Below are positions 1 through 64,000 of a DNA stretch of 64,000 nucleotides, piece by piece. The translations under genes and the position numbers were made by a program. A model generated the notes under the pieces. That model saw only the letters and a list, made by a program, of their open reading frames with translations. It had not been told where the DNA came from and made no database searches. Source of the DNA: Ylistrum balloti (lineage: Eukaryota); the NCBI RefSeq assembly GCF_031769215.1, contig NW_026781915.1, positions 2,480,001 through 2,544,000 of the forward strand, written 5' to 3'. Within the stretch, counting starts at the first letter, position 1. Each line of letters opens with the position of its first letter.

Positions 1-1678
1 TAAATGACTGGATATAAAGTATAAAACACACCAAAACAGTATTGGTTATATTGGACTGAGTGCCTTCTGATAAAGTGTTACATTAATAATTGTCGTAATT
101 ACTAGGATACTTCTGCAAAAAAGAAATCGGATAGCCTGAACAAGTATGTAATTATGTGCTGTCCATTTTGATGTACACTGTGAAATTTCAAACCCGAGTT
201 CCTTGCCCATAAATATACAATTAATAGTAAAGGCATCAGAGAAGAAGCTACCATCGGAGCGTAGACAATGAACTTGTGACACAACAACGTATCTTTAACG
301 CAAATCGTGACACGGGGATAAAAAAAGATATTGTTGGAAGTCGGACATTTAACTGATTTTTACTTATCCGCCCTGAAACTGAATCCAATGCAGCATGTGT
401 ATGTTTTTCGCGTTCTTTAAAGAAGCTTTCTATGGTATTCATATAATAAACTGATGATGTAGATAAGCACTTTGTCATTTGTCGTTGATTACTGCGTTTA
501 TATTGTTTCATATAGTTATATTTCTTTAAACGTTTAATGGTATAGAATAGATTAGTCAAATATTCCTAGATTAATATTATTTTCTATTTAAACATTTTGC
601 CTCATAAAGTACGTTCAAATGTCGAATACATTTAAAAAAAAAAAAAACAAAAAAAAAACTTTTGTATCAAAATCATTTCCATATTTTTGTCATCCACTCA
701 TTTTTTTATTAAAACGTTATATACCTTTAGATTGATTCGACTACTTCAAAGAATACATGTCTTTTTTTAAGGATCCCATTGTCGTGTCATCATTTTCTTG
801 GTCAAACTCACTGACGGACAATCATTTCTATTATCACATGGATAATCACGAGTTTAAAATGACAACAACAAGCTACTGTTTGCAGTAGAAATAGTAAATG
901 TGTTAACGTGATTCCCATTTTGTATTCAATTGCAAAATAAAAAGTGAAAAAAGTGATACGATGTGTTTCTGGATGATAAATGTTTTGTGAGTCGTTCTTC
1001 AGGGTACATCATGTATTGTCTTGTTAGATTTATCACGTTATTTGTCATATAAGATAGAAAACAGTGCAATAATACGCGTTGTAACAATCGAAGTTAGTTT
1101 AAAAATTACTGTAACAAATAAAGGGCGACAACTATGGTAATAAATATTAATGTTAGTACAAAGTATGTAATCACAATAGTGGTTGCTGCAGATCTTAATT
1201 TGCCCTCCAAAATGGATAAAATAATATTTTCTGAAAGTAATGGTTTCTGGATTCTTTAGTTTCAGTCTTGATGAATATAGAGAGGAAAATCAATATCGAT
1301 GTAGCTAGAGAAAGAACGACAATGAAAAAAACACTGCAGTAAGGAATTCCAGTTATTCTGGTTTCGGATATTGTCATTATTACATCTTTGTGAAATAAAA
1401 TATATATATATATGGGATTTGCCAATACTTGTGCGTCATTTGTGCATGTTATTTAACATATGGAAGACATAGGATCCAACAAGATCAAACTAAACTAAGT
1501 AAAACTTAATTGCAAGCAAATAACTTGTTTAGGCACTGATAGCATGCATCAACGTTAACAAAATGTTATTCTGAAATCATAGTTTCTCCGGACAAATATG
1601 ATTCAATGAATAGAGCATAGATCAGGACAACTCGTATTTTTATCAAAATCAATTTTAAAAAGACATAGATACTTTACA

Positions 1679-2615
1679 CAGTAAAGGGAGTAAAAGTACA
1701 GTAAGTGATGTATATGTATACAACTGAGTACTGTTTACAGTATACAGTCAAGGGAGTAAAATAAAGTATCTGCTGTACACGTATACTACTGATTACTGTA
1801 CACAGTGTACAGTTCATGGATTAGATGTACAGTATCTGCTGTACACGTACACTACTGAGTACTGTACACAGTGTACATTTCATGGATTAGATGTACAGTA
1901 TCTGCTGTACACGTACACTACTGAGTACTGTACACAGTGTACAGTTAAGGGAGTAAATGTACAGTATCTACTGTACACGTATACTACTGAGTACTGTACA
2001 CAGTGTACAGTTAAGGGAGTAAATGTACAGTATCTACTGTACACGTATACTACTGAGTACTGTACACAGTGTACAGTTAAGGGAGTAGATAAACAGTAGC
2101 TGCTGTACATGTTTACAAATGAGTACTGTACACGTATACTACTGAGTACTGTACACAGTGTACAGTTAAGGGAGTAGAGGTACAGTATCTGCTGTACACG
2201 TACACTACTGAGTACTGTACACAGTGTACAGTTAAGGGAGTAGATGTACAGTATCTGCTGTACACGTATATTTCTGAGTACTGTACAAGGTGTACAGTTA
2301 AGGGAGTAGATGTACAGTATCTGCTGTACACGTATATTTCTGAATACTGTACAAGGTGTACAGTTAAGGGAGTAAATGTACAGTATCTACTGTACACGTA
2401 CACTACTGAGTACTGTACAAAGTGTACAGTTAAGGGAGTAAATGTATAGTATCTGCTGTACACGTATACTACTGAGTACTGTACACCGTGTACAGTTAAG
2501 GGAGTATATGTACAATATCTGGTGTACCTGTATAGAACTGAGTACTGTACACAGTGTACAGTTAAGGGAGTAGATGCACAGTAAATGCTGTACACGTATA
2601 CAACTAAGTACTGTA
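1679..2615. repeat. 66-nt tandem minisatellite, about 14 copies, internally palindromic
   Basis: Unit AGGGAGTAAATGTACAGTATCTACTGTACACGTATACTACTGAGTACTGTACACAGTGTACAGTTA; explains the 22-aa-periodic ORFs at 1880-2595. Confidence 0.95.
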
Positions 2616-3647
2616 ATGCTCGGGTTTGCCGGGCAGTTCTGAAACCTATGTATTATGTGATAAAATTACAACTGTAACTTTCATAGGTACATATATACTT
2701 CAGTCTGAATATAACTCTGATGTCTTGATGACATGTACATCTATAGATACATTGTTAATGCAGCTTTTAGACTTATATGGTAAATCTTATAAACATAATG
2801 TTCAATGTGAATATTTTATAAGGAATATAAATCTGATCCACTGACGCATTCTTTACTTGTGAACTTGTTGTCCGGTATGGTTTCCTGTTCGATCCGTTTT
2901 ACTAGATATATGGTGTGAATTGTAGATTTTGAAATAAAGCAACACATGTAATATATTGCTGTATCAGTTATTGAGGGCCAGATTAGTTTAATGTTCATTT
3001 GTGAAATGAATTTTCCTATCTTTATGATGTTGTACAGGTAGAAACACTAACAATATATTACAGAAACAAATTCGTTACAACCAAAGCCTTTCAACATCAC
3101 TAGGAGCTTATTAGTGTTTTATGTCAGAGTATAAGCCAGCCATATAGCAGACAGCGACGATTGCAAATTTAATCACTCGTGTCGATAATGTGCCCGAACT
3201 CATAATCTTCTATTCTCATGCGAACACTAAATAATAAGGTCAAAATTGAGATTTAGGAAAAGTAGCAGATAGAGGAAAACAGTTTTGCTGAGGAAATCCC
3301 ATAGAAGTGGGGCATGTTTGATTTCGTGTTTCCAACTAGACAACACAAAAACTTCTGAAGAGCTGCTTGCGCCATTAGTCTGTTACAAAATGACGAGAGT
3401 AACAGCTGGTTTAAATATCATTAATGCAAACACACCCAAACCTCTTCACTTCCCAAATAAAATCTGTGTATAAGTTTTCTTGGTTATTATATTTTCAACA
3501 GTAGTTTGGTTAAAGGAAGTTGAAATTATTACTAGCATATATACGACATCCGCCGTTTTTCATCGGAAATGTTGAGAACGTAGAAAGCTTCCTCTGTGTG
3601 CGACCAACACAGTTTTCAGTGTAGTAATAACATGACATTATAACATC

Positions 3648-6600
3648 ATGGACTACCTCTTATGTTTCTGTTTTCTGTGTATTTTTCACATTTCAACGGC
3701 TTCAGGTAAGGACCAAATATCACTTTACATATCTTTATATCTGTTTCAATTGCAATGCGTCGATTGTACAAGATCTTTTATATGTTTTCATCCGTCGGTG
3801 AAATGCTCGAGGATTGGCAAGTTGTAGCAATGTCTCCAAAAGAGATTACTTTTATTCCGTCATATTCTCCTCCTTTTGATCATTACTAATAGTATATTAT
3901 TAGTATTTATCTACTAAATACGATTTTAATGTGACATTTTCCATAGATCATATATCATTTACATGAAATCTCCTTTTCTCCCAGACGAGAAAACATTTAT
4001 CCTTTTTTCAACTACAAATATTGGGAGTACTTAAGTAAACTCGTTTAAATGCATTTGTCTCATGAATGTAGCATTGACACCAGGTTTCCCCAACACACAA
4101 CAAGTAAACAAATTTAATGTATTAGTAAGTTGACTTAATTAAGATTCAAACGCAAGTCTTATTTACGATGAAATCTACTAATTACAATAATAACTTTAAG
4201 TTGTTATGTAATTATAATTCCGAGATTGCTCTCTCATCCAACCTTAATCAAAGTGAAGCCTCCAGAGGGTCAGAGACGTTGGTAATGATTAGAACTTAGA
4301 CTTTTGAAATCAAGTATTTATTATGTTACAAAATAAACCCGAAATTGTAAAGTATTTCTACAAAGTATCAACAAAGTTTTTGTGTTATTTATCGCACTTA
4401 GCTCTAAAACAACAAGGAAAATATCGAAAAATAAACAGAATTTCTTAGGACAATGGCACACTGTTTTCCAATAATAGGTCGAGCACCTTTGTGATTCTTT
4501 AGAGGAATCACATAAAACACAACATCCAAAGTGTTAAAACTTATATATATCAACCATGATTTTTTTTATATAAGGCCACAGAGTTAGAAGTGTTCTCCAC
4601 CAGGTGGAGCAATTGTCCAGTGGTACAAAACCACCAACGAAAATACCAACATGACAACAGAATATCTGAGGACATTCCGAGGGGTACATTGCATTCTTGT
4701 AACTGATCCTCTAAAAAGGCAAGTCTATCCGTTTTGACTGAAGGAACTTTTTGTTTCGTATGTTTCTGTCAAAAATTGGTTGCATAATGACTCTAGGACC
4801 AAGAGGAATTTACTACAGCGACACACACAGAAGAACGAAAAGTACAGTATTAAAGTGAAGTACACGCAAGTGTTAATCAGTGTGTGAACTGTGTGGTAGC
4901 GTGTAGGAGGGGAAGGACATTAATCAATTCAAACATTTCCATGACTAATTCAATGTATCACACAGATGTATAAATTATACACCGAGCACAAAACTCAAGT
5001 AGAAACAATATCTACGAATATTTTCCAAAATCGAATTACTTGCTGATCAATACAACATTTCTTAAATCTTATAAGACAACGATAAGGAAACGGATAACCC
5101 TTGTTTATAATTTATCTTTAAACTTCACAAAAAAAAACTTGTTATCATTGACTTTGCACTTTGTTTACCTAATCTCTCTCAAAATTTCTTACCGTGGTCC
5201 TACAAACTACATACTCAATAATAAGCTAGTTGTGTGTGTTGACGTCAGCTATGATCATTCAAGGACGGGTAGGAGATGAGTGGATATGTTGAGGGCATGT
5301 ATTTTGGGAAGGCTGTGACATGTTCGTTTAAATCTCCTTACGAAACTGAAGCCAAAATAGCAGTACTACCACAATGAAGTTCACTACTGAAGGCACCAAG
5401 TAAGACGCCCCTCCCAATATCATTATACTGACAGTGGACACATTAGTTGTTACACTACCAAAACGTTGAACGTTAAGCAGGAAGTAGTAACAACCATTTC
5501 TGAAGACTCTGGTATGTCCCGTCCAGGGGACATAACCCAAAGTTTGCCCACAGGGTCAACATCCAATATAAAGTCCAAATGTGAGATAGTGTCAAGACAG
5601 ATATGAGAAAGAACACATACCCTTACAAAAGGGAGAAAATATAAAAGAACCCTATTAATAACCATGTAATATGGACAGCAGGTTAAAGAAATAATTTAGA
5701 AGTAGGCCGAATACAATGTTAAAATTGAAGACACCCAATTAGCTTTCGATGAATCTGAAACATATGCTTTAAATCTTAAACATATGCTTCTAATTTTCAA
5801 CATAAGCCTCTAAAAAAGGATTCACTTGATAAACATTTGCACTCTACCGTATCTAGTTTAAAAGAAAACTTTTTCCTGTGCAGCACTAGTCAATACATTT
5901 TAACTCTATTACAACGTGAGAACATAACTTCGTGAAAACACAACCGTACTGATTGAATTCAAGCTTGCTAAAAACAAATATCTTTGCTGAATAAGTTGGC
6001 TCTTGCACCCTACAATTACACATACTGAAAAACTATACCCTTACTTTAGCATACTTGTTCTTATGACTGAATAAACGAGAGCTTAGCATAAAAACATAAG
6101 TGTGAAGATCGATAATTCAGTCACTTTTTAATCCTTCATTCTTAATTCTACATACGACAACGATGTTTTTTCTTTGTTATTCAGAAACGAAATACTTCAT
6201 TTTTATCCAGTGAATGATATCAATCATTTCTACAAGGTGCCATTAACACCGGAGTTGTATCGGAAACATTTCACACGATAAAGTGTAACTATCTGGCGGA
6301 TAATTTTGACATCTCACTTGAATGAAACCGCATATTAAACGAAATCGATGTTGTATACAATGATAAAGAATTAAGTTAGTAATTTTTTCACGGACCAGCA
6401 AAACTTCATTTAATAAAATTTTTATATCGATAAACATCGTTTCTCTACAATAATTAAAAGCTAGATTTACTATGCTTTTCATTGATAATTAAACTTCATA
6501 TTTCAATTCTGAGTTAAGTAATAAGAAGTAGTGTTTGCATAAATGAGGATCCCAGAAGTTGATATTCATGATTAACTTATTAATAAGAGCTGACATTCCT

Positions 6601-9600
6601 GGAACTTATTTCACACTGAAAAGTTACCCGATTTGCTGTAAAATGTCTAAATGATAATGTGACATCTCTAACGTGGAATATTAAAACTTTACACGGCAAT
6701 ATGTAGATGAAGCAAGAAGAGCTGACATTCTAGTCTTATCAACAAAGTTATTTTTATTGTCCTCCATGTAAATCTTTCTTTGTGTTTTGCCTTCAAATCT
6801 GTGATTTTGAATTTGTGTTAAGATTGTGGTAATAATACTAAGATTCCCCATTACGACATTCCTTTCAGTGAACGTTGCTCTAAATAAGGCAGCTCAGCAG
6901 AGTTCTACGTACCAGACCTATGTAGCTGCAAATGCTGTCGATGGAAATGCCACGGCCGACTGGACAGTGGAAACCTGCAGTCATACTGATCCAAATGACC
7001 CTGTCCCATATTGGGTGGTTGACTTAGGTGAAAGGATGACGTTAGAAGGCTTCAATATTACTTACAGACAGCAACGTAAGTACCTGGCACTTTTTATAAA
7101 AAAAAACAAAAGAAAGAAACATCTTTACAAACATGATGATAACGTATCGATTAAACATGTTACATAGTAAATAGTTAAGGTGTAAAAACACACACAATAT
7201 GCATTGAGGCTGAAGTACCTGGTCAAGTGCGTAGATTATTGAACATGTTATATATACTCAGATGTGATAATAATGAAAATTCAGTACATGTTATAGTGTG
7301 CTATCTATCATTAAGTAGAAACGCATTTATTCAGTATGTGGCTCCTACCTGACATTTTTGTCCGCAAATAAACGCCGGGTGAAAAGAAGAAAACTCGATA
7401 AAGCGAAATAACGAAAAGACGCTAAATCGGGGTAAAAAACTTAACGCCTTGTAGTCTGTTTTACCTCGGTTTGACTCCTTTTCGTTTTTTCGCTTTGGCG
7501 GGTTTTCGTCTTTTCGTTTTTTCGTTTTTTTTTTTTTTTCTCAACAGGCAACAAAACCAAAAGGACAAAATGTCAGGTATAAGCGACCATAATTCAGTGA
7601 GTAGAGCATCCTTTGTCATCGTTTACGTGACCTTTGGTAAAACAGCAAGCTTCTTTGATTTCAAAATGACCCTGACTAAGGCGATCAACACTGCAACATT
7701 TCAAGTTTGTTGGTTATAGAAAACGCATCATCTGTTCAAGCATATTTGCTTTAAAATTGTTGTTTCAGTTATTTGAAAAATACGATAAAGAAACACGTTT
7801 GTCAGCTCAGGAGAAAACGATGTATATAAAGGTTTGTTACATAAAAACAGTCCAAGTGTGTAAATCATTAAAAATATGTTCCTTACACAGATGTGCAAGG
7901 TATAGGAAATACAGATGACCACAAAATTGTCGGTTAAAGAAGTAAAACCTAAATACGAGTTAATATCAATGAATAAAATTATTTACCATGACAACATCAG
8001 TCGTATAAATCTTCCTAATTTAAAATTTGTAATATTAAAGTATCCACGGAATAAAATGACTGTTGAGATGGTTTTGAGATATACATGTTATGAAGACTGT
8101 ATATTCATTTTCACAATCTGTCTTTAAATTTTGAGGAGACAGCATCGCCAGCATTTGACTGAAATTTCACCATGGAAACGCTTATGAGATATCCCTTTTT
8201 AGCAAGAGTCTCTTTTTAATATTTATTATTCGCATATTTGGTCCGTTAAATGCCAAATGACGTATTAGTTTGAAAAATGGTTTTGTTAGCATAAGTTAGT
8301 TAAGTATATTATTGATGTTGTTGTTTAAATGCGTTGACTTTAGTCAGCCACTTATATTAATTTTGAAGATCACTTGCAGGTTTAAGGTAGTTTATATATT
8401 TCTAAATGAATTCTCGTCTTTTTCAACACAGAGCCCCTTCGTATGAGTGGGTTCAGACTTATCGTGTCAAATACTTCACTTATGGTGGATGGTATCTCTG
8501 GTACACTGTGCTACGAGGAAGCTCGTCTTAATCCACCTACAATACAGTACATCGATTGTTTCGTCATCGGTCAGTATGTTTTTTATGAAGATCCGACAAC
8601 GGCGCCAGGAGACTTAGTCCCAATCATCGAGCTTTGTGAATTAGAGGCGTTTGGTATGATATCATTAACGTGTCCAATACTTTTGAAAATCTTAGACATT
8701 TACCGCACATGCAACTTTCCACACTACCTCAACTTATGTGCTCTAAAATGCAAATCAGACATTCTAACTTTCAACAGCATTATCTATAACCTTTTCTTGT
8801 CACTTGTAGCGTACACGAATACATATTCTAGGGAACAAACTGTACACACACATCAAATAAGTTTTGCGTTCATGGGTGCTAAAATAACAAACAGTAAAAC
8901 ATGTGACTAATATTAACTCGACTGTTTATTTCTTTCTCATTTTGTGTCGTATAAAGGTTGCCGTAACGGATCCTACGGACCAGATTGTAATACCTCCTGC
9001 GTGGAAGGCTGCCAGTCTGGAATCTGTTATCCAGACAATGGAACCTGTGTGTATGGCTGTAAACCAACGTGGTTAGGTGACAAATGTGACCAAGGTAAAT
9101 TCTTTTGAGTGACCAAGGTTAAACTTTTAACCCACTGTTTATAAAGAAAAAGGATCATCACGATTCACAGTGACCATTGTAAGACGTACTTTTGTTTAAC
9201 ATCACTGTTGATATCGCAAAGATTTACCATCCTCTTGGGTTTTCAATGTTTAACATCGTCAGTTTCAAAACTGTTTTTTTTTTTTTTTTTTTTCATATTG
9301 AAGATTCCCAATTTTTCCCGGTGACTAAAGTTACACGTTATAACTGTTGATATCTCGACCAAGACATCATAGCAGTAATCTTAATATTCAATATATCTAA
9401 CAACTTCGGTCCAGTGACCACTCTTACCTGTAATCTTCTGTTTGCCAAATTGTCTGTGATGTAAGCTAGGCGACTCTTTCTAGATATGTTATTTATCTGT
9501 ATTGTCAACAGTTGTACGTTTCAGATCTGTGATAGAATGATATAAGGTAGAAAAGGATAATGGAATAAACTCGGAGGATATTTCTTTAACACCTTTATTA

Positions 9601-12600
9601 CATCTCCTGGATAAATACTGTCCATCAGATGTAAAGTAGTCGGAATAATACATAAAAGAAATGCTTATTGATTTAACCTAGTTATGATGGAAATGATAGC
9701 TGATACTAAGTGAAAGGATGGAGAACACTTTTAAGTGTTTGGTTTTCGTGTCCCTATTCACTAATAGGCAATCCACTATATATATATAAACATTTTTCGA
9801 AAGTGACAGAAATACATTTGTGTTAGCGATGGTGTTTTCACACAAATATGCCTTTGAATGTGCTTTAAAATTGGGAGGTTGGTTATCTATGAAAAAGATA
9901 TGTATCCAATGATAGATAGAGTAAACGGCATTTCTAATTCGTTTAGCCATGGGAATTTTAATGTTTCCGTTTTGCTTTGATCCTGTGAAGTGATAAATAA
10001 TGAAAAGGTTCATAATAAAATCTAAAATCGAAAAGTTTTATTTTATGTCTGATAACCTTTTTCGAAAAAATATTCGTTGCACTTCAATACCTTTCCATAC
10101 TTAAACATACAGTTATTTATGTTTGACATATTTTTATTCTTGAAACACTCATTATATGGTCTGATGTAGTTGATTCAATATCTATCATAATATGAAACAT
10201 CTCCGAGCGCGACTATCCTGTCTGACATGTTTTCTTCTGTTCTGAAGCAAGAAATTCAAATGAAACATTTTTGTAATTTTAGTGTGTATGAACGGTACCT
10301 GGGGAGCCTTGTGTAATGAAACCTGTTTCTGTGACATTGACACGTGTAATGTCTCTACTGGGATGTGTCAGGAGGACAGGTGTCAACCTGGATGGCAGGG
10401 CATACATTGTAACCAACGTAAGCAAGGAATATCGGACATCATCCTTGTGACTTTTCTGAAAGTGTAAACTTGGAATCCATCACTATTTATAGTGGCTAAG
10501 TGACGATAAGTTTAAATCTTGGTTCCCATGCTAAGCCATATCCTTTTAGTGGTAGATATTACATACATATGTATAATGTAGACTCCCAATACACTGTTGT
10601 GTTGGTGAAGTTTTAGTGTCAATCGTCTGTTCGTGTGTTCACACTATGGTTTGTTTGGCCTTTGTTTTGAAGTAGAACGTGTGATTGTTTTGTCATAGTT
10701 TCGACCACATGAATAAAACATTAGTGAAATTGTGTTGCATGTGTGGAACCACGTATATTTCACAAGAACCTCAAAAATGAAGCATTTCTTTTTATCCGGG
10801 AAAAAATGATAAAATGTTTATCATTTTATAAGCTTTAAGATGTTGATTAATTGGTCCGAACAGCATCCATAGACAAAAACAACGTCAATTATCATGTTCT
10901 CACTGTAATCATTAATTAAGTCAGGGTGTTAAACATATATCACTTCTGTACTGAGCCTGGTAATGTTTCAAAAACCGGATCGCCAACCTGAGCATTAGCT
11001 GCCAATAATTTTCATGAAAGTTTTCTTGATACTAAGCTTATACATTTTATGGCAGAGTTATTTGCCTTGTTATGATTAACAGCTGGTTGTACCTATGTTT
11101 TTGTTTGATTTACTTTGTAACGTGATAAAACTATTCATGTTGTTTGATATCAACATTTTAGCGTGCGATTGGTGGACGTTTGGTCCGTCTTGCAATTTTA
11201 CGTGCAACTGTCTCTTCGAGGAACTTTGCGATCCAGTGACCGGAATATGTCCGGGAGGGTTATGTTTTGACGGCTGGAAACCGGACACCTGCCATGAAGG
11301 TTTGAACACCGTTTTGTTACATTCTGACATTGGATATATCCCTAATAGCAATAAGCAACACTTGTGACATGTTAACAATTTCCATGATAAATACTTAGTT
11401 CCGATCTTTGCCGTAAACCACATACCACGTTTTAAACCATTCGAATAATGGCACATGAAATATTCCCATCTGCTTTGCTGTCTTGATATTATTCATTTAT
11501 GAAATTTAAGAATTTCATTAATTTTATAGGGTTACTGCACTTATCAACTGGTCTCTGACATGGTTTCCGACCAAATATGGTTTTCCTCAGTCCTCTCCTT
11601 GGCTTCATGTTTAAGGCCCTAATCATCTGTGGTGAGTCCTTGAAGGACGAATCAGCTGTATGATGTAGCATCACTGACAAAGTTTACCTCTCTCTTTCTA
11701 AATTTGTATTGAAAGGTACTGTTCACTTGTGTTTTTGTTCGATATTGGATTTTGAATAAAGGATCTCTTCGATCAATTTCAATCGATGAATATTTGAAAG
11801 GTTTTCTCCAAATAAATCGAATCCCAGTCCAATTGATACATCATTTTGAATTTCGTTCAAATCACAAAAATTGTGAATGCTCAGACTGATATGTTTCCAA
11901 CACATTCAAAAAGAGCATTGTACAAAAGACAAACAAGTGAATGAAATCTTTCAACAGAAATTTAGAACCATATATTGTCAAATAATTAATCAAACTGCAT
12001 CACAAAGCCTTTCCTCTCTCTGCGACTCGTCAGTGGTGCTAAAGGCTAAATTTGAAACTTGGGAGGCGACTGAGGAAACATGCCATTCAAACGCCTTTAT
12101 ACAAACTGACACAATCTTCAAATTTAAACAAAATGATTGAATATGACAAAATGATCGTGTTACTATATGGTTTTTCTTGTCTCAAACAATGATATATGAA
12201 TTAATTAGCTTGGCATTGCTATTTGACATGTTTTATTTTAGTTTGTGATACTAACATGTACGGCCCTGGCTGTAACCTTACTTGTGGTGAATGCTACAAC
12301 AGTACGTGTGATCATGTAACTGGTTATTGCCCTGGACTGTGCTCACCAGGATGGAGTGGGCCAATGTGCAGTACACGTAGGTTTTATGTGATTTCAATAG
12401 TAAAAACTTACCATCATCCATAAATTGTTAAATGTGTAAATTCGTTTTGAATATGCAGTTGATAATCTGTTTAAATTATGTGATTTCACCATAACATGTC
12501 TAGGAAGTTTAAACAATAAGAAACGATTTCAAAAATTGAAATAATAATAATGATAACCTTAGAATGACCATGGTATAAGATGTGCTTAATTTACATAAGT

Positions 12601-15600
12601 GGTAGCCAATCTCACATTAGTGTACCTCGCCATTCAATGATGCGCAATACTCTACCCTATTAGCCTGTCCAGCTGGTACGTTTGGTATGAACTGCACAGG
12701 AAGTTGCTACTGTCTTCCGAACGGAACATGTGATCCGGTCAGCGGATATTGTCCCAATGGCGACTGTGACAGAGGATGGATGGGATCAACCTGCAGTGAT
12801 AGTGTGTATTATTTTTAATTCTAACTGAAGTATTTTTGAGCTTGTACAACATATACCGAGAGGTTTCTATAATCTTATTTGATTACGATACGTGATATTT
12901 CTACATATTACACGAGAGCAATTAAGTTCAGATAAGATATTTCAAACTAATAAAATTCTGAGGTGCAAATTCAAAGAATCTCCTATGTTAACCAAGAAAA
13001 TTTGCAGATATTTTATTCCGTATCTTATTTCTTTCTAACTCTCAACCCTCTAAGATCTAAAGACAAAATTATTCATAATGTTAGTGCTAGTCAGAGTCAA
13101 ACATCATGCTTCTCTCTAATCTATGTTAACACCATTGCACTTTTTTTACAACATCTTATATTCTTCTAAATCTATTAGAATTGGTATATCTTGGTCAAGC
13201 GTAAATTTTACAAATGATATAACAAATAAGTCCAAACATTTCACCGCTGATATCAGGCCTATATCGTGTGTCAAGGGGTTGGGTAGAAGAAAGTGCCATG
13301 ACCTCACGGTTGGCAGATAATCATGATAACAGACCTTATAAGATTTAGGTTTCATTCAACAGTAAAATTTGTCAGAGATACATTAAATAGAATGCCTTAC
13401 ATAAAGTTTCATGCAACAGTATATTTGGCAAAGGAAGATATTTTCACGGCAGAAGATTGGCAGGGAGAGGATGTTTTCGTTCTGCATTAGACTTAGTAAA
13501 GGATTCTTGGTTTTGAAGAACAACTGATTATAGGAAGGTTGTATCCTTCGATAGACTTAACTAAGGAATGGCTTATTCAACGTTAGACGTTGACGCGGAA
13601 AGTTTTGTTCAAGAACAGACTTCACAGAAGGTTCGAGGTTTTCTACAATTGTAATATTTAAACGTTGCATTCACTGAGGAAGGTTATCCACAGAAGCTCG
13701 GTAAAACTTACGAATTGTTACCAGGTTTAAGTCGTGTACTTAACATGATCTGATTTGATTCTTTATGACAATTGTTGCAAAATGTTTGGAGAAAAAATTG
13801 TCGTACTGGGATGTTTTGCTGTATATTAATATAACGATATATGTCCTGTTGTCTCGGTTTCTCCTCGTTGTTTCTGTCACGCTGTCTTCTTCTATATGCC
13901 AAATAAAATTAACTCAAACCACCAGCCTGTGTCAAGATAAATAAGAAATTAGAATACCTCATAAAGGGCTTTACCATATACTTTTATCAGATACACATCT
14001 AAGTCAGACAGTCATATGTATCAATATAATTGTATATGTTCGTTCTTTCTTCTCTCTTTCACACAACCTCTGCTAAACGCAATACATTTGTGAACTATTT
14101 GGACCGCATTTTTTATTATACAACTTTTCCTATTAACAGCATTTGATGTTAATCATGTTACCCATTGATTATTTTCAGATTGTGCCTGGAATAAATTTTC
14201 GTACAATTGCAATGAAACCTGCCATTGTATTAACAATGAAAGTTGTCCTTTTGAGTATTGTTTAAATGGCTGTGAACCGGGATACATGAATATATTCTGC
14301 AGTGGAGGTAAGATTTATGAATGTAGCATCAAATCATAATTGCTTATGTAGAATTTGAAAAGCATCATTCAATCTTTAAAAACTACGTATAAATTTGGCA
14401 TTTGATTTGTTTTTAGTTTGATGAGGTTCGTAAAACAACAGATTTTATATATATATTGATTATTCAAGGAGGTTAGGTATCTTGTGATTCTTCAAAACAA
14501 ATAATTTTGACGTATGTAGGGATTAATATTTTGAAAATTGCTTTAAAGTCAGAAAACATTCTTACTTACAAATACTAAAGCGTCCATGTTAAACTCTGCT
14601 TGAACATCTTTCCTGGACTATCCGATGTGAAATTGACCCCATATTCTTATTACAGTGTGTGATATGTACAAGTATGGCATTGACTGTCTGAGTACGTGTG
14701 GTCACTGTAAGGACAATGAGACATGCTTTCACGTAGACGGAATTTGTTCTAACGGCTGTGAACCTGGGTATCTGGGAAACAAATGTGACACAGGTATGTT
14801 AAGGAATAAATCGAAAAAAAAACAGTTTTTATACATGTTACCTTGCTACAATGTTACCATCATCAAAAACATTAACATAAATTGATATTTTCCGATTTTT
14901 ATGATGATACTAAAAAGATAAAGATAATTCCTGTTGAACTGAATGTCCGCCTGTGCTTTACTTTTCAGTATGCGAGTAATGGTGATTTATTACATATATT
15001 ACTTTTTTTCTGTTCAAACGCAAATGGTTGTGTTGTTAAAAAAATAATTTTTTTATGCGTATTAATTTGATTTGTTTCTTTTTTAATGAAGTTGTATAAT
15101 AGATAGACAATCTAATGATGGTCCGTTGAATATCAAATGATTCATGCATGTGATAGAATACGCATCTCATATCAATGGCTAAATTAACAATACTTACATA
15201 GTCTTGATATAATTGAATCGTGAAAATGCCAGTACCATATTCGTCAAACGATCTAATATTTACCAGAAGTCTTTTTTTTCCAGAATGCTCCTTCGGAACG
15301 TTTGGTCAAAATTGTTCTCAGAATTGTTACTGCATGATTGGCGACTGTGATCATGTCACTGGCAAGTGCGACAGAGAAATCTGTCAGGCGGGATATAGGG
15401 GGCCATCCTGTAGTGAAGGTAGGTTCTTATCTGTGTCAGGCGGGATATAGGGGGCCATCCTGTAGTGAAGGTAGGTTCTTATCTGTGTCAGACGGGCTAT
15501 AAGGGGACATCCAGTAGTGAAGGTAAATTCTTATCTGTGTCAGACGGGCTATAAGGGGACATCCAGTAGTGAAGGTAAGTTCTTATCTGTGTCAGACGGG

Positions 15601-18600
15601 CTATAGGGGCAATCCAGAAGTGAAGGTAAGTTCTTATCTGTGTCAGACGGGATATAGGGGGCCATCCAGTAGTGAAGGTAAGTTCTTATCTGTGTCAGAC
15701 GGGATATAGGGGCCATCCAGTAGTGAAGGTAAGTTCTTATCTGTGTCAGACGGGCTATAGGGGGCCATCCAGTAGTGAAGGTTAGTTCTTATCTGTGTCA
15801 GACGGGATATAGGGGGCCATCCAGTAGTGAAGGTTAGTTCTTATCTGTGTCAGACGGGCTATAAGGGGACATCCAGTAGTGAAGGTAAATTCTTATCTGT
15901 GTCAGACGGGCTATAGGGGGCCATCCAGTAGTAATGGTAAGTTTGGATTGAATCCCAGTCCAGTTGATAATGTACATCCATTCGAATTTATTTCAGGTCA
16001 CAAAACTTGTGAATACTCATAACTGAAACATGTTTCCAATACATTCAAAAAGAGGGGACCATTGTGTAGTGAAAGTAAGTACATAATTGTGTCTGACGGG
16101 CTTAATGGGGGCCATTCTGTAGTGAAGGTAAGTTCATAATTGTGTCGGACGGGCTAAAGGGAGTCATCGTGTAGAGAAGGTACACGTATACAAATATAAG
16201 ACGGGCTATAGGGAATGGCATATAGTGAAGGTACGCGTACACATGCGTCGGACAGGCATGACTGCCGTATAGTAAAGTGGAGCTAAGACTAGGGTCTTAC
16301 GGAATGAAGTGGACCATCATGTGATAAAGAAAACAACAACGAAAAGACAAAGATATCAACAGAATGATACTCCAATCTTAAATTTTAGTAATGACAAATA
16401 CCAAAATGAGAATAAGCTATACAACAACGGTACCAACAGATATAATGATGGGCATCAAACACGTCCAGTCATACCACATAAGAAATTGGACCATTAAGAC
16501 GACAGTAAAACTTTCCCTACAATTTTACAAATCTGCATCACTCGAAACTGTCTTGTGTGTCTGTCGATCAGTTTCCGACATCGTAAACGGAAATCGAGAT
16601 ATTTAGACCAAGCTCTTGAATATGTGATCAACTGCGACATGTGAACACGTAGTTTGGGGTGCAGGAATACGTCTCTACAAGAATAGACCTTTTACACTTA
16701 GACTCATTATATAGCTTGAAAATAAGGTAAAGTCAAATAAGTATAACAATGACTATATGGAACCATTTTGTAGTGAAGGGAAGACGCCTGTCAGATGGGT
16801 TGAATGGGACATTATATGGTGGAGTTAATCTAAGCTAGGTGTTTGACGCATTGTGAGGGCTATGTAGTAAATGAGAGGTAAGGTCAGACGTGTAAGACAG
16901 GATATAGGGGTGAAAGTAAGTTTAGATATCAGTCAGACGGACTACATGAGACCATCATGTAGTGAAGTTGAGATCATTTGGAACTTTACTGCATTTATTA
17001 AAAGCAGAATGAATCCAAACATATATAATGTAGGCCTACGCTGTTTCAGTTTCTGCCGAGGTGTTAAGGATAAACTGTATTATGTATCTGTTATAAACTT
17101 GTACGCCAAGGTCATGGTGTCACAAAGTTTGGAGTTCAATTATTAGATGTCATCTAATATCATAAGAAACAGTTGTAGTTTATGCTATTTAGTATATTTT
17201 CAAGTTTTAGAAAGTCTTATTTGCTTTTGCAATCATAACGAGAACTAAATTACCTTGGCTTGAGTTTTATTAACGCAGTATACATGTTCATTTTATAACA
17301 CAGATACGGAAGACTTGTTTTATATATCCAATGTAATTAATGTTTTTTATTATTTTATCAGTGTGTCTTCCTGGTCAGTTTGGTGACAACTGTTCGTTGA
17401 CGTGTCACTGTTTAGTTGATGGTTGCCAACATACTGATGGTCTGTGTATAGAAAATGCCGGCTGTGATGCAGGATGGCAGGGTCCTTCATGTAGTCAAGG
17501 TACTGTTTAAATGTTGTGTGACTTTGATACTTAAAAAGTACTGCTAGTATGCCTTATACAAGTGATATCAATATTTTAGCTTTTCTTTTTCTATTTTAAT
17601 TATATTTGTTTCTGTGTGAAATAGAAAGCAATCATAAAAGCAACGTTAGGCACAATTATGAAAGTCTGGTTAACTAAGTGATGAGGTGAATACATAAAGA
17701 ATTTGACATAAGCTAAAATGATGGGGCAATTAGTGAATAAACCTGTCGAAAGTGATACGACATATTTAACAAGACTTCTATATGTTTGGAGAAAAAGTGA
17801 TGCAATGGCAGGATTATTAAACCTGTGTTAATGACAAGAAAATAATTATCTAATCTGCTACAGTGAGGACAGAAAACAATGAAAACTATGTAACAACTTT
17901 AATTGATAAGTTCATGTAATAATATTGAAATCAGATTTTACGTTGTAGTCTATGTTTTTAGTATGTAACGCATCTACGTATGGAGCCGGTTGTACAGAGC
18001 AATGTGGCTATTGTCTGATGGGAACACCCTGTCATCATATAAACGGCAGTTGCCCTGATGACTGTGACGCCGGATTTCAACAGCCTCTGTGCATGGAAGG
18101 TCTGTGATAGTATATAGATATGAGGTCGAAGTGGACGCTTTAATAGCTTATAAGACAAGCTATTACACCCTTTAGTAAAACGGTTCACTTATTGTGATAT
18201 CTTCCAAATTACTGGTCACTCATTTTCACGTACTACCAGCAACATTAGCTACTTATTCGTAACTTATTCAAGGAAAGTAACATTCAATTCTTGTTTCAAC
18301 AGTATGTCCTAACGGCACATATGGAGTCAATTGCGCCCAAACTTGCGGAGTCTGCAAAGACTCCATGCCATGTGACCAGAAGTCGGGTGTCTGTCCAAAT
18401 TCCTGTGATCCTGGGTGGACAGGGCTGTTGTGTAAAACAGGTACTGTTAAGACTCTGATTACCAGGCAGTGTTACTTAATTAAGTAATTGAGTAATTTTG
18501 CTGAGATGAACATATTGTCTGTGTGAATCTGTATTGTTGCCATTTGTATAAATGATGCCAATAATTATAATACCGAACACATTGTTGGTATTTCGAATCA

Positions 18601-21600
18601 TATTGTCATGATATTTGCTCTTTCATTTTCACATTTTTGTTTAATTCATTACTTTTTTATGTAGTTATATATTTTGCTTTTTGTGTCGTGATCATGTATT
18701 ACAGCAGGCAAAAAAACGATTGTTGCAATACAATTATTTTAGATTTCACCTTTCTATTGTTAAAGGGTGCAACACTGGTTACTATGGACAAGACTGCCAA
18801 GAAATTTGTAACTGTAGAAACAACACGGCCTGTGACCGTGCCGTGGGCACATGTCCGCGGGGCGAATGTGAAGTAGGATGGAACGGCTCTACATGTGGCG
18901 ACCGTAAGTACTCTGTTTTGAATTTTAGGACCGACAGGTTAAAACTAATACGCCAACATTTTCTAAAATAAATGTTTATCATCCTTAAGATATAAAGAAG
19001 CATAGTAAACATGTAATCAAATATACGCCCTGTTGGTGAATATATCACAAATGACAAGTTGTGTCTGTTTATTGACCATACAATTTAAGTTTTGTTTATT
19101 TGTAATACAATGTTAGTTTTGTTTGGGAACCAATACTACTACCAATGTTATTCATTTTTATTATTAGCATTGGTTTCTGTTCATGTATCTACCTTTATTA
19201 GTCTCCTACCTACAACCAGAGGGGTACTCTAGTTTTGCGTTGCGTCTGTCCGTCCTTCCGCTATCTTGTCTAGGACATATCTTCAACACAACTAATCACG
19301 GGGACAAGATACTTGGGACATGGGTTCACCTTTGTGATACGGTGTATCGCGTATTAAACGCAGGCCATTTGACCTTCACTTTGACAATGACCTACATCCA
19401 AGAAAAAAGCTTGTACGGGCACTATCTCCTACACTACCAGTCACTGGAACGTTAACTTTTGATATGGGTTCACTAAAATGAGGCGGTGTGTCGCGTTTCA
19501 AATAGATCATTGTGGTTGACATTTTGACCTTTGACCGACATTAAAGAAAATTATTCTCCAGGCACTACTCCTAATCACCCTGACTCCATACTGGTGATAT
19601 GTGTTCACTTTGGTGAGGCGGTGTATCCGAAGTCGGCCGTCACCTAATCATCTCGTTTCTGTTTAATTTGTTTGTCAGTCTGTCCAGACGGTACGTTTTC
19701 CTACAACTGTCAGAAGAAATGTAACTGTCTAAACGGGTATTGTAATCCTTTGGATCCGGATGGTGTATGTCCTCCTATCGGATGTTTATCAGGATGGACG
19801 GGAGTGGCTTGTAATGAAGGTAATTAATGGAGCGCCTTATAACCTATCGGTTACTACCTTAAAGTTGGATAGTTGTTATTTACTGAAGTGCAAAATCGTT
19901 TTGTAAAGACTTATGACTCAAATATTACAAAACACAAAGTTAAATTAATGTAATTTTAAAAAGATATGTATTATCTAAATAACCTGTTACTACAATTAAC
20001 TTCAATTTTGTATCATTTGGAAACACGAAAATGATATGCGTTTCCATGTCACGTATTATTTTAGATTACAAAGAAGTTATTGTGTTTTAATGATTGTGGA
20101 GGGTTAAAATTTGTGTTCACCGTGTAAATGTTTCTCTTGTTCTTATTCTGCCCTGGTGTTACTGACCTTGAGTACTGATCATGATTCCATTGGCACTATT
20201 TCTTTGTTTTTCTTGTCTACGTCTCAGTCTGTCGCAACGGTACATACGGTCCATCGTGTACATGGTCATGTGGGGCGTGTTTCGCTGATACACCATGTGA
20301 TCACATGTCTGGTGTGTGCCCTACCGGATGTTCGCCAGGATACACTGGACTGACTTGTCTCATGAGTACGTTACAAGAAACTGCATAATAATAAACTGGA
20401 AAGTAACCTTTATCGTGCTATTCCATCGATATGATGTCCGAAATAAGCTCAACAAAATGAAAACAATAACAACATTGCTTAAAAAAACAGAATGAATTGG
20501 TTGTCCTGGAAAGGCAATAGCGCTTATACCGTTCCGGTTAAAGTTCATATCGACATCAAGAAAGAATCGAGACATTTAAGATAGCTTGCACTGTATTTTT
20601 AAACAATGCTGACAACACGTGTCCAAATCGAGACTTAAACGCATACATAACACTAATTCAAAATTGTGTTAAAGGCTGTTGTTCACTTTTGTGTCTTTTA
20701 TACAATCTTTTACATCTCCAGTGTCTTCTTATGAAGCAATCTAGAAATACTGTCATGCTTTCATTCCATGAAAATATATTTTAACATTTAAGTTTTCAGA
20801 GATCCAAATGAAATTTTCTATTTCTGGCATGACTACCTCGATCTCCTTGATAAATATATGGATAGATGGATAAAATACATATTCGAGATAAAATGTGAAA
20901 ATCGGGGGATCCCACCACAAGTAATATACGATCTCATACATCTTCTATTCCAGCGTGCGATAATTGGTGGTATGGACAGGACTGCTCCCTGAGGTGTGAC
21001 AACTGCTACCGGGATGCTATATGTAATCCCGTCACGGGTGTGTGTCCTAATGGACTCTGTAGCTCCGGCTGGAGTGGACCAACATGTACAGACGGTAAAT
21101 AACTCCCAGCATCACTGACCAGTCTTTGAAGGATGAAACGTCTGAATAATGCAGTTGAATTCATCATCTGGCTATATTGTATCTAGTTCAAAATTTATAT
21201 ACAAATTATTGGCACCGATGAGGGGCGCAAGATACACATGCATGGAGGGATACATGATATGTCGAACGCTATGAGAATTTTATGGCGCGAAAATTCGGCC
21301 TCGGTCGATATTGGGAAAATATCTTTTATTTATTTAGTCATATCGATCGAAACATAATTGTATAAATCTTGTACCTGTATCTGACGTTCTGTTAATATTG
21401 TGCAATATTGAAATTGTGACATTTATCAGGTTTTGACATTTCTTTCGATCCATTTAGATTTTTAAGCCGTCTCCTATTTGTTTAGATCAATGTCCTTAGC
21501 ATCACTGACGAATTAAATGTATGGTGCAGTTTAACTCATTTTTGGGTATCCTGTACATTCATTGTGGTCAAAGGTACTGTGTGTCTTTTGTACAATCTTT

Positions 21601-24600
21601 TAAAAATTCACTTTAGAGAGTTAACAGGAAGGTAAGAGGAAAATGACGAATCGGCAATTAATCCAAATTACAAGATTTACATTAACGAGTGATGTTTTGT
21701 CTAAGAATATATTTATGATTTAGAAGGCAGATAATTTGAATTTTACATGTTAAATACCTGAAGAAGTCAAAACTTTTTATTTGGTACATAGCAGTTGTCT
21801 TAATCTCTGTGTGAACAAACTTTTTGCGGACAGATAAATGGAAGATAATCTTGCCCTGAATGGTATAAGTTAATATCTAAGATGCCAAAATATATGTTCG
21901 GGGGAAATCGCTATTCCGTACTGTTTGTGTAATGCTACTGTTCTGATTTCTTCAGCTTGTCCTTCGACAAGGTATGGTGAAGGATGCTTGTTGCTGTGCT
22001 CTGAAAATTGTGTGAATCAGGAATGTGACCGTTTCAACTCCACTTGTACCTCTGGATGCAAATCTGGATATCAGGGTCACGCATGTATAGACCCAGTGGT
22101 AGTGAGCGTAGTCGACGGTAGGAACATCGTTATATTGGCCATTTATTGGAATTTGAATTATTTCCTTCGCTGTTATATAAACGTAATTCTATCGCGTACT
22201 TGTATGCATATTCCAATACACTTTGAATAAACTATGAGAACTTAATTTTCTGAATATTTGTTATAAGCTCGTTACAGAATGTAATCTGATCACTATTTCA
22301 TAAATCATAACATACAATGATTAGGACCAGAAATATATCCTTTAATGCTAACTTTAATAAATATATTATACGTTACGTAATTAATTTGATTTTCAGAAAA
22401 ACTTAGAGCCTATTGCGAAGTCATGGAAAGCAGTTCAATTATCTGTTTTCTTTCACAGATTATTGGCTGGAGCAATCCAAGATAGCTCTCTACGTCATAG
22501 CGGGCATTCTGTTCTTCATGGTCTTGTTGGTGATCTTGTGTTGTCTGAGACGGTAAAATGTGTTTTTATATAGAGAGTTTTCTATAGCTTTTATTCTGTG
22601 TTGTTTTCGTTTTCATTTTTATCAGTATATTTAAAATGAAGCTTATATTTTTCCAAATAACTGATCCTTACCGAAAGTAAATGAGAGAACTCCTAAATAT
22701 GGGTCAGATGACGTTAACTTTAAATGAGAAGCATTGTGTATGGTTTAGAATGCTTCCTTGTTTAAGATAAGAAAACACTTTGCCAGTTCCCTATGAATCA
22801 GTTATGTGTATAAAATGTATTGATGTTGTATCAATTAACACTTTATAATAAGAGTAATCATTATTCTAATAGATTTTAAAAGTACATTTCGCACGATATC
22901 TTATCCAAACGTTATTTTTTACCATAAATCATCATTTTTTTAACTCCAATGCGAAAACGGTGTTTAATCAAGTACACATGTTATAGATGTTTGGTATTGT
23001 TGTTACTATTTTTGTCTTCTAAACATTACTCTATGTATAGTAATTAAGACTAGAGTATGTGTACACAACGCTTCTATTCTGGCAATGTTTTCATACACAG
23101 AAAGGGTCCCATTACACTGCACAATAATGCAAACAATGACAATTGACTGACCTTTATGGTGAACAATTCCGTACAAAAATATCGTTAAATCTTTAGAACC
23201 ATGTAAACACGCGTCGCACATACTGATTTATAATGATTTGCCTTATACACAGGAAGATAATGAAGGAACGAAAGAGGGTCCCTAAAGGGATCGCTATTGC
23301 GGAAAAGGGTGGTGTTGGAGGTAAGTTGCAACTCTATTTCATAGTAACATAGTAATCAAACTTTGTTAGTTTTACAACGTGTTACTCGGATAAAAAAACA
23401 TTGCTCACACTTCGGATGCAGTGGTAATGGTAAAATTATATGTATTCCATATAGATTGATAATTGCAATCTTTGATCATCAAGTCTAGTCAGTTTTGTTA
23501 TGATAACCAGTGGGATGAATAAATTCAAGTAAAAAGTGAAGGTATGATATGAAGGTTATAAGATATGTGTTTTTTGTTATTTCAGTTCAAACAAATTGTA
23601 TATGTCAGTTGTCAGGTCAGATCATGTGTGTCAATACACACAGAGTGTATTAATTCACTAGTACATAAACGGATTTTAAGACGAATTAATTATTCCAATA
23701 TGACGCGAATATCATTTCAACATCCGCCTTCAAATGTGTCTGATAGAATTTTATTTCTGCCTCGTTAGATGTTCTTTATTAAATGATAGATACTATATGA
23801 CTTACTTACAGAACCCTTGATAACCTTGTCATTGTACTTGTGGTTATGAACACATTGATTTAAAGACATGCATGAGTACCAGCGCAATCAAATATTTGAA
23901 TCATATACACCAGAGAAATATGTAATATAGCGCCACTGATAATGTCAAAGATTAGTTGAATTTCACAGTGTTTATTTTTGTTTAATATGTGTATTTGGTA
24001 AAAAGTGAAAATCTTAGCAATTACTTACCCTCGTCTCACAAGGATAATTTCCATTTTATAACAAGTTGAGGGACGTATTCCTTACCAAGATATAACAGCC
24101 GAAGCCAATGAAGACAAAGACAAAATAGCAGATATACCGTTGGAAGACGTACCAACAGATGACCAGGCTACCCTTGTCGACAATCAACTCAATTCGGCAA
24201 GTGAAGGGCCAGAACCAATAGTTGCACTACCAGCAGAAGTACCCGTCGAGAAGGAGGAGAGGGATGCCGATGTCGACGATAAAGACGATGAAGACGACAT
24301 TGATGACGACTATCCCGATGGTGATGTCGGGAAAAATGAGGTAGAGAACAGTGATACAGGGTCCACCACGGCAGCACTGACTGCAGTACCAGCAGCGACG
24401 TCTGCGACCAGCGAGAACTCGAACATGCCAATAGCGATGACGTACGGGTTTGCTTTACCGGTAATTGTAGGGACGAGGATTTTATTGTCCGGATTTATCA
24501 CTACTGTTAAAAATAGGAAGGAGTTGGGAAATCTGGCAAACGAATTTAAGGTAAGCATACAAGTAACAACTTGTTGTCCTTATGATAATCTGTTCAAGGC

Positions 24601-27600
24601 TAATAAAATGGCTTATACATAAGACCAAAGAAATTTCGACGATACCCTGTCTGTTGCTAATTCGTCAGCATGAGCGATGTTCGTATATATTCATATTAAA
24701 TGGTAGTATTATGAGGTATATCAAACAATAAACTGCATTGACAAGGGACAAAACGTATTTCTTTATCTTCAGAATTTACCTGAAGGTCCTCAGCGCCCGG
24801 TGAGTGTTGCTAAAATGCCAGAAAATAAAGCGAGGAATAGATTTCGAAACATACTTCCATGTAAGTTCAGTTCAATCTATAAGCCTCTATACCGGACTTA
24901 ATTGCTGAGACATAAGTTAAAACTGAACGATTATGTTTTTTCGGTATTATTATTATTGAGTAGGTGGATGTAGGTTTCGCATTCTTAAAGAAAGAGTATC
25001 AGTATGGTCTCATATGTTTTGAATATCATTTATTGTTAATGGGTATGAATAGCTTTACCCCAAGTTGTATGATGAACGTGATGACATAAATTTTCCTGGT
25101 TTGAATTTTCTATATCTGGATAACAACATGTGTCGCAACGGATTCGACATCCAAGAGCTTGTTCAATTTATCACAGTTTCTGTGCAGGAATTCGTTAACT
25201 TACGGACAAACTGATAACACATGGTTTCATAAGATTCATGTTGATGAAAAATATGGGGAAGCTGTATGGCCATCAGAGTGATCTCACTGAGAAATATTTA
25301 AGACATGTAGTCTTAATATCCTTGAACGTTCTTTTATTCATATTTTGCCCTGGTTTTATTGAATTTGGGTTTGGATTATTATGATGACATGTAAGTACTT
25401 TATTTGTTTCTTATCACATATATGTTGTACATGTAGATAAACTTATTAATTTTATTTTCTGCTCCCTTTGAATGAAGATGATCACTCAAGGGTTGTACTG
25501 GCGAAAGAAAGGGGAGGAAATGATTATATAAACGCAAGCTTTATCGATGTAAGTTGATTGTTTTCCTTTGAAGATAATAAATCAGTTTGTTCCAAGTATA
25601 ATTTGTAATGCGTTAAAATATCTCCCATGTATTTCTGAAATTGTCAGTTTTGCTTATTAATTATCGGCATTTCACTAGAGGTCATATCATTAAGCCTAAC
25701 TCAGGACGAAACAAAACAACACAAGTAGATTCAACTTAACTGAAATAGTTTTTTAATGCGGTAGTCTCTCATTATTTACCTTCCAGAAGTAACCAAAAAC
25801 ACTTGCTGAAGCTCAAACTTAAATAACTTGAGTGAACGAAATACTATGTACCACAAACACTCGTAATATAACCTATTTATACATATGCTTTTGCAGGGAA
25901 TGGACAGTGAAAAACAGTACATCGCTACACAAGGTTTGTGTAGAACGTGTTTAAAACATGAAATCCAAAAATATACTTTTACTTCAAATTGATATTATTG
26001 TCTCAACGTCTGATGATTTCCGGCATAAATTCCATGGAATTGGTTCCAAATGCTAGGGAAATTCACACATCATTACCCTTATTATGCTACTCAAATATTA
26101 CTCCAACGATTATTGTTTTGTTTTGTAACTTTGATTCTTTCTCTGCACATGACAGGTCCGAAGGACGACACGGTGTCTGATTTCTGGCAGATGATATGGG
26201 AAAACAAAAGTGGGAAAGTGATCATGTTGGCAAATCTGATAGAATTAGGCAGGGTAAGATTGATGTGAATGAAGAAATAACAATCATCAGTGTACAATAT
26301 TAAGCGTTTTCAGTCTTGTTTCTGTGAACACAAAATCACAGCTAGTGCCTCACTTCACCCAGTTTAGTGAGACATAATGACCAAATAGTGATTGATACGA
26401 AGAAGCTATTATTGCTGACTTACTATTTTGCCGTTATATAATGTCATCGATTTCAAATATATTTTTAATTTTTGATTTTGTTAATGACGTTATTTTATGT
26501 CAATTATTAAATCATTTTGTTTTATAGGGTTTTAACGAAAATTGTTCAACATATAATTAAAGTATATGTATATTCATGATTATTAAAAGTTCACTTTTAT
26601 ACAGCCGAAATGTCACCAGTACTGGCCTAATGTGTCCGAAACCGCCCAATATGGAACGTACGTAGTCGAAACACTTTCAGAAAAGGAGGGCGATAGTTTT
26701 ACTGTTCGTGAGATTAAGCTACACTGTGCCCAGGTAACATAACACCTAACCAATGTCACATGCCAAACCACTGTATCAAAACAAACATAAAGCCAATCAC
26801 CATTCAATGTCCAATACCCGATCACTCTTCTTTACCCAACCATTATCAAATCATTTTCCCAAACCCAACCACTGTTCCGTACTCAAATACTGTCTCATAC
26901 CCAACCATTGTCCCAAACTCGATCCCTCACTCATACCCAACCGCTATTTCATACCAAACCACAATAGCATAGCTAACCACTGTATCTGTATCATTGCTAA
27001 TCATTTCATTCCCATCGACTGTCTCATATATATCAATTGTATCTTACCCAACCAATGTCCTATACCCAGCAACTGCCCCATATCCAAAAAGCATCCCATA
27101 TACAACCACTGTCACATATCCGACCTTAATGCAACACCCGTCCACTTTCTTACATTTCAATATTACCCGAAGTTTCGTCTCTGTCCCACAGATCACTGTA
27201 CCACACTCGGCCGTTGATCCATAGTTGCATTATTGTACAATATCCCTATATATACAACGGGTCGCTCTCACGTCCAACCAATAACTCATTACCGATAATT
27301 GCTTTGCACAAAAAACCTCCCAAAACTGTCAAAAACTTAATTGTGTATTATTTTATTTTATGCATATAAAAGAATAGATTCTGGTATGTTTGGTCAATAC
27401 TGGCGTTTTCAGTATTTCAGTCTATTTCAGAAAAAGTGTATCTGATATCTTGACATATTCTGTATAAACAAAACAAAACCTTTTTTTCATCAGGATGAGA
27501 CCGAGACAAGAACGATACATCAGTTACATTTCACGACCTGGCCTGATCATGGCACCCCGACTGTTGAGCAACTGCTCGGTTTCCATGACAGTTCAACAAA

Positions 27601-28369
27601 TGTCCAGACACCATTACCGGGCCCAGAGGTCGTCCATTGCAGGTGACAAACCGGACGGCATTCACTGTTGAAATTTACATTTTTAAATAAAACTATTTCA
27701 TGACTTTTATATGGTGTAAATACACCAAAACCACGCAATGTGATAGTAAATGCCAAACGAGATGATTTACCACATGCGACATTCGCTATAACCAAAGGAC
27801 CAACAATAAGATCACTAAACGTTTCAGATACATTTCGTTTCTGTGTTGTAGCGCCGGAGTAGGGAGGACTGGCACCTATATTGCCTTGGATGCGCTATGG
27901 AAACACGGTCGATACGCAGCCTCTCTGGATGTGTACGAGTATACACTTAAGATGCGGAAAGACCGAATTAATATGATACAGACAGTGGTAAGTATGAGTT
28001 TGTATGTAGATTTTGATTATACTGTGTTTGATTTATGTTTATATAAAATGTGTCTTAAAGACAGAAAACTCTTCACGCGAAACATGATATTTAGTTCAGA
28101 CTTAAACACAATCATTAAATGCTCTCAGAATGAATATTTTCTCACTGTGTAACACCCAAGTCATGTAATTGGTTGTTATTCCACTTCTTGCATCGCTTTT
28201 GGACGTTTTTGATAATATCATTTCAGAACATTTTGTATACAAAGAATGACACAATTTCAGAAGTACCAATACGGCAGTTTGAAAATTAATATGCATTTTT
28301 GTGTTTTAGGACCAGTATATCTGTCTTCATGAGGCGTTGGCGAATGGACTGCCGAATGCAACGAGTTGA
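3648..28369 (+). CDS. Receptor-type protein tyrosine phosphatase: signal peptide + F-type lectin (FTP/fucolectin) domain + 16 EGF-like repeats (MEGF10-like) + TM + single PTP domain; 30 exons, about 1373 aa
   Basis: Exon chain with GT-AG boundaries, summing to 4122 nt in one frame: 3648-3705 (MDYLLCFCFLCIFHISTAS, signal peptide); 6869-7075 and 8432-8653 (NVALNKAAQQSST..AVDGN..CSHT..WVVDLG..ELCELEAFG, FTP domain); EGF exons 8957-9094, 10283-10417, 11162-11299, 12242-12376, 12664-12801, 14179-14307, 14656-14793, 15284-15418, 17362-17499, 17962-18099, 18303-18440, 18766-18903, 19679-19819, 20228-20365, 20954-21094, 21956-22117; TM 22459-22552 (IALYVIAGILFFMVLLVILCCLRR); 23253-23320; 24066-24550; PTP exons 24773-24860 (NKARNRFRNILP), 25478-25548 (DYINASFID), 25897-25933 (YIATQG), 26156-26253 (DFWQMIWE), 26605-26733 (KCHQYWP), 27494-27642 (WPDHG..VHC), 27852-27987 (SAGVGRTG..MIQT), 28310-28369 (DQYICLHEAL..stop). 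Confidence 0.92.
7396..7500. repeat. Imperfect inverted repeat (about 42-bp arms, 21-nt spacer), foldback/MITE-like remnant in PTP intron
   Basis: 7396-7437 CGATAAAGCGAAATAACGAAAAGACGCTAAATCGGGGTAAAA versus 7459-7500 TTTTACCTCGGTTTGACTCCTTTTCGTTTTTTCGCTTTGGCG. Confidence 0.65.
11578..11684 (+). mobile_element. Penelope-like repeat relic with degenerate type I hammerhead ribozyme (copy A)
   Basis: TTTTCCTCAGT leader, then GGTGA-GTCC-TTGAA-GGAC-GAATC-AGCT-GTA-TGATGT, followed directly by the start of a second copy (AGCATCACTGAC). Confidence 0.55.
15377..15945 (+). repeat. 52-nt tandem repeat made of the 3' end of an EGF exon plus its splice donor, 11 donor copies; decayed copies at about 16060-16260 and 16760-16980
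   Basis: Unit ATCTGTGTCAGACGGGATATAGGGGGCCATCCAGTAGTGAAG|GTAAGTTCTT; GT donors at 15419, 15471, 15523, 15575, 15626, 15678, 15729, 15781, 15833, 15885, 15937. Confidence 0.93.
19194..19658 (+). mobile_element. Non-autonomous Helentron-associated (HINE/pearl-like) element in PTP intron
   Basis: T-rich start TTTATTAGTCTCCTACC, GTCC-type microsatellite (CGTCTGTCCGTCCTTCCG), internal TTTGACC motifs, end CTCGTTT. The family assignment is by resemblance only. Confidence 0.5.
21106..21530 (+). mobile_element. Two further hammerhead-type relics (copy B 21108-21154, copy C 21498-21529 with stem II deleted)
   Basis: B: AGCATCA-CTGACCA-GTCT-TTGAA-GGAT-GAAAC-GTCT-GAA-TAATGC. C: AGCATCA-CTGACGA-..-GTA-TGGTGCAG. 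Confidence 0.5.
26750..27330. repeat. Degenerate short-period A/C-rich repeat (ATACCCAACCACTGT-like) in PTP intron
   Basis: Recurrent CATACC(C/A)AACCA(C/T)TGT motifs give the P/T/N/H-rich spurious ORFs at 26753-27224. Confidence 0.6.
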
Positions 28370-28674
28370 TATTAGTTTTCTTAGTGATTCAATATTGCAT
28401 CATTCCCACAAGGACTTACAGGAATCGACACACAGTCGTTCACAATTGATTATACTAACAAAGAATCAAGTAACCGTCAAAGTATCAGTCCGTTAATCCT
28501 GATCAGTATTTTAAGAAAAATATATCCTTTGATATCATGCAGTATCTAATTTATCCATCTTCTCATTGTGTGGCTGAATTTTTCATAACAAATATATCGA
28601 CCGTTTCGTAATCCAGTGAGTAGACTTATTTACTGGCCCCCTTTAGGAAATTCCTATCATCATCTGTCAAAGAA

Positions 28675-28745
28675 ATAGCTCGGTCAGTTTGAACGTTGGC
28701 CTCAGGTGAAAAATCCAAGGTGCGTGGGTCATTGTTCCCTAACCG
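28675..28745 (+). mobile_element. Possible decayed tRNA-derived SINE head
   Basis: ATAGCTCGGTCAGTTTGAACGTTGGCCT..GGTGCGTGGGTCATTGTTCCC resembles A-box/B-box tRNA heads. Confidence 0.25.
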
Positions 28746-30124
28746 TAGCGGTTTGTGTTTTTCATGAGTTTAGAAAGGGACCGATCTGTACTCCATTGGT
28801 TGTTTCCTGAGATGACGTTCAGTGAGGCAGCCCTCAGTTACTACAAGGAGACTCCATCTGAGGCGATACACAACCAAGCAAAAAAATTCAATCTGTAAAT
28901 CCTAAGTCATAGTATGTGTAATAATGGAATTCAATCATAGGTGCGTATTGAATTGTGTAATGCCCAAGATGAACCTTCCAAGATTTTTGTACAGAACTGT
29001 AAATTATACTCAAGGAGATATACGTTTATGATATATCCCATGAAAAGACAACATACAAAATGTAGTTTGTTGCACAGCAAAAGCTAACGTAGATTATATT
29101 TTTACCGAGGAGCTTTGCAATCCAAGGAAAGTTGAAATATTACTAAATATAAAGATATAGCTTAAGGTCACCATTCAATAACATGGCAAATAAACGATAT
29201 TGATATGATCGCAAAACTCAGTCTTCCTCAGCCGTTCATATTCCCAATCGGCGCACACCAATTATCCGTATTGCCTTTGCAAATGCCGAGCTACCAATTA
29301 ACTATGACGTGGCTTATTTAATCGAATGTGTATATTTTATCCCAATTTGAAATAAATTTGGTAACGTCACAACTTTTGTTTAAATTTTTACATAAACATT
29401 TTTTTTTATTAATTGTATGACAAATTATTTAAAGCATTTTTCATATTAAAGATAACAATACGATATAATTATTGTGATGTCACGTGTATTGTGTATCAGA
29501 ACAGAATCAAATACAACTTATTTATAACCGTATTTTCAGATGTCAGAATTATAATCGTATTCCTAAAAATATTGTTATATGTATAGGTATCCACGGCACG
29601 ACATTAATTTTCATGATTCAAACGGGTTTACTTCTTATACCAAGTCTGATGCATCTGAATCTGGACTCTCTTAATGTAACCAGATCTTGGCTGGAAATTG
29701 GTGATGAATACTTATGAGTCTGAAAGCTGTATACTTCTAGAGGAGGAAGTTTTCCTTTGGTAACATTAGTGCAACTGATAAGATAAATTGAATCGGCTGT
29801 ACTTTGATTCAGGTTAAGTTAGGTCAGGAAATCATTTACTGTTAGTCAAATGGATGGTTATTTTCATTTATTTCAATAAACGCTATACAATCATACTACT
29901 AACTTTGTGCATTAAATAGGCAAAACACTTGTATTACGAAGTATTGAAAATACACTTTCATTGATAATAACGGAGACTCGTTTCACGTGTATATAAATGT
30001 TTGTAGGTATTTTATTGATCTATTTATGCATTAATTTTGTAATGGCATATATAACTTGTTATATTACTGTACTATATCGTTAAAAGTTGAATAAAGTTGT
30101 AAGAGAAGTCGATTTTTCCGTTTC

Positions 30125-30200
30125 TCTGTCACCGCTAGAATTCGAAGCTGGGACCTCTGACTTTCTAGTCTTGTGGCTAGTATCAACCAGGGTTAAGAAG
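30125..30200 (-). mobile_element. Possible decayed tRNA-derived SINE head
   Basis: Reverse strand reads GACTAGAAAGTCAGAGGTCCCAGCTTCGAATTCTAGCGG, a B-box-like GGTTCGAATCC variant. Confidence 0.3.
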
Positions 30201-31302
30201 TCCCCCTCAGACGTCCAGGGGTTACAACGATGCTTTTAAGACGTGGCTACGTATTATTACCGATTCCTTCAGGGACGCCAATTTATCACAGGACACGAGT
30301 GTCCTAGTGAATATATAATGTATAATGACCTCTGTTACAAAGTGTTAGCTAAAGCGTTTTAGGTTTTCTTTTTAGTTACAAGGCTACGTTTTCGAAATAT
30401 ATTTGAATTCCAGTCGTACCAATCTCAGAAAGGTTTGAGTGCCGATGTCAGTTAAGATAGATTTAAAACAAAAAATCTCTGATAATATTCTAACGTTGTC
30501 TGATATTAAGATGCCTCTCGTTAAGAATCTTCACTATCTTACAAAAATTCGAAAACGAACGTCATTAAAAAAATCATGTTTTTTGTTTAAAGGGCCACTG
30601 CTTAAAACATTTTGTCATTGTGTTGTCATTCATCCATAATCGGTACTCCAGGGATTACATTCACTATCGAAGTAGTTTGATTGGTCTACAGTGGGTTGTA
30701 AGAGAAAACCTTACCGATCACAAACGTAACCCATGGAGTATCGAGGGTGTTATTTAATGTCCATTCCACTACCAGCCTCTCTACCAAAACCTGTGTCCTA
30801 ATCAGCAGAATTGCCAAAACCTAAATTATAAATAATTCTTCTTCATATTTGAATATACAACAAACAATTAAATTCTTTTAAAACCAACATTTAATAAAGA
30901 TATACAATGTATGAATCAAACCCATCAATAAGTCTTACACTCTGGATTCAATCTCAACATCTCGTGCCATGTTATTTACAAACACGAAATCACAAGATCG
31001 CATTTCGTAAAAGACGAAAGTATGTACGCTTTACATACATAGCACACTGAAAGCAAAATAATTATTATTTAAAAATGTGCCTTATTGATAATTGACTACG
31101 TATATTGAGTTTGCATTGTCAGTTACATCGTTTTGTAAGTTACTCTTGATTGTTTGCAAAGAAAACTAACAAGCAAAATAACAATTTAAGCATACAAGTG
31201 TTCAATTTTGAACTGAACGGTTTCGTAAATACTTGGTCGTTTAAAACACATGTGATGTGGTTATAATAAACCACTCGATTGATGCAGGACCAAGCAATGC
31301 AT

Positions 31303-32009
31303 AAACAAGAGTCCTAAGGGCCTGAACGGTCACTTGAGTGACAATGGTTCTTGTAACATGTCATAGAAATGATCTTGTTAAAAATCTAATATAAGTTTAA
31401 CTATATTATACACATAATGCAAATGTAAATTGTGTATACATTTACTGCTGTCCCATGCTATGGCTTCTAACCAAGTTTGAAATAAAAGAAATTTCACTCT
31501 AGATTTGAGTTTTCCTGTATAAAATCTTCTACCCAGGAACAGTAGAACATCTTTAAAATTTCAGTCAATTTGACCACTTTAGGCACCGCCCATCAGCCCC
31601 TGTGAGTCAGTCAATATCAATTTTCCTATATTAACTATAGTAAAATTTACCTCCTTCCCAAGGGGAAATGTGAGACCTCCAAGGGTCATGAAATTTACAA
31701 TTTTGGAAAAGCATCTGAAGGTGTTTCAATCCATGAAAAGTAATCGATGCTCCCCTACCTGGGATTTGAGAAGATTTTTGAAGTTTCCATCGATTTGACC
31801 ACTTTTGGCCCCGCCCCTCAGGCCCCTAGGGTTAGAAGACCATATAATTTACAATCTTGGTGGGACTTACCCAATGGACGACATTTGTAAAATTTTATTG
31901 AAATCAGTTCAGGAGTTTTCCAGAAGAATTCGACAATTTAAACATTTCACAACGCACGACGAGGGACAAAAGGGGATCTCAATAAACTTTGTCTCAGGTG
32001 ACCTAAAAA
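31303..32009 (-). mobile_element. HINE-like non-autonomous element with subterminal inverted repeats
   Basis: GGTCACTTGAG (31328-31338) and CTCAGGTGACC (31993-32003) form an inverted pair. Termini AAACAAGAG... and ...TAAAAA in an A/T target. Internal GAAGATTTTTGAA..TTTGACC motifs are shared with 51800-52480. Confidence 0.65.
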
Positions 32010-34334
32010 TTTATCATGCATTGAACATTTACTTCCTGTCTGTGATAACAAAGTTGTAATATATAGTTCCACATCAAGATCCTAAATTTTATGTTAGCCA
32101 TGGTTAGCATTCTAAACTATGGCCAGAATATTAGCTCAATACAGACATCGACGGTTTGCTGAAGTCATAGCACAAGGCAGGTACTCATACCATGCAATAT
32201 ATTTACTAATGCATAAAACGTATGTTATGATGTGTTAAAACACCGTCATGCATACACCTTTATCATGTTAACATATGAAATTCTCTCTGACAACAGATAC
32301 GTAATGATAACTACTAGTAATCTGAAAGCAGCAACAAAATACGAAAATGTCTGTGGTGGACGTTGTGATATACATACTACTCTCTCACACACACCGTGTT
32401 TTCCTCCTTTGAACGTTCGATAGTGTCCTAAATGATTGGTATTGTAATCATCACCCAGTCACATCTAAAATATAAGCATTTTCCACCAATAAATTAACGT
32501 AACTCAATCCTTACACGCTAAAGTGAGCCAATAAGTTAAGTAGATAATAACATGCCACATGACAACAGCCAATATTGACATCAAATAAAGTCAATTATCT
32601 CCACTGCGAGACAAATAACAATGAACGTCAACATGTCAACCTTCATGGAATTATAACATCGAATCAGTCTAACGTTTTCAAACAGTACATATATGATTAC
32701 ACATTATATCAATGTAGCTCAATAATTCAACCTGAGCTTTTACAGCTCATTATCACATAAGAAGAAGACAAAACAGGCAGAAGTACCAATTTTCACCTTT
32801 TCTAAAATACTCCTTACAGTAACTTACTGATAATTTCTTAATGTTTCCAAGTTTGCAATATTTCACAACACCATCCAAACCCGAATTGAGACATTTTATA
32901 AATGTGTAATTAACCATTGCCAGTGAAGTGATATGATTATCTGTATTGCGATACAACCTTTTTGAAACGATTATTAAAATTAAAATCAAAATCATAAAAA
33001 CTTATTCCATATGCTTCATTTTAAAAGATTATACATTCAAAGTCAAATAAATGAGATTCCAACATAAACAGATTATTATATGAAAACCTTTTGTACAACA
33101 TTCAAAAGTATTAAAAATTTATCTGACAAACTTATAACGCTTTTAACAGCGCCAAAGGAACGAAAAAATATCACGATATAACACTATATAATTGTATATA
33201 CAGAAATAAAAATCAATTCTGTTATAACTGTGCATATAATTGTTATGAGATGACATTTTTATCAATGCTCATATTGACCAATATACCTGATACCAGTTAA
33301 TCACTAATAAATAATAAATCTATTTTTGTACATTCAAATTATCAACAATGATAAAAATGAACAGCTACTCGCCGTAGAAAACACAAAACACATAATTGGA
33401 TGTTGAAACAACACTATGTTCACAAATATATCTTGTTCATTCTTTGAGTTGTGATAAATCATATCAGAGCTGTTGTAGAACAACATAACTCGCCTCACAA
33501 ATGATTGTCAATAGACACTAAAATCATAGTCCAAATATAACCAAAAGCAGATTTTTTTCTGAAGTTCGTTTAGCCCTATTCAATACCTAAAACCTGATAC
33601 CACTAACCCATCCTCAATACAATTACAAAGTGGTGTAATGTGATCTTATAAGCCCTTCTTACAAGTTCTTGATATTTTACTGAACTTAAAGAATAAAGTT
33701 CAAATTATGTCCAAAAGGCAAGATGAAAATTCTGATACAACTTATCATACACGAAGGCATACGCTGCAACCATATGAACATGTTTGTATTAATGACTACC
33801 AATACAACGTGAACAAACCATTTCACCATTTCAATCTGCGATATGTAAAGTAACCTTTCAGGTCAATTCACAACAACGTTCAAACGAGACCAAATCGGAA
33901 TAGGAACCGCGGAGTCAAGCAAGAAATAAAGTAGTTGGATAGTTGAAATATATCTGATGTACATTATTTTCATGACTGTGATTTTGTTAAAGTGTGTCAC
34001 TGAAAAAGAAATGTTGTCCATGAAGAACACAATACATCAGTGTTATGTATTCAACGATTATCCGGTCGGTCTACAAATCACTAGATCTAAACAAAATATA
34101 TAAAATAAGTCACAAAAACGCTATTAAACTGCTATAAACATACGAACAACACTTTAATGATTACAATTGATCTGCATTGAAATTGCTTAATAAAAACGAA
34201 AATATGGAATGGCAGAAATATTACCCATAAATAAAATGAATAATGAAATCAACTTTGGGGAAAATGCATGCATTTCACTATATTAGTTACAGGTACGGCT
34301 CCTTTATCAATATGTATCCTCGAATGCTAATTTC

Positions 34335-35310
34335 CCCTGTTCTGTAGGAGATGTCTACAAACCGAACAACGATCATATACAACCAAACAGTTCTGTAGGA
34401 GATGTCTACAAACCGTACAACGATCATATACAACCAAACAGTTCTGTAGGAGATGTCTACAAACCGAACAACGATCATAAACAACCAAACAGTTCTGTAG
34501 GAGATGTTAACAAACTGAACAACGATCATATACAACCAAACAGTTCTGTAGGAGATGTTTACAAACCGTACAACGATCATATCACACTAAGCAGTTCTGT
34601 ATGATATGTCTACAAACCGTACAACAATCATATCACACTTAGCAGTTCTGTAGATGTCTACAAACCGTACAACGGTCATATCACAGTAAGCAGTCCTGTA
34701 GATTTCTACAAACCGTACAACGATCATATCACACTAAGCAGTCCTGTAGATTTCTACAAACCGTACAACGATCATATCAATCTAAGCAGTTCTGTAGATG
34801 TCTACAAACCGTGCAACGATCATATACAACCAAACAGTTCTGTACGAGATGTCTTCAAACCGAACAACTATCATATACAACCAAACAGTTCTGTAGGAGA
34901 TGTTTACAAACCGAACAACGATCATATACAACCAAACAGTTCTGTACGAGATGTCTTCAAACCGAACAACGATAATATACAACCAACCAGTTCTGTAGGA
35001 GATGTTTACAAACCGTACAACGATCATATCACACTTAGCAGTTCTGTATGATATGTCTACAAACCGTACAACGATCATATCACACTTAGCAGTTCTGTAG
35101 ATGTCTACAAACCGTACAACGATCATATCACACTAAGCAGTCCTGTAGATGTCTACAAACCGTACAACGATCATATCACACTAAGCAGTCCTGTAGATGT
35201 CTACAAACCGTACAACGATCATATCACACTTAGCAATTTTGTAGGATATGTCTTCCAACCGTATAACGACCACATCAATACAATCTAAGCAGTTATGTAG
35301 GAGATGTCTA
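34335..35310. repeat. Tandem minisatellite of two interleaved unit variants (51 and 48 nt), about 19 copies
   Basis: TTCTGTAGGAGATGTCTACAAACCGAACAACGATCATATACAACCAAACAG (51 nt) and GCAGTTCTGTAGATGTCTACAAACCGTACAACGATCATATCACACTAA (48 nt); source of the MIVVRFVDISYRTVWLY ORFs. Confidence 0.93.
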
Positions 35311-36310
35311 AAAACCGCACAATATCACAGGATTAAAAATAATGACCAAGTAAACAATGGACTATGTACAGTGCATCATGAAACACAGGTAATGATCTAC
35401 AATGGCAGTATAAATAAAGGCATTAAAAAAAGATATTTTTAATTTCCTAAAATAATTTCCCGTATTTTCCGAACTTTTGTGACTTATTTAACAATGATCA
35501 CTTGCATTCATAAGAACAAGTTTTTCAAGGATTCACCAAAATACTGAGACGGGTCATACATAAGCAGCAACACTTTTGACGTAATGTTTCATCTTGTGTA
35601 CGTTACTTTATACATCAATCGTTGTTATTTCTGTGTGGGAATAGTGATCATTCATTGTTCGGATATAACTTAAACAGATCTATCATTACCTCCTGATATA
35701 ATGAAATTGAAATTCGCAAAAATCATCCTCAATTTGATCCAAATCATATTTACAATTAATTTATCATGTACGTTTAATATTCTCATTTGAGCAACATAAA
35801 TAAATCGTTACTGTTATTAATGCAGTTGTATCTTTCGAGCAAATTAAAAGGTGTATAAAATTTACTATAAAAGTCTAAAAATTTAATGGATGCTTAAATA
35901 AAAAGGACAAAGTGAAAAAATAACATTTAGCCATATCAGCTATGTCGAGATTCTTTTTCTTTTAAAGGTCGTTTTACAAATAAGAAAACGCACTTAAAAT
36001 ATAAATATCATACGATTTACAAAAATACGTTCAGAAACGGCATTACCAAATAAAGTGGGTCATGATAAAGAACTGCAGATAACAATACAAATATAATTTA
36101 TCAGTAACTAACAGGTTCGAAGATGAACCGTTAACAAATCGTGATGACCAGATACATCAAAACAATGCAAGTTTGTATCACTGTTTGCTGTAACAAAAAT
36201 TTCGTAAGCGTGATAAGATGAACACTCTTGGTGAAAAGTGAGTTGAACTTAGATAAACCGTTACATTGTCAGTAAAATGTTGTGTAATTTTTACACTGCT
36301 CTTGACCTGT

Positions 36311-39300
36311 TTAGATGGAGAACAGATTCAGGAAGACTTCCGGTGAAAGTGGAGAGGACTTAGGTTCCTTGTCACTGATGCATGGGTGACCGATTGACTG
36401 CAAGAGAGGAAGATGTCAATGAAAAATTACATCTGGTTTTAAACCTTAATCTTACAACACATGTCTGTGGGATCTACAAAGAAAATAATGGCGACCATCG
36501 TGCAGATAGTCCTTCATAAAAAAAAATGCATATCATCTCTGCACTTATTGTATATGTTTTGACGAAAAAGAATGCTTATGTTTACAAATAAAAATATTTC
36601 AATGCAACTAAGCAGTTTGGTCCATCTGAATGCTAACAGAACCTGCTTCTCGTTCTTCTAAAATGGACAATGAGCTTATCTATGATCAGAAGTCTCAAAT
36701 ATAACCAACCTGCCAGAATAGATTATCACAGTGGTTACAAATGGCCAGGGTGTCTGCATACACGTCCTTCTTACCAAATCGTCTGTGTTAGGAAAAGAAT
36801 AAGAGACAAACCCTATTAAAAGAGGTTGAACAATAATGTAATTGCACAGTTTAAAATATACAGATGTATTTGACATTCTTCTGAAATTATCAGACTGAAT
36901 GGTGGCGCAGTACACCTCTCTGTCTAGATTTTAACATTTTTTTTTCGATCATTTTGGATTTTCCTCAGTTGCTACCTAGGTTTTAAAAAGTGGCCTGTAG
37001 CATCACTGACGAGTCCAATAAGGACAACACATTTATATGATGCAGTTCAATTCTTTATTTCTCACTAATGCATCGAATTCTTAATTGTATTAAATTACAA
37101 AATAACGTCTTAATGTGTGCTTGTGAATAATAACACCGAAACCTTACTCACATCAGTATAAAGCCTGAAGGTATTCTTGCATGCATTTCAACTTAGAGAT
37201 ATAATTTGATTATGTTGCCAATACTTACTTAACACAGCGTTTATATATGTACTTCCAATCAACACAGCGCTGTCCTGTCTCCATCTCTTTAGGAAGGAAA
37301 GTAATGAGCTGGCGGTCGCTGAAGTGGAAGAAGCAGAGTTGTTTCCAGAGAGAGTTTTCCTCTGCTATGATGAGGTTGGATGATGACGTCATGCCTGTGT
37401 GAAGGATGTCGGTGTGATCTGAAAGGCGTTGGAGGATACAACGTACACAGTCCTGAGGCAGGTCCTGGAACATTGCCATTCCGTCATCGGCTCTCTATAA
37501 AAAGTAAGGAGTGTCAACAATATAAAAACAACACATACAGAAGAGCGTCAAAATATAGAGATACAATATACAGTGTCTCTATATAAAGCTTAAGAAAGTC
37601 GACATTCGAATAAAACAACAACGAGACCTAATACCGAACAAAGGAATGGTCCTTGTGGCACACAACAACTCCTGGACAGTAAGCTTTTCATTCGCCACAA
37701 CTGAAACCTCGTGTATACTGCATCACACTATCGACGATCTAGTGAATATTATTAACACTGAAATCGACTTTTTTCTGTCTTTATTTCAACCTGTCAAAAA
37801 AGGACCCGACTTCTTCCACTGAATTCGAAGTTCTATCAGTTCCGTGTTAATTGACCAACAGTATAACTTTCATTTTTTTACACAAAATAGATCACGTGAT
37901 GTGATCTTCCAGCTATCACACTTATACTTTATAGTAGTAACATTGGCAAACAGTACCTTTTCAACAAGAACGTGTTTCCCTAAAGATTAGCGCTAGTTAG
38001 ATTAATATAATTTTTTTAATATGACCTGAACACTTGTTGTTTGTTTATATTTACATACGCTGTGATGGCAGCAATGCTCTTATAACTTATTATTATGTTT
38101 CTGTTTATGTTTCTAAAGATAATAATACCAGGAGAAAAAATAAACAACACTGTTGTCATTTTTTATTTATTTATTTTTTTTTTTTTAATTTTTTATGATT
38201 CAGGGAGTCGAGAGAAACAAGTATCTATACATACCTGTTCAACTTTATATCTGTCCAGTTTGGCGAGCATTTTGTGTACACCCTGTAAGTGTCTGTGCCA
38301 CAAACTCTCGCTCCCTATGTGACAGTACTGTCCCTCATTCAATGTGCACATTGTGCTGTTGACAAGGTCGCGCGTACGAGCCACATTAGTTTTAGTTTTT
38401 AGCACTACAAACACAAAGAATTTCACTAAGACTCTTTTTCTAATATTTTAGTATATTATAAAATAAATGGTGGTACTGATTTTGTTCTTATTCTTGTCAA
38501 TCTTACTCCAACACAATAATATATTGAACTACCAATCATCATTCATCAGACACATACAACTATTATTTCCTGATCTGTATGGTAGGACTTTGCCATTGTT
38601 GTAACTAATCTCAACACAGACTGGTTATAATGAATGTGTATTCCTTCTATAGTTAGAATTAACGTAAAATGATCCTGGTTGTAATTGATTTACATACAAA
38701 TGATATTAGTAATAATAACTCACCCTGATTGACCATTTCGTCAAGTATGTTGATAATACGTTTTTGTGATGTGCCACTCATGTTTGTCAACTTTCCGCAA
38801 AGCAGGATCTGTAGTACCTACATCGCAATTAAAGTAGATATTCAGTAGGTTTTTTAGTGTAAGTTAATTTGTTTCCAAACATGATGAGTTAAGTAAACAA
38901 TAATAAGCTTCATAGAAATCCTCAGTTAGAAAATTGTGATTGATAAGAGATATCAGATGTCACTGTAAAATGTTTTTCTCAAGATAATAATGTTCCTTAC
39001 ATTACGAAATATCTTTATCTTTTCAGTATTATCATACGTCTATTAACTTCATAACATTTAAAGACCCTACATGTATAATGTTAATATTTTTCTATAAGAA
39101 TTTTTCATTACACAAACGGGATTGATAGAGGGGGGAATTCTACATATAGGGTAAGTGTTACTTAGTTCATTTCACGTGTTTTTAAGTTTCCTCTACTACA
39201 TGGCCTTTTAGCGTTTCAGTGGACTAGTAATGCTAATGCTAACCTTACACACATAGTTAAACCTCCTGATATCCTTCACGGCTCCGGACATGTCGAGATG

Positions 39301-42300
39301 GACGAAAGCTTCGCTCAAACTCGTAAGGATCTTCCTCTGTAAATGTCAAATGATGACAATAATACATAGTAAACTGGAATGTATGGTTACTTTTGGAGGA
39401 CACTGGATTGCGTAGGGAAGTCAGGTTACCTTAGGAGGGCACTGGATTGCGTAGGGAAGTCAGGTTACCTTAGGAGAACACCGGATTGTGTAGGGAAGTC
39501 AGGTTACTTTTGGAGAACACCGGATTGTGTCGGGTAGTCTGGTTACTTTTGGAGAACACCAGATTGTGTAGGGTAGTCAGGTTACTTTTTGAGAACACCA
39601 GATTGTGTAGGCTAGTCGGTTTGATTTTAGAAGGCATCAGATTGTGTAGGGTAGTCAGGTTACTTTTTGAGAACACCAGATTGTGTAGGGAAGTCAGGTT
39701 ACTTTTTGAGAACACCAGAATGTGTAGGGTTGTCGGTTTGATTTCGGAGGACATCAGATTGTGTAGGGTAGTCAGGTTGCCTTTAGAGTGAAGTGGTTTT
39801 TATGAATTAAGTTTGTATAATCAGCAGTTTCTTACAATTCTTCGACACGTCTACTTTGTACTCATTTTTTAAATTTTTTTGAACTGGCGCAAACGTTGTT
39901 TCACTATAATGTTTTGAAAAAGCTATAGATTGTATCTTTAATAGCATTGCCTTTTGCTGTGCCGGTTTGTCAAAAGTGATCCAATTAACCTGTAGCATAA
40001 TTTTCCTTTTATCAATTCCATTCTACTACTTCCATAAGAAGTAATGAATTAGCACATAAAAACATCAACAAAACCTTTATTCGGCATAATTCCATGATGT
40101 CACAATCTTTCAACTACATTGGGAAATAATTCATGATATATGTCAACCCTTCGCGTTTTTTCACAATTCCGGAATTTTTTTAACTACATGTAAAACTCGG
40201 TTATAAAATTGAACGTCGTGAGAAATCTACGGCGTACAGTAGACTGCTATTGTGTGTTTAGGTAGAATGGAATTATGGCTTTGTAATTTATAAAAGCAGG
40301 CATTTAAAGTGTGATACTGATTTGTCGGACTGAACTAGTAATCGGGGATAATATGATTAGTAAACTTGGGATTTCAGGTTCTTAACGGAACACACGTTGG
40401 TGGGTTGTAGGATTTTCCGTCTCTCAGATTCCTTCTGCTGCCGGGCATAGTCTCGGCGTTGTCAGTGTTCTGACGACGTCGGAAAACACCTGCATCTTTT
40501 TTTTTTTTTTTTTAACACATCACCAGGAGAGGGGAAGTAACTCGTACGTACTTAGCCTTATTTCGTGTGTCTTACCTCCCTTGAAGTGGTTTTGACGTAG
40601 TGAATGTAAGGCTGGTGATGTTTGCACCAGTCATTATCTTTGGTGTGAAACTCTGTCATGGTCAGTCGTATCAATCTGAAATTTTAAGCAAGGTATCAAA
40701 TTTATTATCCGTTCGTCTTATCATTAACTGAATTGCTAACGATTTAAAATAAACAAGCAAAAGGAAAATCAATGAAATAGCTTTCTGTAACAGAAATACC
40801 ACTCTTTTAGCCATTCAGGTTGATAAAATCGTTCCAACAAATTCTGATGTAAGGTTACAAACTTTGTCTAACTGAGGTAATGCATCCTTCACATTTATCC
40901 CGCAAAAATAAATGTTTCAAACAAACAACACAAAATTTAGATACTTATAAATAATAATCAAAGGATCTTGTGAATTTTATTTATAAATTCATTTACTTAT
41001 TTGAAAACTAATTTTATCGTCCCAACAAGAAATTTGACTATGCCTTGTTGTTATATAGTAGTACCTCTTTTAACATATTTTTTCATGTGTTTTAGGTGAA
41101 CTACGTAATTAATGCTAAAAGAGGATAAACTTTAGATGATTTCCCCAAACAAAGAAACATATATAATGCATTCCTAACAAAGAAGCTACCAGACCGATGA
41201 ACCCCGTTACCTCTCTTTGTTTATCTTCAGCGGTAACGTGTCTACACCAACACTAACCATACAAACCACAAATAGGGCTTACTTCAAACTGAGCTACACG
41301 TGTAGACTACAGGAAATGTATGCGCAACACTGGGCGTCGAGTGCATTGTTACATTTTACTCAAAGTACAATGCATGTTCAAAAACGAAAATATGCCATCT
41401 GATACGTTTACAAAAGAATCTATAACTGGGGCATGAATCAAGATATTAACATATTTCGTAAAAGCAATCACTTCTTTCCGGCTTTATTCTTCTAATAAAA
41501 GTACATAATCTGAAGAAATTGATAATCGATAACAATTTTTGTACATAACTGTATATCATGCCTCACAAGAAAGGCATTGTGTGTCACCCAGTGCACCTGT
41601 TACACTGTAGTTAGCTACATGGAATGCATTAGTCCATGAAATGACAGGAGTGGAACCTGACGTTAATCAATGGTTACTCGCTTTAATACAAACATAAAGA
41701 GACAATCATCTTGCAATAAAGACATAATAAAGTAGCTGTGAAAATTTTACTGATACACAAAATCTACTTAATTTTATCATTAAAACTTGAACCAGACTCA
41801 TAATTTAAGGATATGTTGTGTTTGAATTGACTACTTAGCATTTATCCTGGTGGCTAGCTATGAGCTGCTGCGTCATTTCAATCTACGCACACAAGTTATA
41901 TATTACATAATCAAGTGTTGAAATCATGATTCGGAAACGTGACCAGCTGTCGAAGATAATCGATAAAATTATGCAAGCTTTTTCATTCAGGTCACTGACA
42001 TTGCGATGCACGATTTCAGTTATATTACGCTCTGTTTCTCTTAACACATACGTGTGTACGTATTTCACACTTACAATGACATCGTGAATATATATAGATA
42101 CATGCATGCGTATGGTAGCTATTCATATACATGAAGCGTGATCCATAAGAGCCACAACTGGCTTTGGTACTAAGAATAAAATACCTTGCAATGATGTTTT
42201 CGTTCAAACTTTCGAACACCTTGATCCTCCATAGCTTCAGTTTTTCCCATCCATTGTGTGTCTTGACCCACTCGTCCCCGTTGGATCTCCAATCTCGTCC

Positions 42301-42312
42301 TAGATACGGCAT
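36311..42312 (-). CDS. FBXO25/FBXO32: F-box only protein 25/32 (atrogin-1/MAFbx-like), 8 exons, about 336 aa
   Basis: Starts MPYLGRDWRSNGDEWVKTHNGW (family N-terminus MPFLGQDWRSPG..WxKTxDGW). Exons 42312-42185, 40675-40576 (HQPYIHYVKTTSRE), 39336-39244 (LSEAFVHLDMSGAVKDIRRFNYVCK), 38817-38724 (alternative acceptor 9 nt downstream possible), 38404-38235, 37494-37229 (F-box FQDLPQDC..LWKQLCFFHFS..DWKYIY), 36782-36710 (KDVYADTLAICNHC), 36397-36311 (GHPC..LSPEVFLNLFSI stop). Total 1011 nt, frame-consistent. Confidence 0.93.
36954..37070 (+). mobile_element. Penelope-like repeat relic with hammerhead core (copy D), in FBXO intron
   Basis: TTTGGATTTTCCTCAGT..CCTAGGTTTT leader; GCATCA-CTGACGA(37006-37012)-GTCC-AATAA-GGAC-AACA..TA-TGATGC. 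Stems I and II intact, GAAA mutated. Confidence 0.6.
39385..39785. repeat. 39-nt tandem minisatellite, about 10 copies, in FBXO intron 2
   Basis: Unit GGTTACTTTTTGAGAACACCAGATTGTGTAGGGTAGTCA; gives 13-aa-periodic ORFs on both strands. Confidence 0.92.
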
Positions 42313-45289
42313 ATTGCCCCGAATTAAATCTTATTGCACTAGCTTTGTCCTTTGTTTTGATTTTGCGCAACTGTTTACGTTTTGCAGGAAGTGTATCAGA
42401 ATTCTTCGCGGAGACGACATTATAGGTCACTGATTGGCTAGCGAGAATATTGGGACATGTTTGATTGGTTCGTTGCGTTTCGATGTTAATGCCACATGGC
42501 AGGTCACATGGTTTTGTTTACATCGATCAGCTGAGAGGTTTGAGAAGGCTTACCACTGACTTTACTTCGCAGTTTTCATGTTATGACGCATTTGCATGCC
42601 TAAGCCCTGGATTTCACCTAGTTTTCTTAACAAGAAGGGTCGTCAGCATACCACAATATCTAAATGTTAAAATAGAATAAGTAGACACATACATGGATGC
42701 ACACATATCTAATGTCAAATTAATGACATTTTAACACATAATCATCGAAAAATCGTACATCAACAAATTCTCATGGTAAAGTATTTTGGGTAAAAAAAGT
42801 AGGACATTTTTTGTATCAGTTTCAATATAACTACACGTACTCCTCAAGGACATTTCGATCTTTATCAGCTAGTTTTAATATTTTTTCGTTCTCCCTACTT
42901 GTACAATAACGACAACGTTTTAAACTTTTTAAGTGTACTGTAATTGTGTCACGGTTTTCTGTTCAAAATCAAATCTTCATTCACTCAAAGAACAAGCAGT
43001 GTAGATCTCTACTATCAAATTATTGCTGGTATAATCCAATAGACTCACCCTGTTTCATTTCAACAAATCTAATACAAACATATACGTGCATTAACATTGT
43101 TGCTACATGGTATGAACATACATTGTGTTACAGTACATGAGTAATGTAACGCCAGCTTGCCTCTTCAAGTATTCAAGTGCATGATTTTTTTTATATATAT
43201 ATTTAGGAAAACATACTTATATATAGCAACATTTGGTCTTGTAAATGCTTCATATTTGACTTAATAAGAGACAACTGGTGACATGATCTGCCTAATGCGG
43301 TTAAGTATCAAAATCTATCTGACAAGGAAATACTGGGATTTCCTCACTGTAATGAAATTGATATTATTGACGTCGGAAATCTTTTTCCTCGCTATCTATT
43401 CACTGGAAAACTGTCTTGCCATAATTTGTTTAGTATGTAGGTTGCCAGGTTATGCGGTGATCATGCTCCTCTCCGGAAAAACGGTTAATTAATGGGGAAA
43501 ACTAAAATAAGAAAGATACCGTTTAGTAAAGATAGTAAGTAAAGATACGTACATATGGTTTATACTTTTTACATCATGACGTATCACATGACTACCATAA
43601 CATGGGAAGGCATGGAATATTTGTGTGATATGTGTGACTAAGTATCAAAGCGAGTATCATATATTCATCAAAGACGTGTCCAAGTATTACAGCATCAGAC
43701 TTTGGACCCCGGTGCCAGAGATACGATGCGCGTGGTTCGATATCCATAGTCGGTGCGACCACTTTCTCAAGAAACTGTGTTTATGGATCTCGACCTGTAC
43801 TGTCGTGGTCGTGTCCTTGAGCAAGACTATTTACCCAGATGCTTTGGGCAACATACGACGGGATTCCCGCATACTGTTCAGTGAGATACTGCCTACTACG
43901 AGAAGGCCACAATTCAAAAGAAATCCACCAAGCAAACCCAGTATCACAGCAGTTACAGACGTACATGCATTAAAATAACATAATACAAAAAAGACGTGCC
44001 CCAGTATTCAGATGCGACTACATTCCTTTATAAGAGTCTGCTTGTAAACACGCTCTCCTTGCCAAATAGATGTGCGCCGTACGTTTTCCCTTATAGATGT
44101 AAGGCTACACATATCTTACACGGCAAGTAAGTATAATGTACCACGAAATTCGTTAGGCTAGAACAGTGTCTGGTTTGGCAAACATCCAACTAATCTCTGT
44201 TGTTCATTCCCTTTTGACCAGCTGTTGATAGAATGGCTAGGAATTGAAAACCTGATGACAACGACGACGTTTTCAGTCGATGATAGTAACATCCTCGTTT
44301 ATTCCGTCGCATCACACTATATCCGTCACACTATGCATAAGCCAATTTTATTATTCTATACATTATTTCCATTTGTTCCCCTTGTGTACTGGGAAAAGAT
44401 GGCTGTTTAGATATATATACATCTCTGTTTTCAGTAAACACTCTATTTGAGAATCTGATAACAAAATAATGAATTGATCTAAACCATGATTAGACGCAAC
44501 ACCTTGTCAACCTCAATATACTTAACGAAAATGGACTTATCTTAAGTACGCTTTCCTAAGACACGTAAACATAAATGATTAATTCTCATAGCAATGTACT
44601 CAGAGACGAAACAGAAAGGGACTGTATTTAAATCTGTAAAAGGGTATCGAAAGTAAACTGATGATGATAGCGAAACACGGAGCACCGTACTCGGAAAATG
44701 CACAGAAAATGTGTCAAGGGTGTAGCTGTGACGTGTGTAGATAAACCACAACACGTGACACACTTACCTAAAAATTCTACAGGTAAACATTAAGTTAACA
44801 ATGCTGCATTGTCACTTAACACTTAACCTTGTATCGTATGCCATGGCATGCAGTTTGTTTGACATAATGAATTTATAATTGAATTTTAATAGCAGATGTC
44901 ATATAACAAAGATTTTAATTTGAACTTGTCAACCTTTGACCATTTGCATCGCATCTAGGTCAATAGTTAGGACCTCCTTACGGTCTAAAATACAGCACAC
45001 TATCCAAGGTCGGTCATCTACCGACAAACTAGCTGGTAGGTGACGCCGTACCCGGCACAAACATCATTTCCTTACAGGATAGAGGACGTGTGTACAGTCT
45101 CTCGTTAAATTCTCAGATACAAGTAAGTCTTTCATACTGTTTGTGCTATGGCAATTGTTGATATCATATTTTCCACTACAGTAAACAAAATCTCTACTAA
45201 CAGGAGATGAGGTCAACAGACTTCGAACATACTATCATGTCGATTAAAGACGTTTGAAATACGGTGGTTACATGGGAAGAGAGCAATGA

Positions 45290-46040
45290 GTACATAAGTG
45301 TAAAAGGTACAGGTAGGTACAGGTAGATACAGGTGAGAAATGTTACATGTGAGGCACGGTACGTGTGATAGATGGAAGAGGTGATAAATCTAAAAAAAAA
45401 AAAAATGGAGAGGTGTGAGACATGGTACAGACGAGAGACGGTACGGGTGATGGATGGTCAAATAAGGGAAGTAATGAATACAGGTGAGACATGGTTCAGG
45501 TTAATGGGATACAGGTGAGCAATAGTTACAGGTAAAAAATAGATACTCGTGGGAGATGGTACAGGTGAGAATGGTGAAGAGATTTACGTGAGAGACAGAT
45601 ACATGTGAGACGGATACAGGTGAGTGATTTCACTGATGAATGACAGATACAGGTGATTTGGTGGTTCAAAAGAGAAAGTAACACAGGTGAAAGGCGGATA
45701 CAGCTGAGCGATTGATGCAAGTGACTGATGTAACAGATTGGTGGTAGATTAATACAGTTTACCGTTAAGAAGTGGTAAAAGTGCGAAATGGATATTGGTG
45801 AGAAATGGTACGGAGATATGATACAGGCGAAGAATGCAACACAAATGCCCTATAGGTGAGAGATAGAACAGAGAGGAGGTACAGATTGGTATGTGTGAGA
45901 GACGGTATATATTAGAGAGAGACGATGCAGGTAATATATGGGTACATGTGGGGAATGGTACAGACGAGAGATGGTGAGGAGAATCAAAGGGGATTTATTC
46001 TGAGGGGATATAGGAAAGAGATCGATACAGGCGAGTGATA
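45290..46040. repeat. Degenerate purine-rich repeat of GATACAGGTGAG-like motifs
   Basis: About a dozen ACAGGT(G/A) copies with irregular spacing, e.g. 45308-45335, 45478, 45508, 45558, 45615, 45647, 45683, 46024. Confidence 0.7.
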
Positions 46041-46961
46041 AGTACCCGTTAGTTTTATAATGTATGTCTTTAAAGATTCATATTGTGGTTTTATATTTAA
46101 TATTAATGTCTTTGTCGAACCTCGATGTTCGACAATAAAACAAATAGTAAGTGTACGACTATAAACGTTGAAATATAAACCTTCGAAGGATTTATTACAG
46201 GACTAGATATGTCTTATTTATGCTATATACGGGTGCAATTGTCACGAACAAGCATTTGTTACGAAAACAATGTTATTCTTGTTAATGAAAACATTAATAC
46301 GTCGTGTGTACGTGATGGGGTTGGTTACGAATAGATAAGTCACATATTGTTCCAAAGTACAATGTGTAATCTGTTCACGTGATAAGAGAAGCGCCCGGGT
46401 GACGTACACCTTTTAATAATATGCATAAGATAAGCTTGTGACGGAGCACTTCATCCAAAAAGTATTGTTTCAAGCGGTATGATACAGTGATTATATGGAT
46501 ATAAGTCACAAGCAAATATTCGTCGACCTGGTGTGTAATAAAAATAAGTATAATTTAACTCCTGTTTATGTCGTCGAGATCTTTTTATATTGACAACGAG
46601 ACTGATGTATCGCAAAGATATACAGCGATGCGCGGTTTTGTTTTGTTTTGTTTGTTTTTGTTTTATTTATTTTTTTTTCTAAAATTGCAACAGAAAAATA
46701 CAATACAGTACAATCAAGGAATTCGCCAATAATGATTAGGATTACCCAAGGATTCGTCAAAAACAAATTACTTACAAAAAAACGAGAAATCACGTATGTT
46801 CACTGACCACTTGTTACAATTACTCTTTATCTCGGAAATTACTTAAAATCAATTAAATAGAATCGGCTTGAGCTGATTTGAGATTCACCAACGGAATGAT
46901 AGATTAGATGTATTCAAACGAATGCTCTTTATTCTGGGCCTACATTTGACGTTTTTCGATC

Positions 46962-47075
46962 ACTTTGGATTTTCCTCAGTCGCCTCCTAGGTTTAAAAAT
47001 TAGACCCTTAACATTACTGACGAGACTTGCAAGCTAAAAAAAGAGCTGTATGGCGCAGTTCAATTCATTATTTGA
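46962..47075 (+). mobile_element. Penelope-like repeat relic with hammerhead core (copy E), upstream of SELENOP coding exon
   Basis: Same TTTGGATTTTCCTCAGT..CCTAGGTTT leader; ACATTA-CTGACGA-..-AGCTGTA-TGGCGCAGTTCAATTC. Confidence 0.5.
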
Positions 47076-47230
47076 CTCTGCTATATTTGATTCTAATAAT
47101 TAAATTGTGTTACATGTTGCTATATACATAATATGCGTCTTTTGTATAATCTTAATAAGGCATTAACATAAAGAGAAGTTACATGATTTAGAGTGATTCT
47201 TTTGATCTTGTTCCAGGAGAAAGCACTAAA

Positions 47231-49550
47231 ATGCGGGGCCCCGGCCCTTTGCTGGTCGTGTGGCTAGCCGCCATTCTCGTTGCATCTGCGTGCGGTCAAC
47301 TCTGCACCCGTCCACCAATATGGCGGACGGAGAACGGCACGAGTCCCATGCAGGAAACGGAAGGCAACGTACGAGTGGTGGCTCTACTAAAGGCCAGCTG
47401 AGGATTTTGTGTACAGGTTGCCACAGCGTAAGTATCAAAAACTTTCACGGATAAAACTCGCAGGACTTTGAGAACTTACAGCTCATGGCATTGTGATGTA
47501 TCTACATATAATCGCTTTAATGTTATTCTAGTATTTCTACTTGATAAGATGAAAAACATAGCGCCATATGTAAACACAATTTCTACAAAATACCTTGCAT
47601 GTCTGATCAGGTCTGTGCTAATTTTAGGATTTATTTATAATCATAAATTTATTTTTGTTTTAGACTCGAACGCATCCGGTCCAAGTTCGAACGCCGTGGC
47701 ATAACTGGAATCAAATTCATGATTGTCAATATGAACTTGGACGAGGCACGACAGCAAGTCCAGAATCTTAAAAATGTCGTTAACGAGGTGGAAATTCCGA
47801 TATATCAGGACAACGATGAGTTACAAATTTGGAGAACACTCGGCGGAGACAAAGACTACCTCTACATTTATGACGGGTAAACCTATCTATGATGGCAGAC
47901 AAATACACTTTTTTACTGAAAATTCACAAATGGCATTTTCACATTTCAGATCAGCCTAATAGTATCATCAAGTTTTGTTTGTTTGGATTTTGTTTTTACA
48001 AATGCATGGATATATGAAATGAATCATATAAGCGTACTTTCTATAGAAATTTTTCATTTACTTACAGGTGTGGAATGCACAGATACCTACTGACGTCAGC
48101 CGACATATTGGACCGTGTGCAAAGTTCCATAGATAGGCGCCTTATCAAGCGTCGCATACGCCAGGTAAAACGACGCGATCGGTGCGCCCGGCAATGTCGC
48201 AGGTACAGGCGGCGCTTGATGTCGGCGGAGGACATGGACCGGATGCAGGGACACCAACCACATGTTATATCTATGTCACGTCAAAGGAACTCCGATTCCG
48301 ATGCAAATCGGACACCTGCGTGTATGGAGCGTAACTGCCGAGGACAGAACAATCCACAAAGCAGACACAGATTGATTCATCGGATGTGACGTCACATGTT
48401 GAGACGAGGCCTTCTGGGAGAATCGACACAGTCTTGATTGTGTCCACGCAACTTCCGGGATGTATGTACGTGCACACGTTATCGTCAGTCAGGTAGAATG
48501 CGTTTCTGCGCATGCTCTGAAATCACGCCTTCCATTAACGTGCGTTGTATGTGATATAACTGTAACGAGTTTACTAACGGACATGACGTAGAAATTCCAC
48601 TTGTCCGACCGTCTTGACGACTGTTGACCAGCTGACACTGTAATAGCGACAATAACCTCCAGTCAGCAACATGTCAGTGACCAACAGGACAATCGACTGA
48701 CATTGCTACACCATCATCAGTCTCCTGATCTTGTGATGGAGGTGTCTGCGTATGACAAGGAATTAACGAGTCGTGTATGTGACGGGCGACCGACATGGGA
48801 ACGTCATGAGAATGTCATTTAGACGCGACGTCATGTTTTTGACCTAGGGACGCATCACACGGTGATATGTGACACTGCCAGACAACGTCAACCGGCGTCA
48901 GCGAGAACTCCTGACAGTGACACGGACAACAGAGTGGTCGGAGTAGCGACAGTGTTGTCTGAGAATGACAACACACGACCGGAAACTGTCATTGAAATTG
49001 CGAGGTTTCCAGCAATGGAAACCTTCAGTGACAATGACCAATAGGTCGGACTCCAACTGCTGTTGTCCACTGACGAACCGGAAGTGACACCGGAAGTAGA
49101 TGACATTGACCAACAACCGCCACGGCTGGAAAGACTTGAGAATGCATATCAGGTAGGAACGGTGACCATAGTTCGTGCATGTGAGGCACAGACCAACAGC
49201 CGTGTGGATGACAGTCATTGACATCTGATATGGCATCCGACATCGTCTGACAGTGCGACAGACAGAATAATACGACGGAAATGTGAGCTTGACAGAGTCT
49301 GTCCGGTCATCCGGATGGAACCTGACAATGTCACTCTATCAGCACAGACTGACAATGACAAGGTCTTACTACAGACGGGAACATTTGACAAGAAACTGGG
49401 GTCGTGGGCGCACCCATTTGACCTTGACAACAACAATGACGGTGACCCGTTTCCGCGTGACAATGACGAAGCAGCCGGAATGGGAAGTCACTCTGACTTT
49501 GACAGTCAGCTGGACGCAACTGACAGTGCTCAGGGTCGCATTTAGGGTAG
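47231..49550 (+). CDS. SELENOP: Selenoprotein P with Sec-rich C-terminal tail; about 630 aa, 42 in-frame TGA read as selenocysteine
   Basis: Coding exons 47231-47427 (MRGPGPLLVVWLAAILVASACG signal peptide; VVALLKAS-TGA-GFC = UxxC, TGA at 47399-47401), 47664-47876 (IKFMIVN..IPIYQD..IWRTLGGDKDYLYIYD, SelP N-terminal thioredoxin-like fold) and 48068-49550 (CG.. then 41 in-frame TGA from 48387 to 49523, first TAA/TAG is TAG 49548-49550). Total 1893 nt. SECIS-like hairpin in the 3' UTR. Confidence 0.93.
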
Positions 49551-49817
49551 AAAGGAAACCAAAATTAAGACACCAATTTCAATTTTTTACTGATGCTTAC
49601 AAAAACGCTAAATGACATCAGCAATTATTTGGCGTTTTCTAATTCATATATATAACCTTAATGCTAAAACAAAATATCATTTCTCCAAATACAACTTTTA
49701 ACATACATCAATTGGTAAGAAAAAAGCGAAGTTCAAGAAATGCTACCCCATGCTACTGACCGGGACAATATATATACCATATCAATGGTTTCATGAACGA
49801 GTTGGTCATACAATGGA

Positions 49818-49880
49818 TAGCCTACATGACGGCACTTGGACAAAACCCAGAAGGTATCCAATGTTCAGATAATTTGGCTG
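49818..49880 (+). promoter_or_regulatory. SECIS element (type II/form 2 candidate) in the SELENOP 3' UTR
   Basis: ATGA (49826-49829), 12 nt, AAAA (49842-49845), then GA (49868-49869). Helix I TAGCC/GGCTG; helix II GGCA-C-TTGGA with TCCAA-TGTT; apical minihelix ACC/GGT closing CAGAA. Folded by eye only. Confidence 0.8.
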
Positions 49881-51799
49881 ACCAGTTGACCAAAGCCCTG
49901 ACATGACACTATTGATATTGACAAGAGAATGAATCTATGACATGAAACTGGTATTACACTGTATTGAACATTGTACTGCTGAGGTGTGAATAAGGAAGGA
50001 AGTGGTGAGTATGTGCTGCTAAAATAAATGTATCTTGTTATTTGTACTATGTTTATTAACAATTGTTTGTAAAACAAACAGAAAACAATGCATATATGTG
50101 CATCTGCAATCTCTGTGTCGCTTCTGCGATTACATCTTCGAAATCCAGAATAATTTACACATCATCTCAGCGCCTTTGGAAAGTGACAAGATGATATCAC
50201 AGTAGGCCAATTAATCGATTCGAGAAATGCAAACAAAACGTCCATTAAGATTACAGGAATGCTTACTTCCCTTACTTTTCAGGCCCGTTTACCAAGACAC
50301 ATTCCGAGAATTACAGAAAATAGTCCAATAGACATCCTGAATTTCGAAGATGTTTAACCCCTCCATCGGGGTCATCCATTTATATAATTTATAGTTAGCC
50401 ATTATAAATAATATGTTTAAAATGTTAATAGGCTAGCAACAAAGAACCCGTGAGCAAAACGCATTTTAAGAAGAGAATACGTGTACTTGAAAATAACATT
50501 CCAATAAAATATTCGCATTGTAAATTAGATTGAGTAAATTGCGAAACTTCAACATTGCTGTTTTGCACATGTTTTGTTTGTGACTAGCCCTCATCAAGCC
50601 CCTGTGTTCAGTGTAATCGAGTAAAACATAATTGTGAACGAGAAAACTATATTTGTGTTAACTTATCATTCCCTGTCAGTCTTTAAATAGTGTTACCGCC
50701 ACAATAAATTAGCCATTTAGGTAGAATGTATTTCTATACTCTATTATTTGGATATGTATTTGGGAAGATTGCAACAACAGATGTAGAATTCTAGCTCACA
50801 AGCACCTGTGTCAGAGAGAGTGTGTTTGAGGGAGAGACGTATCGGTAATAATGGTCGGTATGATACACGTGTTCGTCGACCTGTGACGACCCGCCATAAA
50901 GCTAGGGATAGAAGTGGTGGAGTCTGAGGGACTCTAGTCGACCGGTGTATCCTTACGACCACTGTGTGTAAGGAGATTAACACTTCCTTCCTTGTTCAGT
51001 ACTAATGTGAAAAAAATGTTATGAATAATAATAAAAATGATAATAACATACATTCATGTGTTTTTTCTGTCGTATGAGTGAAATAACCGGAGTCTGAAAT
51101 GTAATAAGCTGAAACGATATTCAGGACTTGGCCGCGTGTAACTACTGTAGGAACACGAGCTGGCAGCAACCATTACAAAATGTTTTTTTAATGATTTATG
51201 TTTAGAAACATATCTGGTATGGAGTATATACACTTTACTTATGCATTTTGAAGCCTTTCTAAAACCTACCTCGTTCCAAAGTGAAGGGATGTATACTTGT
51301 TGATCTAAACTCTTTCCAAAACTTGACCCAAAAAACCTTTAAATTGGGTTATAGATAAAAGACACGTTTTATTCTGTAAGTCCAAAAGAAGGAGATCATT
51401 AACTGTCTTAACATTAAATCAAGACCAAAAATGACTGTATGCGTTAAATAGAAGAAAGGTAGGCATATCACAGATACCTCAAGCTGGACGATGACGCGGA
51501 CGGTGAACAACATTAGCTGACAGTTTGCGATAACCTCAGAGCTAAAAAAATATATATGTATATATACACTGCAGTATTGTTTCTCCGTATTTTCAAATGT
51601 TAATATTGAAGACCTTTAATGTAAATATTTGAATTCCCTAAGATAAAATGTCGTATATAAAATATTCCAGAGCAGCAGAATTTTTAAAAAATGCTTCTAG
51701 CCCTAAACGGTCACGAGTTCTATAGTTGTCGTTCTTATCATATACCATAGAAATTGTCTCATTGACAAAGTAAGATTACTTGAACTACATTGTACATAG

Positions 51800-52480
51800 C
51801 ACAAATACAAAATACAACATTATCTGTTATCCCATGCTAATAATTCTAACCAAATTTGCATTATTTCCAATGGAAATGAATGTTCTTCGACGCCATACCC
51901 CCTAGAGGGCATTAAGACACTTAATCCATAAAGAACATTTGATTCTATCATATCTCGGTCTTGAGAAGAAGACTTTTGAAATTTGAGCCAATTTGACACC
52001 ATTTGGTAATGACCATCGCCCCATTGTCAATATGTACATCAAACTGTCACCCGAAACTTATTATTTTTACCAAATATGAATTATTAGCAATGCAAATTCA
52101 ACAACTTATGCTCAGAAATGTAACTCGTCTATATAAACCATATTAAACTTTACCTCCTGTTGGACCCTGGATTCATGAAAATCGCTCATTTGATAAAGCA
52201 CCTAAAGACCCTTCTGTCAATGGAAAGTATTGAATCATACCCCATCTGGTTCTTGAGATCTGAAATTTCAGTGAATTTGATCCCCTTTGCCTTGCACAAC
52301 TGGTCCCTTGGAAGTGGATAATTAACATTTAGCCATGAATGGGCTTTACAAAATTCCATAAAAACAGGTTCAAGTTTTTTTTAGAAGTTGAAAATGTCAC
52401 TTGCTAAGGACAAATGACTCCCGACACTGTACAAAAGACAATTGGAAAAGGTCACTTAGACACTTTGTCTTAAGATGATA
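51800..52480 (-). mobile_element. Degenerate copy of a HINE-like element related to 31303-32009
   Basis: Shared motifs TCTTGAGAAGAAGACTTTTGAAATTT..ATTTGAC, GGATTCATGAAA, and AAAGGTCACTTAG near the end. Confidence 0.4.
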
Positions 52481-55401
52481 TAGAAACTGGATCTTAAACG
52501 TTCTGTGCAATGACTATAGTAAAAGCCAAGGAAAACTCTGTAGCATGAACATATTCACATTTTCATGTAGGACTGTTAGAGAAATAGCTGCATGTATCTA
52601 TTATTAACATTGGGAAACACCTGCTTGTGCCATTTCCTATATATTATGAGGGATTTAGCCCCTTGAAAGGCTCCTGGATTAAGCCTAGTGGTCTGTCTTG
52701 TTTCACCTTTTCATGTGTATGTGGTTACAGTGATTATTAGATCATTCAATTGTCTAAAGAATATCACTAACCTGGGAGTCAATCAAACTTAATTTATAAC
52801 AAATACAATAACATTACCTGGGTTTCATTTCTCACCAAAAATAGCAAAAGAAGAAGTAAGGTTTGAAGTCAGAAAGACAAAAACATTAAATGTTTATACT
52901 TTATAGACAATATTACTTGGTCTTGAGGAGTCATATATCCAAGGATGCTCCATAACTTTATATTTATTGTAAATGATGTTATAGCAATCCGTTGACAACA
53001 AACCAGTGCATGTATACACTACCAACAGAGAGTGATACTTTTCAAAATGAAGCATCTATTGATTATGATAAGATTAACATTTAACCAATGTTAATTCAAG
53101 TAAAAAGCAGCTGGAGACAAAACATTATATGGAAGTACAGTGTATATGACATTATTGAAATATCAACACTCTTTCAGCAATCATTTTGAGTTTATTTAAG
53201 TCAACTATTATTTTACTGGAGCAACAAAGAAGTATTATACACCAACTTAAACAAAGCATGGTTCAAATCAACAATTTTGTTCTAGATGGTTTTGCTCTCG
53301 AAGAATTCTTAACAACATTTTTAGTTACAAAATGCAAAACACACACAGATCCACATGTATATAACAATTTTAAATGCTGTCTCATGGTTGGACTGATACC
53401 AATAAACAGTGAATCATAATAAAGTATAACTGCATATCAAACAAAAGGTTTGTAGAAAATATAATTACAATGACACTTGAGCACCAATTGGTACAGTAAG
53501 TATACATACTCTTACTTCATGCATGACCTGACACAACAGTCAAAAATAAATCGGAACTCACACTAACCATAATTCAGTACAATACAAATGACCATCTGAT
53601 TTCATATATGCTTCTTCCAAGTATGAATATTAGACATAAAATTGTCAAAAACATATCAGCACCCAACGTTAGTTACATATATACCTCAAGTTACAAGATG
53701 GAGGATTTAACACATACTATTGTCTATTTGTACAAATGACACACAATTAGCACCTTTAAAATTTCAATACAAATTTAGAAAATTAAAAATAACATAGCCA
53801 AATATAATGAGTTACCATGGTAAACTGAAACAAATCAGAAGAGAACATGGTTATATTTCATACAAATATGAAGACTAGACACACACCATAGTGAAAATAA
53901 TACAAATCAGCAATGTTAGCACTGGACATTAGTTACAAAAATATACCTCATACAAGTAAGAGGACAAGACACATACAGTAGGTCAAAAAAAATTAATTAA
54001 AAAGAAAAGAAAAATCAAAACAAGACTGGACACCGGTTATAATTCATATCAATAAGAAACTTGATACAACAATGTCTGTCAATCAACTTATAATAGTAGA
54101 TTTAACCTTCATTTCATACATATTCATGGTCAAAGGAAAAGCCACACATGAAGTTAATATCATTATTGGTTTTCTTTAGACATTTATATGTCACTATTTC
54201 AATTTGACATTTGGAATTACAAATTAATTGATAATGTATTATTTGAAATAAAAAACCAAATCTCTAGAAATGGCAAACAAATTATAGCTGGTCAACATAT
54301 AGATTTAAAACAATGACCTTTTACATAAGTAAATGTTACAAATTGAAATAATAGAATTGTAAAGTGAGGAACACTTATGTGGAGTAATATTTCATCTATT
54401 TCAATCTCACTTTTGATATGTAAACAAGATAAATAACTGAAACCAAATTAATGTTTTGATTATATGTACTGTATAATTTAATGAATTCATTGCAATAACA
54501 CCAGCAGTTGAAAAGTTATTTCGAACAGAACTTTTCTTCAAAACAAACAATTATGGCATCCATGTCTCAAAATGAATGAGTATTGGGTTACAAAAATATT
54601 TGACATTACTTAAAATCTGCATCATAGAATATTGTAATATTAACAAAGTTATAACTCTAAATATCAATTTTGGAAAATTGTACTTGCAAGCATTGTTATA
54701 TCATCATTATGAAAAATATCAAATCACTATCACTTCAAAGAAATTTTGACAAAATAATACTTATACCTGATTAATAAATCAAAAGCATGTATATAACTTT
54801 CCCATTTTCAAAACACTTTAGATATAAACTGAAAGAGATTCTCTGAAATAAAAATTAACAAAACAGGAACGAAAATAGAATAAAAAAAAAGGCAAATAAA
54901 TCATTAACTAAAAACTGGAACCAAATCAAGCAAGCATAAGAAATCATCTAAAGAAAATAGTATATACCTTAAATACTGTAATAAATGTAATTTTATTGCC
55001 AATTGCTGATATTCTGTATCAAGTCAGAGGATAATTGTTATATAAGGGACATAACTCCTATAGAAATTATGATTACAAAAAGAAAAAAAAAATGTTTTAA
55101 ACTTCGAAAATGAGTGATAACATTTGCCAAGTTTCCTGAATGCAAGTTCATGATGTAAGAGTTTCCAGGACTAATGCCTACCAGCAAGCAAAGGTTAGAC
55201 ATGAAACATAACAGAAAATTACGATAAAAAACAAAAGTAATTTTGATTATGATGGTGGATTGGCAACGAGCATGATGACAATGCTGATCATTCAAAATCA
55301 TCTTTATACATTCAAATTACACATTTAAATAATAAAACCAGTTCGCGAAAATCTTGATCCCTATTTAAGTATGCGACATACACATATGAAATCCATAAAA
55401 G

Positions 55402-58084
55402 TCACAATTCTCCACCATGAGGATCTGTGTTAGACTCAGGTTCAGTAAACACAGTAGTCGTATCATCGCCATCTTCAATTGCTCTCTTCACATCATCATA
55501 AATTTCTGCAACAGACACCCATGGACCCCAGGCATTCAGTAAGTGTCCTCTCTGATCCACCAGGTACTTCCAGAAATTCCAATTTGGTGGTTCTCCAGCA
55601 TGTTCTGACATAGCAATAAAAGGAGAAACGCATTACAAATCATACCAATCCCAAAAACACTAGTCAAATAAAAATCAAGACCTATATGGTACTTATATAC
55701 AAAACAACCAGGCAACTGACACATGGGTATACATGCATTTAATGTTATATTTTGTACAAGTTTCAGAAACTTATCAACTAAAATGAAAAATTCATGAAAA
55801 TATAATGAGTTATAGATATCAATGTAAAATGAATTCCATGTTTCAAAGGAATATTTATATCATAGAAAGATGACATCCTACAATTCTATATACACTCTTA
55901 ATGGTATTTCTGTGAAATAAATAAAACAAGACAAAGTAAATAGCAATCTGAAATAACTTAAATAATACTTAACTAACTTTAATCAAAATATTTTTCTATG
56001 TGGTTATGGCGTATATTTTATGCAGACAACACATTTTTTAAATACCTTTTAGTTTTGAAAGGAAGAAACCTTTTTTTTTATTTTATTTTGATTTTTTTCT
56101 CAATATTAAATCATGAATATCAAGCTGATATCACTTTGTCAATTTCAAATATACATAATTGTCTTCAAATTTCCAACATTCCTACCTATGAGGTAATTCC
56201 AGGCATCTGGCACATTGTCATTCAGCACATTAACTTTAGCAAACATGGGAAAGTCAGCTCTGTATGTTGTCCTAGCAAACCTTTCTATTTCATAGTTGCT
56301 CTATAACAAGAAAATATACATGATATACTACTGTATGATTATGCTGCCATCAACTGAAAAGTTGCGTGTTCTGAGGAAATTTTAAAATTCAATGAGGAAG
56401 TGATATTCTTTGGGAAAAAAAAGAGGAACATTTAAATCATACTCTTATTCAATGGAAATACAGCTTACAGCAGGTTCCTGGGCTCCAAACTGATTACAGG
56501 GGAATGCCAGCACATTGAAGTCCTCCCCTCTGTAGGATTTTTGTAGCTTCACTAAGCCTTTATAATGGTCGTCTGTGAATCCACATTCTGATGCCACATT
56601 TACTACGAGGGAAACCTTGAAGACAAATGTTATTGCAGATATAGCAGTTGATATAATAATTTTGGCATATGTATAAAGAACAAATTTTAAAAAATACATT
56701 TTTGTAGATAGACTGTATATCAGCATCTTTGTTTTGATATTGATAATTTTAACTTAACTGTTTCAATAAAGATAATAAAGGATGCAGACTTGTTTATGTA
56801 TTTTACTTGGGCATATTATATGTCAGCATGGCAAATTTGTTGTGGGGCCATGGTTCTCCATCAAGACGATATATGGAAGCAGTTTGATAGCCATGTACAG
56901 TGTATTAAAACAACAATATACAAAATAATTTTGTGAATTAATACTATGGCCAGTGATGAAAGTAATGAGAAAAAAAAAATTATCTTCATCAGTTTATAAA
57001 GGTGTGTGATCTGTGTGTGTTAAAAGTAGATGGTTATATAATACACTGCATTAATATTTGTCCGAGTGAATTGCATGAACCAGTATTCTTTCTATTTTTC
57101 GCTGCATCTAATAGGTCTTAATTTGTAGTCATTTTTATTTTTGGTTGTTTTGTTAAGTACATAGTGTCAATGGCAAATAGCCTGATAATGCTGTCAATAA
57201 TGTATTCAAAGAAATCATTGATATATATGAGAAGAAGACTGAGCAAAGACACTGTGGACCGGTTCTTTGAGGCACTCTTGATGTTACTGGTACAATGTAT
57301 TTTATTATTTTAGTTTTTGCCTACAAATAGTACTGTAGGGGAGCTTTGTATTATGAAGTCTGAAGTCCATGCGAGCGTACCGACAGTGATGCCATATTAT
57401 CTTATTTTGTATTGTTGGCATTTGTATTGATTCTGTCAAAAGCTTTGGCAAACTGTAAAAGTCCATGATGTAATGTGTGTCTGTTATTGTAGTTTTGTGC
57501 GATGTCATGTAAGAATGAGATGAGTTGTCTCTCACGGGACATGATGAACGTGATCCATATTTTGGTTTTCTAAGTGCTAGTTTACACAAGATGCATGGGA
57601 GTGATATGGGTCTTCAATTGTTACGTTGTATTATATCCTTTTCCATAGATGGAAGTGACATTCGCATGTGAAAATTTGATTATCATATTTCTTTAGGCCG
57701 ACATTTGTCTTAGTTCTTTTGTACAGCAGCGTTTACCTTTCCCCTGTATCGTTCCAATGAAACCGGATCTCCAGTTATGTCAGTTACATTAAATGAATAA
57801 AAATCTGTTTCCTCTGGTTTAACAGCGGTTGTTTCGTCTTGGAAATCGTTTTCAGAGATAGTGAATTCTTCAATAGTGTTGTCGTCTGCAATTTTTGGAA
57901 CACCATCTGTTGATTGTGTGTTTAAAGTAACGCTGTCAGTTTCATCGATAGCATGCGTTGAAGTATATTTAAATATTGTTATAATTATACAGGTTGTTGC
58001 AAACCACTTGAAAATTGTCTTAAATATGGCGCTTTTCTTAAACATCCTATTCTGCAACATGTTCACGTTGTTGACGGAAGCCAT
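55402..58084 (-). CDS. GPX7/GPX8: Glutathione peroxidase 7/8-like (Cys-type, secretory/ER PDI peroxidase), 4 exons, about 270 aa
   Basis: Exons 58084-57737 (hydrophobic N-terminal segment; FYSFNVTDITGDPVSLERYRGK), 56615-56469 (VSLVVNVASECGFT..LAFPCNQFGAQEP; peroxidatic residue is TGT Cys, not TGA), 56300-56186 (EIERFARTTYRADFPMFAKVNV), 55604-55402 (PNWNFWKYLVD..HGGEL stop). Total 813 nt, in frame. Confidence 0.93.
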
Positions 58085-58141
58085 GCTTGTTTCAGTATCT
58101 CGTCAAATACCGCATATCGCGAGATTTTTCGAGAAAGCAAC

Positions 58142-58595
58142 TTTGAAAAATTCAACCAATGAAATGTTGCATTGTCCTTCCAATCAAGAAAATGATTGGC
58201 TTATATTCACAGCGGCAATATCAAATATGAAAACAGCAACAACCTGCTCAGACTTGTAAACGTTGTGTGCAGATATAAAAAACAGTCGTTATCGAAGTGA
58301 ATGTGTTAATCCTATTGTTATAAGTTTAAAAGACATGAATAAGCAAGAACCGTAAGTATGAAAAAAACTTTGCCTCCAATTTAAGTATAAATTGTCGAGA
58401 TCACATATAAAATCTGCTTGCTGTCAGTCCCATTGGTTGATTGAATATTGTCCAAGTTTTGTCAACATTGGATGGCCTACGACATTTCACTTGATGTATT
58501 ATAATACCTAAATATGACATTTCTGCGACAGAATTGATGTGCGATACGTATCTTGGAAACGGTATTGTTTATGTTGTTCATAATTTGTACTTGAA
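58142..58595. promoter_or_regulatory. Putative shared (bidirectional) promoter of GPX7/8 and CDC20 with CCAAT boxes and CHR-like hexamers
   Basis: CCAAT at 58156 and 58180; ATTGG at 58195, 58432 and 58467; TTTGAA at 58142, TTTAAA at 58325, CTTGAA at 58590. These short motifs also occur by chance in AT-rich DNA. Confidence 0.4.
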
Positions 58596-59699
58596 ATCAA
58601 TCGTTTCCACTGAATTCTGTGATTACCGAATCAAGAATAAAAAGAATTTATTCCTATTCATTTATATCGTATTTTAATATGGTAATATATTTTGTGTGTT
58701 TTGAGTAAAGCTTGTATATAAGACCTTACTAGGTAGCATAGATTGGTATGCAGTTTTAAATTACATGGCGTAGAAATGAAATTTTATAGGGAATTCGAAC
58801 ATGAACATCAGGTAGGTAGTGCTGTGTAACTTTTACGTGACGAGTGAGTAGCCACTTTTACACAACGTCATTTGCAATGTCAGACGGTTGGTTTTACATT
58901 TACATCGTTTTTTCAATAAAATAGAAAAAGTAATGTTACTTAGATATCTACTTGTTAATATTTGTTAATACATGTATTTACCTTAATAACTGCCTGTTTT
59001 CTCTTTGGGAATTGAATGATTGATATAAAGCCTGTGTTATTGTCTAGTCGAGCTGATTCTAAAATTCAGAAACGACTCTCACCAGATATTCCTTCCACAT
59101 AACGTTATTCAGTCTGTATATTGATTTAAGTTTTGATAATCTCCATATTTTTTTTTATGTAATTGATGTCTGGGGACTGTGCTGGCCAAGGAATAGTTTC
59201 AATATTATTTTCCGTTTTCCAGCTGCAGGTCTGTCTTTGACACGTGATGGCAAATATTCAAAAGGGAAGAATGTGGCCTGTGACATTTTTCTTTCTATCC
59301 GAGTCAAATATTATAACTTAGCTAAATAAAGGATATCCTGTAACTGTTTATTGAAAATTAACAAAAACTAGCCTAGCATTGTTTATGTATACAAATGTCT
59401 AATGAGACAAATGGTGTTGTGCAAAAGAATCAATAATATATACAAAATCACAAATATTATACGTTTTCCATGGAGTAATGCCAACAAATTGAAGTTGATA
59501 ATGAAATACAGCCTTTTACCATTATTACTTGAATACAGCAAAAATACTTTGGTAGAAAGTGCATACTTAGATTTTCAATTATTTTCAGATGACACACCGG
59601 CACATATGACAAGAACAGCACTTTCAAGCATAAAAGGGTCTTTTGGAAACAACCAGCTTAAGAATAACAGATTTACATAAATATTAACAGTAACTGACC

Positions 59700-62600
59700 A
59701 TGTCACACTTTAACTTTGAAAATGAGCTAAACAGTGTATTGAGAATGGATGCACCGATATCTAAAGGACCAACAATGAGATGGCAAAAGCGAGCAGAAAA
59801 TCACCAAGACTGCAACATGGCAAACATTTCTGTGAACAGTTCGTTGAATGCCAGTACCACAACAGCCACCAGTAAAACACCTATGAAAAATTTGAACAGA
59901 TCAGTGAATAACCCTAAAACACCATCAGCAGGGTCTGGCGGGAAAACACCAAAGTCTGGAGGTAACAATCCAACAGTGCTATCAAAGGAATCATTTCATG
60001 TTTGTGTTCAAAATATGTATTGTTGTAGCTAAATTATCAATGTCTCCTGTGACAGACTCATTACAGGGTAAACTTTTTTCATTATTATAATTTTGATGAT
60101 TTTTTAGTGTATATTCAGCTTATACTACAAAATTTTATGGACAAATAACACTTATGAAATGTGTATGATATCATACAATAGTCCAGATGTAAATTTTTCA
60201 CATTTTTCTGATATCATTAGTATTTGAAGCCAAGATAAATCAAATTTAATACTGATGATCCATCTTAGCTGATGCATGACTCTGTTATGAGATCATTTTA
60301 TATTACTTCAGGCAAGACGAAAACACCAGGAAAAGCCCCCAAAACACCAAGTGGCGGAGACCGCTTTATTCCAAGCCGGAGTTCTTCACAATATGACCTG
60401 GGTCACTTTAAAATAATGAGCAACAATACTGAAGATCCAGAACTTTTGAGTCCTTCTCAAAAAGAATACCAGAAAGTGATGAGTGAAAACCTGAATGGTA
60501 CAGACGTGGAAGCAGGAAAAGTTCTATCGTACCAAACAAAGGCACCATCAGCACCAGCTGGTACATATATTTCTGTCACATTACATTTTCTTTCTGGATT
60601 CAGCTATGTCTCTAAACGGAATCCACCTATCGTTATTCAAAGTCCCTTTTCAATATTTTGGGTGCATTCAATGTCTTTTACCAATTTTTATGTTCATTTG
60701 TGTTAACATTTAAGTGTTTAGTTTGGTTTTGGATTTTAATTTGCAACCTCAGGTGAAGATTGATCCTTAGTTTTTAATTCAATTGAATCCATACTGTGTG
60801 GTTTAAATTTTCAGGAAGCTGAAATCTTAGACCCTGCATCAAAATGGCTTTTCAGTGATTTTTTGGACACAGATATTTGAGTCCTGGATTCATGGTTTTC
60901 CTTCAGGACTCACAAAAAATGTTTTGAGGCCCAATTCTATCTATAAGTAATGAGATTATTAATATTTTGAAATTTGTGTTGTGGACTCCCCTTCTTACAA
61001 TAAAATACTACCTTGGTTGTTATCAGGTTGATGAATTACCCAGATAGCAAACAAACACTACTTCTGGTCAAATTGAAATTATATATTATAATAGGGCAAA
61101 AACTTCAGTAGCATGTTTAAAACACTCTGCTTCAATCTTTGTCTGGTGACCAATATTCAATTTCTAAACTAAAAGTGGCAGTGAAAATACAGGGGCCACC
61201 TTCCCAATCATACATTTCCCTGAGCACTGGGTTTTTCTCTCAGTAAACCCTGTTGTGATTGTAAGCCAGCCAACAAGAGTGATCAGTATAAATGGATATT
61301 ATTTCCTGATTGTGGTAAAAATCACATTATATTTGTTTGTTACATTGTTAAAGCTGATATATACACTGTAAGAACTGATGTTATGGAAAGTGTCACAAAT
61401 CTCTTTGAACCTTTTGTCATTTACATGTGATAGATCATAAATTATATACAGTACATTTGGTATTTGCAGGGTTCCAGAACCATCTAAGGGTTGTATACAG
61501 TAAAACACCAGCCAGCACAGCCAAGAAGACCACACGCAATATACCTCAAGTTCCTGAGCGCATCCTTGATGCACCAGATATCCTAGATGATTATTGTGAG
61601 TCTTTCCATCGCGTTAAATTTTTCACTAGATATTCACATTTTGAGAACATGATGTCAAAAGCTACTACTTCAATGAAATCAATTTCAATAATGCCAAATT
61701 CACTCAAATGAAGTTAAGGATTCTAGAGATACCAGTGTTGAAGTATATGTACAGTGAGCATCTACAATTTTTTTCGCAAGTACTTTTCATCTTTATTGTA
61801 AAAACCGAAACAAGAAATTCTAGGAGACTCATCAAAATTCTATGAGTACAGGAATCCAAACTTGCATGTTTTCAGTATCTCTGCATGTATTACATATGTA
61901 TACCTCGGTGTATACTTCTGACCACATTGATTTTAAAAAGATACACAGGATTGATTAAATGTGCAGTATAATTTGCAAAAGATTGAAAACATTTCAATTA
62001 TAGTAATATTTAATACCAGTAACATTCTCAAACTGTGAAATAAATTTCATGGTAAAAACATCCACAGTACCATGATATTTTGTTTATTTGTTAGAATTTA
62101 ATGACTATGTTACAGTGATATTTTGTTAATCCTATTGTGCTAATCAGTTAAAATGGATATTCACTATAGTAATGAAATGTGGAAGTTTCAGCAATTACCT
62201 GGTAAGATAACACTACCGTATGGCTACAATAATATAAGGGCATGGTAAGGCATATTAATGATTGCAAATTACTTATGATTTTTTGAAGGAACAAAAGATT
62301 TGGAGCTTTAAAATTTTCTCTAAAGTCGATATAGGATTGAATTGATCTAATAAACATATTCAAGTAAAATGATATATATGCCATTTGAACTTGGTATTTC
62401 AGAAATTTTGATGTAAAAGGCTTGTAATGATGTCTGATGATTAAATATTTCAGACCTAAACCTATTGGACTGGTCGGTCAACAATCACCTAGCTGTATGT
62501 CTGGGTGGAAGTGTGTACCTGTGGAATGCTGCATCAGGGGATATTAACCAGCTCTGTCAGATGGAAACAGCAGATGAGTACATCGGGGCAGTGGCCTGGA

Positions 62601-63479
62601 TTAAGGAAGGAAATTATTTGGCTGTAGGCACAAGTAATGGTGAAGTTCAGGTATGTGAGCAGATCGGTGGTATATAGTGTCACTTGGTGTCCCTGTTATT
62701 GGTGAAGGTTACTTGTCTCTACCAAATTGAATGACATTGCTATATGGGATATTAATAAAACAACTTAAGGCATTTTTTTTTTGGTTCAAATTTGATCTTT
62801 TCAAAAGATAAAATTTCAGAATTAAATAGCTTTCGTAAAAGTTCAGGGCATTCAGCTGACCTTATGGATTTGTTTTTCAATCTCAAAAATGGGTTATGAC
62901 TCTCTGACTTTGAAGGGACACATACATTTTGACCCATGAGATTTGTGATTTGACTTCACAGTGTATACAGTGAATGTACATGTGCAATACTGCCACATTA
63001 CATACATAGTAATCCTGACCAAACAAAAATATAGGATCGCTTTTTTATTTTCAGAATATCCTCAAGTCAATAACATATTCATATGGATAAACATATTATT
63101 GTTTGTATTCATGTTATGAAAATTCAAAAAATGATATGTGGATTGATTTTTAGTCTTTGTTATTGCATTTAAAATACATAATCGGAAGCCTTGGGACTTG
63201 TCTGATTCAGTACAATAATGGAATATTTGCAGAACATTCTCTTGAAATCAGCAAGAAGTCAAGGAAGAATTGTATTTGCGGACAATTATAGAACACTTTT
63301 CATTTGTTGATAGCGCTAGATACTTATAAAGAATGGTGAAATTTCTTGCCCCACAAATGTTCAATGACAACTATTGTTTTACAGTTGTGGGATGTAGCAG
63401 CCACCAAGAGACTGAGAAACATGACTGGACATTCAGCACGAGTGGGATCCCTGTCCTGGAACTCCTATATCCTGAGCAG
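59700..63479 (+). CDS. CDC20: Cell division cycle protein 20 (fizzy), 5' part; gene continues beyond the window
   Basis: Exons 59700-59961 ([30 protein letters not shown]; multiple TP CDK-type sites), 60312-60560 (C-box DRFIPSR), 61470-61595 ([14 protein letters not shown]), 62454-62650 ([29 protein letters not shown]40), 63385-63479 ([23 protein letters not shown]). Probable non-coding exon ending 58811 (cag|gtaggt) and acceptor at 59691. Confidence 0.95.
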
Positions 63480-64000
63480 GTATACTGATAAAAGACTTGA
63501 GTGAGATGATCAATGGGAAATCACGTAAATATGTAGAGATAAAAAGGGATGGGTTATTTAGTAAAAGCATCATCTGTGTCTCAGTTTGTAGCAAAATAAC
63601 TGAAGTGAAAGATATCCCATGAACTTAGTAACAGATTTACCTCATATTTACACGTATATTTAGCTTTCTATTACCTTAAGTTCTAAACTTGATTAGGTTT
63701 TAATATCAGTTGTCAAGGTTACAGAATCAACCACTTTGAAATTAAACCTCTTTAAAGATCTGATTGTTATTTACTCTTTAGTATTGAAAAATATTAACAG
63801 TCAAGGTTAAAGGTCACACAAGAAATCACATATATCCTTTCCTGATAGTTGGTGGTATATTAGGTAAGCCCCTGTTCACTTTGTTTTCAGTATTGTCTGT
63901 TTATATCCTGGTCATCAGAGAACTAGACTCAACATCATTTAGTTTCTACTTAGAATTTACAGCATATCAGTTACCTACGTTAATATGAATGATTAAAAAA

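Follow-up and report, generated by a model that had tools for sequence, protein, structure and literature searches.

The 64-kb stretch of DNA analysed here (hereafter, the window) very probably contains an intact pectinid selenoprotein P (SelenoP) gene, in which 42 UGA codons would be recoded as selenocysteine (Sec) to give a secreted selenium carrier or store. The gene has a long frame interrupted by UGA as its only internal stop type, belongs to the SelP_N family, carries a tail under purifying selection in which Sec and Cys codons exchange, is followed by SECIS-shaped structures, and has relatives whose spliced transcripts extend through the same region. A hidden selenoprotein P had been claimed at this place by an earlier, sequence-only reading, and the SelP_N match, the selection on the tail, the TGA/Cys exchange and the SECIS-like elements all agree with that claim.

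The gene model comprises three coding segments (47231–47427, 47664–47876 and 48068–49550) with GT-AG borders and compatible phases, which together make up 630 codons including 42 TGA (Table 1). The sequence-only reading had predicted a protein of roughly 630 aa with junctions at 47427/47664 and 47876/48068; both junctions proved to be of the GT-AG type and in frame, and the product is 630 aa long. The first coding exon is preceded by an acceptor AG at 47215–47216 and followed by a donor GTAAGT at 47428, and its junctions are identical in Pecten maximus and Argopecten irradians, while the second-exon junction is borne out by the intron-free transcripts of four relatives (L001, L005, L006 and L007). 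Upstream of the coding exons, a putative non-coding exon was placed by a 73-nt match (83.6% identity) with the second exon of the A. irradians transcript L005, and the alignment of three scallops stops at its conserved GT donor. At the 3' end of the gene, similarity to P. maximus runs out at approximately 51066, and the A. irradians transcript ends roughly 55–85 nt past the island that holds its second SECIS element. Additionally, a second AATAAA is found at 50023–50028, between the two SECIS elements, from which an isoform with a single SECIS could arise. The 5'UTR exon and both SECIS-like hairpins fall outside the interval 47231–49550.

Table 1. Features of the predicted SelenoP gene in the window.
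Feature	Position	Strand	Remarks
Non-coding 5'UTR exon (putative)	44959..45122	+	Predicted by homology; donor GT 45123-45124; AG precedes 44959
First coding exon	47217..47427	+	CDS from ATG 47231; putative signal peptide ~47231-47293; thioredoxin-like domain begins, with Sec codon 1
UGA1, Sec of the U-x-x-C redox motif (K-A-S-U-G-F-C)	47399..47401	+	In frame with ATG
Second coding exon, core of SelP_N thioredoxin-like domain	47664..47876	+	AG/GT borders; Pfam match
Last exon, coding part	48068..49550	+	End of N-terminal domain, Arg-rich basic linker, Sec-rich tail, TAG 49548-49550; continuous with exon 2 frame
Sec-rich tail, 387 codons	48387..49547	+	41 TGA, 23 Cys codons, 30 [U/C]-x-[U/C] pairs (10 of them U-x-U)
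SECIS element 1 (candidate), form 2	49806..49891	+	Core 49826-49870: ATGA, helix II, AAAA, 3-bp mini-stem, AGAT
SECIS element 2 (candidate), form 2	50863..50950	+	Core 50883-50928: GTGA, 10-bp helix II, AAAG, 3-bp mini-stem, TGAG
AATAAA, probable main poly(A) signal	51030..51035	+	Predicted from the sequence

When read to 49550, the frame of position 48075 contains 492 codons, among them 41 TGA, no TAA and a single TAG, the terminator at 49548; retranslation thus returned the same counts that the sequence-only reading had given. The other two forward frames of 48075–49550 contain mixed stops (6 TGA, 5 TAG and 1 TAA in one of them; 8 TGA, 8 TAG and 9 TAA in the other). Within the tail (48387–49547), 41 of the 52 TGA triplets fall in frame 0 (binomial p = 2e-11). 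Tails simulated with a first-order Markov model trained on the tail itself (20,000 runs) held a mean of 14.0 in-frame TGA (sd 3.6) and a maximum of 30, and only 0.8% of them were free of in-frame TAA and TAG. Furthermore, where TAA and TAG together have a frequency of 0.0396 per position, as in the window overall, a run of 387 codons lacking both triplets has a probability of approximately 1.6e-7. The G+C content reaches 0.48–0.50 between 48000 and 49500, compared with approximately 0.33–0.37 in the flanks. A simple-repeat artefact was ruled out for the tail, which contains only short motif-level repeats of 16–27 nt and no tandem array. The 42nd TGA, noted earlier at 47399 within a KAS-U-GFC motif, is indeed in frame with the ATG at 47231, from which it is separated by 168 nt (56 codons).

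The Pfam family SelP_N (PF04592) matched the first two coding exons above its cut-off of 23.2 bits, with an E-value of 1.9e-6 (27.9 bits; residues 22–56, profile positions 3–36) for exon 1 and of 1.4e-12 (47.9 bits; profile positions 47–116) for exon 2. The two matches occupy consecutive profile positions, in keeping with the SelP thioredoxin-like exons that had been proposed. Among solved structures, none matched exon 2 by sequence. The UGA1 column holds TGA in all four scallops, as well as in six other bivalve SelenoP transcripts. At the N-terminus, residues 7–17 form the most hydrophobic 11-mer of the protein (Kyte-Doolittle value 3.18, compared with 1.80 or less elsewhere), small residues precede Gln23, and the SelP_N match begins at residue 22; this hydrophobic core and the start of the Pfam match are compatible with a cleaved signal peptide. 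Starting at the AUG, a stretch of ~55 nt is near-invariant in nucleotides among the four scallops and is recognisable in two distant bivalves, and codons 1–11 show no third-position change among the scallops compared. Folding of the start-codon region gave MFE z-scores that were not significant and, consequently, an initiation hairpin is regarded as a lead only.

An exhaustive search among representative proteins with exon 2 identified 33 relatives, one of which is a 590-aa protein with every TGA rendered as Trp by the gene caller. The exon-3 piece, in turn, matched P. maximus LOC117326371 (179 aa, 84% identity) and an A. irradians entry named "uncharacterized protein" (178 aa, 70% identity). 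Both database proteins start at an internal Met that closely follows UGA1, and their last codon directly precedes UGA2; the expectation that annotation pipelines would truncate the gene thus holds for these two entries, which represent the UGA1–UGA2 piece only. We compared the window with the sequences obtained by reading through the TGA codons in the genomic loci of P. maximus (L003) and A. irradians (L004) and in the transcripts L005, L006, L007 and L001. The P. maximus locus has the same three coding exons and encodes 630 aa with 42 Sec codons, the A. irradians transcripts encode 630 aa with 41 Sec codons, and L007, a contig incomplete at its 3' end, contains at least 40 Sec codons. Moreover, six further bivalve transcripts (L002 and L008–L012) exhibit the same architecture, with 36–49 in-frame TGA. 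The window protein is about 81% identical to those of P. maximus and L007 and 77% identical to that of A. irradians; at the nucleotide level, the identity over 48068–49550 amounts to 82% with P. maximus (blastn, 2 gapped positions) and 78% with A. irradians. From these matches the window derives from a pectinid scallop, which, given protein identities of roughly 77–82%, is neither P. maximus nor A. irradians. Mapped onto its own genome, the A. irradians transcript L005 falls into five blocks (exons), the last of which, 2193 nt long, contains the whole tail and the 3'UTR with both SECIS islands. Since a single last exon spans the tail and the 3'UTR, this related scallop retains the tail in its mRNA, with neither splicing nor truncation removing it.

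According to one alternative, the tail is not translated at all: a short N-terminal protein would end at 48387, and 48390–49547 would be a 3'UTR or a decayed remnant. In its favour, the publicly annotated proteins of P. maximus and A. irradians do end at the first tail UGA, this codon normally signals termination, and truncated SelenoP isoforms occur in mammals. The way in which the tail has evolved, however, renders this explanation extremely improbable. The differences between the window and P. maximus are distributed over the three codon positions as 43/25/123, with a threefold excess of third-position changes, and the dN/dS ratio of the tail is 0.12–0.16 (0.09–0.14 in the N-terminal part) at a synonymous divergence pS of approximately 0.40–0.55 between scallops. 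Frameshifts scattered through the tails of orthologues were among the features that the sequence-only reading had named as contradicting its claim, and no indel was found within the 387 tail codons in any scallop species pair. Neither an untranslated sequence nor another reading frame can give rise to this combination of third-position excess, low dN/dS and absence of indels. Furthermore, TAA and TAG are absent from one frame only, and in four lineages TGA is replaced by nothing other than Cys codons. In the codon alignment of the four scallops, 38 TGA columns are invariant and six are variable, the only alternative in the latter being TGT or TGC (two of them are also gapped where contig L007 ends). 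The alignment of TGA with TGY codons that the earlier reading had advised looking for in other bivalves was thus found among these four scallops, and selenocysteine is classically recognised by just such an exclusive exchange of TGA with Cys codons.

The recoding of UGA as Sec depends on SECIS elements, and a SECIS-like hairpin formed part of the original claim; two conserved ones lie downstream of the stop codon, the first of them with covariation (Table 1). A pattern-plus-fold scan of both strands of the 64 kb (128 kb in total) identified eight sites, two of which are located within 1.4 kb after the stop codon, far above the ~0.1 expected from eight sites on both strands. The MFE folds of both candidates place helix I beneath an internal loop that is followed by helix II, and both present the (A/G)UGA...GA core, helix II, the unpaired AA(R) and helix I; their MFE z-scores are modest (−2.3 and −1.4). 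When the 3'UTR was compared by blastn with those of P. maximus and A. irradians, similarity was found mainly in the islands that hold the two candidates, both of which are contained in the A. irradians transcripts. Between them lies a spacer of 1 kb, most of which is not conserved and which measures only ~0.3 kb in A. irradians.

The RNAalifold consensus of SECIS1 from six bivalves adopts the full SECIS shape, with compensatory changes in 12 of 20 pairs and with invariant TGA, GA and AAACCC...GGT apex. A covariance model of SECIS1 built from relatives only, with the window excluded, matched 49806–49891 with 78.3 bits (E = 2.6e-16), the next match in the 64 kb scoring 17.5 bits. As for SECIS2, three scallops retain the 10 bp of helix II, in which one compensatory change (C-G to U-A) and one G-U to G-C change occur, and the core of the element reads GUGA in the window and P. 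maximus and the canonical AUGA in A. irradians. No Rfam SECIS family matched the whole window at the gathering score, nor did any match 49400–53500 or the 111-nt stretches around each element at E-values up to 10. The sole Rfam match in the vicinity, a weak resemblance to a box C/D snoRNA over SECIS2 (13.9 bits, E = 0.39), was regarded as due to chance or to a kink-turn likeness.

These elements also bear on a second alternative, in which the tail is translated but UGA is not read as Sec, either because it is decoded as Cys or Trp by near-cognate readthrough or because the code is reassigned. Metagenome gene callers do place a Trp at each TGA of these genes, and C is the next base after 32 of the 41 tail UGAs, a context in which termination is generally considered weak. 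This base is mostly C in all ten bivalve sequences, and it may indeed weaken termination or may merely result from the frequency of Gln, His, Pro and Arg after Sec. We nevertheless assign to non-Sec readthrough an extremely low probability, since the N-terminal UGA occupies the place of Sec in the U-x-x-C motif of SelP_N, two conserved SECIS-shaped elements are present in the 3'UTR, and the other forward frames of the exon treat TGA no differently from TAA and TAG. Moreover, an oyster homologue with 46 Sec is reported, as cited in PMC8230778.

It could also be argued that the window holds a paralogue that was inactivated recently or is not expressed, with the functional SelenoP located elsewhere in the genome, as the SelenoP of the window species is known from genomic DNA alone and one locus was examined per species. 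Nevertheless, this copy retains the 630-aa length observed in P. maximus, the GT-AG junctions, both SECIS elements and the 5'UTR exon, and the dN/dS between the window and its relatives equals that among the relatives. A non-functional copy is thus very improbable, and an intact SelenoP gene continues to be the best explanation.

On this explanation, the SelenoP mRNA would contain three coding exons preceded by one or more 5'UTR exons, and its 630-residue secreted product would comprise a signal peptide, a thioredoxin-like domain with the U-x-x-C motif, an Arg-rich linker and a 387-residue tail carrying 41 further selenocysteines, most of them in [U/C]-x-[U/C] pairs. The two SECIS elements, within a 3'UTR of ~1.5 kb, would recruit SECIS-binding protein 2 (SBP2) and eEFSec, which would deliver Sec-tRNA at each of the 42 UGA codons by means of the standard eukaryotic machinery. 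Translation may, in large part, terminate at UGA1 or UGA2. By analogy with the SelenoP of vertebrates and oysters, the tail would carry or store selenium in the haemolymph. In the window species, the insertion of Sec, the secretion of the protein and its role in selenium transport or storage are thus predicted from what is known of eukaryotic Sec decoding and of SelenoP in general. In a less conventional proposal, the tail would be a position-specific folded or ligand-binding module (metal-chelating or receptor-binding), and the first ~55 nt a shared RNA element that gates initiation. The module was suggested by a tail that evolves as slowly as the catalytic domain, with 38 frozen Sec positions, no indel and 30 [U/C]-x-[U/C] pairs; we consider the proposal as a whole unlikely, and put it forward tentatively.

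The predicted protein resembles the SelenoP of the Pacific oyster (Magallana gigas) and other bivalves in having a signal peptide (putative here), a SelP_N domain with U-x-x-C, two SECIS elements in the 3'UTR and a long tail with UGA as the sole in-frame stop type, and its C-terminal U-x-U blocks can be aligned by eye with those of the oyster-like transcript L002. It differs from the oyster protein in belonging to another bivalve order (Pectinida), in its 42 UGA codons, compared with 46–49 (46 Sec are reported for the oyster), in its Arg-rich linker and in the GUGA core of SECIS2, shared with P. maximus. Translation of the oyster SelenoP was reportedly tested experimentally in the 2019 work of Baclaocos and colleagues. 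With vertebrate SELENOP, the window protein shares the SelP_N family and the first Sec position (compare V-V-A-L-L-x-A-S-U); in both, the last exon encodes a C-terminal domain rich in Sec, and the 3'UTR holds two SECIS elements. Human SELENOP has 10 Sec, and the window four times more. Vertebrate SelenoP carries a His-rich stretch at the position of the linker, whereas the window protein exhibits a basic linker instead (residues 151–243, with 4 His versus 26 Arg+Lys in 93 residues); a further difference is that both SECIS elements of the window are of form 2, with a mini-stem. P. maximus LOC117326371 and the 178-aa protein of A. irradians are orthologues with the same exon structure, of which the database entries cover only the part between UGA1 and UGA2.

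The sequence-only reading had stated that Sec-rich SelenoPs are known for bivalves at the clade level, which agrees with the citing literature: Baclaocos et al. 2019 (J Mol Biol 431:4381) is quoted there for 46 Sec in the oyster protein and for 132 in that of another bivalve, a freshwater mussel with 132 UGA (PMC8230778), and the most Sec-rich SelenoPs are stated to be those of bivalves (PMC8557442). Multi-Sec bivalve SelenoP has therefore already been published, the 2019 study being cited in PMC8230778, PMC13134290 and PMC8557442. The gene described here is a new, or at least uncatalogued and unannotated, SelenoP of this already known multi-Sec bivalve type, and, as both the phenomenon and the mechanism behind it had been described in 2019 for oysters and other metazoans, it raises no new question.

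Misannotation of selenoproteins is widespread (PMC12822975), and the present gene illustrates how standard annotation fails when recoding is heavy: the entries of the two nearest named species lack approximately 70% of the protein, together with its selenium, and in public metagenome-derived protein sets every Sec of the homologues appears as Trp. A correct gene model is relevant to selenium biology and to trace-element and heavy-metal studies in farmed scallops. Furthermore, the gene extends the set of aligned Sec positions and paired SECIS elements to a third order of bivalves, which is of use for investigating the processive decoding of dozens of UGAs by the ribosome.

Comparison of the SelenoP coding sequences of four scallops (among them Ylistrum balloti, Pecten maximus and Argopecten irradians) revealed near-invariance at the nucleotide level over approximately 55 nt from the AUG, with no third-position changes in codons 1–11. 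A likeness to the core of this region, ATGCG.GGCCCCGGCC...GG.CGTGTGGCT, is still visible in the distant bivalve transcripts L008 and L009. A CGGCC-N7-GGUCG hairpin folds at this position in several of the compared sequences, and its MFE z-scores did not reach significance. RNA structure in the initiation region has been reported for oyster and vertebrate SelenoP, and the conservation in scallops may represent its counterpart.

Upstream, the conserved 5'UTR exon lacks any ATG and therefore contains no leader ORF. In the small hairpin that it carries, the window has U-A as the sixth pair; P. maximus has a compensatory C-G there, and A. irradians a mismatch. At 45300–45900 on the forward strand, the following 5'UTR intron is skewed towards G (GC skew reaching 0.55), and this stretch contains short tandem repeats of ACAGGT type with periods of 10, 15 and 17. 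In P. maximus, a 254-aa gene call (2599–3363 of genomic locus L003) lies in the intron that separates the 5'UTR exon from the ATG-bearing exon; it has no Pfam match and may be a mobile-element remnant.

Locations of features within and around the SelenoP gene (window coordinates unless a locus is named)
Feature	Position	Strand	Remarks
Small hairpin GTCGG(N)...(N)CCGAC	45000-45030		within conserved 5'UTR exon 44959-45122
Conserved start region	47231-47290		L003 (P. maximus) 5809-5868; L004 (A. irradians) about 5806-5865; L001 (intron-free transcript of a relative) 73-132
Sec/Cys exchange columns	48990-49050 and 49290-49360		scallop codon alignment
AATAAA	50023-50028		between SECIS1 and SECIS2, in island conserved with P. 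maximus
Weak SECIS-like match	10331-10393	+	crude pattern scan or covariance model R1
Weak SECIS-like match	9192-9282	-	crude pattern scan or covariance model R1
Weak SECIS-like match	52842-52929	+	crude pattern scan or covariance model R1

In the 3'UTR, the AATAAA motif between the two SECIS elements could give rise to a shorter, one-SECIS mRNA. The inter-SECIS spacer is possibly an insertion, since the window and P. maximus have about 1 kb between the elements, A. irradians only about 0.3 kb, and conservation is mostly absent from 50080 to 50850. The weak SECIS-like matches outside the gene, with scores of 17.5 bits (E 0.28) and 15.5 bits (E 0.89), are probably due to chance.

Across all ten bivalve coding sequences, C directly follows the Sec UGA in 23–40 of 36–49 cases per species (32/41 in the window tail, 48387–49523), and the coding sequences themselves terminate at TAG or TAA. 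A preference for Gln, His, Pro or Arg codons after Sec cannot be separated here from an effect of termination context. Six full-length bivalve SelenoPs of 566–623 aa, retrieved from public metagenome- and Logan-derived protein sets (P0017 and P0044–P0048), show Trp at every Sec codon; their loci (L002 and L008–L012) are spliced transcripts, each with 36–49 in-frame TGA. The gene caller apparently selected a TGA=Trp code, and such misrendered entries pass for odd Trp-rich proteins.

Within the scallop alignment, three positions carry Sec in the window and Cys in at least one of the three other species (L-Q-U-Q-U, E-M-U-A-U and S-T-D-U-Q-U), whereas two show the converse (U-E-C-H and U-Q-C-S-G). 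Judged from these aligned codons, exchanges of both kinds indicate that Sec/Cys turnover is still under way, in both directions, within the Pectinidae.

What the first reader, a model, noticed from the sequence alone, without database searches (positions are those of the whole stretch)
48387..49547. Tail is a periodic array of [U/C]-X-[U/C] pairs, metallothionein-like, with a Cys-to-Sec gradient
Seen (hand translation): 387 residues contain 41 Sec and 23 Cys. Of these 64, 59 lie in U/C-X-U/C motifs (ULC, CTC, CAC, CMU, UHC, CQU, USC, CVU ... UQU, UEU, UHU, UAU, UPU, URU, ULU, UQC), mostly separated by short S/T/G/D/N-rich linkers, with no TGG codon. The proximal part (48387-48900) has 12 Sec and 15 Cys; the distal part (48901-49547) has 29 Sec and 8 Cys. 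Established: Cys-X-Cys arrays are the metal-binding signature of metallothioneins, and selenolates bind soft metals (Hg, Cd, Ag) strongly. Inference: beyond selenium storage, the tail may act as a secreted seleno-metallothionein-like chelator or form diselenide/selenenylsulfide hairpins. The gradient means early-terminated isoforms would be Cys-rich and only full-length product Sec-rich, giving selenium-dependent output.
Basis: partly seen in the sequence, partly recalled or inferred. Interest (0 to 1): 0.78.

Follow-up and report, generated by a model that had tools for sequence, protein, structure and literature searches.

The report
Scallop selenoprotein P paired-selenocysteine tail
This stretch is the selenium-rich tail of a scallop's selenoprotein P, where 41 selenocysteines and 23 cysteines sit almost entirely in conserved two-apart pairs; this pairing is real but is already a known hallmark of the protein family, not a new metal-binding protein.

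Summary
Shuffling gives 19±5 paired residues.

The stretch is the last-exon tail of a three-exon selenoprotein P gene of the scallop Ylistrum balloti. The gene has 630 codons and 42 Sec, a SelP_N domain with a UxxC motif, a signal peptide and two conserved SECIS elements.

In three other pectinids the tail is collinear without a single indel. All 64 U/C columns stay U/C, 59 keep the same residue, and dN/dS is about 0.15 at dS 0.6-1.0. The pairing is therefore a selected protein-level feature, and so is the Cys-to-Sec gradient (Spearman rho 0.60, p=4e-4).

"Periodic" overstates the spacing, which runs from 6 to 29 residues with no repeat in the DNA.

The same pairs, with U-x-U last, occur in rat and human SELENOP. 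A 2025 review already compares them with the metallothionein CXC motif, and mollusc SelenoP genes with many UGA codons were published in 2019.

The metallothionein likeness stops at the motif. The thiol/selenol density is too low, there are no CC or CxxC motifs, and the X residue after Sec is largely fixed by a UGA-C decoding context.

The likeliest role is self-capping Se-S/Se-Se pairs in a selenium-transport domain.

The scan's other notes (s1-234337, s1-234444) concern this same stretch, not other DNA.

The parts
47231..47427 (+). Exon 1 coding part: start codon, signal-peptide-like hydrophobic N-terminus, and the first Sec codon (TGA 47399-47401) in a U-G-F-C redox motif. GT donor at 47428.
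   Evidence: Sequence read. Pfam SelP_N matches at E=1.9e-6, 27.9 bits against a cut-off of 23.2.
47664..47876 (+). Exon 2: the rest of the thioredoxin-fold SelP_N domain, ending in the family's conserved YIYDG(C)G block.
   Evidence: Pfam SelP_N matches at E=1.4e-13, 51.3 bits. AG acceptor at 47662-63 and GT donor at 47877-78. The join agrees with spliced pectinid transcripts.
48068..48386 (+). Start of exon 3: an Arg-rich basic pre-tail region of 106 codons with four Cys. It stands where vertebrates have the His-rich region.
   Evidence: It is 84/79/70/61% identical to the pectinid proteins P0001-P0004.
48387..49547 (+). The finding itself: a 387-codon Sec/Cys tail with 41 TGA and 23 Cys forming 30 U/C-x-U/C motifs (2 C-x-C, 18 mixed, 10 U-x-U).
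49548..49550 (+). True stop codon TAG (TAA in P. maximus and A. irradians).
49826..49870 (+). SECIS 1 core, type II: AUGA, 12 nt, AAAA, mini-stem, then AGAU. It lies 276 nt after the stop.
   Evidence: It is almost invariant in three species. Rfam missed it.
50883..50928 (+). SECIS 2 core, type II: GUGA here and in P. maximus, AUGA in A. irradians; 11 nt, AAAG, mini-stem, then UGAG. It lies 1.33 kb after the stop.
   Evidence: There is one compensatory pair (U-A to C-G). It lies inside the A. irradians mRNA contig L004.

Best explanation
The stretch encodes the Sec-rich C-terminal domain of selenoprotein P of the scallop Ylistrum balloti. The protein is secreted and carries selenium as selenocysteine.

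Shown here:
- The whole tail is translated in this frame through all 41 UGAs.
- The positions of the 64 Sec/Cys residues, their i/i+2 pairing and their spacing are held fixed by purifying selection across Pectinidae.
- Sec and Cys swap only occasionally, and only opposite a Sec partner.

Inferred:
- Each pair is a self-contained capping unit. The two chalcogens close a small intramolecular selenenylsulfide (U-x-C, C-x-U) or diselenide (U-x-U) ring. This keeps the reactive selenols oxidised, protected from over-oxidation and selenium loss, and unable to cross-link while the disordered polar chain travels in the haemolymph.
- After uptake the chain is degraded and the selenium is reused.
- The X residue and the residue after the second Sec are largely dictated by the UGA-C context that favours Sec insertion over termination.
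- The Cys-to-Sec gradient fits processive decoding. Sec insertion is a bottleneck early and efficient later, so UGA is cheapest at the distal end. All tail UGAs lie in the last exon, which established knowledge places out of reach of nonsense-mediated decay.
- Soft-metal binding is a likely side property of the selenolate pairs, not the selected function.
For: Identity:
- SelP_N hits on exons 1 and 2 with a UxxC motif.
- Two conserved SECIS elements, both inside the spliced A. irradians mRNA contigs that also span the whole tail.

Translation and selection:
- The tail is 387 codons in Y. balloti, P. maximus and A. irradians, with no indels and no TAA/TAG.
- dN/dS is 0.14-0.18 at dS 0.58-0.99, and the distal half is as constrained as the proximal half.
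- All 64 U/C columns are kept, against 197 of 315 other columns invariant (Fisher p=4e-12).
- TGA to TGY changes run at 3%, against 15% for A to Y at four-fold sites (p=7e-12).

Protein-level pairing:
- Two pairs are pure C-x-C, 18 are mixed and 10 are U-x-U.
- In the 5 columns that toggle between U and C, the partner is always an invariant U.

Decoding context:
- C follows TGA in 32 of 41 cases, against 15% elsewhere.

Literature:
- Se-S and Se-Se protection of SelP Sec residues was predicted, and Sec number is inverse to Cys number (PMC2397514).
- Two Se-S bonds were mapped on the rat peptide holding UQC and CSU, and rat and human tails show the same pairs with U-x-U last (PMC8230778 Table 1).
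- Decoding is efficient after a first-UGA bottleneck (PMC5727441).
Against: - No redox state, bond connectivity or protein product was observed for any scallop SelenoP.
- The bonds could link neighbouring pairs rather than close within a pair.
- Five U/C residues are unpaired.
- The toggle rule rests on only 5 columns (chance about 0.1).
- The four species are one family, so the conservation of the gradient is not independent evidence.
- No RNA run exists for this species.
- I could not read the key paper on mollusc SelenoP.
Confidence: 0.6

Rival explanations
1. Seleno-metallothionein. The pairs were selected as soft-metal (Cd, Hg, Ag, Cu) chelation sites, and the tail detoxifies or carries metals in the haemolymph.
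For: C-x-C is a metallothionein motif. A review states that SELENOP binds Cd through CXU/UXC/UXU, and that rat SELENOP binds metal-selenide complexes (PMC11818150). Scallops hyper-accumulate Cd in a 35-66 kDa soluble fraction (PMC12357810). The proteomics in that study used public models in which SelenoP is truncated, so tail peptides could not have been identified.
Against: - U+C is only 16.5% of residues, against roughly 25-30% Cys in metallothioneins (my knowledge).
- There are no CC or CxxC motifs, and pairs are isolated by linkers of about 10 residues, so compact metal-thiolate clusters are unlikely.
- X is set by the UGA-C context.
- The scallop Cd study attributed binding to a meprin, with no selenium signal reported.
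- Strong selection for Sec over Cys is explained just as well by selenium delivery.
Confidence: 0.15
2. Redox polymer. The U-x-C/U-x-U units are catalytic, acting as peroxidase- or isomerase-like CXC mimics, so the tail is an extracellular antioxidant and not cargo.
For: Sec is kept against Cys far more strongly than neutral expectation. The N-domain was proposed as a redox partner of the tail (PMC2397514).
Against: There is no fold and no conserved catalytic environment. Linkers are polar, look disordered, and 37% of linker columns vary. In mammals the tail is established as the selenium supplier (PMC8230778).
Confidence: 0.1
3. RNA-level cause. UGA codons come in twos, one codon apart, because this helps the Sec-insertion machinery, and the protein pairing is a by-product.
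For: There is a strong nucleotide context at the UGAs. Decoding of SELENOP is processive.
Against: 23 of the 64 paired-class positions are Cys codons. Two pairs contain no UGA at all, and 18 contain only one. Columns that switch between TGA and TGY keep the pairing. Synonymous sites are otherwise free, with dS 0.6-1.0.
Confidence: 0.04
4. The TGAs are real stops. The protein ends at 48387, as in the public gene models, and the 'tail' is untranslated sequence.
For: Public annotations stop there: P0005 (200 aa), P0001 (179 aa) and P0003 (178 aa), all named 'uncharacterized protein'.
Against: dN/dS is about 0.15 in this frame. There are no indels or TAA/TAG in 387 codons in four species. There are 38 invariant TGA columns and two conserved SECIS elements. 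None of 20,000 shuffles is stop-free.
Confidence: 0.01

Closest known systems
Vertebrate SELENOP C-terminal Sec-rich domain (human and rat: 9 Sec)
   Same: It has the same architecture: signal peptide, SelP_N with UxxC, a basic linker, a Sec-rich tail in the last exon and two SECIS elements. It has the same pair motif (UQC, CSU, CQU/CQC, USU/URU, UKU/UEU in the peptides of PMC8230778 Table 1). It follows the same order, with mixed pairs first and U-x-U pairs at the very end.
   Different: The scallop tail has 41 Sec, not 9, and 30 pairs, not about 5. Pairing is much stricter (92% of U/C) and there is no CC. The pre-tail is Arg-rich, not His-rich. SECIS 2 uses GUGA. I could not test sequence homology between the tails; Lobanov et al. 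found none for sea urchin.
Bivalve SelenoP with many UGAs (46 in Pacific oyster, up to 132 in another bivalve; Baclaocos et al. 2019, J Mol Biol 431:4381, PMC6885538)
   Same: It is the same kind of gene in the same animal class. The number of UGAs (42) falls in the published range, as quoted in PMC8230778 and PMC13134290.
   Different: The paper is not held. I therefore cannot say whether scallops, the pair rule or the gradient are described in it. Word-based searches reached only pectinids.
Metallothioneins (C-x-C, CC, C-x-x-C clusters)
   Same: Both have a C-x-C type motif, are poor in aromatic residues, and have polar residues between the ligands. Selenolates and thiolates are both soft-metal ligands.
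   Different: This is not a small protein. Ligand density is about half, only the i/i+2 motif occurs, linkers are long, and there are 15 His. The tail is attached to a thioredoxin-fold domain, and there is no homology.
Selenoprotein L (UxxU diselenide) and the thioredoxin reductase C-terminal Cys-Sec pair
   Same: These are precedents for short-range intramolecular Se-Se and Se-S rings that protect or activate Sec (SelL: PMC2397514; TrxR: my knowledge).
   Different: Those are single catalytic motifs inside folded enzymes with different spacing (i+3, i+1). Here there are 30 i+2 units in a chain that looks disordered.

Membership tests
Selenoprotein P (SELENOP/SelP) | N-terminal thioredoxin-fold SelP_N domain | tested here: met
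   Pfam PF04592 matches exon 1 (27.9 bits) and exon 2 (51.3 bits), both above the 23.2 cut-off.
Selenoprotein P (SELENOP/SelP) | Sec in a UxxC redox motif near the N-terminus | tested here: met
   U-G-F-C, with TGA at 47399-47401.
Selenoprotein P (SELENOP/SelP) | Multiple in-frame UGA codons in a C-terminal domain encoded by the last exon | tested here: met
   41 TGA lie in exon 3 and are under purifying selection in frame.
Selenoprotein P (SELENOP/SelP) | Two SECIS elements in the 3'UTR | tested here: met
   SECIS 1 lies at 49826-49870 and SECIS 2 at 50883-50928. Both are conserved in three species and both lie inside the A. irradians mRNA contig. Rfam found neither.
Selenoprotein P (SELENOP/SelP) | Secretion signal | tested here: inconclusive
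   A hydrophobic N-terminus followed by small residues is seen by eye. No signal-peptide predictor was available.
Selenoprotein P (SELENOP/SelP) | Sec actually inserted at the tail UGAs; protein carries selenium | not testable with these tools
   This needs 75Se labelling, ribosome profiling or mass spectrometry. No RNA run exists for this species.
Metallothionein | Small protein with about 25-30% Cys | tested here: not met
   The tail is 387 aa on a 630-aa protein. U+C is 16.5% and Cys 5.9%.
Metallothionein | Mixture of CC, C-x-C and C-x-x-C motifs allowing compact metal-thiolate clusters | tested here: not met
   There are 0 adjacent pairs, 1 pair at i+3 and 30 at i+2, and pair units are 6-29 residues apart.
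Metallothionein | Binds d10 metals stoichiometrically | not testable with these tools
   Only literature on mammalian SELENOP is available (PMC11818150).

The most novel reading that the evidence does not exclude
The scallop SelenoP tail is a working soft-metal sink as well as a selenium carrier. Its 30 selenolate/thiolate pairs would bind Cd/Hg/Ag (perhaps as metal-selenide complexes) and contribute to the unusual Cd accumulation of scallops. This would have gone unseen because every public gene model cuts the protein at the second UGA, so proteomics cannot match tail peptides. The position-coded Cys-to-Sec gradient would then make the metal and selenium capacity of the secreted product depend on selenium supply through graded early termination.
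Probability: 0.1. Interest if true: 0.7.

Novelty: new member of a known kind. Interest (0 to 1): 0.33.

Why it matters
The gene is a textbook-grade example of massive UGA recoding, with 42 Sec in one protein. In Y. balloti, P. maximus and A. irradians it is present in public databases only as a truncated "uncharacterized protein". The corrected model is useful for annotation, for scallop proteomics and for selenium and metal toxicology in a food species.

The comparative data add two modest points:
- Every Sec/Cys position, and even the Sec-or-Cys choice at 59 of 64 positions, is held across a family at near-saturated synonymous divergence.
- The order "mixed pairs first, Sec-Sec pairs last" is shared with mammals.

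Both points argue that the pair, and not the single Sec, is the functional unit of SelenoP tails. Neither overturns current understanding.

Tried and rejected
- Rfam scans at E up to 1 and up to 10 found no SECIS. Both elements were found by alignment and a hand-written scanner. My first scanner was too strict and crashed.
- A conserved 3'UTR block near 49940-50010 looked like a second SECIS but does not fold as one, so I dropped it.
- TRF and the repeat finder found no tandem repeat behind the array. The tail is therefore not a recent repeat expansion.
- All three word-based protein searches returned pectinids only, so oyster and mussel tails were not reached.
- I did not launch the exhaustive protein search, because the operators reserve it for open proteins or claims of absence.
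- The Baclaocos 2019 paper is not held under its DOI or PMC id.
- Jiang et al. 2012 has no mollusc tail data of use.
- The only sequencing run that holds the locus is a DNA contig (introns present, 6 SNPs, one synonymous in the tail), so there is no expression evidence in this species.
- I ran no structure prediction or Pfam SelP_C scan of the tail. The tools take no read-through protein by reference, the pieces between UGAs are under 20 aa, and I did not type the sequence.
- The long stop-free antisense frame (48482-49564, minus strand) is a by-product of the sense-frame composition.

Full report
**Observation.**
Translating window 48387-49547 in frame gives 387 codons with 41 TGA, 23 Cys, no Trp and no TAA/TAG. 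59 of the 64 Sec/Cys residues lie in U/C-x-U/C motifs. The split is 12U/15C before 48900 and 29U/8C after, exactly as reported. Shuffling the residues gives 19.1±4.7 paired residues, with a maximum of 37 in 20,000 trials. No two U/C are adjacent and only one pair is at i+3, so the rule is strictly i/i+2. The array is not periodic in the strict sense. Units are 6-29 residues apart (mean 12.9, CV 0.40 against 0.59±0.10 for random placement, p about 0.01), and autocorrelation peaks only at lag 2. There is no DNA tandem repeat.

**What it is.**
The stretch is the end of a three-exon gene:
- Exon 1 is 47231-47427. It has a hydrophobic N-terminus and U-G-F-C, with TGA at 47399.
- Exon 2 is 47664-47876.
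- Exon 3 runs from 48068 to the TAG at 49548.

Exons 1 and 2 match Pfam SelP_N above threshold. The gene has 630 codons and 42 Sec.

The window is identical to Ylistrum balloti assembly GCA_031769215.1 (L008 equals window 41788-52389). There the gene is annotated as a 200-aa "uncharacterized protein" that starts after the first UGA and stops at the second.

Two type II SECIS elements follow the stop:
- SECIS 1 lies at 49826-49870 (AUGA, 12 nt, AAAA, then AGAU).
- SECIS 2 lies at 50883-50928 (GUGA here and in Pecten maximus, AUGA in Argopecten irradians), with one compensatory base-pair change.

Rfam detected neither. GUGA-type SECIS elements are on record for sponges (PMC3473315).

**Orthologues.**
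Word-based searches with the pre-tail found proteins from P. maximus, A. irradians, Y. balloti and two unnamed Logan transcript contigs. Their loci were fetched.

Read with TGA as U, the tail is 387 residues in P. maximus and A. irradians as well. It is 377+ residues in contig L006, which runs off its end. There are no indels. The A. irradians contigs L003-L005 are spliced mRNAs that span the first-exon ORF, the whole tail and both SECIS elements.

Across the four species:
- All 64 U/C columns remain U/C: 38 invariant Sec, 21 invariant Cys and 5 that toggle.
- Only 197 of 315 other columns are invariant (Fisher p=4e-12).
- In each of the five toggling columns the partner is an invariant Sec.

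dN/dS is 0.14-0.18 with dS 0.58-0.99, and the distal half is at least as constrained as the proximal half. TGA to TGY differences run at 3% of comparisons, against 15% for A to Y at four-fold sites (p=7e-12). So Sec is specifically retained.

The tail is clearly translated through all its UGAs.

**Level of the constraint.**
The pairing acts on the protein and not on UGA spacing, for three reasons:
- 23 of the paired-class positions are Cys codons.
- Two pairs are pure C-x-C.
- Toggling columns keep the pairing.

By contrast, the residue after Sec is set at the RNA level. The base after TGA is C in 32 of 41 cases, against 15% elsewhere and 26% after Cys codons, in all four species. Hence Q/R/P/H/L follows Sec in 33 of 41 cases. 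This agrees with the scan's separate note s1-234444. The X of U-x-U is thus mostly a by-product of decoding context, which weakens any argument from X to coordination chemistry.

**Gradient.**
Sec lies further downstream than Cys (Mann-Whitney p=0.007). Sec per pair rises along the tail (Spearman 0.60, p=4e-4). Pair types run C-x-C, then mixed, then U-x-U (2/18/10). The same holds in the other three species, but they share 59 of 64 states, so this is not independent evidence.

Independent support comes from the peptide table of PMC8230778:
- Rat runs UQC, CSU, CQC, then USU, UKU.
- Human runs UQC, CSU, CQU, then URU, UEU.

These are mixed pairs first and Sec-Sec pairs at the very C-terminus. 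In vitro studies, and ribosome profiling of mouse SECIS deletions, describe a bottleneck at the first UGA and efficient decoding of the downstream UGAs (PMC5727441). That offers a simple cost explanation. It echoes the known rat isoforms ending at UGA 2, 3 and 7 but is untested here.

**Mechanism.**
The best-supported reading is that each pair is a self-capping unit forming a small Se-S or Se-Se ring. This protects the selenols of a disordered, polar chain (15% hydrophobic residues) whose job is selenium delivery.
- Lobanov et al. predicted this protection for Sec-rich SelP (PMC2397514).
- Two Se-S bonds were mapped on the rat peptide that carries UQC and CSU.
- The trend that toggles occur only opposite a Sec fits "one Sec plus any chalcogen partner", but rests on five columns.

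**Metallothionein comparison.**
Only the C-x-C motif is shared. Ligand density, the absence of CC and CxxC, the long linkers, the size and the domain context all fail the family's defining features.

The idea itself is published. A 2025 review sets SELENOP's CXU/UXC/UXU beside metallothionein's CXC for Cd binding (PMC11818150).

One lead remains open. Scallops hyper-accumulate Cd in a 35-66 kDa soluble fraction, and the proteomic search that blamed a meprin could not have matched SelenoP tail peptides, because public models are truncated (PMC12357810).

**Novelty.**
Mollusc SelenoP genes with dozens of UGAs are known: 46 in oyster and up to 132 elsewhere (Baclaocos et al. 2019, cited; the paper itself is not held). 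The pair motif is known from vertebrates. This is a new, mis-annotated member of a known kind, with tidy comparative evidence for the pair as the selected unit.

Noticed in passing
window 50023-50028: An AATAAA signal lies between SECIS 1 and SECIS 2. Use of it would give an mRNA lacking SECIS 2, as described for a fraction of human SELENOP mRNA (PMC5133445 abstract). In A. irradians the two SECIS elements are about 300 nt apart; here and in P. maximus they are about 1,050 nt apart.
   Followed up: partly
window 48069-48386: The pre-tail is strongly Arg-rich, with several dibasic sites and four conserved Cys. It stands where vertebrate SELENOP has its His-rich heparin-binding region. It may be a heparin-binding or protease-cleavage linker between the N-domain and the tail.
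   Followed up: no
P0005 (Y. balloti), P0001 (P. maximus), P0003 (A. irradians); loci L008, L001, L002: [quoted passage not shown] Gene callers also placed spurious 132-134 aa ORFs in another frame of the tail (L003-L006).
   Followed up: yes
window 49990-50015 (aligned with L001 and L004): A purine-rich block in the 3'UTR (GGAAGGAAGTG plus flanks) is conserved in three species. It does not fold as a SECIS and its function is unknown.
   Followed up: partly
window 39373-39869: A tandemly repeated stretch reads as repeated peptide units in two frames (a minisatellite-like array) upstream of the gene.
   Followed up: no
window 41788-42312, minus strand (L008 1-525): The end of a neighbouring gene whose product carries an FBXO32-type helical domain, according to the precomputed Pfam hit.
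   Followed up: no
window 47212, 47503, 47540, 48413, 49881, 49981: Six single-base differences separate the window from the one public DNA run that holds it. The only one in the tail (48413 T>A) is synonymous. 49881 lies just 3' of the SECIS 1 core.
   Followed up: partly
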